Assembly: GCA_003354025.1 (NCBI GenBank)
Contig: PIVU01000001.1
Location: 2,435 to 66,434, forward strand
Length of the DNA stretch: 64,000 nt
Reading direction: 5' to 3'
DNA from: Nitrospirota bacterium
GTDB lineage: Bacteria > Nitrospirota > Thermodesulfovibrionia > UBA6902
This document shows, in pieces, positions 1-64,000 of this stretch. Each line of letters starts with the position of its first letter. Position 1 is the stretch's first letter. The position numbers and the translations under genes were made by a program. The notes beneath the pieces were generated by a model, which was not told where the DNA came from, did no database searches, and saw nothing but the letters and a program-made list of their open reading frames with translations.

Positions 1-1
1 T

Positions 2-853
2 GTCCATGTTTTAACACACACTCTGCATTATGGTACGGGAGCTTTTGAAGGAATCAGGTGTTATAAAGCAAAAAAAGGCTCGGCAATTTTCAGACTGAAG
101 GAACATGTAGACAGGCTTTTTGACTCCTGCCACATACTTAATATTGAGGTCCCTTTTACTAATGCACAGATTAAAAAGGCGATCATTGATACTGTCAAAG
201 TAAACAAACTGAAAGAGTGCTACATACGGCCGATAGTATTTATAGGTTACGGAGCAATGGGATTATATACTCAGGGTAATCCTGTCCAGGTAGCAATTGC
301 TGCCTGGCCATGGGGAGCTTATCTGGGTGATGACGGCATTAAAAATGGAATACGTGTCAAGGTAACATCTTTTGCCAGGCTACACGTTAATGTATCAATG
401 ACCAAGAGTAAAACCTGCGGTGACTATGTTAATTCAACCCTTGCCAAAAGTGAGGCAGTTGCCAGTGGTTTCGATGAGGCGCTTTTTCTTGATACAAGCG
501 GTTATGTATCAGAGGGAACGGGTCAGAACCTTTTTATCGTGAGAGACGGTGTTCTGCTGACTCCTCCTTTGCCGTCAATTCTTGAAGGGATAACCAGAAA
601 AAGTATTATGGAAATGGCAAAGAAGGAGAGGATCAAGGTCCAGGAAGTTAATCTTACGAGAGATGAAGTTTATATAGCTGATGAGGCATTCTTTACCGGT
701 ACTGCGGCAGAAGTCACCCCTATTCGTGAGGTCGATGGAAGAAGTATTGGAAGCGGAAAACCGGGGCCAATCACTAAAAAAATGCAAAAACTTTTTTTCA
801 ATATAGTAAAAGGTGAGGCAAAAGGATATAATTCCTGGCTGTCACATATTTAA
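2..853 (+). CDS. ilvE: Branched-chain amino acid aminotransferase, 5' end truncated by the window edge. The reading frame is open from position 2.
   Basis: Frame-continuous translation from position 2 reads [22 protein letters not shown]...[25 protein letters not shown], a typical class IV aminotransferase (IlvE) sequence. Confidence 0.8.
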
Positions 854-1076
854 ATTAGTATCATACCCCACTGACAAAAATGTGCGTGGAGCCTTTATAT
901 ATAAGGTTCCACGCATATAACTCTTCTTAGTTTCTAAATCAGATAAAATATACATGTAAAAAATGTATACATCAGTTGTGAAAGTGTATAGCTTTGAGAC
1001 ATTGACTTTTTGAATTGAATATGTGAAAATTCTCTAAGTTTTTCAACCGGATATAGCAATTTAATTATTAATTACT

Positions 1077-1409
1077 ATGGAAAAAAGATCTCTAGAAAGG
1101 CTGTCATCAAAAATAAAGGCCAGGATGGTCTACGGCAATTTATTCTATGCCGGTTCTGTCACTAACTTCTCGGAAAAGGGAGTATTTGTAAGGGCCAAAA
1201 TGAATTTTAACGTTAATTCCGTTTTTGTGCTGGTGCTGCTTATCAATCAGAGAACAGTTAATGTTTTAGGCAAAGTAAAAAGATCAGTAAAACCTGACGA
1301 TCATAAAGAAGACATAGTTAGCGGAATGGGTGTAGAACTGGTAAATCCTCCGGTACAATATCTGGAGTTTGTCAGGGACCAAAGGCTGGCACTTGGTTTA
1401 GCAAATTAG
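1077..1409 (+). CDS. Stand-alone PilZ-domain protein, a putative c-di-GMP receptor.
   Basis: N-terminal KRSLER (RxxxR) followed about 22 aa later by NFSEKG (N-x-S-x-x-G), then GMGVEL. This is the PilZ c-di-GMP-binding signature. Confidence 0.55.
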   Translation: MEKRSLERLSSKIKARMVYGNLFYAGSVTNFSEKGVFVRAKMNFNVNSVFVLVLLINQRTVNVLGKVKRSVKPDDHKEDIVSGMGVELVNPPVQYLEFVRDQRLALGLAN

Positions 1410-1688
1410 CCCGAACCTTATATTCTTACAATCATACCTCCTCATTAAACAATCTTTGCATGTAAGCTAAGCAGAGTAATTTCCGGATTTAATGTAATAC
1501 ATTAAACTAGAGATGGATCTTGCTGTAAAAAAAGACAAAAATACTGCAATCTGGGAAATGCGGCAATGATATTCAGCCTGGAGCTTTTCTATGTTTTGTC
1601 ATTATGTTATAGTTTTAGATTCTTGTCTGTAGGGTAAGTAAGACCGGATTTTCCATATAACTCAATAAAATATAACTAGGACCTGCCA

Positions 1689-4298
1689 ATGGCTGAACTA
1701 ACGCCTTTAATGAGGCAATACAACGAGATAAAGAGTAACTATCCTGATACAATTATTTTCTTCCGACTCGGTGATTTCTATGAAATGTTCGGGCAGGATG
1801 CTGTTGTTGCATCAAAGGTGCTGCAGATAACGCTTACATCAAGAGATAAAGGTAAGGCCGATCCTATGCCTATGTGCGGGATTCCCCATTTCACATCCGA
1901 GAACTATGTTGCAAAGCTGGTAAAGGCCGGACATAAAGTCGCAATCTGTGAACAGGTGGAAGATGCAAAAGAGGCAAAAGGTATTGTCAAGAGAGATGTT
2001 GTAAAGGTCGTAACTCCCGGTACGTTTCTTCCAGACAATCCCAAAGAAAATAATTTTATAGTAGGTTTTTTTCAAAAAGAGAATATCTACGGTATCGCAG
2101 CTGCTGACATAACGACGGGCGAATTTTATGTTTATCAGACTCACAACAGTCTGGAAGATGAAATAAACAGGTTTCAGCCCAAAGAGGTGCTGTATCCGTT
2201 CAGTCTTAAAAATAATTCAGCGGTCGAAAATTTAAAAGATTACTATCTCACCGGTTATGATGACTGGTACTTTGACTATATAGAGGCCTACCGGAAGCTA
2301 ATCGGTTTTTTTAAAGTATCATCCCTTGACGGGTTCGGCTGTGAAGGAATGATGGTTGCAATATCAGCAGCCGGCGCACTTCTGAATTACCTGGAAGATA
2401 CACAGAAGGACTCCCTGACGTTCAACAGAATAAGTGTGATCAGGCGTGAGTCAAAGATGATGATTGATGCTACTAGTCTCAGAAATCTTGAAATCACAAG
2501 AAACATGAACAACCATGAAATTGAAGGGAGTTTGTTATGGGTAATGGATGAAACATATACTCCCATGGGCGGCAGGCTCTTAAGGACCTGGCTGCTTAAC
2601 CCTCTGACCGACTCTGGTGAGATAAGTGAGCGGCAGGATGCAGTAGAGACACTAATCAACGAACAGGAAAACCAGGCAAAAATACAGGCACATTTAAAAG
2701 GTATTTACGACATTGAGCGCCTGGCATCCCGTACAGGCAGCGGCAGTGCCAATGCCCGTGACCTCATAGCTTTGAAGAAATCACTTGAAATTCTCCCTGA
2801 AATGAAGGAATTGCTGGGCGGATATCAAAATGAACTAATACAGAAATTGTCTGAAAAGATAAATGTGCAGTCCGACATAAGTATGTTGATTGATGAGTCA
2901 ATAGCTGAAGAACCTCCCTTGACTATTAAAGACGGTGGTCTGATTAAAAAGGGATTTAACTCTGAAATTGATGAACTGAAGGAGATCAGTATTAGCGGCA
3001 AGGACTTCATTGCATCCCTGCAGGTTAGAGAGAAAGAAAAGACAGGGATATCATCTCTCAAGGTTGGTTTTAACAAGGTGTTCGGGTATTACATAGAAGT
3101 GACAAAGGCAAATGCGTCACAGGTGCCGGATGAGTATATTAGAAAACAGACACTTGTTAACGGTGAAAGATTTATTACTCCTGAACTCAAGGAGTACGAG
3201 GGCAAGGTCCTTGGTGCTGAAGAAAGACTGAAGAACCTGGAATATGATGTATTTATAAAAATACGTGAGCAGATTTCAGGAGAGACTGAAAAATTACAGG
3301 AGACATCTGCAGCAATTGCCGGGCTGGATGCGCTGCACAGCCTTGCATACATAGCAAAAAAGTATGATTATGAACGTCCAGTAGTTGATGAGGGGGATAT
3401 TATAAATATTGCCGCAGGCAGACATCCTGTTGTGGAGAGATTATCCGGAGGTGACAAGTTTATTCCGAATGACTGCCTGATGGATTCAGGAGCTAATAAC
3501 ATATCCATCATAACAGGTCCTAATATGGCGGGGAAATCTACCTATATGCGGCAAATTGCACTGATAGTATTAATGGCACAGACAGGGAGCTTTGTCCCAT
3601 CAAAAGAGGCCACGATCGGTGTTGTAGACCGGATATTTACGAGGATCGGTGCATCTGATGTAATAACAAAGGGTCAGAGTACATTTATGGTGGAGATGAT
3701 TGAGACCGCGAACATTTTAAATAACGCAACCGACAGGAGCCTGATTCTGCTTGATGAGGTCGGAAGAGGCACGAGTACCTTTGACGGTATTAGCATAGCC
3801 TGGGCAGTTGTCGAATATATAGCCAAGGAACTGAAAGCAAGGACTCTATTTGCAACGCACTACCACGAACTAACAGAGCTTTCGATAATTCTTGACGGGA
3901 TTAAGAATCTTAATGTAGCTGTAAAAGAGTGGGGTGATGAGATCATTTTTCTCCGTCGAATAGAAGAGGGCGGAACTGATAAAAGTTATGGAATACAGGT
4001 GGCAAGGCTTGCCGGTTTGCCGGGTGTAACCATAAACAGGGCAAAGGAGATCCTTGCAAATCTTGAAAAGTCAGAGCTCAATGAACTGGGCGCCCCTAAA
4101 CTGGCATATGCCCCTGATGATAAAACATCGCATAAGCAATGGGCCGGACAGCTTGATCTCTTTGCTACCCAGGCAGATCCTGTAGTTAAAGAGCTTCTTG
4201 GACTTGATGTTTTGAGCATGACACCAATTGAGGCGATGAATACATTGTTTGAGATGAAGAAGAAGCTGGATGAAGCAAAGAATAAAGGGGGGAAATAA
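1689..4298 (+). CDS. mutS: DNA mismatch repair protein MutS.
   Basis: 869 aa. Walker A GPNMAGKSTYMRQIAL, the DEVGRGTSTFDGISIA motif and a C-terminal dimerisation region. Confidence 0.95.
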   Translation: MAELTPLMRQYNEIKSNYPDTIIFFRLGDFYEMFGQDAVVASKVLQITLTSRDKGKADPMPMCGIPHFTSENYVAKLVKAGHKVAICEQVEDAKEAKGIVKRDVVKVVTPGTFLPDNPKENNFIVGFFQKENIYGIAAADITTGEFYVYQTHNSLEDEINRFQPKEVLYPFSLKNNSAVENLKDYYLTGYDDWYFDYIEAYRKLIGFFKVSSLDGFGCEGMMVAISAAGALLNYLEDTQKDSLTFNRISVIRRESKMMIDATSLRNLEITRNMNNHEIEGSLLWVMDETYTPMGGRLLRTWLLNPLTDSGEISERQDAVETLINEQENQAKIQAHLKGIYDIERLASRTGSGSANARDLIALKKSLEILPEMKELLGGYQNELIQKLSEKINVQSDISMLIDESIAEEPPLTIKDGGLIKKGFNSEIDELKEISISGKDFIASLQVREKEKTGISSLKVGFNKVFGYYIEVTKANASQVPDEYIRKQTLVNGERFITPELKEYEGKVLGAEERLKNLEYDVFIKIREQISGETEKLQETSAAIAGLDALHSLAYIAKKYDYERPVVDEGDIINIAAGRHPVVERLSGGDKFIPNDCLMDSGANNISIITGPNMAGKSTYMRQIALIVLMAQTGSFVPSKEATIGVVDRIFTRIGASDVITKGQSTFMVEMIETANILNNATDRSLILLDEVGRGTSTFDGISIAWAVVEYIAKELKARTLFATHYHELTELSIILDGIKNLNVAVKEWGDEIIFLRRIEEGGTDKSYGIQVARLAGLPGVTINRAKEILANLEKSELNELGAPKLAYAPDDKTSHKQWAGQLDLFATQADPVVKELLGLDVLSMTPIEAMNTLFEMKKKLDEAKNKGGK

Positions 4299-4353
4299 GG
4301 CCTTGAGTCAGTAGCTGAAAAAGTTCAGGTTTTTTACTATTCCGAATGTATTT

Positions 4354-5211
4354 CTAGAAAGCCCTCACCTTGAATTGCAGACCATCATAATCAAAAATCA
4401 CCCCGGTCACTGTTATCTCTATGACTTTCAATTTGCCTTTCACCTTGTCGCCTTCATGTACCAGGCTGCCGTTGATGTTTGCCAGGCGTGAAGATGAACG
4501 ACTTGAATATATGTGGCCGAAGATGGATATGTCAGGAATTTCTTTTCTGATCTCACCGGGAAGCTCGCTCAGGTCAAGGATTTCTCGTTCCGGGTTGTCT
4601 TCATAACTGTCCGAAGAAGGTTCATCTGCCGGTATAGTATTGCTTGCAGTATGCTCCTGTTCCTGCCTGACTGTTTCCTTCAGCTTCTCAAGTTCCTCAA
4701 TAGACGGGTTTAGGTCAAGGGATGCAAGCTGCTCTTCAGTAGATGGTTTCTCTGACTCTGTCTCCAGCGTCTCAGGGACAGTTTTTTCGGCCATAGCTGC
4801 TGCCGGTTTAATTTCCGGCTCTAATATAGGTGGAAGATCAATGGTGTCAGGTTTTGATTCAGGTTCACCTTTTAATTCACTGTCCTCTGCATCGGGTGTC
4901 TTTGCGGGTTCGGCGTCAGTAATATCTGCCCGTGCTAAATCAGGAGCACTGCCTTCTTTTTCAGCCTCTGCATAATCTTGATAATTTGCAGGAGCTGTCT
5001 GTGCAGATGTATCCACTTCTGAACTCCACGGGCGAAGCCATGCCGTCAGAATGATACCATTAAGCACTAAGGCTATTATTAGCAGAATTGGCCAGAAAGG
5101 CCTTTTTTTAGGCTTATGAAGGTTAGGTGTGTGGACTGTAGATAGGTTAGGCACTGCATCCTGCTGCCTTTTCTGCTCAAGCTTTTTCAGTGCATCAAGA
5201 ATAATTGACAT
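4354..5211 (-). CDS. GspB/ExeB-like protein: N-terminal TM anchor, Pro/Glu-rich linker and a conserved C-terminal T2SSB-like domain.
   Basis: MSIILDALKK N-terminus, one TM helix, an acidic P/E-rich spacer, and the C-terminal IFGHIYSS...INGSLVHEGDKV...FDYDGLQFKV motif typical of GspB. It is translationally coupled to the upstream ExeA-like gene. Confidence 0.55.
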   Translation of the reverse strand: MSIILDALKKLEQKRQQDAVPNLSTVHTPNLHKPKKRPFWPILLIIALVLNGIILTAWLRPWSSEVDTSAQTAPANYQDYAEAEKEGSAPDLARADITDAEPAKTPDAEDSELKGEPESKPDTIDLPPILEPEIKPAAAMAEKTVPETLETESEKPSTEEQLASLDLNPSIEELEKLKETVRQEQEHTASNTIPADEPSSDSYEDNPEREILDLSELPGEIRKEIPDISIFGHIYSSRSSSRLANINGSLVHEGDKVKGKLKVIEITVTGVIFDYDGLQFKVRAF

Positions 5212-5213
5212 AA

Positions 5214-6839
5214 TCAGTTTTCCTCTTGAACAGCAAGTAATGTCGGGGACTCAATACCTGATGCACTGTTGATGCGGATTATTGTTTGAATGCCGACTAT
5301 TCCGTCGGGGCTTAATCCGTGAGAAGTTTGAAACTCTTCTATCTGCTGCACATAATAATCACTATAAATCATGCTGTCGGAAAGAGGCTGGGAGTCTCCG
5401 TGAATTATCCCGAGCTGCCGGATTAACCATGGAACAGACTTTTCAGTGCTTCCTGGATATATTTCGTTATTATAGTGTGGAGGAGTTCTCCATAGCAATG
5501 TGTAATCTCCAAACCAGCCTGATTCAATATCTTGAATGGAAACTGTTAACGTATTTGCTCCAAGCACTACAGTTGCAGTTTCATCGGTTAGCTCCGTAAG
5601 TGTGCCGTAGAAAGACTCATTACGGTTATCATAGAATTTCAGAACAGCCGGCCGGTTTAAAAAGATCAGGCTTCGAAGGTTGCCCTGCTTGAATTTACAA
5701 TTAAGACTATGCTGCAGGGCAAATTCACAGGCGGAAAGACCGTCTTCCGCTCTGTAATCCAGGCCCCATGTTTTTATCAGTGACTGGTAAGCTAACTCAT
5801 TGCTTCTGTCCCGGGGCTGATCTGTGGGCCATTCCAGGGTATCGTAGGACTTTGTTATGTTGATGGACTGGTCCAGGTCAGGAGCAGATGTAATGGTTTC
5901 AATGGCGGGGTTCTGATAAGCGTCATTTTTATAGTAAGCAGTTGCCATCAACGCGCCGAATACTATAAATATAATAGTAAATATTATCCATGCACCTGTA
6001 TTTGCGGGAACCTTATTTTTCTGTGAGGAATCTTCTCCGAATACTTCCTTTGCAGCTGCTGTAAGGAGTGATTTGGTAACACTGTCCTTCCCCTGGGTAT
6101 ATGTCCCCAGTAATGCTCTGTCGCATATAACATTAATTAAGCGGGGGACCCCTCCTGTCAGACTGTATAATCTGTTGATTGTTGAGTCGGAGAACAGCTG
6201 TTTTCTTAGTCCGGCTACTGCAAGACGATGAGAAATATAAGCGCCAATATCTTTCCTTGTAAGTGACTCGAGGTGATACCTTGCAATAATCCGCTGTGAC
6301 AGCTGGCGGAGTTCAGGCATTGACAGCTTTTCCTTTAGCTCAGGCTGTCCGAGAAGTATAATCTGCAGCAGTTTGCACTGATTAGTCTCGAGGTTTGTTA
6401 ATAATCGCAGCTGCTCTAATACATCGGAACTTAAGTTTTGTGCTTCGTCGATTATTAAAATGGCTTTGTTGCGTTTACCATGGGCTTCCAGCAGGTATGC
6501 ATTGATGAGGTCAATAAATATTTTTACACTTGTATTGTTCTTAGGGTATTGTATTCCAAATTCATCACAGATAGTTGCCAGAAGCTCTTCAACCGTCAGC
6601 TTTGGGTTAAGAATAAATGCTATTGAGGAGTTCTCTGGAATCTGGTCAAGCAGGCACCTGCATACAGTTGTTTTTCCTGTTCCGACTTCCCCGGTAAGCA
6701 GTACAAACCCTCCCTCGCTGTTAAAGCCGTAAACTAAATGTGCCAGGGCCTCCCTGTGCTGCTCGCTCATGTAGAGATAGCGCGGATCAGGGGCGATGGA
6801 AAAAGGAGATTCTTTCAGACCGAAATATTCGTTATACAT
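5214..6839 (-). CDS. ExeA/GspA-like AAA+ ATPase with a C-terminal peptidoglycan-binding domain.
   Basis: N-terminal FGLKESPF, Walker A GEVGTGKTT, a TM segment, and a C-terminal PG_binding_1-like motif (HGLSPDGIVGIQT). Confidence 0.65.
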   Translation of the reverse strand: MYNEYFGLKESPFSIAPDPRYLYMSEQHREALAHLVYGFNSEGGFVLLTGEVGTGKTTVCRCLLDQIPENSSIAFILNPKLTVEELLATICDEFGIQYPKNNTSVKIFIDLINAYLLEAHGKRNKAILIIDEAQNLSSDVLEQLRLLTNLETNQCKLLQIILLGQPELKEKLSMPELRQLSQRIIARYHLESLTRKDIGAYISHRLAVAGLRKQLFSDSTINRLYSLTGGVPRLINVICDRALLGTYTQGKDSVTKSLLTAAAKEVFGEDSSQKNKVPANTGAWIIFTIIFIVFGALMATAYYKNDAYQNPAIETITSAPDLDQSINITKSYDTLEWPTDQPRDRSNELAYQSLIKTWGLDYRAEDGLSACEFALQHSLNCKFKQGNLRSLIFLNRPAVLKFYDNRNESFYGTLTELTDETATVVLGANTLTVSIQDIESGWFGDYTLLWRTPPHYNNEIYPGSTEKSVPWLIRQLGIIHGDSQPLSDSMIYSDYYVQQIEEFQTSHGLSPDGIVGIQTIIRINSASGIESPTLLAVQEEN

Positions 6840-7097
6840 AAATGTGTTGAAACGATGATTTGCATCTGTTTAGTTTTTCTACAGTATGCACTTATATATG
6901 AGACCGTTAAGAGAATATGAATTTATTTCATACTCTTAAAGGTTAATACAAGGATTAGAGAAAAAACAACTGCGGTGCCGGTGTAAATAATAATCCAATG
7001 TGATTTCTATCACATAAATTTATCCTGTAAACACGTAAATTAGAAAAATAGAGTTTCTTTCAGTTTATTGATAGGACATAAGCATTAAGGAGGATAA

Positions 7098-7724
7098 ATG
7101 TTTAAAAGGCGTGAGTCTGCAGCATTAGTCCAGGAACCTGAAATGGAGGAGCCTGAATTGGAAGCATTGGAAAAGCCTTCTTTAGAGCTGGTCAGAAAAC
7201 AGAAAGCAAATTCGATCGTTAAGGGAAGTAAATTAACGGGTGACATAATAATAAGTTATGACCTTGAACTGGACGGCGAGGTTGAAGGGAATATAACCTC
7301 TGAACAGAAGTCAAATATTATTATCAAGGGTACCTGCAGCGGTAATATTAGCACCCGTGAAGGAAATGTTGATATCGAAGGTAAAATGCGTAAAGGCGAT
7401 ATAACTGCAGGTGGAGACATTAAGATAACCGGCAGTTTTAATGGCGGCAGGGTGGAATCAAAGGGGACTATATATGTAAACGGCGAGTTCAGCGGCAAGC
7501 TTGAAGGCAAGGACATAGAAATAGGGCCTGCTGCAAAAGGGAAGGGCGAGTTGTTTTACAAAGATAATATTTCAATTGCCAGGGGCGCCAGAGTTGAAGT
7601 GAATATTAATAGACACAAGGAAGCAATACAGGAAATAAAAAAAGTACCTGAAACAAAAGTAGTTGCTATGGAGAGGACGGTCCAGGATAAAAAGGAATTG
7701 AAAAAACAGGATACTGATAAATAG
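7098..7724 (+). CDS. Bactofilin-family (CcmA-like) cytoskeletal protein.
   Basis: Central beta-helical repeats (KGTCSGNISTREGNVDIEGKMRKGDITAGGDIKITGSFNGGRVESKGTIYVNGEFSGKLEG) flanked by charged tails. A strong RBS, AAGGAGG, precedes the start. Confidence 0.6.
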   Translation: MFKRRESAALVQEPEMEEPELEALEKPSLELVRKQKANSIVKGSKLTGDIIISYDLELDGEVEGNITSEQKSNIIIKGTCSGNISTREGNVDIEGKMRKGDITAGGDIKITGSFNGGRVESKGTIYVNGEFSGKLEGKDIEIGPAAKGKGELFYKDNISIARGARVEVNINRHKEAIQEIKKVPETKVVAMERTVQDKKELKKQDTDK

Positions 7725-8181
7725 TTAAAAGCTTTGCTCATATTGAGCATTTCATTAATAGCAGTAACCCTAAAAACTGTTATTAATGAGTAAAGGATGA
7801 ATCCCTGCTAAGGCGAAACCCTCCAATGTCTTAGCAGGGGTTACCCCTCATAAATATAAGTTCCGCAATAAGCTTCCAGGATGACAGGAATTTAACTTAA
7901 TCCATTTTGTAAGAGAATCCCCTGATATTGTTGTAGATTCTGCCGATGCCGTGTTGAAATAGGGCAGTAAATCTATTAATTGAGATGTTAAACATGGTGA
8001 TAAATGAGCAAAAAAGAGCTTAGTGCAGGAATTCTTGAATAGGATTCATATGTAATAACCAGGATTGGATTAGTTATAATTTTGTGTTTCAGCATGAGTA
8101 AGGAATATCCCTACTTAAGGAGTTTCATGAAAAATCCGATTAAATAGATGTATTTCTATATGTTTGGATGATTAAAGTATT

Positions 8182-9396
8182 ATGGTAAAAAAAGTAAAAA
8201 CAAATCAGTTAAGACCCGGGATGTTTATTCATGACATCAACTGCGGCTGGCTTGACCATCCGTTCTTCGGTAGAGCCATGGATGTAAATGATGATGAAAT
8301 GGTTGAGAAAATTGTTAACTTCGGAATTCGAGAAGTTTATATAGATACAGATATTGGGCTTGATGTAGACAGTGCGCCGACAAAGGAAGAGGCGGACAAG
8401 GCAATAATGGAAGAAATAAATAAGATCAATGAAATAAATTTTGATGACATTAAACCTGTTGCCGTAGGTAGAGAAATCATCATGGCGAAGAAAGTCAGAA
8501 AAGAAGCGATGAAGACAGTGCAGAATGTTATGAACAACATAAAAATGGGCACTCAAATCCATAAAGAAGAGGTAGAAGTTGTTGTTAATGACATAATTAT
8601 TTCAATGTTACGAAATCCCAATGCTTTGATGAGCATGGGGATGCTGAGAAAAACCGATGAATACCTGTATCAACATTCAATAAGTGTTTGCGCACTTATG
8701 GTCAGTTTTGGCAAGTTGCTGGGATTTGATTCGCAGCTGCTGAAAGAGATAGGTCTCGGGGCAATGCTTCATGATATAGGTACAATGCAGGTACCTCAGG
8801 AAATAATATGCAAGCAAAATGGCTTAACTGAAAGTGAATATGAGCAGGTAAAAAAGCACGTACTTTACGGCAGAAACATACTTGAGAAAACTGAAGGCGT
8901 CACTGATATGTCAATCATTACAGCGTATCAGCATCATGAGAGATTGGACGGAACCGGTTATCCAAAAGGAATAAAGGGAGATGAGATATCAAAAACCGGC
9001 AGAGCGATTGCTATTATTGATGTGTATGACGCATTGACCACAAAGAGATGCTTCAGGAATTTGATCCCGCCTGCTGAAGCAATAAAAATGATATTTGAAT
9101 GGTCTGAAACCAAATTTGACAGGGGAATGGTAAAAAAGTTTATAAAATGTATTGGTATCTACCCGGTCGGTTCGCTTGTTCGTCTTGAAAGCGGTCTGCT
9201 TGCTGTAGTGTTTGATCACTCTACGGATGACATCCTCAGGCCGTTAGTGCGTGTTGTTTATGACACAAAAAAAGAAAGAATTGTAATGCCTTATGTCTTG
9301 GATCTTTCAAAGCCTTCTGGTAAAGGCGGGGCGGACAGGATTGTCAGCTATGAACCTCCGGAGCAATGGAGTATTCAACCGGATGCATATCTGTAG
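8182..9396 (+). CDS. HD-GYP domain c-di-GMP phosphodiesterase with an N-terminal DUF3391-like region.
   Basis: HDIG...HHERLDGTGYP HD-GYP signature. The N-terminus, LRPGMFIHDINCGWLDHPF, is typical of DUF3391. Confidence 0.75.
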   Translation: MVKKVKTNQLRPGMFIHDINCGWLDHPFFGRAMDVNDDEMVEKIVNFGIREVYIDTDIGLDVDSAPTKEEADKAIMEEINKINEINFDDIKPVAVGREIIMAKKVRKEAMKTVQNVMNNIKMGTQIHKEEVEVVVNDIIISMLRNPNALMSMGMLRKTDEYLYQHSISVCALMVSFGKLLGFDSQLLKEIGLGAMLHDIGTMQVPQEIICKQNGLTESEYEQVKKHVLYGRNILEKTEGVTDMSIITAYQHHERLDGTGYPKGIKGDEISKTGRAIAIIDVYDALTTKRCFRNLIPPAEAIKMIFEWSETKFDRGMVKKFIKCIGIYPVGSLVRLESGLLAVVFDHSTDDILRPLVRVVYDTKKERIVMPYVLDLSKPSGKGGADRIVSYEPPEQWSIQPDAYL

Positions 9397-9437
9397 GTTT
9401 CAGTTCAGAGTCTTACTAATTAGGTTTATTTGTATTA

Positions 9438-10145
9438 CTATTTTTCCAACCCCAGCGTGTTGTCCGTAATTCCCCATTTGCCTTTTGTAGTTGAGGACGT
9501 TAATCCGTCCTTTATCAAGTTAAGAAATTCGCTACGTGGTATTTCCCGGGCGCCGAGACTTTGCAGATGCGGAGTTGTGACCTGGCAGTCAATTAATGAG
9601 AAGTCCCACTTGATGAGCTGATTCACCAGACTGGCAAAAGCTACTTTGGAAGCATTGCTTTTCCTGGTAAACATTGACTCACCGAAAAAAACGGAACCTA
9701 GTGACAGTCCGTACAGGCCTCCCACGAGCTTGCCTTTATGCCATGCTTCAACGGAATGTGCAAAACCGGACTTATGCAGTCCAATGTATGCGTCGAGCAT
9801 TTCATCTGTAATCCAGGTGCCTCCATCACATTTACGGTGAACAGTTGCGCAATTCTTTATGACTTCTTCAAATGCATTGTCCAGGGTGACGGTGAATTGA
9901 TTCCTGTTCATGGTCTGTCTCAGGCTGCGGGCAATTTTGAAATCGTGTGGGAATAGTACAAGCCGCGGGTCAGGAGACCACCATAAAATCGGATCGCCCT
10001 CAGAATACCAGGGAAAGATTCCCATGGAATAGGCTGTCAGAATTCGCTGTTCGCTCAGGTCTCCGTCGACAGCTATAAGCCCATTGTCATCGGCCAGTTC
10101 AGGCGGCGGGAAAATGCATTCATCGGGAAGTCTGAAGATGGTCAT
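9438..10145 (-). CDS. aat: Leucyl/phenylalanyl-tRNA--protein transferase.
   Basis: ILWWSPDPRLVLFP...GGTWITDEML...GLSLGSVFFGESMF motifs of Aat. It lies next to clpA and clpS, the other N-end-rule genes. Confidence 0.85.
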   Translation of the reverse strand: MTIFRLPDECIFPPPELADDNGLIAVDGDLSEQRILTAYSMGIFPWYSEGDPILWWSPDPRLVLFPHDFKIARSLRQTMNRNQFTVTLDNAFEEVIKNCATVHRKCDGGTWITDEMLDAYIGLHKSGFAHSVEAWHKGKLVGGLYGLSLGSVFFGESMFTRKSNASKVAFASLVNQLIKWDFSLIDCQVTTPHLQSLGAREIPRSEFLNLIKDGLTSSTTKGKWGITDNTLGLEK

Positions 10146-10215
10146 GTAAATAGAAATATGTTAATGGCTTTTTTTATCAAAAAGCCGGACAGCGATAAGA
10201 AAGTTACGCTAATTA

Positions 10216-12468
10216 TTATTTTGAGTAATCAAAAGTTAAATTGCCTTCTATAAGATCAATGCGGACTGTCCCGCCCTTGATAAGGCTGCCGAATAAAACT
10301 TCTTCTGAAAGTGTGTCTTTAATCTCAGTCTGTATAAGCCTGCCGAGAGGTCGTGCACCAAATTTGGGATCAAATCCCTTTTCAGCAAGCCAGCTGCGGG
10401 CTTTGTCAGACAGTGTAATTTTCACTTTTTTCTGTCCAAGCTGGTTCTGGAGTTCATGAATGAATTTGTCTACTACTTTCTGCATTATTTCTGAAGACAG
10501 TGAATTAAATGTAATCGTAGAATCAAGTCTATTTCGGAACTCGGCGCTGAACAGCTTTTTAATCGCTTCGTTACCCTTTGACCTGGTGTCTCCGGTCCGG
10601 TCTCCGAAGCCGATTGTTTCTTTGTTCATTTCATTTGTTCCGGCGTTAGATGTCATAATCAGGATCACATTCCTGAAGTCGGCTTTTTTCCCGTTGTTGT
10701 CAGTGAGTGTTGCGTAGTCCATAACCTGCAGGAGAATGCTGAAGATATCGGGATGGGCCTTTTCAATTTCATCCATGAGAATAACACAATAAGGGTGTTT
10801 TCTCACCTCGTCCGTAAGGAGGCCGCCCTGGTCGAATCCAACGTAACCAGGAGGTGCTCCTATCAATCTTGCTACTGTGTGCTTTTCCATATATTCACTC
10901 ATGTCAAAACGAATGAATTTAATGCCGAGTACAGATGCAATTGTTTTTGAAACCTCTGTTTTTCCCACACCGGTGGGTCCGGTAAAGAGGAATGAGCCTA
11001 TTGGCTTTTCAGGTGACCCCAGTCCTGCCCGGGCTCTTTTGATTGAAGACGCGAGAGAGTGGATTGCTTCTTTCTGTCCGAAAACATTTCCCATTAATTC
11101 TTCTTCGAGTTTCTTTAATTTGTCAGTGTCAGATGTTGAGACATTGCGTTTGGGAATTCTTGCTATCTTTGCAATTATTGTTTCAATTTCTTTCTGGCCG
11201 ACTGTCTTTTTGCGGTCAAAAGAGGGTGAAAGTTTAAGCAGCGCCCCGGCTTCATCAATAACGTCTATAGCTTTATCAGGCAGGAATTTATCATTAATAT
11301 ATTTTGATGATAGATCTGAAGCTGTCTGAAGCGCTTTATCAGTATATTTCACTCCGTGATAATCTTCATAATATGACTTCAATCCCTTTAATATGTGAAA
11401 GGTCTCTTTTGAATCGGGTTCACTAATGTCAATTTTTTGAAAGCGCCTTGACAGTGCGCGGTCCTTTTCAAAGTAGTTCTTGTATTCCTCATAGGTGCTT
11501 GCTCCAATACAGCGAAGTCTGCCGGAGTTCAATAACGGTTTTAAAATGTTAGAGGCATCAAGAGAACCACCGCTGGTTGCACCGGCACCAACTATGGTGT
11601 GTATTTCATCAATAAACAGGATAGATCCCGGGACTTTTTCGAGATTTGTAATTGTTGCCTTGAGCCTGGCTTCAAAGTCACCCCTGTATTTAGTGCCTGC
11701 AAGCATACTTCCCATGTCCAGCAGGAATATTTTTGATTCCTTTAAAATATCAGGAACTTCCTGCTGATGTATTTTTAGAGCAAGTCCTTCAACAATGGCT
11801 GTTTTTCCTACTCCCGGCTCTCCGACGTAGATTACATTGTTTTTTCTGCGTCTGCTTAGGATCTGAATTGTTCTTGCTGTTTCCATGTCGCGGCCTACAA
11901 GGGGATCAATATCGCCGTCGGCTGCCATTTGAACAAGGTCGACAGTGAACTCTGTTATTGACTCCTTTTTTGTGCTTTCCTTTGTATCAGGCATCTCCCT
12001 GGTTTCTTCAGATGAATCAGTGAGCATGTCATTAACAGTTTTAGATACGCCGTGCGAAATATAGTTAAGAACGTCAAGCCGTGTAATTCCTTCAGAGTGC
12101 AGAAAATGAACGGCATGGGAGTCTTTTTCCTGGAAAATAGCGGACAGGATGTCTCCTGCATCGGCCTCAGGCTTCTCCGATGAACGTACATGATTTACTG
12201 CTGTCTGAAATACTCTTCTAAAGGCAATTGTAGGTTCCGGGTAGCTGTCTGTATCATCTGGATATTTAGGAGTATGTCTTTCAAAAAAACCTTCTAACAG
12301 GGCTTTAAGCTTTGCAATATTTCCACCGCAGTTAGTGATTATATCTATTCCCCATTCATCATGGAGGATTGCAAACATAATATGCTCAACAGTCAGATAT
12401 TCATGATGTCGGGATTCAGCATCGCGTATGGTAGCTTCAATTGATATTTCCAGTTCCTTGTTAATCAT
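10216..12468 (-). CDS. clpA: ATP-dependent Clp protease ATP-binding subunit ClpA.
   Basis: ClpA N-domain (MINKELEISIEATIRDAESRHHEYLTVEHI) and two AAA+ modules (GEPGVGKTAI, GPTGVGKTE). The start is taken at the MINKELEIS methionine, which overlaps the clpS stop. The ORF track extends 6 codons further, to 12486. Confidence 0.9.
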   Translation of the reverse strand: MINKELEISIEATIRDAESRHHEYLTVEHIMFAILHDEWGIDIITNCGGNIAKLKALLEGFFERHTPKYPDDTDSYPEPTIAFRRVFQTAVNHVRSSEKPEADAGDILSAIFQEKDSHAVHFLHSEGITRLDVLNYISHGVSKTVNDMLTDSSEETREMPDTKESTKKESITEFTVDLVQMAADGDIDPLVGRDMETARTIQILSRRRKNNVIYVGEPGVGKTAIVEGLALKIHQQEVPDILKESKIFLLDMGSMLAGTKYRGDFEARLKATITNLEKVPGSILFIDEIHTIVGAGATSGGSLDASNILKPLLNSGRLRCIGASTYEEYKNYFEKDRALSRRFQKIDISEPDSKETFHILKGLKSYYEDYHGVKYTDKALQTASDLSSKYINDKFLPDKAIDVIDEAGALLKLSPSFDRKKTVGQKEIETIIAKIARIPKRNVSTSDTDKLKKLEEELMGNVFGQKEAIHSLASSIKRARAGLGSPEKPIGSFLFTGPTGVGKTEVSKTIASVLGIKFIRFDMSEYMEKHTVARLIGAPPGYVGFDQGGLLTDEVRKHPYCVILMDEIEKAHPDIFSILLQVMDYATLTDNNGKKADFRNVILIMTSNAGTNEMNKETIGFGDRTGDTRSKGNEAIKKLFSAEFRNRLDSTITFNSLSSEIMQKVVDKFIHELQNQLGQKKVKITLSDKARSWLAEKGFDPKFGARPLGRLIQTEIKDTLSEEVLFGSLIKGGTVRIDLIEGNLTFDYSK

Positions 12469-12794
12469 TCCTTCTCCATGGTGCATTTTAGGGGGAACTC
12501 GTTTAGATTGGCAAGTTCATGAACTTTTGCCACTTTCGTTTCAGCAATTCCCCGTGTATAAATGCCTGCCAGCCCCTTTCCGTTTTTGTGTACATGCAGC
12601 ATTATTTGTGCTGCTTCAACCGATGGTTTACGAAAAACATTTTCCAGTATGTGTATTACAAACTCCATAGTTGTATAATCGTCATTAATTAAAAAAACCT
12701 TGAATAAAGGAGGGGGCTTTGTTTCCTGCTGCTCCTTTATTTCGAGGTCTTCCCCGGGATTTATGCCAAATTGTTCCATCATTTTATTAAGCAT
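12465..12794 (-). CDS. clpS: ClpS, the N-end-rule adaptor protein.
   Basis: PPLFKVFLINDDYTTMEFVIHILENVF...AAQIMLHVHKNGKGLAGIYTRGIAETK, the classic ClpS core. Confidence 0.9.
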   Translation of the reverse strand: MLNKMMEQFGINPGEDLEIKEQQETKPPPLFKVFLINDDYTTMEFVIHILENVFRKPSVEAAQIMLHVHKNGKGLAGIYTRGIAETKVAKVHELANLNEFPLKCTMEKE

Positions 12795-12906
12795 ATTTTA
12801 ACCTGAATTGTAAGTTAAAGAAAGGATGAGGCAGGACAGCGCACAAATGTCCTTAATCCTAATAGGTTGAATGCTGTAACTGTAGGTTGCTGCTGTATTC
12901 CGATTG

Positions 12907-13260
12907 CTAGTTAACCACTATAACTACCCACGCATCTTTAGAGCCGAAAGGTGTTGCAACTGACAATGCGACCGCATAAGTGCCCCTGGAACTGAATGTG
13001 TGTGAAGCAGTTACTCCGTCGGACTTTGCACCATCATTAAAATCCCATGAGAAAGAGAGTTTGTCTCCATAATGGTAGAGGAACTCACTTGCATCAAAGG
13101 ATACTGTCAGAGGCGCGGATCCAAAAGACGGTGTAGCTGAAACTTCAGCCAGGGCTTCTAATGCTACTGGTATTTTGGTCTCGGTATTTTCGGCAGGCGC
13201 AATGGTAATTATACCGAATAAGAATACAGTAAGGGATAAAATCACACTCTTTTTAATCAT
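12907..13260 (-). CDS. Small secreted PKD-domain protein.
   Basis: An N-terminal signal peptide followed by the PKD motif PLTVSFDASEF...WDFNDGAKSDGVTASHTFSSRGTYAVAL. Confidence 0.55.
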   Translation of the reverse strand: MIKKSVILSLTVFLFGIITIAPAENTETKIPVALEALAEVSATPSFGSAPLTVSFDASEFLYHYGDKLSFSWDFNDGAKSDGVTASHTFSSRGTYAVALSVATPFGSKDAWVVIVVN

Positions 13261-13395
13261 ATCAACCCCCTGTGAGTGTTTTGATTATAGTTGCTGAAAC
13301 TTCATTAATCCAATAAGAAATACTTATTTAATGTTTAGTTGTTCTGAATTGAGCAGCTAATTGAAAAGGAGTGGATAATGCTGCTGCAGTGAAAA

Positions 13396-14319
13396 TTAAG
13401 AATCCAGTTCTTTAATCACTTCCCGCGTGGTTTCTATGTCTTTTTGAAGTTGTGATGCTAATGCTTCTATAGAGGGAAATTTCAGTTCGTCCCTGATTCG
13501 CTTCACAAATAATACTCTAATAATTTTACCCACAAGATCTCCATCAAAGTCCAGTATATGTGTTTCAAAACTAAAAGCCTGATGATCGAAGGTAGGATTG
13601 TAACCGACGTTTGCCGCTCCGGTATACTGCTTCCCCTCTAACTCAACTTTGACGGCATAGACACCGTTTTTAGGAAGAAGCTCATTAATGGTTGAAAGGT
13701 TTGCAGTGGGGGTGTTCAGGAGCTTTTTGCCTCTCTTTGCTCCTTCAACAACTACACCTTCAACGGAATAGAGTCGCCCGAGATACTTAGATGCTTCGTC
13801 TACTTTCCCCTCTGCCACAATCTTTCTGATCATAGAACTGCTTATTGTTAAACTGCCTGATGTTATCTCATCTACGACTGTAACGGTAAAACCGCAGTCC
13901 TTCCCCAGTCTTCTTAACAGATCTGGTGAACCTTCTCTGCCCTTCCCAAAATAGTAGTTGGCGCCGATGAAAATTTCTTTTGCTTTTATAGCCTTGCAAA
14001 GGACGTTTCTTACAAAGCTCTCGGCTGATATATTTGCAAATTTATTTGTAAATTTTGTGCAGATGACAACATCAATACCGTATTTTTTTATAAGATCGAT
14101 TTTGTCTTTATAATTTGTGAGCAACCTTGGCGCTGTTTTAGGGGATATGATCTTCAGAGGATGAGGAATAAAAGTAAACACAATTGGAGTCCCTGATTTT
14201 TCTGCAGCACGGTCTATGATCGTTTTAAACAATGTCTGATGGCCGAGATGAACACCGTCAAAATTGCCAAGCGTTAATACTGGGTAGGGGAAGTCATCTT
14301 TTTTATCAGAGTGTTTCAA
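13396..14319 (-). CDS. ribF: Bifunctional riboflavin kinase / FAD synthetase.
   Basis: LGNFDGVHLGHQ nucleotidyltransferase motif and a C-terminal riboflavin kinase domain. Confidence 0.9.
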   Translation of the reverse strand: MKHSDKKDDFPYPVLTLGNFDGVHLGHQTLFKTIIDRAAEKSGTPIVFTFIPHPLKIISPKTAPRLLTNYKDKIDLIKKYGIDVVICTKFTNKFANISAESFVRNVLCKAIKAKEIFIGANYYFGKGREGSPDLLRRLGKDCGFTVTVVDEITSGSLTISSSMIRKIVAEGKVDEASKYLGRLYSVEGVVVEGAKRGKKLLNTPTANLSTINELLPKNGVYAVKVELEGKQYTGAANVGYNPTFDHQAFSFETHILDFDGDLVGKIIRVLFVKRIRDELKFPSIEALASQLQKDIETTREVIKELDS

Positions 14320-14632
14320 TAAAATGCCTCATTTGTGTAGTGATATTATTCTAATTATACAGGCACATTCATAGCTAGTTAGGTGTATGTTATCTATAAT
14401 GGCAAATATATTTGATTATAAACATTCAGTAAACCATGAAAGTACATAACCTATTTAATGGTATGACTATAATATAATATTGTCAATGATTACGGCAATG
14501 TGTGTTTAGTTGTTTTACAGTTGATTGTAAAAATAATATAAGTTATAATAGTTAACCGGATTTAGATACGATTCTTTCTTTTACGTATTTAACATTCTTT
14601 TTTTGTATTCCTCCTAAAGGGAGCGGCATACT

Positions 14633-16213
14633 ATGTCAAAATCAAAATTATCCATTTTAGTAGCAGACAACAGCCGTCCCAGCTTCGAGCTCATCAAAAC
14701 TACCTTAATCAGCGACGAAAACATGAAGTATGAAATTGATGCTGCTGCGTCAAGCAAGGATGCCCTTGAAAAGGCATCTGGAAATAATATAGATCTTGTG
14801 CTGGTTAATCAGAAGCGTTCCGGCACTGACGGTATTAAAATGCTTCAGGATATCATTAAGAAGAAACTTGGTGTTCCCGTCATAATGATAGTAGCTGAAG
14901 GTGAAGAGAAACTTGGCGTCAAGGCCATGGACAAGGGCGCATATGATTTCCTTACGAAAGACGAAGTCAAGACTGTTGCGTTGGGACGTGCTATACGCAG
15001 AGTGATGCAGAGACGCAAACTTGAGAGTGATATCAAGGAGTCTCTTAATAAACTGGAAAAACTTGCTATTAAGGACGGACTTACAGGACTTTACAATCAA
15101 CACCATTTTAAGGAAGTCATTTCAAGGGAGTACAAGAAAGCAAAGAGATATATGCAGTCATTGTCCTGTATTATGCTGGACCTTGACCACTTTAAATTAG
15201 TTAATGATACTCATGGCCATCAATTTGGGGATGAAGTACTTATACAGGCCGCAGAAATCCTCAATAGGCTTGTCAGGGACACTGACTTTGTGGCCCGTTA
15301 CGGCGGTGAAGAATTTTTTATCGTGCTTCCTAATACAAACCTGAAAGGCGCTCATATTCTTGCTGAAAGAATACGATCTGCTTTTGCAGACCACATCTTT
15401 AAGAAAGAAGGTATTTCTGAAAAGGTTACGGTAAGTGTTGGTGTGTCTGCCAGGTCTGACGAAAACGTTGTTAGTGAGAATGAACTGATTGCAAATGCTG
15501 ACAAGTCGCTGTACCGTGCAAAGTGGCGGGGAAGAAATAATGTGTGCACATATGAAGAATCAGAAATTGAAGCAACTCCGGGTTTAAGAGAAGAAGTGAA
15601 AAAAATAGAGAATTTTGATGACAAACTGAAGGACCTTAATGACAATATAAAAGACAATTGTATTGAATCGGCGCATGATATACTTCGTGAAATTGAAAAG
15701 GGATGGGACTATATAAACGAGCACTCCATCAGGGTAAGCCGTTATGCAGAGCAGCTGACTAAGGCATTAATGTTGTCAGACGATGAGATAAAAATAGTCA
15801 GGCGGGCTGCCTTGCTTCATGATATAGGGATGGTAGGAGTCAGCTCAAAAATTCTGAAAAAGAAGACAAAGCTGTCAGGTGATGAATATGAAGTGGTCAA
15901 AAAGCACTCTAATATTGGTGTAAAGATAATCAAGAAAACCAACCTTTTTGATAATGAACTTCCCTTAATACTCTATCATCATGAACGCTATGACGGGAAT
16001 GGATATCCCCATCAGCTAAAGGGGGATACGATACCATATGGGGCACGCATACTTTCTGTTGTTGAAGCCTATGATGCCATGATGAATAATACGATTTACC
16101 GTAAAGCTTATTCCAGCAAGGAAGCTGTTGCTGAACTCAGGGAGTGTTCAGGCTCCCAGTTTGATCCGAAAGTAGTAGATGCTTTTATAAAAGTCATTAA
16201 CAAGTCCAACTGA
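14633..16213 (+). CDS. Three-domain c-di-GMP enzyme: a degenerate REC domain, a GGDEF domain with an intact GGEEF motif, and an HD-GYP domain.
   Basis: REC fold with DN and an Asn at the phospho-acceptor position (LVLVNQ). GGDEF domain with the RDTD I-site and RYGGEEF. C-terminal HD...HHERYDGNGYP. Confidence 0.75.
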   Translation: MSKSKLSILVADNSRPSFELIKTTLISDENMKYEIDAAASSKDALEKASGNNIDLVLVNQKRSGTDGIKMLQDIIKKKLGVPVIMIVAEGEEKLGVKAMDKGAYDFLTKDEVKTVALGRAIRRVMQRRKLESDIKESLNKLEKLAIKDGLTGLYNQHHFKEVISREYKKAKRYMQSLSCIMLDLDHFKLVNDTHGHQFGDEVLIQAAEILNRLVRDTDFVARYGGEEFFIVLPNTNLKGAHILAERIRSAFADHIFKKEGISEKVTVSVGVSARSDENVVSENELIANADKSLYRAKWRGRNNVCTYEESEIEATPGLREEVKKIENFDDKLKDLNDNIKDNCIESAHDILREIEKGWDYINEHSIRVSRYAEQLTKALMLSDDEIKIVRRAALLHDIGMVGVSSKILKKKTKLSGDEYEVVKKHSNIGVKIIKKTNLFDNELPLILYHHERYDGNGYPHQLKGDTIPYGARILSVVEAYDAMMNNTIYRKAYSSKEAVAELRECSGSQFDPKVVDAFIKVINKSN

Positions 16214-16346
16214 ATACCTCCAGAAGACCGAGACATATTTAACAATCCCCATCAACCCTGGCCTGGGTCAAAACCTTGTATTGTTATGAATGAGACATTA
16301 TAATCAAATTAGTACAAGTAAATTGATCAGGAAAAAGGATGACTGT

Positions 16347-16922
16347 ATGAAAGTATTGGCATTTAATGGAAGCCCCCGCAAGAACGGTAATACTGAAATA
16401 TTGCTAAAGGAGACAGTCCGGGGAATTGAAGATTCCGGATCTTCAGTTGATGTTTTACAATTGAATTTAATGAATATAAAACCCTGCCAGGATTGCGGGA
16501 ACTGTAATGAAACTGGCAAATGTATATTTGAAGATGATATGGGTAAAGTTTACACTGCAATCCGGAATGCGGACCGAATCATACTTGCATCGCCGATATT
16601 CTTTTTTGCGTTGAGCGCCCAGGCCAAACTAATGATTGACAGATGTCAGAGTTTGTGGTGTGAAAAGTATCTTATGAATAAACCGGTTGAGAAGGGGCCA
16701 TATGGCAGAAAGGGCCTGCTGCTGCTCGTGGGAGGTATGAAGAAAGATGTGGGTGTGCAGTGCTCCGAAGCATGCGCAAAAGCTTTTTTCAGGACAGTCA
16801 GTGTTCCTGAACACGAGATGCTGTTCTACCTGAATATTGATGCAAAAGGTGATATCAGCAAACATCCTTCAGCTCTTCATGAAGCATATGAAGCCGGCAG
16901 GAAGCTTGTATTAAAGGACTAA
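16347..16922 (+). CDS. Iron-sulfur flavoprotein (Isf) / NADPH-dependent FMN reductase family protein.
   Basis: MKVLAFNGSPRKNGNT flavodoxin-like N-terminus and the compact CQDCGNCNETGKC cysteine cluster. The start is taken at the internal MKVLAF methionine rather than the ORF-track start at 16290. Confidence 0.65.
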   Translation: MKVLAFNGSPRKNGNTEILLKETVRGIEDSGSSVDVLQLNLMNIKPCQDCGNCNETGKCIFEDDMGKVYTAIRNADRIILASPIFFFALSAQAKLMIDRCQSLWCEKYLMNKPVEKGPYGRKGLLLLVGGMKKDVGVQCSEACAKAFFRTVSVPEHEMLFYLNIDAKGDISKHPSALHEAYEAGRKLVLKD

Positions 16923-16923
16923 C

Positions 16924-18015
16924 TCAACTCTTTTTTTGAAGGACACTTCCCTTTAACTGGCCGCAGGCTGCCGCAATGTCAGCGCCTTTACTCTTTCGTA
17001 CAATTGCGGCGATTCCAGCTTTATTCAGGACCTCTGTAAATAATAGAATCTGCTGCTCCAGGGGCTTATTCAGTTTTACAGAAATATTGTCCTTGCCATT
17101 AATGCCCGGAGCTGAAGCTGAAGGATTGTAAGGGATCAGGTTTACTTTTGATTTTACTCCTCCTATTAGACGTACAAGCCGGGAGGCGTCCTCTTTTGTA
17201 TCATTGATTCCCCTGAGCATAACGTACTCAAATGTAATGCTTCTGTATGGCTGTAGAGGGTAGTTTTTGCAGGCATTAATAAGTTTTTTAAGAGGGTATT
17301 TTTTGTTGACGGGCATGATCATGTCTCTTGTTTCATCCATAGTTGCATTCAGAGACACTGCCAGGTTAACCCCAGGGCCATGGTCGGCCAGTTTGCTGAA
17401 TCCCGGTAAGACACCCGATGTTGATACCGTAATCCGCCTCTTTGAAAACCCCATGGGTCCTGTGAGTATCCATAGGGCCCTGTTGACTTCATCGAAATTC
17501 ATGAAGGGCTCTCCCATGCCCATAAAAACGATATTCGTAATAGAAGGGGAGGCGCTGTCGGAAGTTGATTTGATATGTTTTTTAACCGCAAGAACCTGGT
17601 CGTAGATTTCGTATGCTTTAAGGTTTCTTTTCAGACCCATTGAGCCGGTTATACAAAAACGGCAGCCCATTGCACATCCAACCTGTGAAGATATACAAAG
17701 TGTAAAACAGTGTTCACCAAGGCTATTCGGAATCAGCACACTCTCTATCTCTTCACCATCTTCCAGTTCAAAAAGAAATTTTAATGTGCCGTCCTTTGAT
17801 GTCTGCTTTTTTTTCATGAAAAGATTGCTTATAAATGCTACGTTTTTTAATTCTTCCCTGAACTCGACGGAAAGATCTGTCATATCATCAAAAGACCCGG
17901 CGATGTTTGTATATATCCATTTTAAAATCTGCCTGGCCCTGTAAGGCTTATGTCCCATGCCAAGGACCGCTTTCAGAATTATATTGTCAGATGCTGCTTT
18001 AAAGTTTATCTTCAT
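16924..18015 (-). CDS. rlmN: Radical-SAM 23S rRNA (adenine2503-C2)-methyltransferase.
   Basis: CISSQVGCAMGCRFCITG radical-SAM motif, plus the C-terminal GADIAAACGQL region of the RlmN/Cfr family. Confidence 0.85.
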   Translation of the reverse strand: MKINFKAASDNIILKAVLGMGHKPYRARQILKWIYTNIAGSFDDMTDLSVEFREELKNVAFISNLFMKKKQTSKDGTLKFLFELEDGEEIESVLIPNSLGEHCFTLCISSQVGCAMGCRFCITGSMGLKRNLKAYEIYDQVLAVKKHIKSTSDSASPSITNIVFMGMGEPFMNFDEVNRALWILTGPMGFSKRRITVSTSGVLPGFSKLADHGPGVNLAVSLNATMDETRDMIMPVNKKYPLKKLINACKNYPLQPYRSITFEYVMLRGINDTKEDASRLVRLIGGVKSKVNLIPYNPSASAPGINGKDNISVKLNKPLEQQILLFTEVLNKAGIAAIVRKSKGADIAAACGQLKGSVLQKKS

Positions 18016-18167
18016 AATTGCCGATATATTATATCTAAGGACAGGGAGATTTATCTCAGGCGTTTATATAAAGTAAGACTTGACAAATATTAATTCAAAA
18101 GAGATACTTTACTGATTATAAGGATATTTTTTATCAAAGGTTATAATAATTAATAATCGTACATAAT

Positions 18168-18554
18168 ATGGAAATGATTAAAAAAATATTAATAGTTGAT
18201 GACTCGCCGATTGCAAGAAAAATGCTCAAGAGCTGCCTGCCTAAGGACAGGGGGTTTGAATTTCATGAGGCCGGAAACGGTAAAGAGGGTTTTGATAAAT
18301 ATGTTGAATTACGACCTGATGTGACATTTATGGATCTTACCATGCCTGTAATGACAGGTTATGAGGCTATTGACGAAATCATTGGCCATGATAAAAGTGC
18401 TCTTATAATAGTTGTGACCGCTGATATTCAAATGAAATCAATAAAGAAAGTATTGGACTCAGGCGCTTATATGGTCTTGAAAAAGCCGCTTAAAAGAGAG
18501 GAAATTAGTTCCGCGCTTGTAAAAGCAGAGGACACATTGCAAAAAGCTAATTAA
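18168..18554 (+). CDS. Single-domain CheY-like response regulator.
   Basis: LIVDDS...FMDLTMPVMTG...VVTAD...KKP, a canonical receiver domain. Confidence 0.8.
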   Translation: MEMIKKILIVDDSPIARKMLKSCLPKDRGFEFHEAGNGKEGFDKYVELRPDVTFMDLTMPVMTGYEAIDEIIGHDKSALIIVVTADIQMKSIKKVLDSGAYMVLKKPLKREEISSALVKAEDTLQKAN

Positions 18555-19198
18555 TGACTATGCAAAAAGAACAGATATTAACTAGTGAAGAAATTGAGAT
18601 CTTACAGGAGCTGATGAATATTGCCTTTGGTCAGTCAGCAGCTGACCTTGCCGAGGTTATTGATACGCAGGTAGTGTTAAGTGTTCCCTTTATCAAACTT
18701 ATGCAGGTAGCAGATCTTCCAGAGTATTTCAAAAACCATGTAAAAGATTATAAGAACATTAATCTGGTAGAACAGAAATTCTGGGGCAGGTTTAAAGGTG
18801 ATGCTCTGCTTGTATTTTCTTCAGGAGCTGGGAAAGAGCTGATTACACTATTGAAGCACGATGAGGAAGTCAGCCTTGAATCCGACCCGGTGGACATCCT
18901 TGAGCGGGAAACACTAATGGAAGTAGGAAATATATTAATAGGGGCCTGTGTTGGAAAAATAGCTGAATTATTACAAGACGTTGTTACCTATACTCCTCCG
19001 ATGGTGGCCGTTGAAAAGGGATATCAGGAGGCAATCTCCGGGGGCCGTTATGATCCTGAATGTACAGCGATAGTGCTTAAAACGGATTTCTGTTTTGAGG
19101 AGGGGGACGTCACCGGTTTTCTCTTTCTGGTTACGAGCAATGATTCAGGCACATGGTTGCGGGAAGCTCTCAAGTTGTTCATCGAACAGTACGAATAA
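18554..19198 (+). CDS. CheC/CheX-family CheY-P phosphatase.
   Basis: Two copies of the CheC signature ExxN-x22-P (QELMN...x22...P and MEVGN...x22...P). The start overlaps the upstream cheY-like stop by one base. Confidence 0.65.
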   Translation: MTMQKEQILTSEEIEILQELMNIAFGQSAADLAEVIDTQVVLSVPFIKLMQVADLPEYFKNHVKDYKNINLVEQKFWGRFKGDALLVFSSGAGKELITLLKHDEEVSLESDPVDILERETLMEVGNILIGACVGKIAELLQDVVTYTPPMVAVEKGYQEAISGGRYDPECTAIVLKTDFCFEEGDVTGFLFLVTSNDSGTWLREALKLFIEQYE

Positions 19199-19205
19199 GT
19201 GACGA

Positions 19206-20105
19206 ATGATACTAAATCAGTTTTTTGATGCGCTCAATTTAGGGGTTTTAATACTCGATAGAGATCTTAAGGTCTATAAGTGGAACCGCTGGATGGAGAT
19301 TCACTCCGGTATATCTGCCGCTAAAATTCATAACACACCTATTTTTGAAGTCTTTCCCGGACTTAACACTCCGAAGTTTAACCGAAGCTGTAAATCTGTT
19401 TTTAAATTCGGCAATCTCTGTTTTTTTTCACAGAAGCTGCATCATTATCTTTTCCCGTTTAAATCGACTGCATACTCCGGACATGAATTTGAATTTATGC
19501 AGCAGAGTTGTGCGATGGGACCTCTGAGGAATGATAACAATGAGGTTGAATATCTTTACATTTATATCCAGGATGTAACGGAAGTTGCAGTATATGAACA
19601 GAAGCTTGTTGAACTGAATATGAAGGACGGGCTTACTGGAGTATATAACAGGCGTTTCCTGGAGAAGAAACTGAAAGAAGAGGTTGAGAGACACAGGAGG
19701 TATACAGGCGATTTCAGCGTAGTATTATTTGATATAGACCATTTCAAGAGAGTAAATGACGACTACGGCCATCAATGCGGTGATTTTATCCTGAAATCGG
19801 TAAGTTCAAGAATAGATTCCATTATCAGAAACGTAGATTACCTTGCCCGTTACGGCGGTGAAGAGTTTTGCTGCCTTCTTCCTCAAACTCCCCTTAAATT
19901 TGCTGCAAAAGTTGCTGAGAGGTTTCGCGTGGTAATTATGGATCAGGAGCATAATTACGACAATAAGATTATCAACGTTAGGATAAGTCTTGGGGTTTCA
20001 GCTTTACAAAGTGACATTACTACTGCCGATGAAATGATAAAAAGGGCAGACGAAGCACTGTACAGGGCAAAGGATGGGGGACGCAACAGAGTTGAAACTA
20101 TATAG
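19206..20105 (+). CDS. PAS-GGDEF diguanylate cyclase.
   Basis: N-terminal PAS-like fold (GVLILDRDLKVYKWNRWMEIHSG...YIQDVTE). GGDEF domain with RYGGEEF. Confidence 0.75.
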   Translation: MILNQFFDALNLGVLILDRDLKVYKWNRWMEIHSGISAAKIHNTPIFEVFPGLNTPKFNRSCKSVFKFGNLCFFSQKLHHYLFPFKSTAYSGHEFEFMQQSCAMGPLRNDNNEVEYLYIYIQDVTEVAVYEQKLVELNMKDGLTGVYNRRFLEKKLKEEVERHRRYTGDFSVVLFDIDHFKRVNDDYGHQCGDFILKSVSSRIDSIIRNVDYLARYGGEEFCCLLPQTPLKFAAKVAERFRVVIMDQEHNYDNKIINVRISLGVSALQSDITTADEMIKRADEALYRAKDGGRNRVETI

Positions 20106-20210
20106 CAGTATTTCCTCGTTACTATTCTTCAGATAACAGCAATCAAATTAATTATATAATCTCGCTGTCAAAGTGTTGACGTTGATATATTATTATGGCA
20201 AGATAGTCAT

Positions 20211-21602
20211 ATGCAGCGTATATTAGTTATCGACGATGAAGAGTCAATCCGTGAACTGTTAGCTGATTTTCTCGAGAGTAAAGGCTATGAAGTCGTTACC
20301 ACTCATGACGGTAAATCAGGCCTTTCTCTGCTCAAAGAAGACAAGTTTGACCTATTCCTCCTTGATCTCATGATGCCGGGCATGAGCGGTCTTGATGTTC
20401 TCAGGGAAACTTCTTCTGAAAAAATCACAATTCCTTCAATAGTAATAACAGCCTTTGCCAGCGTACAGACTGCTGTTGAAGCTATGAAGTTCGGGGCTTT
20501 CGATTATATTACTAAACCCTTTGTACTTGAAGATGTTCATATTGCAATAAAAAGGGCGCTTGATGTATCAAGACTTCAGGAAGAGAATATTCGGCTGAAA
20601 AAAGAGCTAAAGAAAAAGTTCGGGTACCATAAAATTATAGGTAACTCCAAGCAGATACAGGATGTAATCAAGTTCATCGAAAAAATTGCCGACACCGACA
20701 GTACTGTACTGGTTACGGGTGAGAGCGGCACAGGAAAAGAACTTATATCAAAGACAATTCACTATAACAGCTCAAGGTCAAAAAAACCTTTTGTTCCGCT
20801 AAATTGTGCTGCAATACCCAGGGACATTCTGGAGTCGGAACTGTTCGGACACGAGAAAGGCGCATTTACCGGAGCTATCAGTACGAGGCTCGGCCGTTTT
20901 GAACTGGCCCATAACGGAACTCTTTTTTTGGATGAAATTGGAGAACTTGCTCCGTCTCTTCAGGTGAAGCTTCTCAGGGTACTGCAGGAGAAGGAGTTTG
21001 AAAGAGTCGGCGGCATAAAAACAATTAAAGTCGATGTCAGGATAGTAACAGCTACTAACAGGGACCTTGAGAAGGCGGTTAAGGAAGGCATGTTCAGAGA
21101 GGACCTTTATTACAGGCTGAATGTAATACCGCTGCATCTGCCTCCTTTGAGAAAAATGAAAGATGACATTCCTCTGCTGATTGAGCACTTTGTTAATGAT
21201 ATTGCAAAAAGAAAGAAAAGGGACGCCCCGAGGTTAAGTGCTGAAACATTGGACTGTCTTGGCAAATACAGGTGGCCCGGCAATGTCCGTGAACTTGAAA
21301 ACCTTATGGAGCGGCTTGTAATATTAAAAGAGGGGGACGATGTTCTTCCTGAAGACCTGCCGGAAAGATTACGTGAAAAACGCTATGATCATGACATATC
21401 TACAAAGAGCCAAAGGCTGTCTTCAGATGGCGTAGATCTAAACTCCATGCTTGATGATTTTGAGAATAATATGATTGTGCAGGCCCTTGAAATCTCGAAG
21501 GGTGTAAAGAGCAAGGCAGCAAATCTTCTGGGTCTCAACAGAACAACACTGATCGAGAAGATGAAAAAGAAAGCTATCGAATTTGATGGCGCAAAAAAAT
21601 AG
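20211..21602 (+). CDS. Sigma-54-dependent response regulator (REC, AAA+ sigma-54 activator domain and HTH), NtrC/FlrA-like.
   Basis: GESGTGKELISKTIHY, the GAFTGA loop (EKGAFTGA), and a C-terminal Fis-type HTH. Confidence 0.85.
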   Translation: MQRILVIDDEESIRELLADFLESKGYEVVTTHDGKSGLSLLKEDKFDLFLLDLMMPGMSGLDVLRETSSEKITIPSIVITAFASVQTAVEAMKFGAFDYITKPFVLEDVHIAIKRALDVSRLQEENIRLKKELKKKFGYHKIIGNSKQIQDVIKFIEKIADTDSTVLVTGESGTGKELISKTIHYNSSRSKKPFVPLNCAAIPRDILESELFGHEKGAFTGAISTRLGRFELAHNGTLFLDEIGELAPSLQVKLLRVLQEKEFERVGGIKTIKVDVRIVTATNRDLEKAVKEGMFREDLYYRLNVIPLHLPPLRKMKDDIPLLIEHFVNDIAKRKKRDAPRLSAETLDCLGKYRWPGNVRELENLMERLVILKEGDDVLPEDLPERLREKRYDHDISTKSQRLSSDGVDLNSMLDDFENNMIVQALEISKGVKSKAANLLGLNRTTLIEKMKKKAIEFDGAKK

Positions 21603-21687
21603 ACAGTTAATTGAACACATTCCTGAGTTATGTCATTATAATGACACTTTCCTGAACTAGAAATCATTAAAAAACAATACCTTCCGT

Positions 21688-21703
21688 TGGCATGCTTATT
21701 GCT
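21688..21703 (+). promoter_or_regulatory. Sigma-54 promoter upstream of the AMIN/TPR gene.
   Basis: TGGCATgcttaTTGCT. Confidence 0.65.
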
Positions 21704-21714
21704 TTTTCTACGGC

Positions 21715-24072
21715 ATGACCATTTATCGCAGGTTGATGCTAATAACTTTTCTGTGCATTGTTTCTATAGCAATCTCTGCGCAGGCTTCTATACAGGAAAG
21801 CAAAGAAACCCTGATCAAAGTGCGGGCATGGAACCACGCAAAATACCTGAGGATTGTTATGGAAGGGTCTCCTGACATTATTTCAAAAGGCAGCGTAAGC
21901 AAAAAAGGAAATGATGTACTCGTAGACTTTGCAGGTACTGAATTCTACATTGATAAAATAACATTACCCGTAGATTACAGACAGGACAACAACAATCTTA
22001 TATTCTCATTAAAACAACCTGCAACTCTTAAGACATTTTCATTAAAGAATCCCAGTCGTCTTGTAATAGACGTATATGAAAGTAAAAAAAATAATAGCAT
22101 CAAAAAAAATAAGAAGAAGAAAAGTATAAAAGTTACAAAGAAGGACATAAAGGAACCCGCACTGAAGAAAGAAAAAAAGAATAAAGTAGAGAAAAAAACA
22201 GAAGCCAAAAAAATTAATAAAAAAGATTCTTCCAGGAAAGAAAAACAATCCGGCAGTTCTGAGAAAAAGACAAAGGACAAAGTAATTGCAGGCAGCAAAA
22301 AAAATAAAATTGATGACAGCTTTGTCCCTGAGAAATATAAGGGACTATGGGGATTACTGCAGGCAGGCAACTTCTATACCGTATTAAAGGAGCTTCCGAA
22401 CTTCGAGCCCAAGGACGTAAAATCACTTGCAGCATATCACTATATGTACGGTGACGCTTACCGTACTGCACAGCAGAACATGGATGCCATTAAACACTTA
22501 AGGCTTGCATACCTTTATGCTGTGGATGAAAAATTAAAGGAAAGGGCCCTGTTTGAAAGGGCGGAACTGTACAAGAAAACCAGACTGCACTATGAGGCTA
22601 GAGCCAATTATCTTGTATTCATAAAAACATATTCATCATCGAGCAGATTGGCCCGTGCACATCTTGGCCTTGCTGAGACACTCTCTCAAATGGAGTTGTT
22701 CAAAGAGGCTGTTACACACTACAAAAAGGCAGGCAATGCCCCGGAAATATTGTTCAGTAAAGCCAATACGCTGCAGAGAATAGGGAAAGTATCAGAAGCC
22801 AGACGTGCTTATGCAGATGCACTTGCTGTTGATAGTAAGTATCCCTCGAGGTCCGCAGAAACTTACTTTTTTATTGGTGAAAATATGCGTATGCTGGGAG
22901 AATTAAATGAGGCCAAGAAGCATCTCAGGTCATTGAGTTATGGACCCTATCGCGATAATTCACGTTTAAGTCTCGGACACATTGCCCTGGAACAAAATGA
23001 GACCGCTGAAGCAATAACAAACTTTAAAGTAGCGACAAAATCTGACGATAGAAATGTAAAAATTGAGGGACTATTTCATATTTCAAGAGCATTCATGAAA
23101 GATGACCGTTTGGAAGAGGCTGTGGAAAGCCTTGAGACGATACGCAATAATTATATTAATTCGAGTTTATACAAAGATACGCTTCTTGATCTGGCAGTAC
23201 TTTACAGGAAAGCCGGACAACTTAAAAAATCTGTTTCTCTTCTTAAGGAACTGGTATATGGCAAGAAACCACCGAAAGAAGCCTTTAATGAGCTGGAGAG
23301 TATTATTCTTGATGCTGGTAAAAATGTAAAGGAAGGCTCCCCGGATAACATTGCATTTATAACGTTATGGAGAGAGGTCGGACAGTGGCTGATTGACGAA
23401 AGAAGAGCGGATTTTTTAATACAGGTAAGTGAGAAATTAAGGAGTGAGGGCCAGTCTTTCTTAACTCTCTCAACATGGCTTGTTGAGAATGCGCCAAAAA
23501 AAGTAAGGACCAGAGCTGCAATTGATCTTGCTGACTACTTTATTGGCATCGGAAATGTAGAGGAGACCCGTAAGTACATGGACATAGCAAAAAGGGCGGA
23601 TTCAAAAAGCGATGCTCTCCTGCGGGTGGAAGCAAAAGTCCTTTATTCAGATGGAGAATACAGAAGGGCCCTGGGGAAACTTATGTCAATTGGTAAGTTT
23701 GAGGCCCGCGATCTTGACCAGGTAGGTAACTTAATAACAAAACTGGGTACAGCCTCGGAAAGGCTGGAGGCTGTTGCTTTTTATGAGACTATTTTAAACA
23801 GTAATGACTGGGCAGCTGACAGTTATAACAGAATGGGCGACATACTATTAACCAATGATGAAAAGAGCAAAGCCCTTAAATATTACAAGATTGCACTAAA
23901 GAAAAGTCCTGAGGATGAATGGGCGGCATACAGGGTTGGGAATGACGGTGAAGCGCAGGAATCAAAAAAAATGTTTGACCAGTTGAAGACTTCCGATTCT
24001 ATGTTGGGCCGACTTGCCAGAACAAAAATAATGGAAATAGATCTTCTAAATAAAGTGAAAGAGGTGTACTAG
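21715..24072 (+). CDS. Secreted or periplasmic protein with an N-terminal AMIN-like domain, a Lys-rich low-complexity linker and a long TPR array.
   Basis: Signal peptide MTIYRRLMLITFLCIVSIAISAQA. N-terminal beta region ending in RLVIDVYE (AMIN-like). KKNKKKKSIK...KK linker. Multiple TPR-like helical repeats. Confidence 0.6.
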   Translation: MTIYRRLMLITFLCIVSIAISAQASIQESKETLIKVRAWNHAKYLRIVMEGSPDIISKGSVSKKGNDVLVDFAGTEFYIDKITLPVDYRQDNNNLIFSLKQPATLKTFSLKNPSRLVIDVYESKKNNSIKKNKKKKSIKVTKKDIKEPALKKEKKNKVEKKTEAKKINKKDSSRKEKQSGSSEKKTKDKVIAGSKKNKIDDSFVPEKYKGLWGLLQAGNFYTVLKELPNFEPKDVKSLAAYHYMYGDAYRTAQQNMDAIKHLRLAYLYAVDEKLKERALFERAELYKKTRLHYEARANYLVFIKTYSSSSRLARAHLGLAETLSQMELFKEAVTHYKKAGNAPEILFSKANTLQRIGKVSEARRAYADALAVDSKYPSRSAETYFFIGENMRMLGELNEAKKHLRSLSYGPYRDNSRLSLGHIALEQNETAEAITNFKVATKSDDRNVKIEGLFHISRAFMKDDRLEEAVESLETIRNNYINSSLYKDTLLDLAVLYRKAGQLKKSVSLLKELVYGKKPPKEAFNELESIILDAGKNVKEGSPDNIAFITLWREVGQWLIDERRADFLIQVSEKLRSEGQSFLTLSTWLVENAPKKVRTRAAIDLADYFIGIGNVEETRKYMDIAKRADSKSDALLRVEAKVLYSDGEYRRALGKLMSIGKFEARDLDQVGNLITKLGTASERLEAVAFYETILNSNDWAADSYNRMGDILLTNDEKSKALKYYKIALKKSPEDEWAAYRVGNDGEAQESKKMFDQLKTSDSMLGRLARTKIMEIDLLNKVKEVY

Positions 24073-25274
24073 TGGAACAGGTTTCCAAGTTGAATGAGGC
24101 GTTTCAGAATTTTACGGAAGCGTCAAAAAGTCTTGAAACATACTACGATAAATTGAGTGAAAGAGTTCAGTACCTTACCCATGAGCTAGAGAAAAAAAAT
24201 GAGCAGCTAAACGAGGCAATCCTGGAAGTTGGAGAGTCAAAGGACTATCTGCAGACTGTACTGCAGAGTATAGGTGAAGTAATAATCGTACTGGACCATG
24301 AAGAAAAAATAACTATGATAAACAAAGCGGCAGAAGACCTTATCGGTCTTGATCCCGCCACCGTCCGGGGAACACATTTCAATGATGTTGATATGGAAAT
24401 TGAAACGGGTAAATCAGGAAGCCAGTTAATGGCTCATGGGAAAAAACTGGATATTATCCTTTCCAGGTCCGAGGTGAATGACTCGGAAGGGACTACACGA
24501 GGGTACGTTGTACTAATAAAGGACATTACAAGAATCAAGGACCTTGAAAAACAGCATGAACGCAACCAGAGGCTGATATCCATGGGTGAGATGGCTGCAA
24601 CAATAGTTCATGAAATCAGGAGCCCTTTGTGCAGCATAGAGCTGTTTTCCAATATGCTATCAAAAGACCTTGAAGGTACAAATCACTCCGATATGGCTAA
24701 TGGGATTTCAACGGGAATCAAGAGCCTTAACAATATTCTGACTAACATGCTTTTCTTTGCAAAGCCGCAGAGGCCGTCCTTTATTAGTATCCGGCTAAGC
24801 GATTCAGTAAGTGAATCACTGAACATGCTTGCACCCCTCATTGATGTAAGGGGGATTAAAATTGCATCGACACTGTCTGATAAGACTGTTAATGGGGATA
24901 TTGAATTGCTGAAGCAGGTGTTTATGAATGTGATCCTTAATGCTGTACAGGCGATGCCAGGGGGAGGCAATCTTAGCATTAACATGGGTAAGGACGGCGA
25001 CTATGCAACAGTCGCCATTTCTGATGAAGGTGAAGGTATTAAAACGGAAATTATTGAAAAGATATTCGACCCGTTTTTCAGTACAAAAGACAAAGGGACA
25101 GGTCTCGGGCTGGCAATAGCTCATAAAATTATGCAGAGCCATGAAGGATTTATAAAAGCAAACAGAAACGAAACCGGGGGAAGCACGTTCTGTGTATATG
25201 TCCCGGAGATAAATAATGAAATCAATGAAGAAATACAAGAAAAAATATATGAAGAGACAGGGAAAATAACATGA
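24072..25274 (+). CDS. Cytoplasmic PAS sensor histidine kinase, FlgS/FlrB-like. GTG start.
   Basis: HisKA H-box (ATIVHEIRSPL) and HATPase_c G-boxes (DEGEGI, GTGLGLAIAHKI). No TM segment. Translationally coupled to the downstream sigma-54 regulator. Confidence 0.8.
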   Translation: MEQVSKLNEAFQNFTEASKSLETYYDKLSERVQYLTHELEKKNEQLNEAILEVGESKDYLQTVLQSIGEVIIVLDHEEKITMINKAAEDLIGLDPATVRGTHFNDVDMEIETGKSGSQLMAHGKKLDIILSRSEVNDSEGTTRGYVVLIKDITRIKDLEKQHERNQRLISMGEMAATIVHEIRSPLCSIELFSNMLSKDLEGTNHSDMANGISTGIKSLNNILTNMLFFAKPQRPSFISIRLSDSVSESLNMLAPLIDVRGIKIASTLSDKTVNGDIELLKQVFMNVILNAVQAMPGGGNLSINMGKDGDYATVAISDEGEGIKTEIIEKIFDPFFSTKDKGTGLGLAIAHKIMQSHEGFIKANRNETGGSTFCVYVPEINNEINEEIQEKIYEETGKIT

Positions 25275-26578
25275 AAGAAAATATGAAATCAATACTTGTT
25301 GTAGATGATGATGATCAGATGAGGGCTGCTTTAAAAGAGGCTGTTGTAAGAATGGGTTATAACGCTGTTCTTGCCGAGGACCCTGAAGACGCGCTTAGAG
25401 CGCTTAAGGGCGTTTCTGTATCAATGATTGTTACAGATATGAAAATGCCTAAGATGGACGGACTCGAATTTATAAAGGCGGTGAGAGAGAGAATTGGGAA
25501 CCTGCCAGTTCTTGTTATAACCGGACATGCCACTGTAGAAAATGCAGTTGAGGTTATGAAAGAAGGTGTGTGCGACTATCTGATGAAACCCTTTTCTTTT
25601 GACTCTCTAACTTCAACTATAGAATCAATAATGTCCAGGTCTACTCATAAGGGTAAGGAAATATTAACGGAAAACGAGAAGATGGAGAAACTTATACAAC
25701 TGGCCGGCAGCGTGGCAACTAGTGACATGACGGTCCTGATTACCGGGGAAAGCGGTACAGGAAAAGAGCTTCTGGCACGATATATCCAGAAATCAAGCCG
25801 TCGGAGAGAGAAACCATTTGTAGCAGTTAATTGTGCAGCTATTCCAGACAACCTTCTTGAGTCCGAACTGTTTGGATTTGAAAAGGGCTCGTTTACCGGG
25901 GCAAATGAAAAGAAGTCAGGCAAGTTTGAACATGCAAACGGAGGAACAATTCTTCTTGATGAAATTGGCGAAATGTCATCTACACTTCAGGCAAAGCTTT
26001 TAAGGGTTCTTCAGGAAAAGGAGATTGACCGAATAGGGGGCAAACATCCCATTCCAGTTGATGTCAGAGTCATTGCCACGACAAACAGAGACCTTCAGGA
26101 AGAAATAGAGGACGGTAATTTCCGTGAAGATCTCTATTTCAGGCTAAGTGTATTTCCTCTTCAGCTGCCTCCGTTAAGGGAGAGGCCGGAGGATATAAAG
26201 TACATTTCCGAGCATTATGTAAAAAAGTTCTCCCTTGAGCTTAATAAATCAGTCACAGGATTCACCGAGGATGCCATAGATTTTCTTACTACCAGGAAAT
26301 GGAAGGGGAATATCAGAGAGCTTGAAAATGCAGTTAACAGGGCTGTACTTATTGCCAGTTCCGATTTTATTGGTGTAGATGATTTCATGCTTGAGGGTGA
26401 TTCTGCACAAAGTCCTGTCAGCAACGGCAGCATAAAGGACATGGAAATGGACATGATCATGAAGACATTGGAGGATACAAACGGTAATAAAACCAAGGCC
26501 GCAAAGCTCCTCGGCGTCAGTGTAAGAACTATCCGTAATAAAATTAACGGATATGGGAAAAATTTGCCGGGTGTGTAA
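25271..26578 (+). CDS. Sigma-54-dependent response regulator, FlgR/FlrC-like.
   Basis: REC domain, ITGESGTGKELLARYIQ, EKGSFTGA, and a C-terminal HTH. Sits immediately upstream of flgB. Confidence 0.85.
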   Translation: MKENMKSILVVDDDDQMRAALKEAVVRMGYNAVLAEDPEDALRALKGVSVSMIVTDMKMPKMDGLEFIKAVRERIGNLPVLVITGHATVENAVEVMKEGVCDYLMKPFSFDSLTSTIESIMSRSTHKGKEILTENEKMEKLIQLAGSVATSDMTVLITGESGTGKELLARYIQKSSRRREKPFVAVNCAAIPDNLLESELFGFEKGSFTGANEKKSGKFEHANGGTILLDEIGEMSSTLQAKLLRVLQEKEIDRIGGKHPIPVDVRVIATTNRDLQEEIEDGNFREDLYFRLSVFPLQLPPLRERPEDIKYISEHYVKKFSLELNKSVTGFTEDAIDFLTTRKWKGNIRELENAVNRAVLIASSDFIGVDDFMLEGDSAQSPVSNGSIKDMEMDMIMKTLEDTNGNKTKAAKLLGVSVRTIRNKINGYGKNLPGV

Positions 26579-26791
26579 AAATGTCCCGTCACAATATTGA
26601 CGCCCTTCAACGGAATACTGTCAGACATCAGGAGTCATCCTGCATGATATTAAAAGTCATAAAATTATCCCGCTAGATCAATGAATATAATCAGTTTATA
26701 AAAAGACATGAAATCAATAGGATACAGTGAGTCAACTTCAGTTTTTCGCTTTAATTCCCATGCCCTCTGAGAAATTCAAATATTTTATTGC

Positions 26792-26806
26792 CTGGCATGA
26801 TTCTTG
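26792..26806 (+). promoter_or_regulatory. Possible sigma-54-like promoter for the flgB operon, with a variant -12 element.
   Basis: TGGCATgattcTTGT. The -12 element GC is replaced by GT. Confidence 0.3.
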
Positions 26807-26845
26807 TAAGTATATATAACAATATGAGAAACGGGAGATATGATA

Positions 26846-27217
26846 ATGGATAAAAGTTTCGGCATTCTTCATAAAATATTACAGGCGACCGGCGCCAGAC
26901 AGAAGGTGCTTGCATCAAATGTTGCCAATGCTGAGACCCCGGGGTATAAAGGCAGGGACATAAAATTCGGCAAATTTTTAGGGAAAGAAATGAAACTGAT
27001 AACAACTAAACCCGAACATGTAAGCAATGCGGGCAATAACGGGGTAAACGGGAAAGTGGTGGTCAATGGCAATCCATCCTGGGGTGACGGCAATAACGTT
27101 GAGCTGAATGCGGAGGTTGCAAAAATGCAGGAGAACTCATTAACGCATAATGCTGCATTAAAAATATTGGGTACAAAAATTAAAATGTTCAAAACTGCGA
27201 TTTCATCAGGGAGGTAA
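26846..27217 (+). CDS. flgB: Flagellar basal-body rod protein FlgB.
   Basis: VLASNVANAETPGYKGRDIKF rod N-terminal motif. The start is taken at the second ATG for RBS spacing (GGGAG). Confidence 0.85.
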   Translation: MDKSFGILHKILQATGARQKVLASNVANAETPGYKGRDIKFGKFLGKEMKLITTKPEHVSNAGNNGVNGKVVVNGNPSWGDGNNVELNAEVAKMQENSLTHNAALKILGTKIKMFKTAISSGR

Positions 27218-27224
27218 ACTGTAA

Positions 27225-27626
27225 ATGGATATTTTTAAGGTAAGTGCATCTGCCCTTGAAGCAAATAGAGTGAGGATGAATACAATTGCATCCAATATGG
27301 CCAATGCGCAATCAACAAAGACCGAAGAAGGCGGACCCTATGTGAAAAAGAATGTTGTCTTTAAGACGCTGAATATAGGTCCGAATAGTGAAGGGTTAGA
27401 AGGGGTAAGAGTAACCGGTATTGTGGACAGTAAGGAACCTCCCATTGTTATTTATGATCCGGGACATCCTGATGCCGATGAGAACGGAAACGTTTCAATG
27501 CCAAATATTAACGTCATTGAGGAAATGGTTAATATGATGATGGCCGTGAGAACATATGAAGCTAACGTGAAAGCATTTAATATATCCAAGGGCATGTACC
27601 AGAAGGCCCTTGAGCTAGGGAGGTAG
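27225..27626 (+). CDS. flgC: Flagellar basal-body rod protein FlgC.
   Basis: MDIFKVSASALEANRVRMNTIASNMANAQST...EEMVNMMMAVRTYEAN. Confidence 0.9.
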   Translation: MDIFKVSASALEANRVRMNTIASNMANAQSTKTEEGGPYVKKNVVFKTLNIGPNSEGLEGVRVTGIVDSKEPPIVIYDPGHPDADENGNVSMPNINVIEEMVNMMMAVRTYEANVKAFNISKGMYQKALELGR

Positions 27627-27628
27627 TA

Positions 27629-27925
27629 ATGACTGATCTTCCAATAAAGAATATCGGCGCAGGTGCTGGCATAGGTGAGACGTCTCAAACAAAACAGGTA
27701 GCCCCTGAAAAGGGAAATTTCGAAAATGTAATTAATGAAGCCATCAACAAAGTCTCACAGGTGCAGGAAGATGTTGATAAAGCAGTGAATGCCTTATCCA
27801 GCGGCGGAGATATTACCAGTGCTGTACTTGCTATTGAAAAAGCTGATATGACATTTCAGATGATGGTTGAAGTCCGGAACAAACTCATAAGTACATACCA
27901 GGAAGTAATGAGAATGCAGATTTAA
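27629..27925 (+). CDS. fliE: Flagellar hook-basal body protein FliE.
   Basis: 98 aa. The C-terminus AIEKADMTFQMMVEVRNKLISTYQEVMRMQI is typical of FliE. Confidence 0.85.
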   Translation: MTDLPIKNIGAGAGIGETSQTKQVAPEKGNFENVINEAINKVSQVQEDVDKAVNALSSGGDITSAVLAIEKADMTFQMMVEVRNKLISTYQEVMRMQI

Positions 27926-27990
27926 CAGTAAATGACGAACAACGGTCGACGAACGACGATTAACGAATAACGAGAAGTTGAGAGGAGAGT

Positions 27991-29541
27991 ATGGCTGAGT
28001 TAAATAATGTTCTTGGAAATTTAAAAGAAATGCCCGCAGGGAAGCAATTCGTTCTTTTGCTTGTTATTGTAATAAGTATTGCCAGCATGGTGTTTTTTTA
28101 TAACTGGATACAGGAAGCTGATTATCAGGTACTATACTCAAATCTTTCAGAAGAGGATTCAGGAAGAATAGCCCAGGAATTACAGGCAAAGAACATTCCT
28201 TTTCAGGTTGGTGCCGGCGGGGCCCTTCTTGTTCCTTCCGGCAAGGTTTATGATGTGAGGCTGCAGCTTGCCGCCGAAGGTATGCCACAGGGAGGCAGTG
28301 TGGGCTTTGAAATTTTTGACAATACCAGTTTTACCACAAGTGAGTTTGTACAGAAGCTGAATTACCGAAGGGCACTGGAAGGGGAGCTGTCCAGGACTAT
28401 ACGTTCGCTTTCTGGAGTAGAGCAGAGCAGAGTGCACCTTGCCGTTCCCGATAAATCACTGTTTGCGCTGTCAGCAAAGAATACCGAAGCATCGGCCGCT
28501 GTGTTTATTACGCTTGCAAATGGAAGAAAGCTGAGCAGTAGCGAGGTGCAGGGAATCGTGAACCTGGTTTCCAGCAGTGTAGAGGACCTCAGTGCTGGAA
28601 GTATTACGGTTATTGACAACAAAGGCGATCTTCTTACTAAACCGTCCAGTGGTGATGCGATCAGTATAAGTGGTACACAGATGGAGTACCAGAATGGCTT
28701 TGAGAAGAGCATTATGAACAAAGTCGTCAGCATTCTTGAACCTGTTGTCGGAAAAGGTAAGGTAAATGCAAGGGTATCCGCCGAGTTCGATTTCACCCAG
28801 AGTGAAAGGACCGAGGAGACATTTGATCCTGAAGGCGCTGTTATAGTCAGTGAACAGAAAACAACTGAAAAGTCATCATCAGGAAATCCTGGATCAGGCA
28901 TTCCCGGCACTGAGTCGAATCTTCCGGGCGGGGCCGGAGTTGGATCATCCTCGCGGGAACAGTCACAAAAACAGGATGAAATGATAAACTATGAAACCAG
29001 TAAAACAGTAACCCATGTCGTGGAGTCACCAATAACACTTGAACGTATTACTGTTGCAATACTCATTGACGGCATACTGCCTTCTCAGAAGGATTCAATC
29101 GAAAACGCAGACAGTTATATTGTGAGAACGGAAGATAATATCAAGAGCTATGAAGACATAGTAAGGAAGACGGTAGGATTTACGGAGGACAGGGGCGACG
29201 AAATTACTGTATCCGTAATGCCCTTTGAGAAGGTTGAAGTAGCAGTCATGGAGGAGGCGCCAACTGATTATATGGCTATTGCGATGACTGTATTGAAATA
29301 TCTTGTCCCGTTAATTGTTGCCTTGCTTTTTGTTTTCATAGTGCTAAAGCCATTGATTAAATCGTTGACAGCACCTGTGCGGTCTGTAGGCCCGTCACCG
29401 GCGCTGGCAGCCGCTCAGGCGGCACAGCTGGAAGAACCTTTGAAACCTAAAGAGATACCAATGGAAAAGCAGGTCGTTGATTGGGCGGCCGGTAACCCGC
29501 AGGAAGCCGCAGGCCTGGTAAAAGGCTGGCTGGAGGAATAG
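27991..29541 (+). CDS. fliF: Flagellar MS-ring protein FliF.
   Basis: 516 aa with an N-terminal TM, a periplasmic ring-building region and a C-terminal TM. Position and fold are consistent with FliF. Confidence 0.9.
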   Translation: MAELNNVLGNLKEMPAGKQFVLLLVIVISIASMVFFYNWIQEADYQVLYSNLSEEDSGRIAQELQAKNIPFQVGAGGALLVPSGKVYDVRLQLAAEGMPQGGSVGFEIFDNTSFTTSEFVQKLNYRRALEGELSRTIRSLSGVEQSRVHLAVPDKSLFALSAKNTEASAAVFITLANGRKLSSSEVQGIVNLVSSSVEDLSAGSITVIDNKGDLLTKPSSGDAISISGTQMEYQNGFEKSIMNKVVSILEPVVGKGKVNARVSAEFDFTQSERTEETFDPEGAVIVSEQKTTEKSSSGNPGSGIPGTESNLPGGAGVGSSSREQSQKQDEMINYETSKTVTHVVESPITLERITVAILIDGILPSQKDSIENADSYIVRTEDNIKSYEDIVRKTVGFTEDRGDEITVSVMPFEKVEVAVMEEAPTDYMAIAMTVLKYLVPLIVALLFVFIVLKPLIKSLTAPVRSVGPSPALAAAQAAQLEEPLKPKEIPMEKQVVDWAAGNPQEAAGLVKGWLEE

Positions 29542-29548
29542 TAGATAG

Positions 29549-30526
29549 ATGAACGGATATGAAAAAGCAGCAGTTTTTCTTAGCTCAGTAGGAGAGGATG
29601 TAGCAGCCCAGATATTAAAGAATCTGGATCCCGATCAAATAGGTAAAGTATCTTCATGTATGTCGAAATTGAAGTCACCGGAACGTGGAGAAAGAGAGGG
29701 TGTGTTCCAGGAGGCATTGGAAAAGGTCGAGAGTGGTAACTTTCAGATAGGCGGTGAGGATTATGTGAAGAAGATACTTGAAAAAGGTCTCGGTGGTGAA
29801 GATGCTGAAAAAATACTCGAGATGGTTTCCAAAGAAAGTCCCCTTGAATCTTTAAAGTGGGTAAACGCCAAGACCCTGTCCGATTTCCTTGCATCTGAGC
29901 ACCCACAGACAACTGCGCTTATATTGTGTCTCCTGGAGCCGGAACAGGCAGCTCAAGTCATTATTAATATGCCGGAGAATCTGAGAAATGATATAGCTGC
30001 CAGGGTTGCTGCGACTGACCGCATCCCTGAATCCGCCCTTGAAGAAATTGAAGCGGTCCTTAAAGTGCAGCTTGATATGGGCAAACGTGATTCCAAAGAA
30101 TTTGACGGAACAAAAGCCATTGCTGAAATACTCAACCAGTGCAAAGGCGGAACAGACCAGGAAATTCTGGAGAGAATGGAAGAGGAGAATGCTGAACTGG
30201 CTGAATCAATCAGAGAACTCATGCTGGTATTTGATGACCTTGAAGAGATTGATGATAAAGGTATCCAGCTGATACTGAAAGAGCTTGGCACTGAGGAATT
30301 GTCTTTAGCATTAAAGACTGCACCGGAAGGGCTCAAAGAGAAAATATTCAGAAATATGTCACAGAGAGCGGTCAAGCTATTAAAGGAAGACATGGAAGCA
30401 AAGGGGCCTGTCAAAGTATCGGATGTTGAAAATGCACAGAAAGAGATTGTAAAGATAGCAAGAAAACTGAGTGATGAGGGTCAGATCATGATTGCCGGCA
30501 GGGGAAGTGAGGAGATGATTGTATAA
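29549..30526 (+). CDS. fliG: Flagellar motor switch protein FliG.
   Basis: Conserved FliG middle and C-terminal domains (EILERMEEENAELAESIRELM...). Confidence 0.9.
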   Translation: MNGYEKAAVFLSSVGEDVAAQILKNLDPDQIGKVSSCMSKLKSPERGEREGVFQEALEKVESGNFQIGGEDYVKKILEKGLGGEDAEKILEMVSKESPLESLKWVNAKTLSDFLASEHPQTTALILCLLEPEQAAQVIINMPENLRNDIAARVAATDRIPESALEEIEAVLKVQLDMGKRDSKEFDGTKAIAEILNQCKGGTDQEILERMEEENAELAESIRELMLVFDDLEEIDDKGIQLILKELGTEELSLALKTAPEGLKEKIFRNMSQRAVKLLKEDMEAKGPVKVSDVENAQKEIVKIARKLSDEGQIMIAGRGSEEMIV

Positions 30527-31136
30527 TAACAGAATCATAAAAAATAGTGATGCGGTCCCTTTCAGCATGCCATCATTAGAAGACGGCAGGCGGAGCAGGG
30601 ATGCGATATTAAAGGATGCAGAGAACATACAGCGTGGGGCTTATGAAGAAGGTTTTGTCTCTGGTGAAAAAGCAGGATTCTCTGAGGGTGAACAGAAGTG
30701 CTCTCTCTTAATAGAGCGGATTGAAAGAATAATAAGTGAACTAACCGTATTCAAAAGTAGTTATACTGTAGAAGTTGAAAGTCAGGTCGTTGACCTGGCG
30801 GTTGCTATAGCCAGGAGAATTATTATTGATGAAATTAACACTAAACCTGAAATTATTGTATCAATGGTAAAAGAGGCCTTAAAAAGGCTTCAGAGGGTAG
30901 GCAATATCAGGATTAAGATAAATCCTACACTTTATGATCTTTTTATGAAAATGAAACCCGAACTGCTGGAAGTACATGAGGACATTACTTTTGATGTCGA
31001 TTCAAATGTACCTGTTACCGGTCCTCTGGTAATAAGCGATATAGAAGAGGTTGTAACTGACATTGATTCCCTGATAGACAATGTCATGGAGGAGATGAAG
31101 GGGACTGCTCAGCCTGAAGCAGACCCTGAAGAGTAA
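30519..31136 (+). CDS. fliH: Flagellar assembly protein FliH. The N-terminal start is uncertain; the ORF track uses a non-ATG start that overlaps the fliG end.
   Basis: Size and position are as expected between fliG and fliI. The region from about residue 80 to residue 205 has a FliH-like sequence. Confidence 0.65.
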   Translation: MYNNRIIKNSDAVPFSMPSLEDGRRSRDAILKDAENIQRGAYEEGFVSGEKAGFSEGEQKCSLLIERIERIISELTVFKSSYTVEVESQVVDLAVAIARRIIIDEINTKPEIIVSMVKEALKRLQRVGNIRIKINPTLYDLFMKMKPELLEVHEDITFDVDSNVPVTGPLVISDIEEVVTDIDSLIDNVMEEMKGTAQPEADPEE

Positions 31137-31205
31137 AACTTTAATAATCTTTAGTTTGCACTTTCATGCACTCAGTAATTTAAACTGTAAGCAATAATTA
31201 ATATT

Positions 31206-32537
31206 ATGCCGACAATTGATCTCAGCCAATATTTAGCAAGCGTCAACAATATGGACCCTATCAAGGTTTATGGGCGAATAGTGGAGATCACAGGTCTTAC
31301 CATTAAAGCCACCGGACTTGACGTATGCATTGGAGAGTCATGCAGGATTTTCTCTGATCATGCTGAGCCTGTAGATGCTGAAGTAGTAGGATTCAAAGAG
31401 GGTAAAGTCGTACTTATGGCCACAGGTGAAATATCCGGAATAAGGCACGGCAGCAGGGTGTTATCCATGGGCAAGAATATATCAATCACTGTTGGTGATA
31501 ACCTCATCGGAAGAGTTATTGATGCCGCTGGTAATCCCATAGACGGGAAAGGGCCTATTGAAGGTACAAACTATCCACTTTTTGCATCATCTCCTAATCC
31601 ATTGAAGAGGCAGAGAATAAAGGAGCCTATGGATATAGGAATACGATCAATAAACGGCCTGCTTACATGCGGCAAGGGGCAGAGGACTGGCATAATGGCA
31701 GGCTCCGGTGTAGGAAAGAGTGTGCTGCTCAGCATGATTGCCAAATATTCCGAAGCCTCTGTCAATGTAATTGCGCTCATCGGTGAGCGTAGCCGTGAGG
31801 TAAGAGAATTTGTCGAGCAGAACCTCGGCGAAGAGGGGCTCAAAAAATCGGTCGTTGTTGTGTCAACATCAGATAAGGCCCCCCTGGCAAAAGTAAGGGG
31901 AGCATTTACCGCTACAGCTATAGCTGAATACTACAGAGACCGCGGCCTGGATGTCCTGCTTCTTATGGATTCACTGACCCGTGTTGCAATGGCCCAGAGG
32001 GAAATAGGTCTTGCAATCGGTGAACCTCCCACTACAAGAGGTTATACTCCTTCTGTGTTTGCTCTTCTGCCGAAACTGCTTGAACGGGTAGGGACATCAG
32101 AGGGAAAGGGCAGTATTACCGGACTATATACGGTGCTGGTTGAAGGAGATGATATGATGGAGCCCGTTGCGGATATGTCAAGATCCATACTTGACGGGCA
32201 CATTGTGTTGTCAAGGGACCTAGCTATGGAGAACCATTATCCCTGCATTGATATACTACAGTCAGCCAGCAGAGTCATGCCCCATATTATTGATGAAAAG
32301 CACAAAATTCAGGCAAGTAAATTTGTTGAAGTTCTTTCTACATACAAAAAGTTTGAAGACATGATTAATCTGGGTGCATACAAAAAAGGCGCTAACCCGA
32401 AAGTTGATTACGCAATTCAGGTAATTGAGAAACTCAAAAAGTACCTGAAACAGGATATGAATGAACTTATAGATTATGCGGACTCTGTTCAGGGTCTCTA
32501 TTTTGCATTTGACGAAGTGGAGCAAATAAATGCGTAA
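31206..32537 (+). CDS. fliI: Flagellum-specific ATPase FliI.
   Basis: Walker A GSGVGKS and a T3SS ATPase fold. Confidence 0.95.
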   Translation: MPTIDLSQYLASVNNMDPIKVYGRIVEITGLTIKATGLDVCIGESCRIFSDHAEPVDAEVVGFKEGKVVLMATGEISGIRHGSRVLSMGKNISITVGDNLIGRVIDAAGNPIDGKGPIEGTNYPLFASSPNPLKRQRIKEPMDIGIRSINGLLTCGKGQRTGIMAGSGVGKSVLLSMIAKYSEASVNVIALIGERSREVREFVEQNLGEEGLKKSVVVVSTSDKAPLAKVRGAFTATAIAEYYRDRGLDVLLLMDSLTRVAMAQREIGLAIGEPPTTRGYTPSVFALLPKLLERVGTSEGKGSITGLYTVLVEGDDMMEPVADMSRSILDGHIVLSRDLAMENHYPCIDILQSASRVMPHIIDEKHKIQASKFVEVLSTYKKFEDMINLGAYKKGANPKVDYAIQVIEKLKKYLKQDMNELIDYADSVQGLYFAFDEVEQINA

Positions 32538-32970
32538 GATAAACACTATATCAAAAATCCTGAAACTAAAAGATGGCAAGAAACAGGAAATCGAGATCGA
32601 AGTTAAAAAGGCGGCAGACAGGCTTGAAGAAGAAAAAAATAAACTCAAGAATCTTCAGAGTGACTATCAGACAAAGCTAAAACAGTTTAATGAAAATAAT
32701 GAAAGCGGTGCGCTGAATATCAATAAAATCAACTCCTATTATGAATACTTCGCAATGATAGACGGGAAGATAAAGGAGCAGAAACAATTTCACTTAAAGC
32801 GTAAGAAAGAGCTGGAGGTCATAAGGGAGCACCTGATCGATGCTCATAAAGATAAAAAAATGATGGAAATTTTAAAAGATAAAGCTGTGAAAGAAAATAT
32901 GAAAGAAAGAGAATTGTCCGCACGGAAAGAGGCAGACTATCTTGTATTAGCGAGGAAATTAAGATGCTAA
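32530..32970 (+). CDS. fliJ: Flagellar export protein FliJ.
   Basis: 146-aa coiled-coil protein overlapping the fliI stop. Confidence 0.7.
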   Translation: MRKINTISKILKLKDGKKQEIEIEVKKAADRLEEEKNKLKNLQSDYQTKLKQFNENNESGALNINKINSYYEYFAMIDGKIKEQKQFHLKRKKELEVIREHLIDAHKDKKMMEILKDKAVKENMKERELSARKEADYLVLARKLRC

Positions 32971-33410
32971 AAAAGCTTATAGTAATGGCAGGCATATTAT
33001 TCATATCATTTAATGTATATGCTCAGAGCGATGATGCAAGCAAGATAGAACAGCAGAGCCGGGAACTGGAGCAGAAACAGGAAGTCATAAAGAAGGAAAC
33101 GGCCAGGCTTCAGACCCTGAAACAGGAAGTGGAAGCAGACATTGCCAAATATACGGACCTGCTTAAACAGATTGAAAAGTCACTGAAAGAAGCTGAAAAC
33201 AAAGGCAACAAAAGGCTAAAGCATGTTGCTAAAGCATATGAAGCCATGCAGCCCGAGGACGCTGCGTCAAGACTTGCAGGACTGGATGATAAAACGGCTG
33301 TGAAGATATTACTAAAGATGAGTAGCAAAAAAGCCGGACTCGTGATAGGGAATATGCAGCCTGCAAAAGCTACCACATTGACAAAGCAGCTTGCCAAGCT
33401 GAAAAAGTAA
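32964..33410 (+). CDS. FlbB/MotE-like flagellar protein with a signal peptide and an MgtE_N-like domain.
   Basis: Signal peptide, coiled coil, and a C-terminal EDAASRLAGLDDKTAVKILLKMSSKKAGLVIGNM motif. Confidence 0.45.
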   Translation: MLKKLIVMAGILFISFNVYAQSDDASKIEQQSRELEQKQEVIKKETARLQTLKQEVEADIAKYTDLLKQIEKSLKEAENKGNKRLKHVAKAYEAMQPEDAASRLAGLDDKTAVKILLKMSSKKAGLVIGNMQPAKATTLTKQLAKLKK

Positions 33411-33428
33411 CAAGTTAATTTGTATGAC

Positions 33429-33458
33429 CCCTTCCTGGTAGCGGGAAGGGGTTTTTTG
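33429..33458 (+). terminator. Rho-independent terminator ending the flgB...flbB operon.
   Basis: CCCCTTCC-loop-GGAAGGGG stem followed by TTTTTT. Confidence 0.75.
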
Positions 33459-33473
33459 TTGTGCTGAAAAAAT

Positions 33474-33608
33474 GAACGTCCAACATCGAACATCGAACGT
33501 CCAACGTCGAATGAAAAACAAACATACAATACCGAACATTCAGCAATTACTCCTGTCTTTCTTTTTTTCATTCAACATTCAATGTTGGACGTTGGACGTT
33601 CGATGTTC
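33474..33608. repeat. Dyad-symmetric heptad-repeat array: five direct SAACRTC units, a 72-bp AT-rich spacer, and four inverted GAYGTTS units.
   Basis: GAACGTC CAACATC GAACATC GAACGTC CAACGTC ... AATGTTG GACGTTG GACGTTC GATGTTC, read directly from the sequence. Confidence 0.7.
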
Positions 33609-33737
33609 ATTTGTTCATCAAACATCCGGAAATTCTTGCCTCAACTAGGAAACAAAGTAATCATATTCGTTCTTCCATAAATTCTCAGATATTAAAATAA
33701 GCAAATTAAACAGGTAGTTAGAGGGTAAATTAGCTGC

Positions 33738-33752
33738 TGGCACGCCACTTGC
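33738..33752 (+). promoter_or_regulatory. Sigma-54 (-24/-12) promoter upstream of fliK.
   Basis: TGGCACgccacTTGC, an exact match to the GG-N10-GC consensus. Confidence 0.7.
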
Positions 33753-33764
33753 TTTATGTCGAGC

Positions 33765-35471
33765 ATGAACGTTTTCGGAACAAAGATGACAGCAGGCACC
33801 GAGTCACAGAAAATCAATCCTTTATTAGACCTGAACAAGATTGATATAAATGTAGGCGGAGGCTCCGGCTTTGATAAAGTCACCTTTGACTCACTCCTCA
33901 CCAGTCTGAAATCCGAAACCATTGACAGAAGTCCCGCCCCAAAAAATGATTATCATGCAGAGCAGGCAAAGAGAAATCAGGAGTATGCTGACAGGAATAA
34001 CTCAATTGGAAATAGAAGTGATGAGAAGCGGACTCAGGACAATAACAGGGACATTGAAAGGACTGACAAGACTGATGAGACGGGCAAGAGCAATGAATCA
34101 TACCGCGCAGAGACGGAGAGGCAAAAAACTAAATATGCAGATAGCAAGTCAAAATCGGATGAAAATGAAATAAGTACTGACTCCTCTGCAATTAATAAAG
34201 ATTCTGAGCAGTCCAATGAATCAAAAGAGAATGAGACATCTGAAGGCAATGCTGTCAAAATTGGTTCCCTCCTGTTTGAACTGGCAAATACTAAAACAGC
34301 AGAACTGACCAATGCCGCAGCAAACACTGAGGGCGCAGCAGCTGTAACAACAGATACAGAGCAGGAATCAGGTCAGGGTCTGAAAAACGGAGCATTACTT
34401 AATGAGCTGTTGAAAGGTAAAACTGATGAAACAGTAACGAACACATCAGCTAATGGAAAAGAGGCCCAGGGTCAGGCCGGATTGAAAGTCGGGGACTTGT
34501 TGAAGGACCTGGTTAATGCACAAGCTACTCAAGAAGGAAAAAACCAGGCAGAAGAAGCAAAAGGTGAAAATGCCAAGGCTATAAATACTGAAGCATTGAA
34601 AACAGAGAACGGTCTTAAAGTAGGAGAGCAGATTAAGACAACTGCTGATGTGAAAACCAATGGCATTGAGAAAGAACTGGCAAATGTTACGGCAAAGCAG
34701 ACTAATGCAGACAGCGAAATTACAGATACTGAAGTAGATGAATTGATTAAGAAGCTTGACAATAATGGTAATGCCGATAAAAAGTCTGATATTAAACAGG
34801 ACCAGGTTAAAGAACATAAACTGCAGGACTTTATGGCCCAGAAGGACACTCAGGAATCCAACAACGCAAAAGCCACAATCAGTAAAGTCCAGCCCGGAAT
34901 GGTTGAGAATTTATTCCGTGAAAGCGGAGTAAAGCCTAATGTTAACGCCACTGCAAAAACAGCCGGTGAAAATTCTGATACAAATAATATTAGTGCGTTA
35001 AGTGATGTCAGCGCAAAAAGCGGCGGTTCTAAAATTAATGCAGCATCTCCAACTGGAACTATTGCAAAGCCTTCAGGTTTTGCCGATGTTGTTAATAAGA
35101 TTGTATACGTAGCCAAGGGCGACAACAAACTGGGTGTAACTGTTGAGCATAAGGACCTCGGACAGCTCAATATAAAGCTGAGCCTTGAAAAAGGTGTTGT
35201 CAATGTCCACATTAACACGACTGATAAGGCTGCAAGAGAATTTGTTGAAAGCAATGTACAGCAGCTGGTCGACTCCCTCTCAAAGAACGGTGTCAGCATA
35301 GGAGGGTTCTCGGTAGGGTTAAAGAACCAGCAGCAGCATCAAGGGTTCTCAAATAATAATTCGAATAAAAACGATAAGGCTTTTTCCATTAATGGAATAG
35401 AGCAGCAGGAATATTCAAAGGCCGCCGCTAATGTCTATAGCAATAATGGCCGGGTGAGTGTATTCGCATAA
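33765..35471 (+). CDS. fliK: Flagellar hook-length control protein FliK. The start is uncertain: the ORF-track ATG at 33756 lies inside the -12 promoter element.
   Basis: Long, low-complexity acidic/Thr-rich N-terminus and a conserved C-terminal FliK domain (GVTVEHKDLGQLNIKLSLEKGVVNVHINT). Confidence 0.75.
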   Translation: MNVFGTKMTAGTESQKINPLLDLNKIDINVGGGSGFDKVTFDSLLTSLKSETIDRSPAPKNDYHAEQAKRNQEYADRNNSIGNRSDEKRTQDNNRDIERTDKTDETGKSNESYRAETERQKTKYADSKSKSDENEISTDSSAINKDSEQSNESKENETSEGNAVKIGSLLFELANTKTAELTNAAANTEGAAAVTTDTEQESGQGLKNGALLNELLKGKTDETVTNTSANGKEAQGQAGLKVGDLLKDLVNAQATQEGKNQAEEAKGENAKAINTEALKTENGLKVGEQIKTTADVKTNGIEKELANVTAKQTNADSEITDTEVDELIKKLDNNGNADKKSDIKQDQVKEHKLQDFMAQKDTQESNNAKATISKVQPGMVENLFRESGVKPNVNATAKTAGENSDTNNISALSDVSAKSGGSKINAASPTGTIAKPSGFADVVNKIVYVAKGDNKLGVTVEHKDLGQLNIKLSLEKGVVNVHINTTDKAAREFVESNVQQLVDSLSKNGVSIGGFSVGLKNQQQHQGFSNNNSNKNDKAFSINGIEQQEYSKAAANVYSNNGRVSVFA

Positions 35472-35532
35472 TGGATAAAGCAATAATTATTGAGATGAAT
35501 ATAAAACAAATATCATTTCAGGTGGAGGGAAC

Positions 35533-36216
35533 ATGGAAATAGACGGAGTAAAAAGTATTGATCTAAATCCCCAAACACAGGGGTACGGGAAACAGACGCT
35601 TAGTCAGGATGACTTCATGAGGCTTCTTCTTGAGGAGCTGAGCCATCAGGACCCGCTGAATCCTATGGACAGTAAGGAATTTACAGTACAGATGACACAG
35701 TTCAGCACTCTGGAAGGGATCAATAATATGACTAAGTCCCTTGGGGGTATTGACGATATTAATCTAAATCTGGAGAACCTCCTTGCCTATCAACAGTCAA
35801 TGCAGAACGCTACGGTCACAAACATGATTGGAAAGACGGTCAAGATGGACGGCAGCTTCTCTCATTTAGGTGAGACAGCTAACATGAATTATGACCTGCC
35901 GGAGGATGCCGCAACTGTGAGGATCGTAATAAGAAATACAGCCGGTGAAGCAGTGTATGCAGAAGACCTTGGTCCGCAGACTGCCGGAAGCAATAAGCAC
36001 GTCTGGGATGGAACTGATGCGTCTGGTGAGAAACTGGATGAAGCTACTTATACGTTTGATATAGAGGCACGTAATGATTCAGGTAAACTGGTTACCGCAG
36101 AGACCCACAGTTCAGGACATGTAACAGGGGTCACATATGAGAACGGACTGGCATATCTTATCCTTGACAACTCAACAAGGGTGGACGTCAGTGATGTTAA
36201 AACAATAGAAGAGTAA
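35533..36216 (+). CDS. flgD: Flagellar hook capping protein FlgD.
   Basis: QDDFMRLLLEELSHQDPLNPMDSKEFTVQMTQFSTLEG, the FlgD N-domain. Confidence 0.9.
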   Translation: MEIDGVKSIDLNPQTQGYGKQTLSQDDFMRLLLEELSHQDPLNPMDSKEFTVQMTQFSTLEGINNMTKSLGGIDDINLNLENLLAYQQSMQNATVTNMIGKTVKMDGSFSHLGETANMNYDLPEDAATVRIVIRNTAGEAVYAEDLGPQTAGSNKHVWDGTDASGEKLDEATYTFDIEARNDSGKLVTAETHSSGHVTGVTYENGLAYLILDNSTRVDVSDVKTIEE

Positions 36217-36281
36217 TTAGTTGAATTTAAATTAATAGAGATAAGACTATAGATAAATATATATAAAAGGGAGGAAGTAAC

Positions 36282-37640
36282 ATGAGTGTAACATCAATGT
36301 TTACAGCAGTCAGTGGAATGAACACCAATGCCACATCACTTGGAGTCGTTGGTGACAATGTAGCCAACATGAATACCCACGGGTTCAAATCAAGCTCGGT
36401 AGTATTCGCTGATATTGTCAGTTCACAAGGAGGATCAAACAGTATTGGTAGAGGCGTGCGTATAAATGAAGTCGGTCAGGAGTTTTCACAGGGCGCTTTT
36501 GAGAACACCCCTAATGTCCTGGACATGGCTATAGATGGTGACGGTCTGTTCGTTGTTAAGAAAGATAGTAATACATTTTATACAAGGGCAGGGCAGTTTG
36601 GTATTGACAAGCTGGGTTATGCCACCAATCCCAACGGTTTTGTTCTACAGGGTTATCAGTTTGATGTTCAGGGCAATTCATCTACTGTTGTCGCTGATGT
36701 TAATGTTGCTTCAATTAGTAGTACGCCGAATGCTACAACGGCTTTAAGTGTATATGCAAACCTGGACTCGACTGAAGTGACACCGGCAGCATTTGACGTT
36801 ACAGATCCTTCAACTACATCCAATTTTACCAGCACAATTACGGTTTTTGATTCGCTGGGTACTTCTCACGTTCTTAATATTTACTATAGGAAGGGACAGA
36901 CTATAGCAGGGGCTGGTACTCCTGCCAACGGTGGTACAGAAGCGGGTGGAGGAGCTACATGGCCAGTAGGATATGGAGCGATAGGAGGAAGCGAATGGGA
37001 ATGGTATGGTGTTGTAAGTGCCGCAGATGCAACTTCCGGTGTAGATACAGTTATGGCTCAGGGAAGACTGGAATTTAATACGGATGGAGCTCTTTATTAC
37101 GGTCAAACTCTTACGTCTCCAACAGGAGGATTTGATTTTGCAGGAGGAGCTACACAGAACCAGGCTATTACTACTGATTTCGGAGACGATATTGCCTTTG
37201 ATGCGACACTGGGACTTGAAGGAACAACGCAATTCGGCGCCGTATCTACCACAGCATTTCTTGATCAGGACGGCTATTCCTCCGGTACATTGAAAAGTTT
37301 AAGTATTGACAGTGAAGGTTTTATGTCAGGTGTTTTTACAAATGGTCAGACCAAGACAATTGCGCAGGTCGTTCTCGCGAAGTTCATATCTCAGGAGAGC
37401 CTCATAAAAACAGGTAAGAGTCTATATGCAGAGTCATTTGGATCAGGTCAGCCGATCGTTACAGCCCCGGGAAACTCAGGTACAGGTGAAATCCTCTCAA
37501 ATACACTTGAGCTGAGCAACGTTGATCTTGCCGGAGAATTCGTAAAAATGATTATCCTGCAGCGTGGATTCCAGGCCAACTCAAGGATGGTATCCACATC
37601 TGATGAACTTTTGCAGGAACTTGTTAATTTGAAGAGATAA
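36282..37640 (+). CDS. flgE: Flagellar hook protein FlgE.
   Basis: N-terminal flagellar rod/hook motif (MSVTSMFTAVSGMNTN...VANMNTHGFK) and the C-terminal ELVNLKR motif. Confidence 0.9.
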   Translation: MSVTSMFTAVSGMNTNATSLGVVGDNVANMNTHGFKSSSVVFADIVSSQGGSNSIGRGVRINEVGQEFSQGAFENTPNVLDMAIDGDGLFVVKKDSNTFYTRAGQFGIDKLGYATNPNGFVLQGYQFDVQGNSSTVVADVNVASISSTPNATTALSVYANLDSTEVTPAAFDVTDPSTTSNFTSTITVFDSLGTSHVLNIYYRKGQTIAGAGTPANGGTEAGGGATWPVGYGAIGGSEWEWYGVVSAADATSGVDTVMAQGRLEFNTDGALYYGQTLTSPTGGFDFAGGATQNQAITTDFGDDIAFDATLGLEGTTQFGAVSTTAFLDQDGYSSGTLKSLSIDSEGFMSGVFTNGQTKTIAQVVLAKFISQESLIKTGKSLYAESFGSGQPIVTAPGNSGTGEILSNTLELSNVDLAGEFVKMIILQRGFQANSRMVSTSDELLQELVNLKR

Positions 37641-37658
37641 TATAGTACCCTCTTACTT

Positions 37659-37728
37659 ACCTCCCCCCCCCCAACGGATCGGGGGAGGTTAGAGGGAGGA
37701 TGATCTAGGCAGTCATCCTCCCTCTACC
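37659..37728. repeat. Two adjacent GC-rich stem-loops with a C10 homopolymer, downstream of flgE.
   Basis: ACCTCCCCC(C10)...GGGGGAGGT and the perfect 14-bp stem TAGAGGGAGGATGA / TCATCCTCCCTCTA. Confidence 0.6.
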
Positions 37729-37773
37729 CCCCACCTTTAAATCAATTGCGAATTATGAATTACGAATAAAGAC

Positions 37774-37793
37774 AAAAAAAAAGGCTCAGAGCC
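37774..37793 (-). terminator. Possible weak intrinsic terminator for the two-CW gene, read on the minus strand.
   Basis: Minus-strand GGCTCTGAGCC followed by T9. Confidence 0.3.
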
Positions 37794-37832
37794 TTGCTCG
37801 AACCTTCGTTGAATTGGAATGTCTTTTCAGTC

Positions 37833-38144
37833 TTATTTTGCTGATGCGTGGTAGATTTGCCCGGGTTTCAGGAGGACAAAGTTGTCGGCCCCTTCTTCGG
37901 TTTTGATCTGCTTGAATACTTCACAGGACATGCATGATACTGACTTCTGGGCAAAATCACCCTGTACCTTGTCGCCGCAAAAAGTGCCTGCTATGGCCCA
38001 GCATATACGTCCCGCATTGTTGCCGCCGTTGATTCCGTCACATGAAGAATCGGTGGTGGCCGGGCATATACCTAGTTCGGAATTTTTATTCCCGCCGGGT
38101 TCTCTTCCGCACTTTTTAATGTCCCAGCAATTAACGTTTGACAT
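37833..38144 (-). CDS. Small cysteine-rich 'two-CW' domain protein.
   Basis: Two CW-containing cysteine motifs: NCWDIKKCG and CWAIAGTFCG...CMSCEVF. The RBS, AAGGAGG, sits 6 nt upstream of the ATG. Confidence 0.6.
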   Translation of the reverse strand: MSNVNCWDIKKCGREPGGNKNSELGICPATTDSSCDGINGGNNAGRICWAIAGTFCGDKVQGDFAQKSVSCMSCEVFKQIKTEEGADNFVLLKPGQIYHASAK

Positions 38145-38200
38145 TGTTCCCCTCCTTTCAAAAAACTAAAAAAAACTGTTACAGAAAGTCTATATAATTA

Positions 38201-38228
38201 TTATCGGAACAACAATAATAATTCTTTA
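38201..38228 (-). promoter_or_regulatory. Candidate sigma-28 (FliA) promoter for the two-CW gene.
   Basis: Minus strand reads TAAAG-N15-TCCGATAA. The same geometry appears upstream of flgM and of the che operon. Confidence 0.45.
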
Positions 38229-38236
38229 ACCAACCC

Positions 38237-38285
38237 CTGACAACTGACTACTGATAACTGGCTACTAACGTATTAAGAATACGTT
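38237..38285. repeat. Four tandem CTGRYWA heptads followed by the perfect palindrome AACGTATT-aag-AATACGTT.
   Basis: CTGACAA CTGACTA CTGATAA CTGGCTA, then the 8-3-8 inverted repeat, which ends 2 nt from the cheB stop. Confidence 0.65.
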
Positions 38286-38286
38286 C

Positions 38287-39336
38287 TTAAACTGCATTAA
38301 TTAATTCACCTGCTATTTCATTAAGGGGGACAATTTTGTCGGCAAGGCCTGCTTCTACTACTGAACGGGGCATGCCGTAGACAACACATGTTTCTTCACT
38401 TTCGGCGATTGTTTTACCCCCCTTGTTCTTGATTTCCTTCATCCCAAGTTCACCATCGTTCCCAAGACCCGTCAGAACTACTCCCAGCACGTGTCCTGAA
38501 AAATTTGCTACAGCATTTTGCATGAGAAGATCAATGCAGGGTTTGTATATATACTTGCCTGTGTCCTTAATGAGTGATATAGAGGATTCAGTCAGTTTCT
38601 TTCTTTCTATCCCCATATGTCCTCCACCCGGAGCAATATACACAACACCTTTTTTAATCGTTTCACCATGTTCTGCTTCTTTTACGTAAATTTCACTCAG
38701 CTGATTTAAACGCTCGGCAAAAGGACCTGTAAAGGCCGCCGGCATGTGCTGGGCAATGATTATTGGCACAGGGTAATTTTTCGGCAGGCAGCTAACAATG
38801 CTTTGTAGTGCTTTGGGTCCTCCTGTAGAAGAACCAATGGCCACTATACCGACCCTTCTGGTTGACGTGTATTGCTGGGTTTTTTCCGGCATGTCCAGAG
38901 GTTTTGACGCAGGTTCAGGAGTGGCTTTTCTTCTCCTTACCCGGAGTTTACCAATTTTCTTGATCTTGTCTATGAGAGTATTTTTTATTTTGACAATGTT
39001 AATCGAAAGATCGGAAAGGTTCTTTGGAATGAAGTCCACAGCGCCGAGATCAAGCGCTTCAAGCGTAACATGGGCCCCCTCATTTGTCAGTGAGCTGACC
39101 ATTAATACGGGTACAGGTGTTTTTTCCATTATCTGCTTCAGGGCTTCAATACCGTTCATGCGGGGCATTTCAACATCAAGAGTCACAATGTCCGGTTTTA
39201 ATGAAGCGACTTTCTCAACCGCTTCCATACCATCACGTGCCATGCCTATAACATCAATTTCCGGGTCCGATGAAATCATGCTGGAGAGAGTGTTTCTCAT
39301 AAACGCTGAGTCATCAACAATTAGTACTTTAACCAT
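38287..39336 (-). CDS. cheB: Chemotaxis protein-glutamate methylesterase CheB.
   Basis: REC domain plus the methylesterase domain (GSSTGGPKAL, AQHMP). Confidence 0.9.
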   Translation of the reverse strand: MVKVLIVDDSAFMRNTLSSMISSDPEIDVIGMARDGMEAVEKVASLKPDIVTLDVEMPRMNGIEALKQIMEKTPVPVLMVSSLTNEGAHVTLEALDLGAVDFIPKNLSDLSINIVKIKNTLIDKIKKIGKLRVRRRKATPEPASKPLDMPEKTQQYTSTRRVGIVAIGSSTGGPKALQSIVSCLPKNYPVPIIIAQHMPAAFTGPFAERLNQLSEIYVKEAEHGETIKKGVVYIAPGGGHMGIERKKLTESSISLIKDTGKYIYKPCIDLLMQNAVANFSGHVLGVVLTGLGNDGELGMKEIKNKGGKTIAESEETCVVYGMPRSVVEAGLADKIVPLNEIAGELINAV

Positions 39337-39378
39337 TTAGTATCCTGTTCCTCTTATATGTATAATGTCTGCAGTAAT

Positions 39379-39849
39379 CTAGGTGTCCAGTCCTGGAGAA
39401 TCACCAAGAAGATTGTCAAGGTCAATGAGTATAATAAGTCTGTTTTCAAGTTTTGCTATGCCTTTAATAAACTGGCTTTGAAGCTCTGCTGACATTGGCG
39501 GAGCAGGCTCTACACTATCAGCCGGGATTCGTAACACTTCAGAAACTGAGTCAACAATAAGGCCGTTAGTGATTCCCTGAATTTCCATGATAATTATCCT
39601 GGAAGTATCATCGGTAGGTCTGTCTTCAAAGTGAAATTTCTTCCTTAAATTAATGACGGGAATAACCTTGCCTCTGAGATTTATAACTCCCTCTACAAAA
39701 TCTGGAGAGTTGGGTACCTGGGTTATTTCTGTTATTCTATTGATTTCCTGCACATTTAGAATATTTACGGCATACTCTTCATTGCCTAGTGTAAATGTGA
39801 CAAGTTGAAGGACTTCCGTCCCTGCTGCTGTTTGTTCTGTTGTTTCCAT
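39379..39849 (-). CDS. cheW: Chemotaxis coupling protein CheW.
   Basis: 156-aa CheW-like domain (VLQLVTFTLGNEEYAVNILNVQEI). Confidence 0.85.
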   Translation of the reverse strand: METTEQTAAGTEVLQLVTFTLGNEEYAVNILNVQEINRITEITQVPNSPDFVEGVINLRGKVIPVINLRKKFHFEDRPTDDTSRIIIMEIQGITNGLIVDSVSEVLRIPADSVEPAPPMSAELQSQFIKGIAKLENRLIILIDLDNLLGDSPGLDT

Positions 39850-39874
39850 TGATTTAACCTCCTATATATATCGT

Positions 39875-41113
39875 CTAAAATCCAAAATCATTTAATAAAG
39901 ACTCAACATCCGATTGTGATACTTTATCTGCCGGACCGTTTGGTGCTTTTTCTGTTTTGTATTCATCGTACGTAACTGTAGTCGGTTTTACCTCGACATC
40001 AGCGTGGTCGTTTAAACCGAATTTAGTTATAAGTGTTAAGAGTTCTCCTTCAACACTACTGACAAGATTGATGACCTTCTTTATTGTCTGACCGGTGATG
40101 TCCTGAAACTGCTGTGCAGTCAGGATTTCTGTCATGTTTTCATCAAGAGCCCCTTTAAAGGCTTGAAGGTAAGCCACATCTTCATCATGTCCCTTAATAT
40201 TATTGAGATGTGTGGTGAAGTCCTCTTCTTCTTCGAAATACCGCTCAACTATCCCCATAGTTTTATTTGCGGCATCTTCTGTTTTAGAAATTACAAACTG
40301 GAGCTTGTCAACGGCATTAGGCACATCGTTTTCTGTAAGTCTTTGCAGCCCGCTATCAATAGCGCCCTTAAAGTCCTCAAGAGAATCATGCAGTTTCCTG
40401 GTGATTTTACCAACGTCCTTAAATATATCGCTGTCAGTTGCCTTAGTCAGTTTGCCAACGATTTCCTCCACTTTCTTATATTCATTATTTGAAAGGGCGT
40501 CCATGAACTCAAGGATTAAATCATATATAGCGTGCTTGGGATCATTCTCTTCAAGTTTGTCTGCGAGGTAGTCCTTGGCATTATGCAATTCCTTAATGGT
40601 CACTTTGCCGCCCATAGTCTCGACTTGCCGGGTAACTTCCACGTTTGAACCGTCTGCTGACTCTTTGATATCTACTATGGCGTCTTCCAGAAGACTCAGG
40701 TCTGCAATGGGGAGGAGTTTTTTAATATCTAAAAGAACTATTAGTTTGTTTTTTAACTTTGCGACACCTGCAATGCTGTCTTTATTATTGTTGACGAAAC
40801 TTTCGGGAGGCTCAATCTCCGACTGATCAACATTGACAACTCCTGTTATTCCATCAACTACTATACCGAATGTTATCTGGCCGGTTGCCAGAACTATGAC
40901 TGTGTTGCCGGCGTCCTCGCCATTGTCCGAATGTAACAGGTACTTGAGATTGACTACCGGTATGATAGTGTCTCTCAGGTTTGTAATACCTCTTACATAA
41001 GAGGGGAGATTCGGCAGGGCGGTTATTGACGGCATTGTAATGATCTCGCGTACATTTAGTATAGGTATCATGTATTCGCTCGAATTGATATTAAAACCAA
41101 TGTATTGTTGCAA
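39875..41113 (-). CDS. Fusion protein: an N-terminal CheW-like domain joined to a C-terminal CheZ-like phosphatase.
   Basis: Residues 1-140 have the CheW fold ([41 protein letters not shown]). The C-terminal half carries [36 protein letters not shown] and the catalytic [14 protein letters not shown]. These match CheZ [36 protein letters not shown] and AQDFQDLTGQVIKR. Confidence 0.65.
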   Translation of the reverse strand: [412 protein letters not shown]

Positions 41114-41315
41114 TGATACCTCCTTATATAGTGGCAGCGCTGCCGCTGTGTTCCTTATTTACTTTATTACAAATAATGGTTTTATGAAGCAAGGCGTTAA
41201 AAACATTAAGAATGTTAGGAAAACTGATTTTCATTGTTTATGTCCCCTTGTTAATGAAAATGATTTAATTGAAATAACTTCGGTCGTTAGATTATTGATT
41301 AAGTGAATTATCATC

Positions 41316-43313
41316 TTACACCTTTGATGTGATTTCCAGTAGATTACGTGACATCCCATTAACGTCTAAAATAAATACAACCTTTCCGTCTCCGGTAATA
41401 GTTGCTCCCAGAACATAGGACGCTGTTGAATCAACACCATCAAGCTGTTTGATAACAACTTCCTCCTGTCCCAGCAACTTATCTACGGCGATACAGAAAC
41501 GTTTCTCTCCCATGGAAATGACAACGATATACTTATGCTCAGAATCTTCATGCGCGCTGCCATTACCATTGCCGTTACCGTTGCCTGTCCCGAGAAGGGT
41601 GTTCAGCTCAAAGAGAGGACAGACTTTATCACGGATGACTATGACGTTTTGACCGGTAATGTTATCAATTTGATCGTTGGAGACCTTAAGGGTTTCCTCA
41701 ATTGGTGAAAGAGGTATAGCATATTTTGCGCCCGATACCTCAACCATTAGTGATTGAATTATTGCGAGAGTCAAGGGGATGCATATTCTGAATGTCGTAC
41801 CTACATCCTTTTCCGTTAATACTTCAACGTATCCGTTAAGTAGGGAAATGTTGGTTTTAACTACATCCATACCAACGCCTCTTCCACTAAGCTCAGTTGC
41901 GACTTCCTTGGTCGAAAAACCTGGCATGAATATTATGTCCGTGGCTGCTTCATCGGTCATTTTATCGACTTCTTCTTCGGTCAATACTCCTTTTTCAACA
42001 GCCTTTCTCTTTAATTTGTTGACATCCATTCCCTTGCCGTCATCGATGATTTCAATGACAACCTGGTTGCCTTTCTGGTATATGTTTATTTCGACCTTGC
42101 CCTTTTGCGGCTTACCTTTGGCAATCCTTTCCTCAGTTGATTCAAGTCCATGGTCTATTGAATTTCTCAATATATGTGTAAGAGGATCACCGATATGCTC
42201 TATGACCGTCTTGTCAACTTCAGTGCCTTCACCGGTAATCTCCAGTGCGACGTCTTTATTAACAGTAGCTGACATGTCCCTGACGAATCTTGGGAATTTT
42301 CCAAGCACTTTTTTGATAGGCTGCATACGGATTTTCATAACTGCAAGCTGCATGTCCGATGTTACCCTGTCAAGGAAGGAAACTGTTTCCATAAGAGTTT
42401 CCGTCATGGGGTCGTGAGAGTACTTCTGATCAAAATAATTTGAAATATTTAAAAGTCTGTTTCTTACAAGAACTACTTCACCTGCAAGGTCCATGACTTT
42501 GTCGATTCTCTCTACGTCAACTCTAAGGTTTTGGGCCACTTCTTTTGGTTTGGCAGCTGTATCTTTAGCCGGCTTTGGCGCTTCAGCAGTTTTTTGCACT
42601 ACAGGTTTGGATGGCGGCGCAGGATGTTTAACAGCCTGTTTTTCTGTTACGGGCTCGGCTGGCGGAGCAGGTTCTTCTGCTGATTTTGCAGTGCTTTCGG
42701 CAGGCTCACTATTTATTGATTCTTCTCTGGACAGGTCAGCGACTTTCATTGCTTCTTCGATCTGTCTTTCTATGTCATCCATTACGGGTTGAGTTTCTTC
42801 AGCAGGAGGAGATTCAATGCTCAGCTCCGGTTCTGCTACCGGTTCCGCAACTTCTACCTTTTCCTCCACCGGCTGTGTTACTTGCACATCTGCATCAGAG
42901 GTGGACTGTTCTCCTGAGGACTGACCTGTTGCAACATTTAAAGCTTCGTTTAATTCATTTACCAAAGGTGAGACATCTTCTTCTATTCCGTCTTTTGCAC
43001 TTAAGTGGCCAAGGAGAATTCTAAGCATATCGATAGACTTGAGAATGACGTCCATTAAAGGAGTTGATACGGAAATTTCGCCGTCTCTCAGTCTTTTCAT
43101 TATGTTTTCGGATGAATGTGCAACATCAACTACTGGCTGAAAACCGAGGAATCCTGCAGCACCTTTAATAGTGTGCATTGATCTGAATATTTCATTCAGC
43201 ATCTCATTGTCTTCACCCTTTTGTTCAAGTTCCACAAACAGAGGCTCAATTTTGTCGAGAGACTCTTCAGCTTCTGTTATAAACTCCGCTATTATTTCAT
43301 CCATTTCATCCAT
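41316..43313 (-). CDS. cheA: Chemotaxis histidine kinase CheA.
   Basis: Hpt domain (HTIKGAAGFLG), dimerisation and HATPase domains, and a C-terminal CheW-like domain. The linker contains a (GN)5 repeat. Confidence 0.9.
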   Translation of the reverse strand: MDEMDEIIAEFITEAEESLDKIEPLFVELEQKGEDNEMLNEIFRSMHTIKGAAGFLGFQPVVDVAHSSENIMKRLRDGEISVSTPLMDVILKSIDMLRILLGHLSAKDGIEEDVSPLVNELNEALNVATGQSSGEQSTSDADVQVTQPVEEKVEVAEPVAEPELSIESPPAEETQPVMDDIERQIEEAMKVADLSREESINSEPAESTAKSAEEPAPPAEPVTEKQAVKHPAPPSKPVVQKTAEAPKPAKDTAAKPKEVAQNLRVDVERIDKVMDLAGEVVLVRNRLLNISNYFDQKYSHDPMTETLMETVSFLDRVTSDMQLAVMKIRMQPIKKVLGKFPRFVRDMSATVNKDVALEITGEGTEVDKTVIEHIGDPLTHILRNSIDHGLESTEERIAKGKPQKGKVEINIYQKGNQVVIEIIDDGKGMDVNKLKRKAVEKGVLTEEEVDKMTDEAATDIIFMPGFSTKEVATELSGRGVGMDVVKTNISLLNGYVEVLTEKDVGTTFRICIPLTLAIIQSLMVEVSGAKYAIPLSPIEETLKVSNDQIDNITGQNVIVIRDKVCPLFELNTLLGTGNGNGNGNGSAHEDSEHKYIVVISMGEKRFCIAVDKLLGQEEVVIKQLDGVDSTASYVLGATITGDGKVVFILDVNGMSRNLLEITSKV

Positions 43314-43352
43314 AGTTTATCTCCATATCAGACACATTAAGTGGCAATGTAT

Positions 43353-43742
43353 TTACGCATTTATTTTTTCAAAAATCTTGTCCATTTTTTCTTTTAATAT
43401 TTCGCCGGTAAATGGTTTCACCACGTAGTTGTTTACGCCGGCCTGAATAGCCGTGATGACTTTTTCTTTTTCAGCTTCTGCCGTGACCATTAGTATAGGC
43501 AGCTCCTTAAGGTCCGGGTCGCTCCTGACTTTCTTGAGCAACTCAAGTCCGTCCATATTGGGCATGTTCCAATCACTTATCATGAAACCGTACTCAGTGC
43601 CCTGAAGCTTGCTGAAAGCCTGCTCTCCGTCCTCTGCTTCGTCGATATGCTCGTAGCCGAGCTGTCTAAGAAGGTTTTTGACAATTCTTCTCATGGTAGA
43701 AAAATCATCAACCACCAGGATTTTCATTTTAAAATCAGACAT
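43353..43742 (-). CDS. cheY: Chemotaxis response regulator CheY.
   Basis: [14 protein letters not shown]...[11 protein letters not shown]...VTAE...VVKPF. The start is set at MSDFK, which sits 8 nt after AAGGAGG. The ORF track begins 7 codons earlier, at 43763. Confidence 0.9.
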
Positions 43743-43746
43743 AGTA

Positions 43747-44127
43747 TCATCCTCCTTTGGCAAACATCTGCTTAATTATTGCTTTTATATTTTCTGCAAT
43801 GGCATCACCGGTAACCGGTTTAACAACATATCCGTTAGCACCGTTGCTGAATGCCTTTTGTCTTTCTTCTTCGTCATTTTCGGTCGTAACCATTAGAATA
43901 GGTAAATCCTCCCAGGTGGGATCGGATCTCAGGGTCTTAATAAGTTCCATTCCGTCCATATATGGCATGTTCAGATCAGTCATGACAAGGTTGACTACAT
44001 CAGTTCCCAGTTTTTCCAGCGCATCCAGTCCGTTTTCAGCGAATACCACGGAGTATCCCCTAGTTTTCAAATAGTGGCCGAGAAGCTTCCTTGTTGTCTG
44101 GCAATCGTCTACTATGAGTATTTTCAT
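43747..44127 (-). CDS. Second CheY-like response regulator.
   Basis: MKILIVDD...[11 protein letters not shown]...VTTEN...VVKP. Confidence 0.85.
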
Positions 44128-44194
44128 GACGCTGCCCCGGATGAAAGAGGATTAATTTGTCCGCTGAATTTATGTATGAACAAAATTTTCATGA

Positions 44195-45019
44195 TTACAC
44201 CTTCTGATACATGATTACTTTATTTGTAACACTCGGTCTGAATGCCCTTGTAACATTGTGAAGGCTCTCCGATGAACCGATAAACAGGTAGCCTCCTGGA
44301 TTTAAACAGTCATATAGATTAGACACGACTTTCTGCTTGGCCTTTGCATCGAAATAAATGAGAACGTTACGGCAAAAGATTACGTCCATTCCGCGCAATG
44401 ATTTAATTTTATTGTTATCTATAAGATTGATCTTGTTGAATTTAACAGTGTTCTTTACTGATGCATTTAACGAATAAGACTGTTTTTCAGGTGAGAAGTA
44501 TTTTCTTAGATAATTCTCGGGCATGTTCCTGATGGAGTATGAATTGTATATTGCTTTTTTAGCAGAGGACAGTACTCCTTCACTCAGGTCGGATGCATGT
44601 ATTTCGAACTTGTTGGCTGTAATGTTCTTTTCAGTTAGCATGATTGATAAAGTGTAGGGCTCTTCGCCTGTAGAGCATGCTGATGACCAGAGCTTTAGTT
44701 TTTGACCTGCCTTCTTTGTTGACATGATTTTTGGTATTACCAGGTCCGCGAAAACATCAAGCTGCTGGGGCTCTCTGAAAAAATATGTTTCATTTGTAGT
44801 TACCGCATCAAAGAGTCTCGTCAGTTCTGTGCCGTTTGAACTGAACTTTATTAACTTAAGGTATTCTTCAAAACTCTTTAACTGCTTTTCCTGAAGTATG
44901 CGGGAAAGGCGGTTTTCTATGAGGTACTTCTTTGTATCGGCAATATAAATGCCGCTTTGATCATATATATAGTCCCTCAGGTCTTTAAAAGTGGAGTCAA
45001 CAAGGGGGATGCTCAGCAT
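44195..45019 (-). CDS. cheR: Chemotaxis protein methyltransferase CheR.
   Basis: YFFREPQQLDVF...LWSSACSTGEEPYTLSIML, the SAM-dependent MTase motifs of CheR. Confidence 0.9.
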   Translation of the reverse strand: MLSIPLVDSTFKDLRDYIYDQSGIYIADTKKYLIENRLSRILQEKQLKSFEEYLKLIKFSSNGTELTRLFDAVTTNETYFFREPQQLDVFADLVIPKIMSTKKAGQKLKLWSSACSTGEEPYTLSIMLTEKNITANKFEIHASDLSEGVLSSAKKAIYNSYSIRNMPENYLRKYFSPEKQSYSLNASVKNTVKFNKINLIDNNKIKSLRGMDVIFCRNVLIYFDAKAKQKVVSNLYDCLNPGGYLFIGSSESLHNVTRAFRPSVTNKVIMYQKV

Positions 45020-46437
45020 GTTACCTCCGAATTGAAACCAGATGTATATCGTGAAGCGGATTGCTGTATGTTTTCATTGAATTCACTTGCTCTGGAAAAG
45101 AATAATGTTGAATTTATATTCATAAGCGAATTTATAAACTCATCAATCACATCATTGTACTGCTCTTTGTGCAGCATTTTCATAAGAGGTTCAAATGCAT
45201 CTGCTTCGCTGATTTTGCCAAGGGCTATCACAGCATTTTTACGGACATGGCTGTCCTCGTCGGAAATTGCATCTATCAGACACTCCTTTGCTTCACTGCT
45301 GTCTATTTCTCCCAGGGATTTAATTGATGACCTTCGAATGTCCCTGTATTCGCTGTTAAGAAGCAATATGAGGTCGGCGACGGCATCTTTGCACTGTAAG
45401 TTCCCGATGATTTCCGTTGCAATGACTTTCCCCCTGTATTTAAGAGAATCATTATTGAGAAGTTCTATCAGTGACTGATTACAGCCGAAGCTTTGAATTG
45501 CTTCCTTAATAACATACAGCCTGTCTTCATTATCAGGCTCGGACATGTCAAGAGATCCTGCCAGGTCAAGCAGGTCACGAATTGCAGTAGTTTCATTAAG
45601 GAGCACAAGGCCCTTTATTGCTATTAACCTGTCGTCCCAGTCATCTTCGGACAGCATTTTAATCAATATTTCTGAAATGCTTTTTTCAGACGGGATTGTG
45701 CCAATCTGTACCAGACTTTTAATGATTGATATTGTTTCGAATTCATTGGCTTCAGGCATGTGGTCGACTAAGGGCTGTGCTGCTTTTGGTGAGCAAATGT
45801 TGCCTAATGCTTCAATAGCGGCAAAGCGGGTTGTTTCAGAGGTGCTATTGAGAAGCTGAACAATAGTATCTACAGCGCTTTCATCTTTCAACTCAGTTAG
45901 CGACTCCAGTGCTGAAAAGCACACCCATTCTTCATCTTCGAGCGCTTTAATAAGCTGGGGGACAGCCTTTTTATAATGAAGTCTTCCCAGGGTCTTAGAG
46001 GCGGCGGCGCGTACGTTGGCGTTTGAATCACCTGTTAGCATTTCTACGAGCTTTTCTGGATATGTGCAGTACTCAATATCATGTATGAGGTCCAGTGCGA
46101 ATTTTCTAACATCATCATCTCTGTCGTTAAGAAGAACATAGAGAAGCGGGATTGTGGTCCTGCCCATTTCCTTCAGAATGATTAAGGCGGTATTGCGAAG
46201 AAAGGAGTTTTCCCGTAAAAGCGGCAGCACCATATATGCCGTACACTCTCCCTTGATTTCCATAAGAGAACGCATTGCCGCATCCTGTACACCGTAGTTA
46301 TCATCTCTCAAGGCTTTAATGAGAGGGTACACCGCACGTTCGTCACCTTCTGCAAGACCTTCAGCGGCAGCACGTCTGACTGAAGCATCTTCATCTTTGA
46401 TGTTTCTCAGGAATTTGTTTAGTTTTGCAGTGTGCAT
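45013..46437 (-). CDS. HEAT / PBS-lyase repeat protein encoded at the head of the che operon.
   Basis: Repeated units of the form VRRAAAEGLAEGDERAVYPLIKALRDDNYGVQDAAMRSL. Overlaps the cheR start. Confidence 0.7.
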   Translation of the reverse strand: MHTAKLNKFLRNIKDEDASVRRAAAEGLAEGDERAVYPLIKALRDDNYGVQDAAMRSLMEIKGECTAYMVLPLLRENSFLRNTALIILKEMGRTTIPLLYVLLNDRDDDVRKFALDLIHDIEYCTYPEKLVEMLTGDSNANVRAAASKTLGRLHYKKAVPQLIKALEDEEWVCFSALESLTELKDESAVDTIVQLLNSTSETTRFAAIEALGNICSPKAAQPLVDHMPEANEFETISIIKSLVQIGTIPSEKSISEILIKMLSEDDWDDRLIAIKGLVLLNETTAIRDLLDLAGSLDMSEPDNEDRLYVIKEAIQSFGCNQSLIELLNNDSLKYRGKVIATEIIGNLQCKDAVADLILLLNSEYRDIRRSSIKSLGEIDSSEAKECLIDAISDEDSHVRKNAVIALGKISEADAFEPLMKMLHKEQYNDVIDEFINSLMNINSTLFFSRASEFNENIQQSASRYTSGFNSEVTC

Positions 46438-46513
46438 TTTAATCCTTCAATATAATTAATTTGACTCTTTTGATTTAATTCGCTTCCGAAACATTTCATT
46501 GTCTTATGCATAA

Positions 46514-46541
46514 TTATCGGTATATTAAGTTCATTTCTTTA
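46514..46541 (-). promoter_or_regulatory. Candidate sigma-28 promoter of the che operon.
   Basis: Minus strand reads cTAAAG-N15-ACCGATAA, about 75 nt upstream of the HEAT gene start. Confidence 0.5.
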
Positions 46542-46592
46542 GTTAAATGAGACGTACGGTTGTATGCTCTAATTACATGAATTAATAATCTG

Positions 46593-47018
46593 TTAAACAA
46601 TCTTCTGCTCCAGTACTGATTGAGATTTTACATCGTCGGCCTCAGTCTTCACCATGTTTCTGCCCGAGCGCTTTGCAAGGTATAATGCGCGGTCTGCCCG
46701 CTCGAAAACGGTGGTGCAGTCATCTCTTTTTTTAAACGCGCTAACACCGACACTGATTGTCAGCGGGATTTGAGTACCCTGATATGAAAAATTGGCATTG
46801 TCAATATAAGAGCGTATCCCTTCTCCAGCCTTCAGTGCACCTTCCAGTTCCCTGTTGCGGGTTGAGAGAGAATCAATATATTTTTTAATAACTTCCAGCG
46901 GAGAGTCCAGCCACTCCTGCGACAGTTCTTTAAGTATTGACAGTACCTCATCAGCAACTGCATATACTTTCTCCTCAAATTCCCCCTGAGTATCAGATAA
47001 ATTAATCTCTTCAGGCAT
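46593..47018 (-). pseudogene. Internally deleted paralogue of the downstream GGDEF gene. It keeps only the N-terminal helix and the C-terminal third of the GGDEF domain and has no GGEEF motif.
   Basis: EEKVYAVADEVLSILKELSQ and AGEGIRSYIDNANFSYQGTQIPLTISVGVSAF...ADRALYLAKRSGRNMVKTE align with the N- and C-terminal ends of the 451-aa neighbour. The coiled coil and catalytic core are missing. The ORF is nonetheless intact. Confidence 0.5.
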
Positions 47019-47157
47019 ATAATGCTCCTCCCGGTACCATTGCAGAATCGTAACTATATATATTTGTATATGTATACTGTGGTCATATAATTCCGTGTAT
47101 ATCTATTATCGGGATAAGGGAGGAATTCTTTAGGTATTTTTACTAGGTAAGTGAAGA

Positions 47158-48513
47158 TTATGAAGTAAGAGATTTCTGAGTGATGTCATCATCTTCTTTT
47201 ATCACATCTTTTTCTGTTTTTACGGTGTTTCTTCCTGAATTTTTTGCCAGATAAAGTGCATTGTCCGCTCTTTCCATGACCGATTCAACTGTGTCGTCTT
47301 TTCTGAATACACTTATACCCACACTAATTTTGAGGGGGATATTTCGGTTTTTATAAGAAAACATTGCATTGTCTATATATGATCTGGCGCCGTCGCCTGC
47401 TTTTTCTGCATCCTTTAAAGATGTATGTGGAAGAATAATGGCGAACTCCTCTCCTCCGTATCTCGATATAAAATCATTTACCCTCAGTTTCTCTTTCAGG
47501 AGTGAAGCCAGTTTCTTAAGGGCAAGGTCTCCAACTTTATGTCCGAATGAATCATTGATTTTCTTAAAGAAATCAATATCGCAAAACATCAGTGATGCAG
47601 GCACATCATATCTCCGGAGATTAGCGAGAGTTTCTACTACTTTCTGATCGTATGCTTTCCTGTTATATAAACCTGTCAGCTGATCACGCAGCGATTGCAG
47701 TTCAATTTCCTCGGCCTTCTTTTTGATCTCCTTGGCCTCTTTTTTTATACCCGATATTCTTGAGCTCATCTGTTCAAGAGTTGTTTCCTGTTCCTTTAAA
47801 TGGATCATGTCCTGCTCTCTTTTTTGGTCTATGCCCTTATTAATATTCTCGATTTTGCCAAAGACCGCACTTTTGAGCTTTTTCAGATTGTCCGTTATCA
47901 TTCCTGGAGAAGAGTCAAAATCTTCTTTTATCATAGACATATTGATAGAAATGCTCTTTTCAAACTCTCTGTCCTGGTTAAATTTATTTTGATGAAAGGA
48001 TAGTTCAGTTGATACATGCTCCTCTGTTTCTTCCAGGTAGCTGATTGTCTGGCGCATAAATTCTTCCAGCTCCTTATTCTTCAGATAAAGGGCATCAAAG
48101 TATATCTTTATATACTTAAGGAGTGAATCCAGTCTGCTGGCCGTATTCTCGAATAAATTCTTGTCATGAATCTGCTTCTTAAGATCACTGATTTCTTCAG
48201 TTAACATATCAGGCGCCATGTCTGAAAACTTATCAAGGAAGTTAGATGTCATGTCCTTTAAGCGGCTTATTTCACTATGTGTCTCCTGCTTAATGTCGGG
48301 GTGGTCTGCATGAATAGGCGGAAGGGGCTCTATAAGCATTTTCTGGACAGTGCCTTTTACTACCAGTTGTTCTGCTATTGCTTTGGCATTCAGTTTTTTC
48401 TTGTTGTCTTTAGAGAGCTGTTTAAGAATATCGAGAACTTCATCTGCGATTACATATATTTTTTCCTGTAACTCTGAGGAGTTATCTTCTGGTTGTCCCG
48501 TGTCCTGTTCCAT
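47158..48513 (-). CDS. Diguanylate cyclase: a long N-terminal coiled coil followed by a GGDEF domain.
   Basis: LTGLYNRKAYD...RYGGEEFAIILP, plus the I-site RVND. Confidence 0.8.
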   Translation of the reverse strand: MEQDTGQPEDNSSELQEKIYVIADEVLDILKQLSKDNKKKLNAKAIAEQLVVKGTVQKMLIEPLPPIHADHPDIKQETHSEISRLKDMTSNFLDKFSDMAPDMLTEEISDLKKQIHDKNLFENTASRLDSLLKYIKIYFDALYLKNKELEEFMRQTISYLEETEEHVSTELSFHQNKFNQDREFEKSISINMSMIKEDFDSSPGMITDNLKKLKSAVFGKIENINKGIDQKREQDMIHLKEQETTLEQMSSRISGIKKEAKEIKKKAEEIELQSLRDQLTGLYNRKAYDQKVVETLANLRRYDVPASLMFCDIDFFKKINDSFGHKVGDLALKKLASLLKEKLRVNDFISRYGGEEFAIILPHTSLKDAEKAGDGARSYIDNAMFSYKNRNIPLKISVGISVFRKDDTVESVMERADNALYLAKNSGRNTVKTEKDVIKEDDDITQKSLTS

Positions 48514-48594
48514 TATGGATATGACCGCTTCCTTTCAAGTTTATGACCACACTATCCCGGAGGTCACAAGTCCAGCTTGCAGATATTAATAATA

Positions 48595-48622
48595 TTATCG
48601 GTAAATGTGTCCATTTCTTTAG
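48595..48622 (-). promoter_or_regulatory. Possible sigma-28-like promoter for the GGDEF gene, with a spacer one base shorter than the others.
   Basis: Minus strand reads cTAAAG-N14-ACCGATAA. The -35 context, CTAAAGAAATG, is the same as at the che promoter. Confidence 0.3.
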
Positions 48623-48871
48623 GATTATTTTTTATACCTCCCCTTTACTTATATTTGCTGGCCGACTGTCATTACTACAGCATTAAACATAGAGAAAGTC
48701 ATTTATTTGACGGGCGGACAATATGAAAAAACCAAATTATTTAAGCAGTTACGTTAGGCACGATATTTGTATATATAGCGGTGTTATTCGTTGAAGGTTA
48801 ATTGTTATTCGCAATGACAGAGGTAACGGAAACAGCTAACTTAAACGATCTTTAAAGGGAGGATAAGAGTA

Positions 48872-49378
48872 ATGGCAGACGAAAAAGACGAAGTCCAGGA
48901 AGAGGCGACTGAGGCGCCGCAGAAAAAGGGGAACAAGATGCTGATTATAATCATCGTCGTTGTTTCCGTTGTCCTTGGCGCTGGCGGTATTATCGGCTAC
49001 ACATTAATGGCCGATAAGGGAACCGAAGGAGAGGAAGAGGCAGAGGCACATCAGAAGGAGGAAAAGTCCAAACAAGAGACGGTCATTTTTGCACTTGACC
49101 CATTTGTATTAAACCTTGCTGATCACGGGCGCTACCTGAAAGTTTCCATCCAGTTTGAAATTTCCGATGAATCAATGCATGATTTTGTTAAAGGAAAGAC
49201 TCCTCAGCTGAGAGATACTATTATTACCCTCGTCAGCAGTAAATCACTCAATTCAATATCAAGCCCTGAAGGGAAATTTCAGCTGAAGGATGAAGTGCTG
49301 TTCAGGGCGAACCAGATACTTGGAATGGAAAAAGATATTTTTAAAAACCTTTTCTTTACTGAATTTGTAATGCAATGA
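48872..49378 (+). CDS. fliL: Flagellar basal body-associated protein FliL.
   Basis: One N-terminal TM segment and the FliL core (ETVIFALDPFVLNLADHGRYLKVSIQFEI). Confidence 0.85.
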   Translation: MADEKDEVQEEATEAPQKKGNKMLIIIIVVVSVVLGAGGIIGYTLMADKGTEGEEEAEAHQKEEKSKQETVIFALDPFVLNLADHGRYLKVSIQFEISDESMHDFVKGKTPQLRDTIITLVSSKSLNSISSPEGKFQLKDEVLFRANQILGMEKDIFKNLFFTEFVMQ

Positions 49379-50352
49379 GCGACAAAATACTTTCACAGGA
49401 TGAAGTTGATGCCCTATTAAAGGGTGTAGCTTCCGGCGATATAGATACTGAGGATGCCAAAGACCAGATAATGGAGGGCGTCAGGCAGTATGACTTTACT
49501 AGCCAGGAGCGTATTATTCGCGGAAAAATGCCCGGTTTGGAAATGATTAATGACGGCTTCTCCAGGGCACTAAGAAGTTCTGTTTCATCATTTATTATGA
49601 AATACACTGATATTAGTATTCAGAATGTAGACACAATGAAATACAGTGATTTCATGAAGACTATTCCGATGCCGTCAAGTATCAATATATTTACCATGGA
49701 GCCCCTTAAAGGATATGCACTGCTGGTCCTTGAAGCTCCGCTGGTATTTGCGTTTATCGAATTTTTCTTTGGCGGCGCGAGCGCGCAGCATGTGAAATCA
49801 GAGGGAAGGGCTTTTACGCAGATTGAACAGAGGGTTATACAGAAGGTTGTTGACATTGCCCTGGCTGATATGACAAAAGCGTGGGAAGCTGTTGCGCCGA
49901 TCAACCCCAAATATGTAGGGTCGGAAATAAACCCGCAGTTTGTTTCTATTGTTACACCTGCTGAAGTCGTCATTAAAATTGATATCGATATTGAAATTGA
50001 AGATTTTGCCGGCAAGATGTTTGTCTGCATTCCCTATTCAATGATCGAGCCTGTAAAAGAAAAGCTCTATTCCGGGATTCATGGAGACAAGTTCGAGACT
50101 GATAATAGATGGTCGGAAGTCCTCAAAAAATCATTAGATGATACGTACGTTAATTTGTCTGTAGATCTGGGGTCAATGACGGTTTCCTTAAAGGACATCA
50201 GGGATTTTGAAGTAGGAAATGTGATTAATATGGGTAAATCAGTTGATAAAAACCTTATTGTCAAAGTGGAGGGTGCTCCGAAGTTTATGGGTAAGCCGGG
50301 ATTCAGTCATGGCAATCAGGCAATAAAGATAACACAGCTCATAGAAGAGTGA
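49375..50352 (+). CDS. fliM: Flagellar motor switch protein FliM.
   Basis: LSQDEVDALL N-terminal CheY-binding motif, the FliM middle domain and a C-terminal SpoA-like domain. Confidence 0.9.
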   Translation: MSDKILSQDEVDALLKGVASGDIDTEDAKDQIMEGVRQYDFTSQERIIRGKMPGLEMINDGFSRALRSSVSSFIMKYTDISIQNVDTMKYSDFMKTIPMPSSINIFTMEPLKGYALLVLEAPLVFAFIEFFFGGASAQHVKSEGRAFTQIEQRVIQKVVDIALADMTKAWEAVAPINPKYVGSEINPQFVSIVTPAEVVIKIDIDIEIEDFAGKMFVCIPYSMIEPVKEKLYSGIHGDKFETDNRWSEVLKKSLDDTYVNLSVDLGSMTVSLKDIRDFEVGNVINMGKSVDKNLIVKVEGAPKFMGKPGFSHGNQAIKITQLIEE

Positions 50353-50399
50353 CATTTATTAAGAATTAATTAGTTAAGAAATATTTGAAAGGAGTACCA

Positions 50400-50744
50400 A
50401 TGGGAGAACAGGAAACACAGCCAAATCCAGAGATCGACCAGCACGAGTTTAATGATCTGCAGGATGAAAATCAACAGTCTGTGTCAAGAGAGATAGACTT
50501 TCTGCTTGACATACCTATTGAGATCAGTGTTCAGCTGGGCGCATCGAAAATGCTAATAAAGGAATTGCTTCAGCTTGGACAGGGGTCGGTTATCGAGCTT
50601 GAGAAACTTGCCGGAGAACCAATGGAAATAATGGCGAATCACAGGCTGATTGCCAGGGGTGAAGTTGTAGTGGTGAATGAAAAATTCGGGGTCAGGCTTA
50701 CGGACATAATCAGCCCGACGGAAAGGCTTTCAAATTTAAAATGA
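50400..50744 (+). CDS. fliN: Flagellar motor switch protein FliN.
   Basis: SpoA domain (LLDIPIEISVQLGASKMLIKELLQLGQGSVIELEK). The start is taken at the ATG that follows AAGGAG. Confidence 0.85.
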   Translation: MGEQETQPNPEIDQHEFNDLQDENQQSVSREIDFLLDIPIEISVQLGASKMLIKELLQLGQGSVIELEKLAGEPMEIMANHRLIARGEVVVVNEKFGVRLTDIISPTERLSNLK

Positions 50745-51052
50745 CAGGCACTTATATACAGACTGCGGCAGCGCTTGCTTTTGTGATCTTCCTGATAGTG
50801 GCTGCAGGATACATGATGAGGAAGAAGCAGACCGGCTCCGGCCTCATGAGCATTGTAAGCTATCAGTCCTTTGGACCAAAAAAAGGGGTAACAGCGCTAA
50901 AGGTCGGAAAAGAGGTTTTACTTCTCGGCGTCACACCTAATGATATAAGACTGTTAAAGACATTTAAGGAAGACGAACTTGATTTGCCGGAAGAGAACGC
51001 CTTCCAGACCAAACTGGACAAATTTAAAGCAATTGGAGCGGGGAAGAATTGA
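50741..51052 (+). CDS. fliO: Flagellar biosynthesis protein FliO.
   Basis: Small single-TM protein sitting between fliN and fliP. Confidence 0.6.
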   Translation: MTGTYIQTAAALAFVIFLIVAAGYMMRKKQTGSGLMSIVSYQSFGPKKGVTALKVGKEVLLLGVTPNDIRLLKTFKEDELDLPEENAFQTKLDKFKAIGAGKN

Positions 51053-51774
51053 GAACTACCAAAGACAAATTGAAAATATTATGCAGCGTAGCCGTCTTTT
51101 TTGCTCTTACTGCAGCGGCATCACCTGTGGGCGCCATTGATTTAAAGGAAATAAATAATCCTCTAATCGAAACATTTCTTATCATCAGCTTCTTATCTTT
51201 TTTACCGGCTGTGCTTATTATGTTCACATCATTTACCAGGATAGTTATTGTGCTCGGTTTCCTGCGTCATGCATTCGGCGGCCAGCAGACACCTCCTACA
51301 CCGGTGATTATCGGACTATCACTCTTTCTCACCTTTTTTGTGATGTCCCCCACGATAGGTGTGATAAATGCAAATGCAGTGACTCCTTATATGGAAGACG
51401 AAGTAGAATTTTCACAGGCAATTGATAATGCCGTACCGCCGTTAAAAAAGTTTATGCTGAAACAGACCAGGCAGAAAGATATAGCCCTGTTTACAGGCCT
51501 GTCAAAGAAAGACTTGCCGGACACTCCGGAAGAGTTATCAATGAGTGTTCTTGTTCCGGCTTTTGCTATAAGTGAATTGAAAACGGCATTTGAAATAGGT
51601 TTCCTGCTGTTCCTGCCTTTCCTTGTAGTGGATATGGTCGTAGCGAGCATTTTACTAAGCATGGGTATGATGATGCTTCCGCCTGTAATGATATCACTTC
51701 CATTTAAACTGCTTTTGTTTGTGCTTGTAGATGGATGGAACTTGATTGTCGGATCAATGATGAGGAGCTTCTAA
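51049..51774 (+). CDS. fliP: Flagellar export apparatus protein FliP.
   Basis: Conserved FliP TM core (FLPAVLIMFTSFTRIVIVLGFLRHAFG...). Confidence 0.9.
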   Translation: MRTTKDKLKILCSVAVFFALTAAASPVGAIDLKEINNPLIETFLIISFLSFLPAVLIMFTSFTRIVIVLGFLRHAFGGQQTPPTPVIIGLSLFLTFFVMSPTIGVINANAVTPYMEDEVEFSQAIDNAVPPLKKFMLKQTRQKDIALFTGLSKKDLPDTPEELSMSVLVPAFAISELKTAFEIGFLLFLPFLVVDMVVASILLSMGMMMLPPVMISLPFKLLLFVLVDGWNLIVGSMMRSF

Positions 51775-52043
51775 TGACGATAGAAATGGTAAATGGTATA
51801 TCTGCAGAGGTTTTTAAAACCGTGCTTTATGTGGCCGGACCCCCGCTAATTATAGGGTTGGTTATTGGACTTATGGTCGGCCTTTTCCAGACCGTTACGC
51901 AGATACAGGAATTCACTCTGACATTCGTCCCGAAAATGGTAGGGGTCTTTGCGTGTCTTTTTATTCTTATGCCCTGGATGGCGGACAAGATTGTGACGTT
52001 TACAGCAAATCTGATAACGAATATACCGTCTTACATAAGGTGA
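51774..52043 (+). CDS. fliQ: Flagellar export apparatus protein FliQ.
   Basis: 89 aa with two TM segments. The start ATG overlaps the fliP stop (TAATG) and follows GAGGAG. Confidence 0.85.
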   Translation: MTIEMVNGISAEVFKTVLYVAGPPLIIGLVIGLMVGLFQTVTQIQEFTLTFVPKMVGVFACLFILMPWMADKIVTFTANLITNIPSYIR

Positions 52044-52047
52044 ATTA

Positions 52048-52824
52048 ATGAACGAGCTGCTATTAACAGATATGGCTGAATTCTCACACTACATTACGAA
52101 TTTTCTATTTATCCTCCTGAGGGTGAGTATATTTATCAGTTTCCTTCCTGTTATAGGCGGTAATCAAACGCCGGTACAGTTCAGGATCGGGTTGATGGTG
52201 TTTATATCATTAATGTTGACACCGGTTGTTAATTTTGAAACTGCGGAAAACAGCATCCCGATGATGGTCGTCAAGGAAATATTCCTTGGTATGGCGCTGG
52301 GATTGAGCGTCAGATTCATTTTCCTGGGTATCAATATGGCCGGAGCTTTTATCAGTCAGACTATAGGAATGTCTATAGCAACGGCGTTTAATCCGGAGAT
52401 TGGACAGTCCACACAGATAGCCGAGCTTATGGGTACTCTCGCAATACTGTATTTTCTCGTAATGGACGCTCATCATGACCTTATATTTGTTTTTGTGAAA
52501 AGTTTTGAACTGCTGCCCGCAGGACAGGTAAATGTTGAAGCCCTGGTTCCAAAGGTATTAAAAATGGGCAGTAAAATGTTTGTTCTGGCAATCAAGATAA
52601 GTGCCCCGCTCGTTGTAGGCGCTTTAATAACGTATTTATTGTCGGGGTTTTTATATAAGGCTGCCCCGCAATTAAACATATTCTTTATAGTAATGCCCCT
52701 GAATATATTTCTGGGATTTATGCTTATGATACTGAGCATCCCTATTTTTGAACATATTCTTGGTGTGCAGTTCAGCAACGTAAGGGATGAGATGGTTCGT
52801 ATAATCGCAATAGCTAAAGGATAA
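52048..52824 (+). CDS. fliR: Flagellar export apparatus protein FliR.
   Basis: 258-aa polytopic membrane protein placed after fliQ. Confidence 0.85.
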   Translation: MNELLLTDMAEFSHYITNFLFILLRVSIFISFLPVIGGNQTPVQFRIGLMVFISLMLTPVVNFETAENSIPMMVVKEIFLGMALGLSVRFIFLGINMAGAFISQTIGMSIATAFNPEIGQSTQIAELMGTLAILYFLVMDAHHDLIFVFVKSFELLPAGQVNVEALVPKVLKMGSKMFVLAIKISAPLVVGALITYLLSGFLYKAAPQLNIFFIVMPLNIFLGFMLMILSIPIFEHILGVQFSNVRDEMVRIIAIAKG

Positions 52825-52869
52825 TTATGTGTAGGGCGTATTCCAATACGCCCCTACAAAGGATAGAAG

Positions 52870-53910
52870 ATGTCAGAAGATAGTTTTCAAGAAAAAACAC
52901 AGGAAGCGACTCCGCGAAAAAAGGAGAAGGCCAAAGAGAAAGGTCAGGTCGCCAGAAGCAAAGAACTGACCTCGATGGCCTCCATGAGCGGCATAATCAT
53001 GCTTCTCTATTTTTCCGGTGGATATTTTATGACAAAACTGGCTTCAATGACAGGAGGAGTTTTAGGAATGAAGTATGGCACTGATCCGGGTCACGTATCA
53101 CGGATTGTGACGCTGCAGGGTTTCGAGGTGCTTGCTCCTTTCTTCATGGTAACTATTGTTTTAGGATTGCTGGTAAGTGTGGCCCAGGGCGGCTTCGTGG
53201 TAAAACCGCTGAAAATTGAGTTTGACAAACTTAATCCGTTTAAAGGGATTAAAAATCTTTTTTCAATGAAGAGCGTAACCGAGCTTCTAAAGAGCCTGAT
53301 GAAATTTGGAATAGGTGGATATATATCTTATTACATTATTAAAAATAATATGAAGATTCTACCAACACTTTCATCGATGGAGCTCGGCGGTATAGTGAAA
53401 GTTTCCGGTGATTTAATTATGGATGCCATTCTGATCACTTTTGGGGTTTTCATGATGATAGCCATCCTTAGTTATTTTCTCGATAAGGCCCAGCATGAAC
53501 GGTCATTGAAAATGACGTTTCAGGAAATCAAAGAAGAGCAAAAAGAGTCTGATGGTGATCCAATGGTCAAGTCGAGAATACGTAGTATTCAGAGGGAGGC
53601 CGCCAGAAAGCGTATGATGCAGGAAGTGCCGGAAGCTACTGTGGTCATTACGAACCCTCAGCATTTAGCGATTGCCATTAAATATGATGAAAAGGACATG
53701 GGAGCGCCGCAAATCGTTGCCAAGGGGGCAGGAACTGTTGCAGCAAAAATAAGGGAAATTGCGACAGAGCATGGTGTCCCTATTGTTGAGAATAAACCTG
53801 TAGCAAGGGCGTTGTACAAACAGGAACTTAAATCTTTTGTGCCGGAAGAACTGTACGTAGCAGTTGCCAAGATACTGGCATACATTTATAAACTTAAAGG
53901 AAATATATGA
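52870..53910 (+). CDS. flhB: Flagellar export apparatus protein FlhB.
   Basis: N-terminal TM domain and the NPTH autocleavage motif (VITNPQHLAIAI). Confidence 0.9.
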   Translation: MSEDSFQEKTQEATPRKKEKAKEKGQVARSKELTSMASMSGIIMLLYFSGGYFMTKLASMTGGVLGMKYGTDPGHVSRIVTLQGFEVLAPFFMVTIVLGLLVSVAQGGFVVKPLKIEFDKLNPFKGIKNLFSMKSVTELLKSLMKFGIGGYISYYIIKNNMKILPTLSSMELGGIVKVSGDLIMDAILITFGVFMMIAILSYFLDKAQHERSLKMTFQEIKEEQKESDGDPMVKSRIRSIQREAARKRMMQEVPEATVVITNPQHLAIAIKYDEKDMGAPQIVAKGAGTVAAKIREIATEHGVPIVENKPVARALYKQELKSFVPEELYVAVAKILAYIYKLKGNI

Positions 53911-55943
53911 ACTTCTTAGCGTTGCTTCACAAAAGAGAAGATGTAGTCATTGCATTGGCCATGGTATCAATTATTGCGGTCATGCTGCTTCCAATGCCGC
54001 CGTTTCTTCTTGATCTGCTGCTCACACTGTCTATCTCATTATCAGTAACGATATTGATCACATCTATCTATATTAAGAAGCCGCTGGAGTTTTCAGTTCT
54101 GCCGTCGGTACTGCTCATGGCAACTCTATTCAGGCTTTCTCTGAACGTTGCAACTACCAGGTTAATCCTTCTGAAAGGTAATGAGGGTGTTGGCGCTGCC
54201 GGTGATGTTATCAAGTCCTTCGGTAACTTTGTAGTCGGCGGTAACTATGCTGTTGGAATAATAATATTTCTGATTCTGGTTATCGTGAACTTTGTAGTTA
54301 TCACTAAAGGTTCGGGAAGAATTGCTGAAGTCGCCGCACGATTTACATTGGATGCCATGCCCGGAAAACAGATGGCAATTGACGCTGATTTGAACAGCGG
54401 CCTTATAGATGAAACCCAGGCGCGTGAGCGCAGGGAGGAAATTTCACGAGAAGCCGACTATTACGGGTCCATGGACGGTGCCAGTAAGTTTGTGAGGGGA
54501 GATGCGGTTGCCGGGCTGATCATAACAGCAATCAACATTCTTGGCGGACTTGTTATAGGGACACTGCAGATGGGTATGAGTGCGACCGATGCTGCGACAA
54601 CATACACTATACTTACAATAGGTGACGGTCTTGTATCCCAGATCCCCGCTCTATTAATATCAACTGCAGCCGGTATCGTAGTAAGTAGGGCAGGTTCGGA
54701 CAGTGATATTGGTCAGGAAATCAGCAAGCAGATTCTGGTTAACCCGAAGGTCATGTTTACTGTTTCAGGAGTTTTATTTGCTTTAGGTATTGTTCCGGGA
54801 CTGCCTCATATTCCTTTCCTCCTGATAGCATCAATCGCAGGAGGTATAGGTTATTTGCTCATACAGGAGAAGCCTGAAGAAGCATTGCCAGTTGATGAAA
54901 TGCATGAGGATAGCGCTCCCGGAGAGCCGATGATAGAGTCATTCCTTGAACTTGATCCTCTGAGTCTTGAGATCGGCTATGGATTGATTCCACTGGTTGA
55001 TGAAAGCAGTGGAGAGCTTCTTGGAAAAATCAAGGCAATGAGACGACAGCTCGCAACGGAATTTGGATTCGTTGTACCGCCGATCCACATTAAGGACAAC
55101 CTTCAATTGAGGCCCCACGAATACACATTCCTTATCAGAGGGATTGAAATTGTCAAAGGTGAAGTTATGATGGGAAGCTGGCTGGCCGTTGATTCGGGTA
55201 ATGCCGAGAGAATAGACGGAGTGCCGACCAAAGAACCTGCATTTGGACTTCCTGCCTACTGGATTGAAGAGAATGCCGTAGAAAGGGCCCAAATGTCAGG
55301 CTATATGGTAGTTGATCCGGCAACAGTAATTGGTACGCACATTACCGAACTGATAAGAGAGTATGCATGGGAACTTCTGACAAGAAACGAGACGCAAAAT
55401 CTGCTGGATAATATATCAAAGACTTATCCTAAAATCGTGGAGGAGCTTATTCCTACTAATCTTACTCTCGGCGCTGTGCAGCGTGTCCTGCAGAACCTTC
55501 TTAAAGAGAGGATACCCATTAAGGACATTATGGCGATATTCGATTCTCTGCTTGACCACTCTCCGAATGTCAAGGACCCTGAAATGCTTACGGAGTATGT
55601 TAGACAGGCGCTTTCCAGGACGATCACAAAGCAGTATATGGATGACAACGGTAAACTGCCGGTCTTTACAGTCGATCCAAACTTTGAGAGGATTCTGACA
55701 CAGACTGAATCCGGACAGATTAATCCTGATGTTGTTAACAAAATTGCCAAGAGCATTGAGGGAGTTCTTTCTTCAGGAAGTCTCCAGGGAGCACAGCCGA
55801 TAATTTTGTGTTCATCCAATATAAGAAGATTTTTACACAAGATTGTTGAAAGGATTTCATCGGCCATTATAGTTCTTTCAACATCAGAAATTATTCCGAC
55901 TACAAATCTGGACATAAGGGGAATGGTAAAGTATGAGAATTAA
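53907..55943 (+). CDS. flhA: Flagellar export apparatus protein FlhA.
   Basis: 678 aa with the FHIPEP motif region and a large cytoplasmic domain. Confidence 0.95.
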   Translation: MNFLALLHKREDVVIALAMVSIIAVMLLPMPPFLLDLLLTLSISLSVTILITSIYIKKPLEFSVLPSVLLMATLFRLSLNVATTRLILLKGNEGVGAAGDVIKSFGNFVVGGNYAVGIIIFLILVIVNFVVITKGSGRIAEVAARFTLDAMPGKQMAIDADLNSGLIDETQARERREEISREADYYGSMDGASKFVRGDAVAGLIITAINILGGLVIGTLQMGMSATDAATTYTILTIGDGLVSQIPALLISTAAGIVVSRAGSDSDIGQEISKQILVNPKVMFTVSGVLFALGIVPGLPHIPFLLIASIAGGIGYLLIQEKPEEALPVDEMHEDSAPGEPMIESFLELDPLSLEIGYGLIPLVDESSGELLGKIKAMRRQLATEFGFVVPPIHIKDNLQLRPHEYTFLIRGIEIVKGEVMMGSWLAVDSGNAERIDGVPTKEPAFGLPAYWIEENAVERAQMSGYMVVDPATVIGTHITELIREYAWELLTRNETQNLLDNISKTYPKIVEELIPTNLTLGAVQRVLQNLLKERIPIKDIMAIFDSLLDHSPNVKDPEMLTEYVRQALSRTITKQYMDDNGKLPVFTVDPNFERILTQTESGQINPDVVNKIAKSIEGVLSSGSLQGAQPIILCSSNIRRFLHKIVERISSAIIVLSTSEIIPTTNLDIRGMVKYEN

Positions 55944-57003
55944 AAAGATACAGGCTAAAAACTTCAGGCAGGCCCTTTCTCTTGTAAAAAAGGAACTGGG
56001 ACCGGATGCCGTCATTCTTTCCTCTGAAGACAAGAAGGAGAATGGTTCCTATGTTGAAGTGACCGCTGCGATTGATGATGCTGTTGAGACAAATGTCCAG
56101 GAGCAATATGCTGTTGCTTCAGCACCAGTAACTGTTTCCGGAGACACGCGGACCAGCGGTAATGAGATGGTGGAATTAAAACAGGAGATGCAGTATTTGA
56201 GGGAGTGCATGGAGTCAATGCGCAGCAGCTGTTTTGAACCCAAGCTTCCGGAAGAGAGAAAAAATATGTTTCATTTTCTCCGTGAGAGATCAATTAAAGA
56301 TGACTTAGCTCTCAAACTCATTGAAAGGGCTGCCGACTCCGATGAACTGAGGTCTGTAATACATAATGACTTAAGTTCTATTACCGGTCAGGGCAATACT
56401 TCAGATAAGAACGACAGGAGGGCTGTAATGCTGATAGGCCCCACAGGGTCAGGGAAAACTACTACTGTGGCGAAGCTTGCATCCCAGGCAATAAGGGAAG
56501 GAAAGAAAGTTGGTCTCATAAGTATGGACACATACAAGGTGGGCGCAGCGGAGCAGATAAGAATTTATGCCCGTATGATCGGCCTTCCGCTTTCAGTTGT
56601 ATCAAATATTGAGAGCCTTCAGAAAAGTATAAAAGGGTATTCGGACAGAGATGTTATTTTCATTGATACTGCCGGACATAACCCCAGTGACAGTGAGTAT
56701 ATCGGAAGACTGAAACAGATTTATGAAACGGGGTATCCCATGGAGACCCAGTTATTACTAAGTACATCAAGCGACAATGATTTCTTAATGGAATCCCATA
56801 AACACTATAACGCTTTGCCCATAGATTATGTTGCCTTTACAAAGACGGACGAAGCGGTAAAGCTGGGGTCCATATATAACCTCTGCCGTCTCTATCAAAA
56901 ACCGGTGGCATATATCACAAACGGGCAGAGGGTACCGGGGAACATTGAATTCGTTGACAGCAATAGATTGACAAATCTTATTTTAAGAACAGGGAGCGCA
57001 TAA
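55933..57003 (+). CDS. flhF: Flagellar SRP-type GTPase FlhF.
   Basis: VMLIGPTGSGKTTTVAKLA, DTAGH and TKTD, the GTPase motifs. Confidence 0.85.
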   Translation: MRIKKIQAKNFRQALSLVKKELGPDAVILSSEDKKENGSYVEVTAAIDDAVETNVQEQYAVASAPVTVSGDTRTSGNEMVELKQEMQYLRECMESMRSSCFEPKLPEERKNMFHFLRERSIKDDLALKLIERAADSDELRSVIHNDLSSITGQGNTSDKNDRRAVMLIGPTGSGKTTTVAKLASQAIREGKKVGLISMDTYKVGAAEQIRIYARMIGLPLSVVSNIESLQKSIKGYSDRDVIFIDTAGHNPSDSEYIGRLKQIYETGYPMETQLLLSTSSDNDFLMESHKHYNALPIDYVAFTKTDEAVKLGSIYNLCRLYQKPVAYITNGQRVPGNIEFVDSNRLTNLILRTGSA

Positions 57004-57824
57004 TGAACACTGCGGGTGGAAAGACGGTCAGGACTATAGCTATAGCAAGCGGGAAGGGGGGTGTTGGTAAGACAAACATTACTGCAAGTTTGGCGATTGC
57101 ATTACAAAAGCTCAATAAGAAGGTAATGATATTTGACGCTGATCTTGGAATGAGTAACATTGATGTCATACTTAATCTTGCAACTAAATATAACATTGAG
57201 CATCTGTTTAAAGGGGAAAAGAAATTGAAGGACCTGATTGTTGAAGGGCCTCATGGAGTAAAAGTGCTTCCGGCAAGTTCGGGAATCCAGGAACTGACTG
57301 CACTGGATGAGTTTCAGAGGCTTAGGCTTATTGAGGAATTTGAGACTTATGATGAAAATCTTGATTATCTTTTGATTGATACATCATCGGGGATAACTTC
57401 AAATGTAGCTTTTTTCTGTATGGCTGCGCAGGAGATACTGGTTGTGACATCAGCAGAGCCCACTGCACTGACCGATGCCTATGCACTAATGAAAGTGCTC
57501 TTCACAAAGTATCAGGAAAAGAATTTTAAGGTTCTTGTTAACAATGTAAAGGACAATAAAGAGGCGGTGGAAGTTTATAACAGACTGTCAACTGTTACTG
57601 AGAGGTTCCTGAATATTTCAATTGATTATATAGGATATGTACCGCACGATGATTCAGTGACGAAGTCGGTCAGGCAGCAAAGAGCTTTTATGGACAGATA
57701 CCCTAACAGCGAAGCATCCAGAAAACTATCGGAGATTACGGAGAGAATCAATGACGATGATAGTCACGAGGTCAAAGGATCGCTTCAATTTTTTCTTGGA
57801 GGACTACTAAATTCAAAATGCTAA
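57003..57824 (+). CDS. flhG: MinD/ParA-family flagellar number regulator FlhG (FleN).
   Basis: Deviant Walker A, SGKGGVGKT. Confidence 0.85.
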   Translation: MNTAGGKTVRTIAIASGKGGVGKTNITASLAIALQKLNKKVMIFDADLGMSNIDVILNLATKYNIEHLFKGEKKLKDLIVEGPHGVKVLPASSGIQELTALDEFQRLRLIEEFETYDENLDYLLIDTSSGITSNVAFFCMAAQEILVVTSAEPTALTDAYALMKVLFTKYQEKNFKVLVNNVKDNKEAVEVYNRLSTVTERFLNISIDYIGYVPHDDSVTKSVRQQRAFMDRYPNSEASRKLSEITERINDDDSHEVKGSLQFFLGGLLNSKC

Positions 57825-58549
57825 AATTCAAAAATACAATCACGGAAGAACAAAAAGAAGAGATCATTAAAGAGTTTCTGCCCTATATCAAGTACACTGC
57901 GTACAGGCTTTCATGGAAGCTCCCACAGCACATAACCATTGACGATCTGATTAGTGTAGGGTTGATGGGGCTCATGGATGCGTTGAGCAGGTTTGAACCG
58001 GGGAAAGTAAAACTAAAGACATATGCAGAATTAAGAATCAAGGGATCTATGATTGATGAACTGCGGGCAACGGCATGGATACCAAGGTCAATGAGGAAAA
58101 AGATTGAATCCATCAACAAAGCCCGGGCCGTTCTTGAGAGAAAAAACGGCAGTGCTCCTGATGATGTTGAAGTGGCCAAGTCAATGGACATGCCACTGAA
58201 TGAGTATTTTAAGATTCTTCAGTACGCTACGTCATCAAGTCCTATCAGGCTTGAGGATTTCCGAAACAGCAAGTATTCAGACAGTGACTTGAATATCACT
58301 GAGTGTATTGCAGACCCCAAGGCAAAGAGCCCGCTGAATGTTCTCGAAGAAAAGGACACGAAGGAAAAACTGAGTGAACTAATTGAGACCCTGCCTGAAA
58401 AGGAAAGACTTGTGCTGGCCCTTTATTACTACGAAGAAATGACTATGCAGGAAATAGGTAAGGTCCTGCGTATAACAGAGTCGCGTGTCTGTCAGATACA
58501 CAGCCAGGCGCTGGGGAAATTAAAAACAAGGATTAAGAAGACAGTATAG
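57818..58549 (+). CDS. fliA: Flagellar sigma factor sigma-28, FliA.
   Basis: Sigma-70 regions 2, 3 and 4 (YAELRIKGSMIDELR, LYYYEEMTMQEIGKVLRITESRVCQIHSQAL). Confidence 0.9.
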   Translation: MLKFKNTITEEQKEEIIKEFLPYIKYTAYRLSWKLPQHITIDDLISVGLMGLMDALSRFEPGKVKLKTYAELRIKGSMIDELRATAWIPRSMRKKIESINKARAVLERKNGSAPDDVEVAKSMDMPLNEYFKILQYATSSSPIRLEDFRNSKYSDSDLNITECIADPKAKSPLNVLEEKDTKEKLSELIETLPEKERLVLALYYYEEMTMQEIGKVLRITESRVCQIHSQALGKLKTRIKKTV

Positions 58550-58557
58550 TTTCCCTG

Positions 58558-58584
58558 TTAAGGGAGGTGTTGCTATGCCGATAG
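58558..58584 (+). promoter_or_regulatory. Candidate sigma-28 promoter downstream of fliA, which would serve flgF.
   Basis: TTAAG-N15-GCCGATAG. The spacing and the -10 element are identical to the flgM promoter. Confidence 0.4.
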
Positions 58585-58742
58585 ACGGAATTAATAATTT
58601 GTTCAGGGTACCAACAATAAAAAAAGAACGGATGCCCGATGATGAGAAGAAAAAAAAGAGTAAAAAGAAATCGGATAACACAAAAAATGATGATAATAAA
58701 AAACAGGACAGGAAGGATGGACATATTGATATCAGAATATAG
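58575..58742 (+). CDS. Hypothetical 55-aa Lys/Asp-rich small protein. Very tentative.
   Basis: AGGGAGG sits 6 nt upstream of the ATG. The ORF is below the 60-aa track cut-off and overlaps the candidate sigma-28 promoter. Confidence 0.2.
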   Translation: MPIDGINNLFRVPTIKKERMPDDEKKKKSKKKSDNTKNDDNKKQDRKDGHIDIRI

Positions 58743-58882
58743 GGAACATCTTTTCCGGGTAGGAAAAAAATTCCTGCCGCTGGGCACCAGTCATATAGAG
58801 AGAAATGAGAAAAGGGAAATTAAATGCCATGTTCGCAGGCACTTTGGAAGTTTACTTTCTTTCTCTCATTATTCTATTTCTC

Positions 58883-58898
58883 TGGCATTAAGATTGCA
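58883..58898 (+). promoter_or_regulatory. Sigma-54 promoter upstream of flgF.
   Basis: TGGCATtaagaTTGCA. Confidence 0.6.
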
Positions 58899-58910
58899 TA
58901 TATAAAGAAT

Positions 58911-59612
58911 ATGAATAAAGGAATTTACATAGCGCTCTCAGGGGCAATACAAAAAGCCAGGCACATGGACATCTATGCCCAGAACATCGCAAATGTAAGC
59001 ACATCAGGTTACAAGCGCGGCAGGCTTTCATTTAAGGATCATATGGTCTCTTCAGATAACTCTAACAGTGCTGAGGTTAGGGGAAGGGTAATGACCGAAA
59101 AATCCAAAGAAATCACAGACTTCTCCCATGGCGTGCAGCAAAGGACCGGGAATCCCCTGGATGTTGCAATTAATGATAAAGGCTTTTTTGTACTCGAAGG
59201 AAACAAGTATACGAGAAATGGTAATTTTCATATTGACAGCGAAGGAACTCTAATGGATGCTAACGGAATGAAGGTCATGGGCGGTGGCGGAACTTTGACT
59301 GTCCAGGGCAGTAAAATTGACATAAGTCCTTCAGGAGAAATACTTGTTGATAATATATCGGTAGGATCATTGGATATAGTAGATTTTCCTGATAAAAATG
59401 TTCTCAAGAAAACTGACGGAGGTTTTTTTACCTCAGATGTGGAAGGTGAAGAGGTGAGTGCTGTTGTTAGCCAGGGTTTTCTGGAGAGGTCTAATGTAAA
59501 TGTAGTGAGAGAGCTTGTGGAGATGATACGCTCTGAAAGAGAGTTTGAGTCTTACCAGAAAATGATCCGCATTTTTGATGATGCGGCGGGTTCGTCGATC
59601 AGGGATCTGTAA
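58911..59612 (+). CDS. flgF: Flagellar basal-body rod protein of the FlgF/FlgG family, proximal rod.
   Basis: GIYIALSGAIQKARHMDIYAQNIANVSTSGYK N-terminus and a C-terminal rod motif. The start is taken at MNKG. Confidence 0.75.
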   Translation: MNKGIYIALSGAIQKARHMDIYAQNIANVSTSGYKRGRLSFKDHMVSSDNSNSAEVRGRVMTEKSKEITDFSHGVQQRTGNPLDVAINDKGFFVLEGNKYTRNGNFHIDSEGTLMDANGMKVMGGGGTLTVQGSKIDISPSGEILVDNISVGSLDIVDFPDKNVLKKTDGGFFTSDVEGEEVSAVVSQGFLERSNVNVVRELVEMIRSEREFESYQKMIRIFDDAAGSSIRDL

Positions 59613-59683
59613 GGATAAGTGTAATTGGTTTGATGATGAAAATAAAATTAAAAATAAATATATTGAAAAGGCAGGAGGACTAA

Positions 59684-60472
59684 ATGCAAAGGTCACTATT
59701 TATCGGCGCAACAGGAATGGATGCTCAGAGAATCAATATAGATGTAATATCTAACAACCTTGCTAACGTAAATACAAACGGGTTTAAAAAGAGCAGGGCC
59801 GATTTTCAGGAGCTCTTTTACCAGGGAGTGAAGACCCCTGGATCATTATCGGCTGATGGATCAGAAGTGCCTACCGGTATTCAGATAGGGCTCGGAGTAA
59901 AACCTGCGGCAGTCCAAAAGATATTTCTGCAGGGAGATTTTGCATCTACAGGCAATCCCCTTGATATGGTAATCGAAGGCAACGGCTTTTTCCAGGTGAC
60001 GACTCCGGAGGGAGATACTGCATATACACGGTCAGGCTCTTTCAAACTTGACAGCAGCGGTAATATTGTAAATTCCGACGGATATCAGATGGAGCCGTCA
60101 ATTACTATTCCTTCAGATACACTCGAAATCACAATTACTTCTGACGGTACAGTGTCGGTAATGCAGCCCGGGACTAATACTGCTACACAAGTGGGCCAGA
60201 TCGAAATTGCGCAGTTTGTTAATCCTGCCGGTTTAATGCCTCTCGGGAAAAACCTGTTCCAGGAGAGCGGATCTTCCGGCAGCCCTACAACGGGCAACCC
60301 TGATTCTGAAGGCAGAGGTTCAATCACCCAGGGCTTTCTGGAGTTGAGCAATGTAAATATTGTTGAAGAAATGGTGAATATGATTGTAAGCCAGAGGGCA
60401 TATGAGCTTAACTCAAAAGTTGTACAGTCATCTGATGAAATGATGCAAATGGCAAATAACTTAAAGAGATAA
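59684..60472 (+). CDS. flgG: Flagellar distal rod protein FlgG.
   Basis: 262 aa, LFIGATGMDAQRINIDVISNNLANVNTNGFK ... VNMIVSQRAYELNSK. Confidence 0.9.
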   Translation: MQRSLFIGATGMDAQRINIDVISNNLANVNTNGFKKSRADFQELFYQGVKTPGSLSADGSEVPTGIQIGLGVKPAAVQKIFLQGDFASTGNPLDMVIEGNGFFQVTTPEGDTAYTRSGSFKLDSSGNIVNSDGYQMEPSITIPSDTLEITITSDGTVSVMQPGTNTATQVGQIEIAQFVNPAGLMPLGKNLFQESGSSGSPTTGNPDSEGRGSITQGFLELSNVNIVEEMVNMIVSQRAYELNSKVVQSSDEMMQMANNLKR

Positions 60473-60487
60473 AACGGTAATTAAATA

Positions 60488-61285
60488 ATGAGAAAAACAG
60501 TTAACCAGAATACAGTGTATAGAAAGCCCCGAAAGAATTTGAAACGCGGAAAACTGCAAAACACTAAAAACGTAGAAATGGTGCGGGCAGGGCAGGGGTT
60601 ACTAAGAAAAATCAGTTCGTTAGTCTATGCTCTGATATCAGGTCTTTTTGTGCTCTGCTTAATGCTCTCTTCAGCAAACGCTGAGTCGTTAAAATGGGAC
60701 CCTGAAGATATTCTGGAAATATTCATGGCTGAAAACTATCCATGGGACGAAATAGACGTGAGCAATGTTCGTGTAAACGGGAAATTGGGTAATACTGCTC
60801 CCGAGCACATCACTGTTGAAAAGGGCCCTGTTGGTAAGGGCGTATTTTCATTTCTGTTCGAGGACGGAAGAAGAGTCATAGTCATGGCCAGGGTGAAAGC
60901 ATATGGCCAGGTAGTAAGAAGCACGAGACCTTACAGGAAAGGACATAGAGTCAAAGCAGAAGATCTCTATGTATCAAGAATGGACATTAGAAAAATGCCG
61001 GGCGGCGCGGTTAAAGATCCCGTATCAATAATCGGTAAATCACTGAAAAGATCAGTGTCTGCCAACAGGCCGATTGTCGAGAATATGATTGAGACGTCAC
61101 AGACTGTAAAGCGCGGTAAAAGAGTATTCCTTATAATAAGCCAGGGCGGGTTAAGCATTACAGCGTACGGCAAGATCAAGGAGAAGGGATATATAGGAAT
61201 GCCGGTAAAGGCGATGAACCTCTCTTCAAAGAAAGAGGTTGTGGGGGTGTTGATAGATGAAAATACTGTTGAGGTGGAATTGTAA
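60488..61285 (+). CDS. flgA: Flagellar P-ring assembly chaperone FlgA. The start is uncertain: the signal peptide suggests 60578.
   Basis: Signal peptide (LVYALISGLFVLCLMLSSANA) and a C-terminal SAF-like domain. Confidence 0.7.
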   Translation: MRKTVNQNTVYRKPRKNLKRGKLQNTKNVEMVRAGQGLLRKISSLVYALISGLFVLCLMLSSANAESLKWDPEDILEIFMAENYPWDEIDVSNVRVNGKLGNTAPEHITVEKGPVGKGVFSFLFEDGRRVIVMARVKAYGQVVRSTRPYRKGHRVKAEDLYVSRMDIRKMPGGAVKDPVSIIGKSLKRSVSANRPIVENMIETSQTVKRGKRVFLIISQGGLSITAYGKIKEKGYIGMPVKAMNLSSKKEVVGVLIDENTVEVEL

Positions 61286-61286
61286 G

Positions 61287-62018
61287 ATGAAAAGTCAGGA
61301 CAAAAATTCACGTATTTTATGTCAAATTATGGTAATTACCAGTCTCTTTCTCTTGATTGGATGCGCAACGCCATCTGCACATCTTCCTGCGCCTCCTCCG
61401 AAATATGTTTATGATCTGGAAAAGACTGAAGTCGAGGTAACGGCTAATTCTTTGTGGAGTGATTCAGTAAATATTTTTGAAGACCTTAAAGCCAGAGGGC
61501 TTAATGACCTCGTGACGATTGATATATCTGAAAGTCTGTCCGGTTCAGGGACTGCAGACACAGAGACGACCCGTGACTCATCACTTGATTATGAGTTAAC
61601 TAAATTACTGGGCATGGATTTAGACTTTAACCTGCAGAATAAAAGTTTACTGAAAAATCTATACAAGACTGGAACGTTTTCACCATCTGTAGCCGGTACC
61701 GGGTCATCCTCGTTTAAGGGCGAAGGTGATACGAACAGGGAAGGTGAACTGAATGCAACAATAACCGCAAGGGTCGTAGAAGTGCTTCCCAACCGAAATC
61801 TTATTCTTGAGGCAAGAAAAGAAATGACCATTAATGAAGAGACGCAGATACTTGTTCTGTCCGGTATGGTCAGGCCCGATGATATTGATTCGAGCAATAC
61901 TGTATCGAGCAGTAAAATAGCGGACGCAAGGATCTATTATGTAGGAGACGGAGTCATTGGTGACAAACAGAAGCCAGGATGGCTGGTAAGGGCAGTTGAT
62001 CACCTATGGCCGTATTAA
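61287..62018 (+). CDS. flgH: Flagellar L-ring lipoprotein FlgH.
   Basis: Lipobox LIGCA and the FlgH core. Confidence 0.85.
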   Translation: MKSQDKNSRILCQIMVITSLFLLIGCATPSAHLPAPPPKYVYDLEKTEVEVTANSLWSDSVNIFEDLKARGLNDLVTIDISESLSGSGTADTETTRDSSLDYELTKLLGMDLDFNLQNKSLLKNLYKTGTFSPSVAGTGSSSFKGEGDTNREGELNATITARVVEVLPNRNLILEARKEMTINEETQILVLSGMVRPDDIDSSNTVSSSKIADARIYYVGDGVIGDKQKPGWLVRAVDHLWPY

Positions 62019-62022
62019 AGGC

Positions 62023-62057
62023 AATTATGAATTACGAATTACTAATTACGAATGCAA
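62023..62057. repeat. Tandem AATTRYG heptads in the flgH-flgI spacer. The same motif also occurs at 37748-37775.
   Basis: AATTATG AATTACG AATTACT AATTACG here, and AATTGCG AATTATG AATTACG at the other locus. Confidence 0.5.
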
Positions 62058-62074
62058 GGAAGAAAGATAATAGA

Positions 62075-63172
62075 ATGAAAAGAATAATTGATTGCATATT
62101 GATAATACTCTTAGTTTGCTTCACCTCTACTGCAGTCAATGCTGAGCGCATCAAGGATATTACCAGTTTTGAAGGAGTGAGAGACAATCAGTTGATCGGG
62201 TACGGACTGGTAGTCGGACTTGACGGGACGGGTGATAAAGGTCTAGCCGCGGTCAAGGGTATAGTAAATTTGCTGGAAAGAATGGGGCAGACAGTCAATG
62301 CCAGTGAAATTACGTCAAAGAATATAGCTTCGGTTGTAATTACTGCAACTTTGCCTCCCTTTGCTAAACCGGGTATTAAATTGGATGCACTAGTTTCAAC
62401 TATCGGAGACGCCAAGAGTCTGCAGGGCGGTACTCTTCTTCTTGCCCCCATCAAGGGGCCTGACGGCAAAGTGTACGGATTAGCCCAGGGCCCGGTTTCT
62501 ATCGGCGGGTTTTCGGCCGGGGGAGAGGCTGCGGCAATTCAGAGAAACCATCTCGCAGCAGGTAAGGTCCCGTCAGGAGTGACCATAGAAAGAGAGGCTA
62601 AATTTACACTCGGCAACGGAAATGACATAAGATTGTTTCTCCATAAGTCAGATTTTGCTACAGCCAATGAGATAGCACATACAATTAATACCGAATTTCA
62701 TGGGAAGTATGCTTTCCCTGTTGATTCATCTTCAGTTCAAGTGGTTATACCGCCGCAATACAAAGGTAATATTGTCGGCCTTATCTCAAGTATAGATATT
62801 ATGAATGTAAAAGTGGACAGGCCGGCAAAGGTTGTAATTAATGAGAGGACGGGAACAATTGTAATAGGTTACAACGTGACGATTTCACCGGTTGCCATAG
62901 CGCACGGTTCTCTTGCCATTGAAATTAGAGAGCTGCCCGAAGTATCGCAGCCGCTGCCATTTGCTCCTGACGGGGCTGCAACAGTAGTGGTCCCGAGGAC
63001 CGGGATATCGATCAGGGAACAAGAGGCGCGTCTGATAGAAGTATCCGGTATTTCACTTGGAGAAGTTGTTAGAGGGTTGAATGCTCTTGGTGTTACACCC
63101 CGCGACCTGATCTCAATACTTCAAGCACTGAAGTCATCAGGCGCATTACATGCGGAGCTAGAAATAATATGA
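62075..63172 (+). CDS. flgI: Flagellar P-ring protein FlgI.
   Basis: Signal peptide and the conserved GYGLVVGLDGTGD motif. The start is taken at MKRIID. Confidence 0.9.
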   Translation: MKRIIDCILIILLVCFTSTAVNAERIKDITSFEGVRDNQLIGYGLVVGLDGTGDKGLAAVKGIVNLLERMGQTVNASEITSKNIASVVITATLPPFAKPGIKLDALVSTIGDAKSLQGGTLLLAPIKGPDGKVYGLAQGPVSIGGFSAGGEAAAIQRNHLAAGKVPSGVTIEREAKFTLGNGNDIRLFLHKSDFATANEIAHTINTEFHGKYAFPVDSSSVQVVIPPQYKGNIVGLISSIDIMNVKVDRPAKVVINERTGTIVIGYNVTISPVAIAHGSLAIEIRELPEVSQPLPFAPDGAATVVVPRTGISIREQEARLIEVSGISLGEVVRGLNALGVTPRDLISILQALKSSGALHAELEII

Positions 63173-63561
63173 TGAATCTTTTGACAGGAATAAACGGTCA
63201 ACTGCCTGTTAAGGCAAAACAGTCGGCAGACAAGGCCCAGTTAACTGTTAAAAAGCAGCAATCAGCGGAAGAGAGCATGAACAGCGATGATATAAGACAG
63301 GCAGCTAAAGAGATGGAGTCCCTGTTTGCTTTTCAGATGCTGAAAGTGATGAGAGAAACCTCGGACAGTATGTCGGGCGAAAAGAAGGGAAACGGTTATA
63401 ATACTTACATGAGCATGTTTGACACGGAAATTTCTAAAGTGCTGGCTGAAAGAGGCATGGGACTTCAGGATTCTATTGTAAGGTGGCTTGAAAGACCAGG
63501 TGTAAATGATGTTGACAGCAAGGAAAATACAGAAATTAGCATAACTAATAGTAATGATTAA
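63169..63561 (+). CDS. flgJ: FlgJ-like rod-binding protein: rod-binding domain only, with no muramidase domain.
   Basis: AAKEMESLFAFQMLKVMRET...MFDTEISKVLAE, the Rod_binding motif. 130 aa. Confidence 0.65.
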   Translation: MMNLLTGINGQLPVKAKQSADKAQLTVKKQQSAEESMNSDDIRQAAKEMESLFAFQMLKVMRETSDSMSGEKKGNGYNTYMSMFDTEISKVLAERGMGLQDSIVRWLERPGVNDVDSKENTEISITNSND

Positions 63562-63585
63562 AGTAATTGAAATAAATGCCGATAG
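63559..63585 (+). promoter_or_regulatory. Sigma-28 promoter of flgM.
   Basis: TAAAG-N15-GCCGATAG, about 50 nt upstream of the flgM ATG. Confidence 0.55.
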
Positions 63586-63634
63586 TAAATAATGAGAGTG
63601 TAAAGTATATTTACACCTCATAGAAAAGGAGGTA

Positions 63635-63934
63635 GTGATGATAATTAATGGTAATGGACCAATTGATGACAGGAAGAATCTGGGAAATGTTCAGGATCTG
63701 AATAAGAAGCGGGAAATTGACAAGGGAGCAGACACTCAGAAATCAGGAAGCAGAGCTGATAAAGTAAGTCTTTCAGGACAAGCTAAAGAAATCAGTGAGC
63801 TTAAGGGATTAATCGGAGAAATTCCTGACATAAGAAGAGACAAAGTTGAAGACGTTCAAAGAGCAATAGACACCGGTACTTATAACTTTGATACGCTGAA
63901 AATAGCTCAGAAAATATTAGAGGAAGAACTATAG
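63635..63934 (+). CDS. flgM: Anti-sigma-28 factor FlgM.
   Basis: 99 aa. The C-terminus, DKVEDVQRAIDTGTYNFDTLKIAQKILEEEL, matches the FlgM sigma-binding region. RBS AAGGAGG. Confidence 0.8.
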   Translation: MMIINGNGPIDDRKNLGNVQDLNKKREIDKGADTQKSGSRADKVSLSGQAKEISELKGLIGEIPDIRRDKVEDVQRAIDTGTYNFDTLKIAQKILEEEL

Positions 63935-64000
63935 TATTCAGCCACTAATTAACGCAAATTCAGGGTCATCTTGACTCTCATTTAAAAGCATAAGGGATAT

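Follow-up and report, generated by a model that had tools for sequence, protein, structure and literature searches.

In solved structures of diguanylate cyclases (DGCs), the helix directly before the GGDEF domain is a dimerizing stalk, the usual dimerization element of these enzymes. The degenerate GGDEF proteins PopA and PelD act as receptors of cyclic di-GMP (c-di-GMP) and keep the full domain fold together with the RxxD binding site, which is located five residues upstream of the GGDEF motif. Small antagonists that derive from the interaction module of a paralogue are exemplified by SinI/SinR of Bacillus subtilis and by the plant and animal microProteins LITTLE ZIPPER and Id, which are conserved across species and for which binding has been demonstrated. 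A literature search on truncated or dominant-negative GGDEF proteins and on "DGCcoil" found nothing relevant.

Here, we describe a Thermodesulfovibrionia locus in a 64,000-nucleotide stretch of contig PIVU01000001.1 (the window), in which an intact DGC gene (DGC1) stands beside a 141-codon open reading frame (the short ORF). DGC1 and the intact orthologues of its neighbor (DGC2) share with canonical DGCs (PleD, WspR, DgcZ, and DosC) the full domain, the GGEEF motif, and RxxD at PleD-like spacing; the last ~70 residues of the short protein can be superposed on the C-terminal portion of that domain. Like PopA and PelD, the short ORF is a noncatalytic GGDEF derivative kept beside active signaling genes, but it has neither a complete domain fold nor the RxxD site. 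As with SinI/SinR, LITTLE ZIPPER, and Id, a small protein lies beside a larger paralogue with which it shares helices, and its working domain is gone. Unlike those antagonists, the short ORF is a singleton, is known from sequence alone, and carries a nonfoldable domain fragment; two conserved N-terminal helices remain in it, and the stalk helix adjoining the GGDEF domain is missing.

A pair of DGC genes between flagellar and chemotaxis operons

In related Thermodesulfovibrionia metagenome-assembled genomes (MAGs), the order of genes in this slot is fliL, then DGC1, DGC2, HEAT, cheR, cheY, cheY, and cheA. Both ORFs of the window lie on the minus strand (Table 1), and the HEAT protein has 474 aa. 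A profile search of genome contigs returned no loci with DGC1 as a single query and 33 loci with an alignment as the query, a set that excludes the window's own genome. The content of the slot varied by lineage (two DGCs, one DGC, one DGC plus the 141-aa remnant, or a remnant alone).

TABLE 1 Features of the locus and full-length DGC2 orthologues
Feature	Position	Strand	Basis
DGC1, diguanylate cyclase, 451 aa, intact	47158..48513	-	ORF, Pfam, AF2 model, orthologues
Short ORF, 141 aa + stop; DGC2 positional orthologue after two in-frame deletions	46593..47018	-	BLASTP, Pfam, alignment, tree
Block 1, codons 1-35: start and conserved N-terminal helix EEKVYAVADEVLSILKELSQE	46914..47018	-	Matches helix 12-36 of the DGC1 model
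Block 2, codons 36-59, WLDSPLEVIKKYIDSLSTRNRELE: first 24 residues of the long helix	46842..46913	-	BLASTP, alignment
Block 3, codons 60-141 + stop: GGDEF alpha3 to end, including FERADxALYLAKxSGRN	46593..46841	-	BLASTP, Pfam, alignment
Deletion 1, 83 codons, 5' edge of block 2	between 46914 and 46913	-	Alignment to relatives
Deletion 2, 212 codons, 5' edge of block 3	between 46842 and 46841	-	Alignment to relatives
Promoter motif of sigma-28 (FliA) type, TAAAG-N15-CCCGATAA; begins 114 nt upstream of the ATG of the short ORF	47106..47132	-	Pattern search
Strong Shine-Dalgarno sequence GGGAGGAG, 6 nt before the short ORF ATG	47025..47032	-	Read from sequence
Sigma-28-type promoter motif upstream of DGC1	48596..48621	-	Pattern search
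Sigma-28-type motif with a spacer longer by 1 nt, upstream of HEAT-cheR	46514..46541	-	Sequence
Full-length DGC2 orthologue P0057	L002 7454-8764, GCA_003358065.1		Synteny and alignment
Full-length DGC2 orthologue P0119	L003 7660-8991, GCA_947259645.1		Synteny and alignment

The GGDEF domain of DGC1 was matched by Pfam at residues 275 to 429 (E value, 8e-46; profile positions 2 to 160), and its N-terminal helical region gave a weak match to DGCcoil (E value, 0.0013). With the motifs CDIDFFK, RVND (I-site), and GGEEF, the domain is PleD-like by sequence. The AlphaFold2 (AF2) model of DGC1 contains helices at residues 12 to 36, 124 to 200, and 208 to 275, the last directly preceding the GGDEF domain. 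Orthologues of DGC1 were 67 to 74% identical over the full length, and a shorter one with a 25-aa deletion was 84% identical; two DGC1 sequences otherwise one residue apart differed by a 25-aa in-frame deletion. In the closest relative (L005), DGC1 identity was 91% over residues 172 to 451 and 85% over residues 1 to 160.

The short protein nested in a separate DGC2 clade of the neighbor-joining (NJ) tree, and its gene occupies the DGC2 position between DGC1 and HEAT-cheR. Judged by synteny and sequence, the short ORF is the positional orthologue of the old second paralogue, DGC2, which is full length (436 to 443 aa) and intact in syntenic relatives. P0057 and P0119 share with the short ORF the slot, neighbors, start region, promoter motif position, and C terminus, with 61 to 84% identity over the retained blocks; in contrast to them, the window copy is without 83 and 212 codons, which amount to the whole catalytic and allosteric core. 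The first-pass annotation of this DNA had proposed tandem GGDEF paralogues, one of them reduced by an internal deletion and perhaps a decaying duplicate. This was correct in general, but there are two deletions and three collinear blocks, and the short ORF is not a copy of its neighbor. The DNA alignment that it had suggested gave only about 69% identity in one alignable stretch, and the duplication is therefore old rather than a recent copy.

A search for sigma-28-type promoter patterns gave four matches, against 0.33 expected. The motif recurred at the equivalent place upstream of DGC2 in L005, L004, L001, and L003, and purine/G-rich stretches occupied the Shine-Dalgarno place in L004 and L005. 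A generic promoter scan found fewer sigma-70-like matches than in shuffled sequences and was uninformative. An Rfam scan of the whole window was without matches, including any c-di-GMP riboswitch. Whatever the status of the short ORF, the locus reveals a conserved pair of DGCs, sigma-28 controlled to judge by their promoter motifs, between the flagellar and chemotaxis operons of Thermodesulfovibrionia; this pair would represent an uncharacterized link between motility and c-di-GMP.

Two in-frame deletions removed the catalytic core

The short ORF was aligned to DGC2 of L002, L003, L004, L040, and L001. In BLASTP comparisons with DGC1, its residues 58 to 139 matched residues 366 to 447 (61% identity; E value, 4e-30), residues 9 to 35 matched 10 to 36 (56%; 1e-7), and residues 37 to 63 matched 128 to 154 (48%; 1e-4). 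The first two matches bear out the similarity to both ends of the 451-aa neighbor that had been noticed by eye. The retained parts had been described as the N-terminal helix plus the C-terminal third of the GGDEF domain; both are indeed kept, but the second helix segment (block 2) had been missed and the portion of the GGDEF domain that remains amounts to about 44%. The N-terminal helix region of block 1 holds positions that are near-invariant across the family.

Both deletion junctions are clean and in frame, with at most ~7 nt of similar sequence. In the relatives, a GA(N) codon comes immediately before each breakpoint of deletion 1: GAG or GAA at the left one, and GAC or GAA (CAG in L001) at the right one. 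At deletion 2, the left breakpoint of the relatives reads CTG GAA GAT and the right one reads CTT GAC GGC; the window reads CTG GAA GGT. When placed on the AF2 model of DGC1, deletion 1 coincides exactly with a group of four helices, which is bounded by helix 12-36 and the beginning of helix 124-200. The second deletion covers the stalk helix, GGDEF beta1 to beta3, and the greater part of the long helix, and it ends exactly at alpha3. Three of the four endpoints thus coincide with predicted helix boundaries.

It is highly improbable that this structure is an artifact, either an assembler error in a MAG contig or a minority variant of the population. Related contigs are visibly misassembled: L005 switches to a chimeric end of high GC content after the first 26 codons of DGC2 and is uninformative on the deletions, L001 also breaks within DGC2 with a chimeric end, L004 contains an N-run, and the low-coverage L039 and L040 contain frameshifts. 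However, the similarity at the junctions of the window is far below assembler k-mer sizes, the junctions themselves are clean and keep the frame, and the flanks of the short ORF are collinear with those of relatives.

The losses are extensive. A GGDEF cyclase requires a complete domain of ~160 residues, and the short ORF matched only positions 90 to 160 of the 161 in the Pfam GGDEF profile (PF00990; E value, 3e-8) and only positions 94 to 166 of the 168 in TIGR00254. Alignment with intact DGC2 and DGC1 places both the GGEEF motif and the beta1 Asp that binds metal (DxDxFK) inside deletion 2. The I-site, RVND or RIND in DGC1 and intact DGC2, has no RxxD counterpart in the short ORF, which also gave no match to the PF20975 coiled coil and retains 24 residues of the first long helix. 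The earlier description of a missing coiled coil and GGEEF core was accurate; GGEEF, RxxD, and about 295 residues in total are absent. Foldseek matched the short protein to solved GGDEF domains over its last ~70 residues only, and its AF2 model gives the GGDEF part as a fragment. As read from its sequence, the short protein cannot be a cyclase: beta1 to beta3, the metal-binding Asp, the guanine-binding residues, GGEEF, and the I-site are all gone. On structural modeling, a GGDEF fragment without beta1 to beta3 cannot make the palm fold alone. An identity as a c-di-GMP receptor was ruled out by the loss of the I-site.

Constraint on the retained codons

The short ORF runs uninterrupted from its ATG to the natural stop, in agreement with the intact frame and own start originally noted, and it shows no frameshift, stop codon, or damage to the start, Shine-Dalgarno sequence, or promoter motif. 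What it shares with pseudogenes is the deletion of parts needed for the ancestral function, namely, the stalk, the I-site, and the catalytic core. The family has 38 columns with a conservation of 90% or more, and the short ORF had no mismatches at any of them; at the 57 columns with 80% or more, it had 2, and the mean for intact members was 3.97. Because dS was saturated for nearly all pairs, and between the short ORF and every available relative, relative-rate tests and branch-specific counts were used in place of pairwise dN/dS. Unique amino acid changes numbered 7 versus 8, 7 versus 5, 2 versus 5, and 6 versus 4, with no excess, and window-specific codon changes were 17 synonymous to 3 nonsynonymous (17:2 in intact L040), counts that would not reveal neutral evolution over as much as about 10% of the terminal branch. 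With no relaxation of constraint on the retained codons, either the deletions are very recent or the remnant is under selection; a neutral relic must accordingly be very young.

The reading frame itself is weak evidence of selection. In intact family genes, 46 to 51% of direct repeats of 5 to 8 nt are spaced by a multiple of three, and a deletion event in these genes is about 50% likely to be in frame. We therefore rejected the argument that two in-frame events have a probability of 1/9 and hence were selected. It is also quite improbable that the frame was kept for the sake of the neighbors, with the product itself irrelevant. According to that explanation, only deletions that kept the frame would have been tolerated, because an early stop would break the coupling of translation to transcription and cut read-through into HEAT-cheR-cheY-cheA. 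DGC1 through cheA do lie on a single strand with short spacers, and a generic scan found no terminator-like sites on the minus strand between them. However, in the window and in relatives, HEAT-cheR has its own sigma-28-type motif (here within the 155-nt spacer that follows the short ORF) and need not rely on read-through; moreover, the L042 lineage tolerates an out-of-frame 5' junction at the same place.

A possible mini-protein

Selection could instead act on the product. The short ORF may, although we consider this rather unlikely, encode a selected mini-protein that is expressed with the FliA regulon and acts through its two retained, conserved N-terminal helices. Such a protein could occupy a docking site or N-terminal bundle used by DGC1 (and formerly also by DGC2). 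By sequestering a partner, or by entering mixed assemblies that contain a single catalytic domain, it would reduce local c-di-GMP synthesis while flagella are being built. Consistent with this, the frame, start codon, Shine-Dalgarno sequence, and sigma-28-type motif are all intact, the retained codons show no detectable relaxation of constraint, and the N-terminal helix is the most conserved stretch of the noncatalytic region in both paralogues. The exact removal of four helices by deletion 1 and the end of deletion 2 at alpha3, as modeled, also suit a functional product.

Against these points, the helix that precedes the GGDEF domain is deleted. The idea of a "poison subunit," raised in the first-pass annotation, is weakened because that helix (residues 208 to 275 in the DGC1 model) is gone, and any heteromer would have only the N-terminal helices through which to form. 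The GGDEF fragment is predicted not to fold by itself, c-di-GMP sensing is not expected after loss of the I-site, and the in-frame status has a probability of about 0.25 by chance for two events. Recency explains all of the conservation evidence equally well. Additionally, conservation of the short form was not seen in any of the other genomes and metagenomes searched. No second case of its architecture was present among 1.84 billion cluster representatives or in a 5.8-billion-cluster search, and degenerate junction-spanning patterns had no matches in JGI metagenomes; the short protein is a singleton cluster from a poorly sampled lineage. Conservation across related genomes is expected of a microProtein, and in the databases searched, for this poorly sampled lineage, the short form lacks it.

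It is a tentative proposal that we see here a bacterial "microProtein" caught at birth, in which two deletions of a redundant DGC paralogue would have yielded a 141-aa, FliA-regulated competitor of DGC1 for its partner or assembly site. Its parts, in the same doubtful scenario, would be the conserved docking helices and a C-terminal stub, and it would damp c-di-GMP production while flagella are made. Were it functional, it would provide a rare bacterial case of an antagonist that arose from a paralogue by internal deletion, one tied to the flagellar late-gene program.

A young relic of DGC2 as the probable reading

On balance, the short ORF is probably a catalytically dead, young relic of DGC2. 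DGC2 is the second of two old tandem DGCcoil-GGDEF genes between the fliL flagellar operon and the HEAT-cheR-cheY-cheY-cheA operon, and in the lineage of the window, two deletions joined short similar sequences. The shortened gene may still be transcribed with the late flagellar genes and is probably translated, presumably into a product without selected function. The deletions would date from no earlier than about the final tenth of the terminal branch of the lineage. They may be one step in a loss of DGC copies that is still under way at the locus, where DGC1 would supply the activity.

The full-length syntenic DGC2 genes, placement in the DGC2 clade, clean junctions, lost core, singleton status, and variable slot fit the relic reading. 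It also appears to be favored by a second, dead-looking remnant (see below) and by the commonness of in-frame outcomes. On the other side, the frame, start, Shine-Dalgarno sequence, and promoter motif are undamaged and there is no rate excess; also, the three endpoints at helix boundaries, which are predicted ones, would be tidy for random decay. Decay fits the comparative picture, yet it is not demonstrated because frameshift, stop codon, and rate acceleration are all absent.

If the short ORF is a relic, it would offer a clean, datable snapshot of bacteria trimming redundant c-di-GMP enzymes. Trimming would proceed via large deletions that join short stretches of similar sequence; in these coiled-coil genes, about half of such deletions are in frame, and the leftover ORFs would be liable to annotation as "GGDEF domain protein."

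A second remnant in a sister lineage

A 162-aa remnant (P0155) occupies the same slot, between fliL and HEAT, in the sister lineage L041 to L043. Like the short ORF, it belongs to the same DGC family, lacks the GGDEF core, has an upstream sigma-28-type motif, and retains the natural C terminus. The two differ in their breakpoints, with P0155 keeping coil residues ~188 to 303 plus the last ~36 to 55 GGDEF residues, and the P0155 slot is without any intact DGC.

In the spacer of P0155, the only well-placed Shine-Dalgarno-ATG combination consists of GGAGGG and an ATG that follows it by 7 nt. This ATG is not in frame with the ORF, and from its sequence P0155 looks dead. Its different breakpoints and the out-of-frame start signal indicate that deletional decay does occur at this locus. 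In alignment, the upstream DNA of distant loci was too diverged to place the out-of-frame ATG of L042 as the ancestral start. L041, L042, and L043 were 99.8 to 100% identical and gave no population signal for the 162-aa remnant. The residue signatures of P0155 are DGC2-like, and the NJ tree groups it with L014/L015, outside the DGC1 and DGC2 clades.

Identity of the 141-aa ORF

The 141-aa ORF had been described in the first-pass annotation as a tandem paralogue, possibly a decaying duplicate, of its 451-aa diguanylate cyclase (DGC) neighbor, DGC1, reduced by an internal deletion. Its similarity to both ends of DGC1 is real and far beyond chance. BLASTP aligned three collinear blocks, namely, residues 9 to 35 of the short protein with 10 to 36 of the long one (56%; E = 1e-7), 37 to 63 with 128 to 154 (48%; E = 1e-4), and 58 to 139 with 366 to 447 (61%; E = 4e-30). 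In Pfam, the long protein contains a complete GGDEF domain at residues 275 to 429 and a weak DGCcoil match, and the short one covers only positions 90 to 160 of the 161 in the GGDEF profile. The middle block had been overlooked, so that a paralogue with internal loss stands but two deletions are required, not one. As DNA, the two genes can hardly be aligned, with ~69% identity across a single 86-nt stretch; the duplication is thus old.

Protein searches found the family in Nitrospirota/Thermodesulfovibrionia MAGs, several contigs carrying two members each. On the fetched contigs, the genes run in the order DGC1 (447 to 451 aa), a second tandem paralogue (DGC2; 436 to 443 aa), a 474-aa HEAT-repeat protein, CheR, two CheY, and CheA, and the flagellar operon fliL-fliM-fliN-fliO-fliPQR-flhBA reads in the opposite direction. 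This arrangement is whole in the related loci L002 (GCA_003358065.1) and L003 (GCA_947259645.1) and partial in L004, L040, and L039. Gene order in the window is identical, and the 141-aa ORF occupies precisely the DGC2 position. In a neighbor-joining tree of all copies, the short protein fell within the DGC2 clade, beside the copies from L004, L040, and L002, and the long protein fell within the DGC1 clade. Clade and position together identify the short ORF as the orthologue of the old paralogue; with this placement and the divergence of the DNA, its derivation as a recent duplicate of the neighboring gene falls.

Features of the DGC locus and of related remnants (window coordinates unless a locus is named)
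Feature	Position	Strand	Details
DGC1, 451-aa ORF	47158-48513	minus	
Short ORF, 141 aa	46593-47018	minus	139 nt downstream of 451-aa ORF
Deletion 1	between 46914 and 46913		83 codons (80 relative to L004); left …LKELSQE, right WLDSP…
Deletion 2	between 46842 and 46841		212 codons; left …RNRELE, right GA.KAGEGIRSYID…
Sigma-28/FliA-type motif	48596-48621	minus	start 108 nt upstream of DGC1
Sigma-28/FliA-type motif	47106-47132	minus	start 114 nt upstream of short ORF
Sigma-28/FliA-type motif	46514-46541	minus	start 104 nt upstream of HEAT gene (HEAT-cheR operon)
Sigma-28/FliA-type motif	63559-63584	plus	ahead of putative FlgM-like ORF at window end
P0155 remnant	L041 5001-5489; L042 1292-1780; L043 635-1123		

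Deletion junctions and lost elements

Two clean gaps appeared when the short protein was aligned with intact DGC2 proteins and with P0008, an N-terminal fragment of 192 aa, and the lengths fit (436 - 83 - 212 = 141). At junction 1, a GA(N) codon directly precedes each breakpoint in the relatives (GAG/GAA on the left; GAC/GAA on the right, but CAG in L001). At junction 2, the left side reads CTG GAA GAT in the relatives and the right side CTT GAC GGC, and the window has CTG GAA GGT. The codons are characteristic of deletion between short stretches of similar sequence. An assembly artefact is unlikely, as the similarities at the junctions do not exceed about 7 nt.

Mapped onto an AlphaFold2 model of DGC1 (mean pLDDT, 75), deletion 1 takes out the four helices that lie after helix 12-36 and before the long helix 124-200 begins. 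Deletion 2 takes out the rest of helix 124-200, helix 208-275, which runs into the GGDEF domain, and the GGDEF elements to beta3, stopping just short of alpha3 (366-382). With it went the DxD metal site, the guanine-binding residues, the GGEEF motif, and the RxxD site, whose spacing in DGC1 matches that in PleD. The sequence of the short protein is incompatible with cyclase activity, and alignment with DGC1 and intact DGC2 revealed no recognizable c-di-GMP site in it. Its own model (pLDDT, 71.5) consists of three helices and a fragment for which the final ~70 residues of solved GGDEF domains are the only part that superposes; because beta1 to beta3 are absent, this fragment is predicted to be unable to form the palm fold alone.

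The twice-in-frame status carries little evidential weight. Among direct repeats of 5 to 8 nt lying 60 to 900 nt apart in eight intact family genes, 46 to 51% have a spacing divisible by three, so two in-frame microhomology deletions would be expected by chance about one time in four. In agreement with this estimate, the DGC1 orthologues P0012 and P0013 (the latter being L004 47-1255), both from JGI samples, are near-identical, with one residue different, apart from a cleanly deleted in-frame segment of 25 aa, QMGNRINGIKKEAEEIKKKAEEIEM, in the stalk helix leading into the GGDEF domain; the length of the stalk is thus polymorphic at strain level.

Expression signals

The pattern TAAAG-N15/16-CCGATAA, the classical sigma-28/FliA promoter consensus, has four matches in the window versus 0.33 expected. 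One lies ahead of an ORF at the window end that we presume, by eye, to be FlgM-like. The motif recurs ahead of homologous genes in many related loci and is equally placed upstream of DGC2 in L003, L001, L005, and L004. A sigma-70-family factor whose size and position fit FliA is encoded at 57818-58549, after FlhF- and FlhG-like genes; these three names derive from domain hits and gene order. The fourth match to a relaxed form of the pattern, at 56700-56723 (minus strand), falls inside the flhF-like gene and probably arose by chance.

Given the motifs ahead of DGC1 and the short ORF, both DGC genes appear to be members of the late flagellar regulon. A Shine-Dalgarno sequence, GGGAGGAG, lies 6 nt before the ATG of the short ORF, and the remnant is thus probably still transcribed alongside late flagellar genes and translatable. 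Promoter motif and Shine-Dalgarno sequence would also persist in a young relic. Preservation of the frame solely to prevent polar effects on the che operon is unlikely, as a promoter motif of its own precedes that operon.

Selection or recent inactivation

dS was saturated between the window and every available relative, with finite estimates only for the L004 and L001 pairs (L004: dN, 0.11; dS, 1.2 to 1.8; omega, 0.06 to 0.09). In the retained codons, none of the 38 columns with conservation of 90% or more among 119 full-length family members is mismatched, and 2 of the 57 with conservation of 80% or more are (mean for intact members, 3.97). Tajima-type relative-rate counts were balanced (7 versus 8, 7 versus 5, 2 versus 5, 6 versus 4, 2 versus 4, 5 versus 6, and 3 versus 5). 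Counted at codons on which two reference orthologues agree, changes specific to the window numbered 17 synonymous to 3 nonsynonymous, compared with 17:2 for L040 and 19:6 for L002. By these counts, the window lineage resembles intact genes, and any neutral period would have occupied no more than roughly one-tenth of the terminal branch, an estimated ~0.03 to 0.05 substitutions per site. Either the deletions would then be recent or the remnant constrained.

Constraint would fit a mini-protein under selection that works by way of the two N-terminal helices, which are retained and conserved across the family. We regard this as possible but less likely, since the helix adjoining the GGDEF domain, the usual dimerizing element of DGCs, has been deleted and the short form is a singleton cluster. 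No other protein of this architecture was found in a word-indexed search of 5.8 billion clusters or among 1.84 billion representatives scanned exhaustively with phmmer, and degenerate patterns across either junction had no match in JGI metagenomes. The best-supported reading, which we favor on balance, is a recently inactivated DGC2 that is still expressed without a selected function. On this reading, the event is deletional decay of a redundant paralogue, ordinary in kind and unusually tidy in state.

The slot in related lineages

The phmmer scan also returned P0155, a 162-aa ORF that is all that remains of the slot from fliL to the HEAT gene in another Nitrospirota lineage (L041 to L043; several samples; contigs mutually 99.8 to 100% identical). 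It retains coil residues ~188 to 303 and the C-terminal portion of the GGDEF domain; its breakpoints differ from those of the 141-aa ORF, and it too lacks the catalytic core. P0155 lies 31 nt downstream of the spacer's only well-placed Shine-Dalgarno-ATG pair (GGAGGG, 7 nt, ATG; L042 1261), which is in a different frame, and so looks like a dead gene. Among the fetched loci, the slot holds two DGCs in L002, L003, L004, L011, L012, and L013, one in L008, L009, and L015, one plus a remnant in the window, and a remnant only in L041 to L043. From these gene contents, DGC copy number is evidently being trimmed in several lineages.

L001 (789-1570) and L005 (1760-1899), potentially the most informative relatives, were lost to an abrupt switch to unrelated higher-GC sequence inside DGC2, followed in L001 by an apparent tRNA-derived ORF; both are probably chimeric assemblies. 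Homologues at ~30% identity in Gammaproteobacteria/Thiohalophilus MAGs (L016 to L023) cover DGC1 residues ~101 to 429, so the coil-plus-GGDEF architecture reaches beyond Nitrospirota. The 474-aa protein (45013-46437, minus strand) consists entirely of HEAT repeats, overlaps the start of cheR (44195-45019, minus strand) by 7 nt, and occupies the same position in every related locus at 53 to 91% identity.
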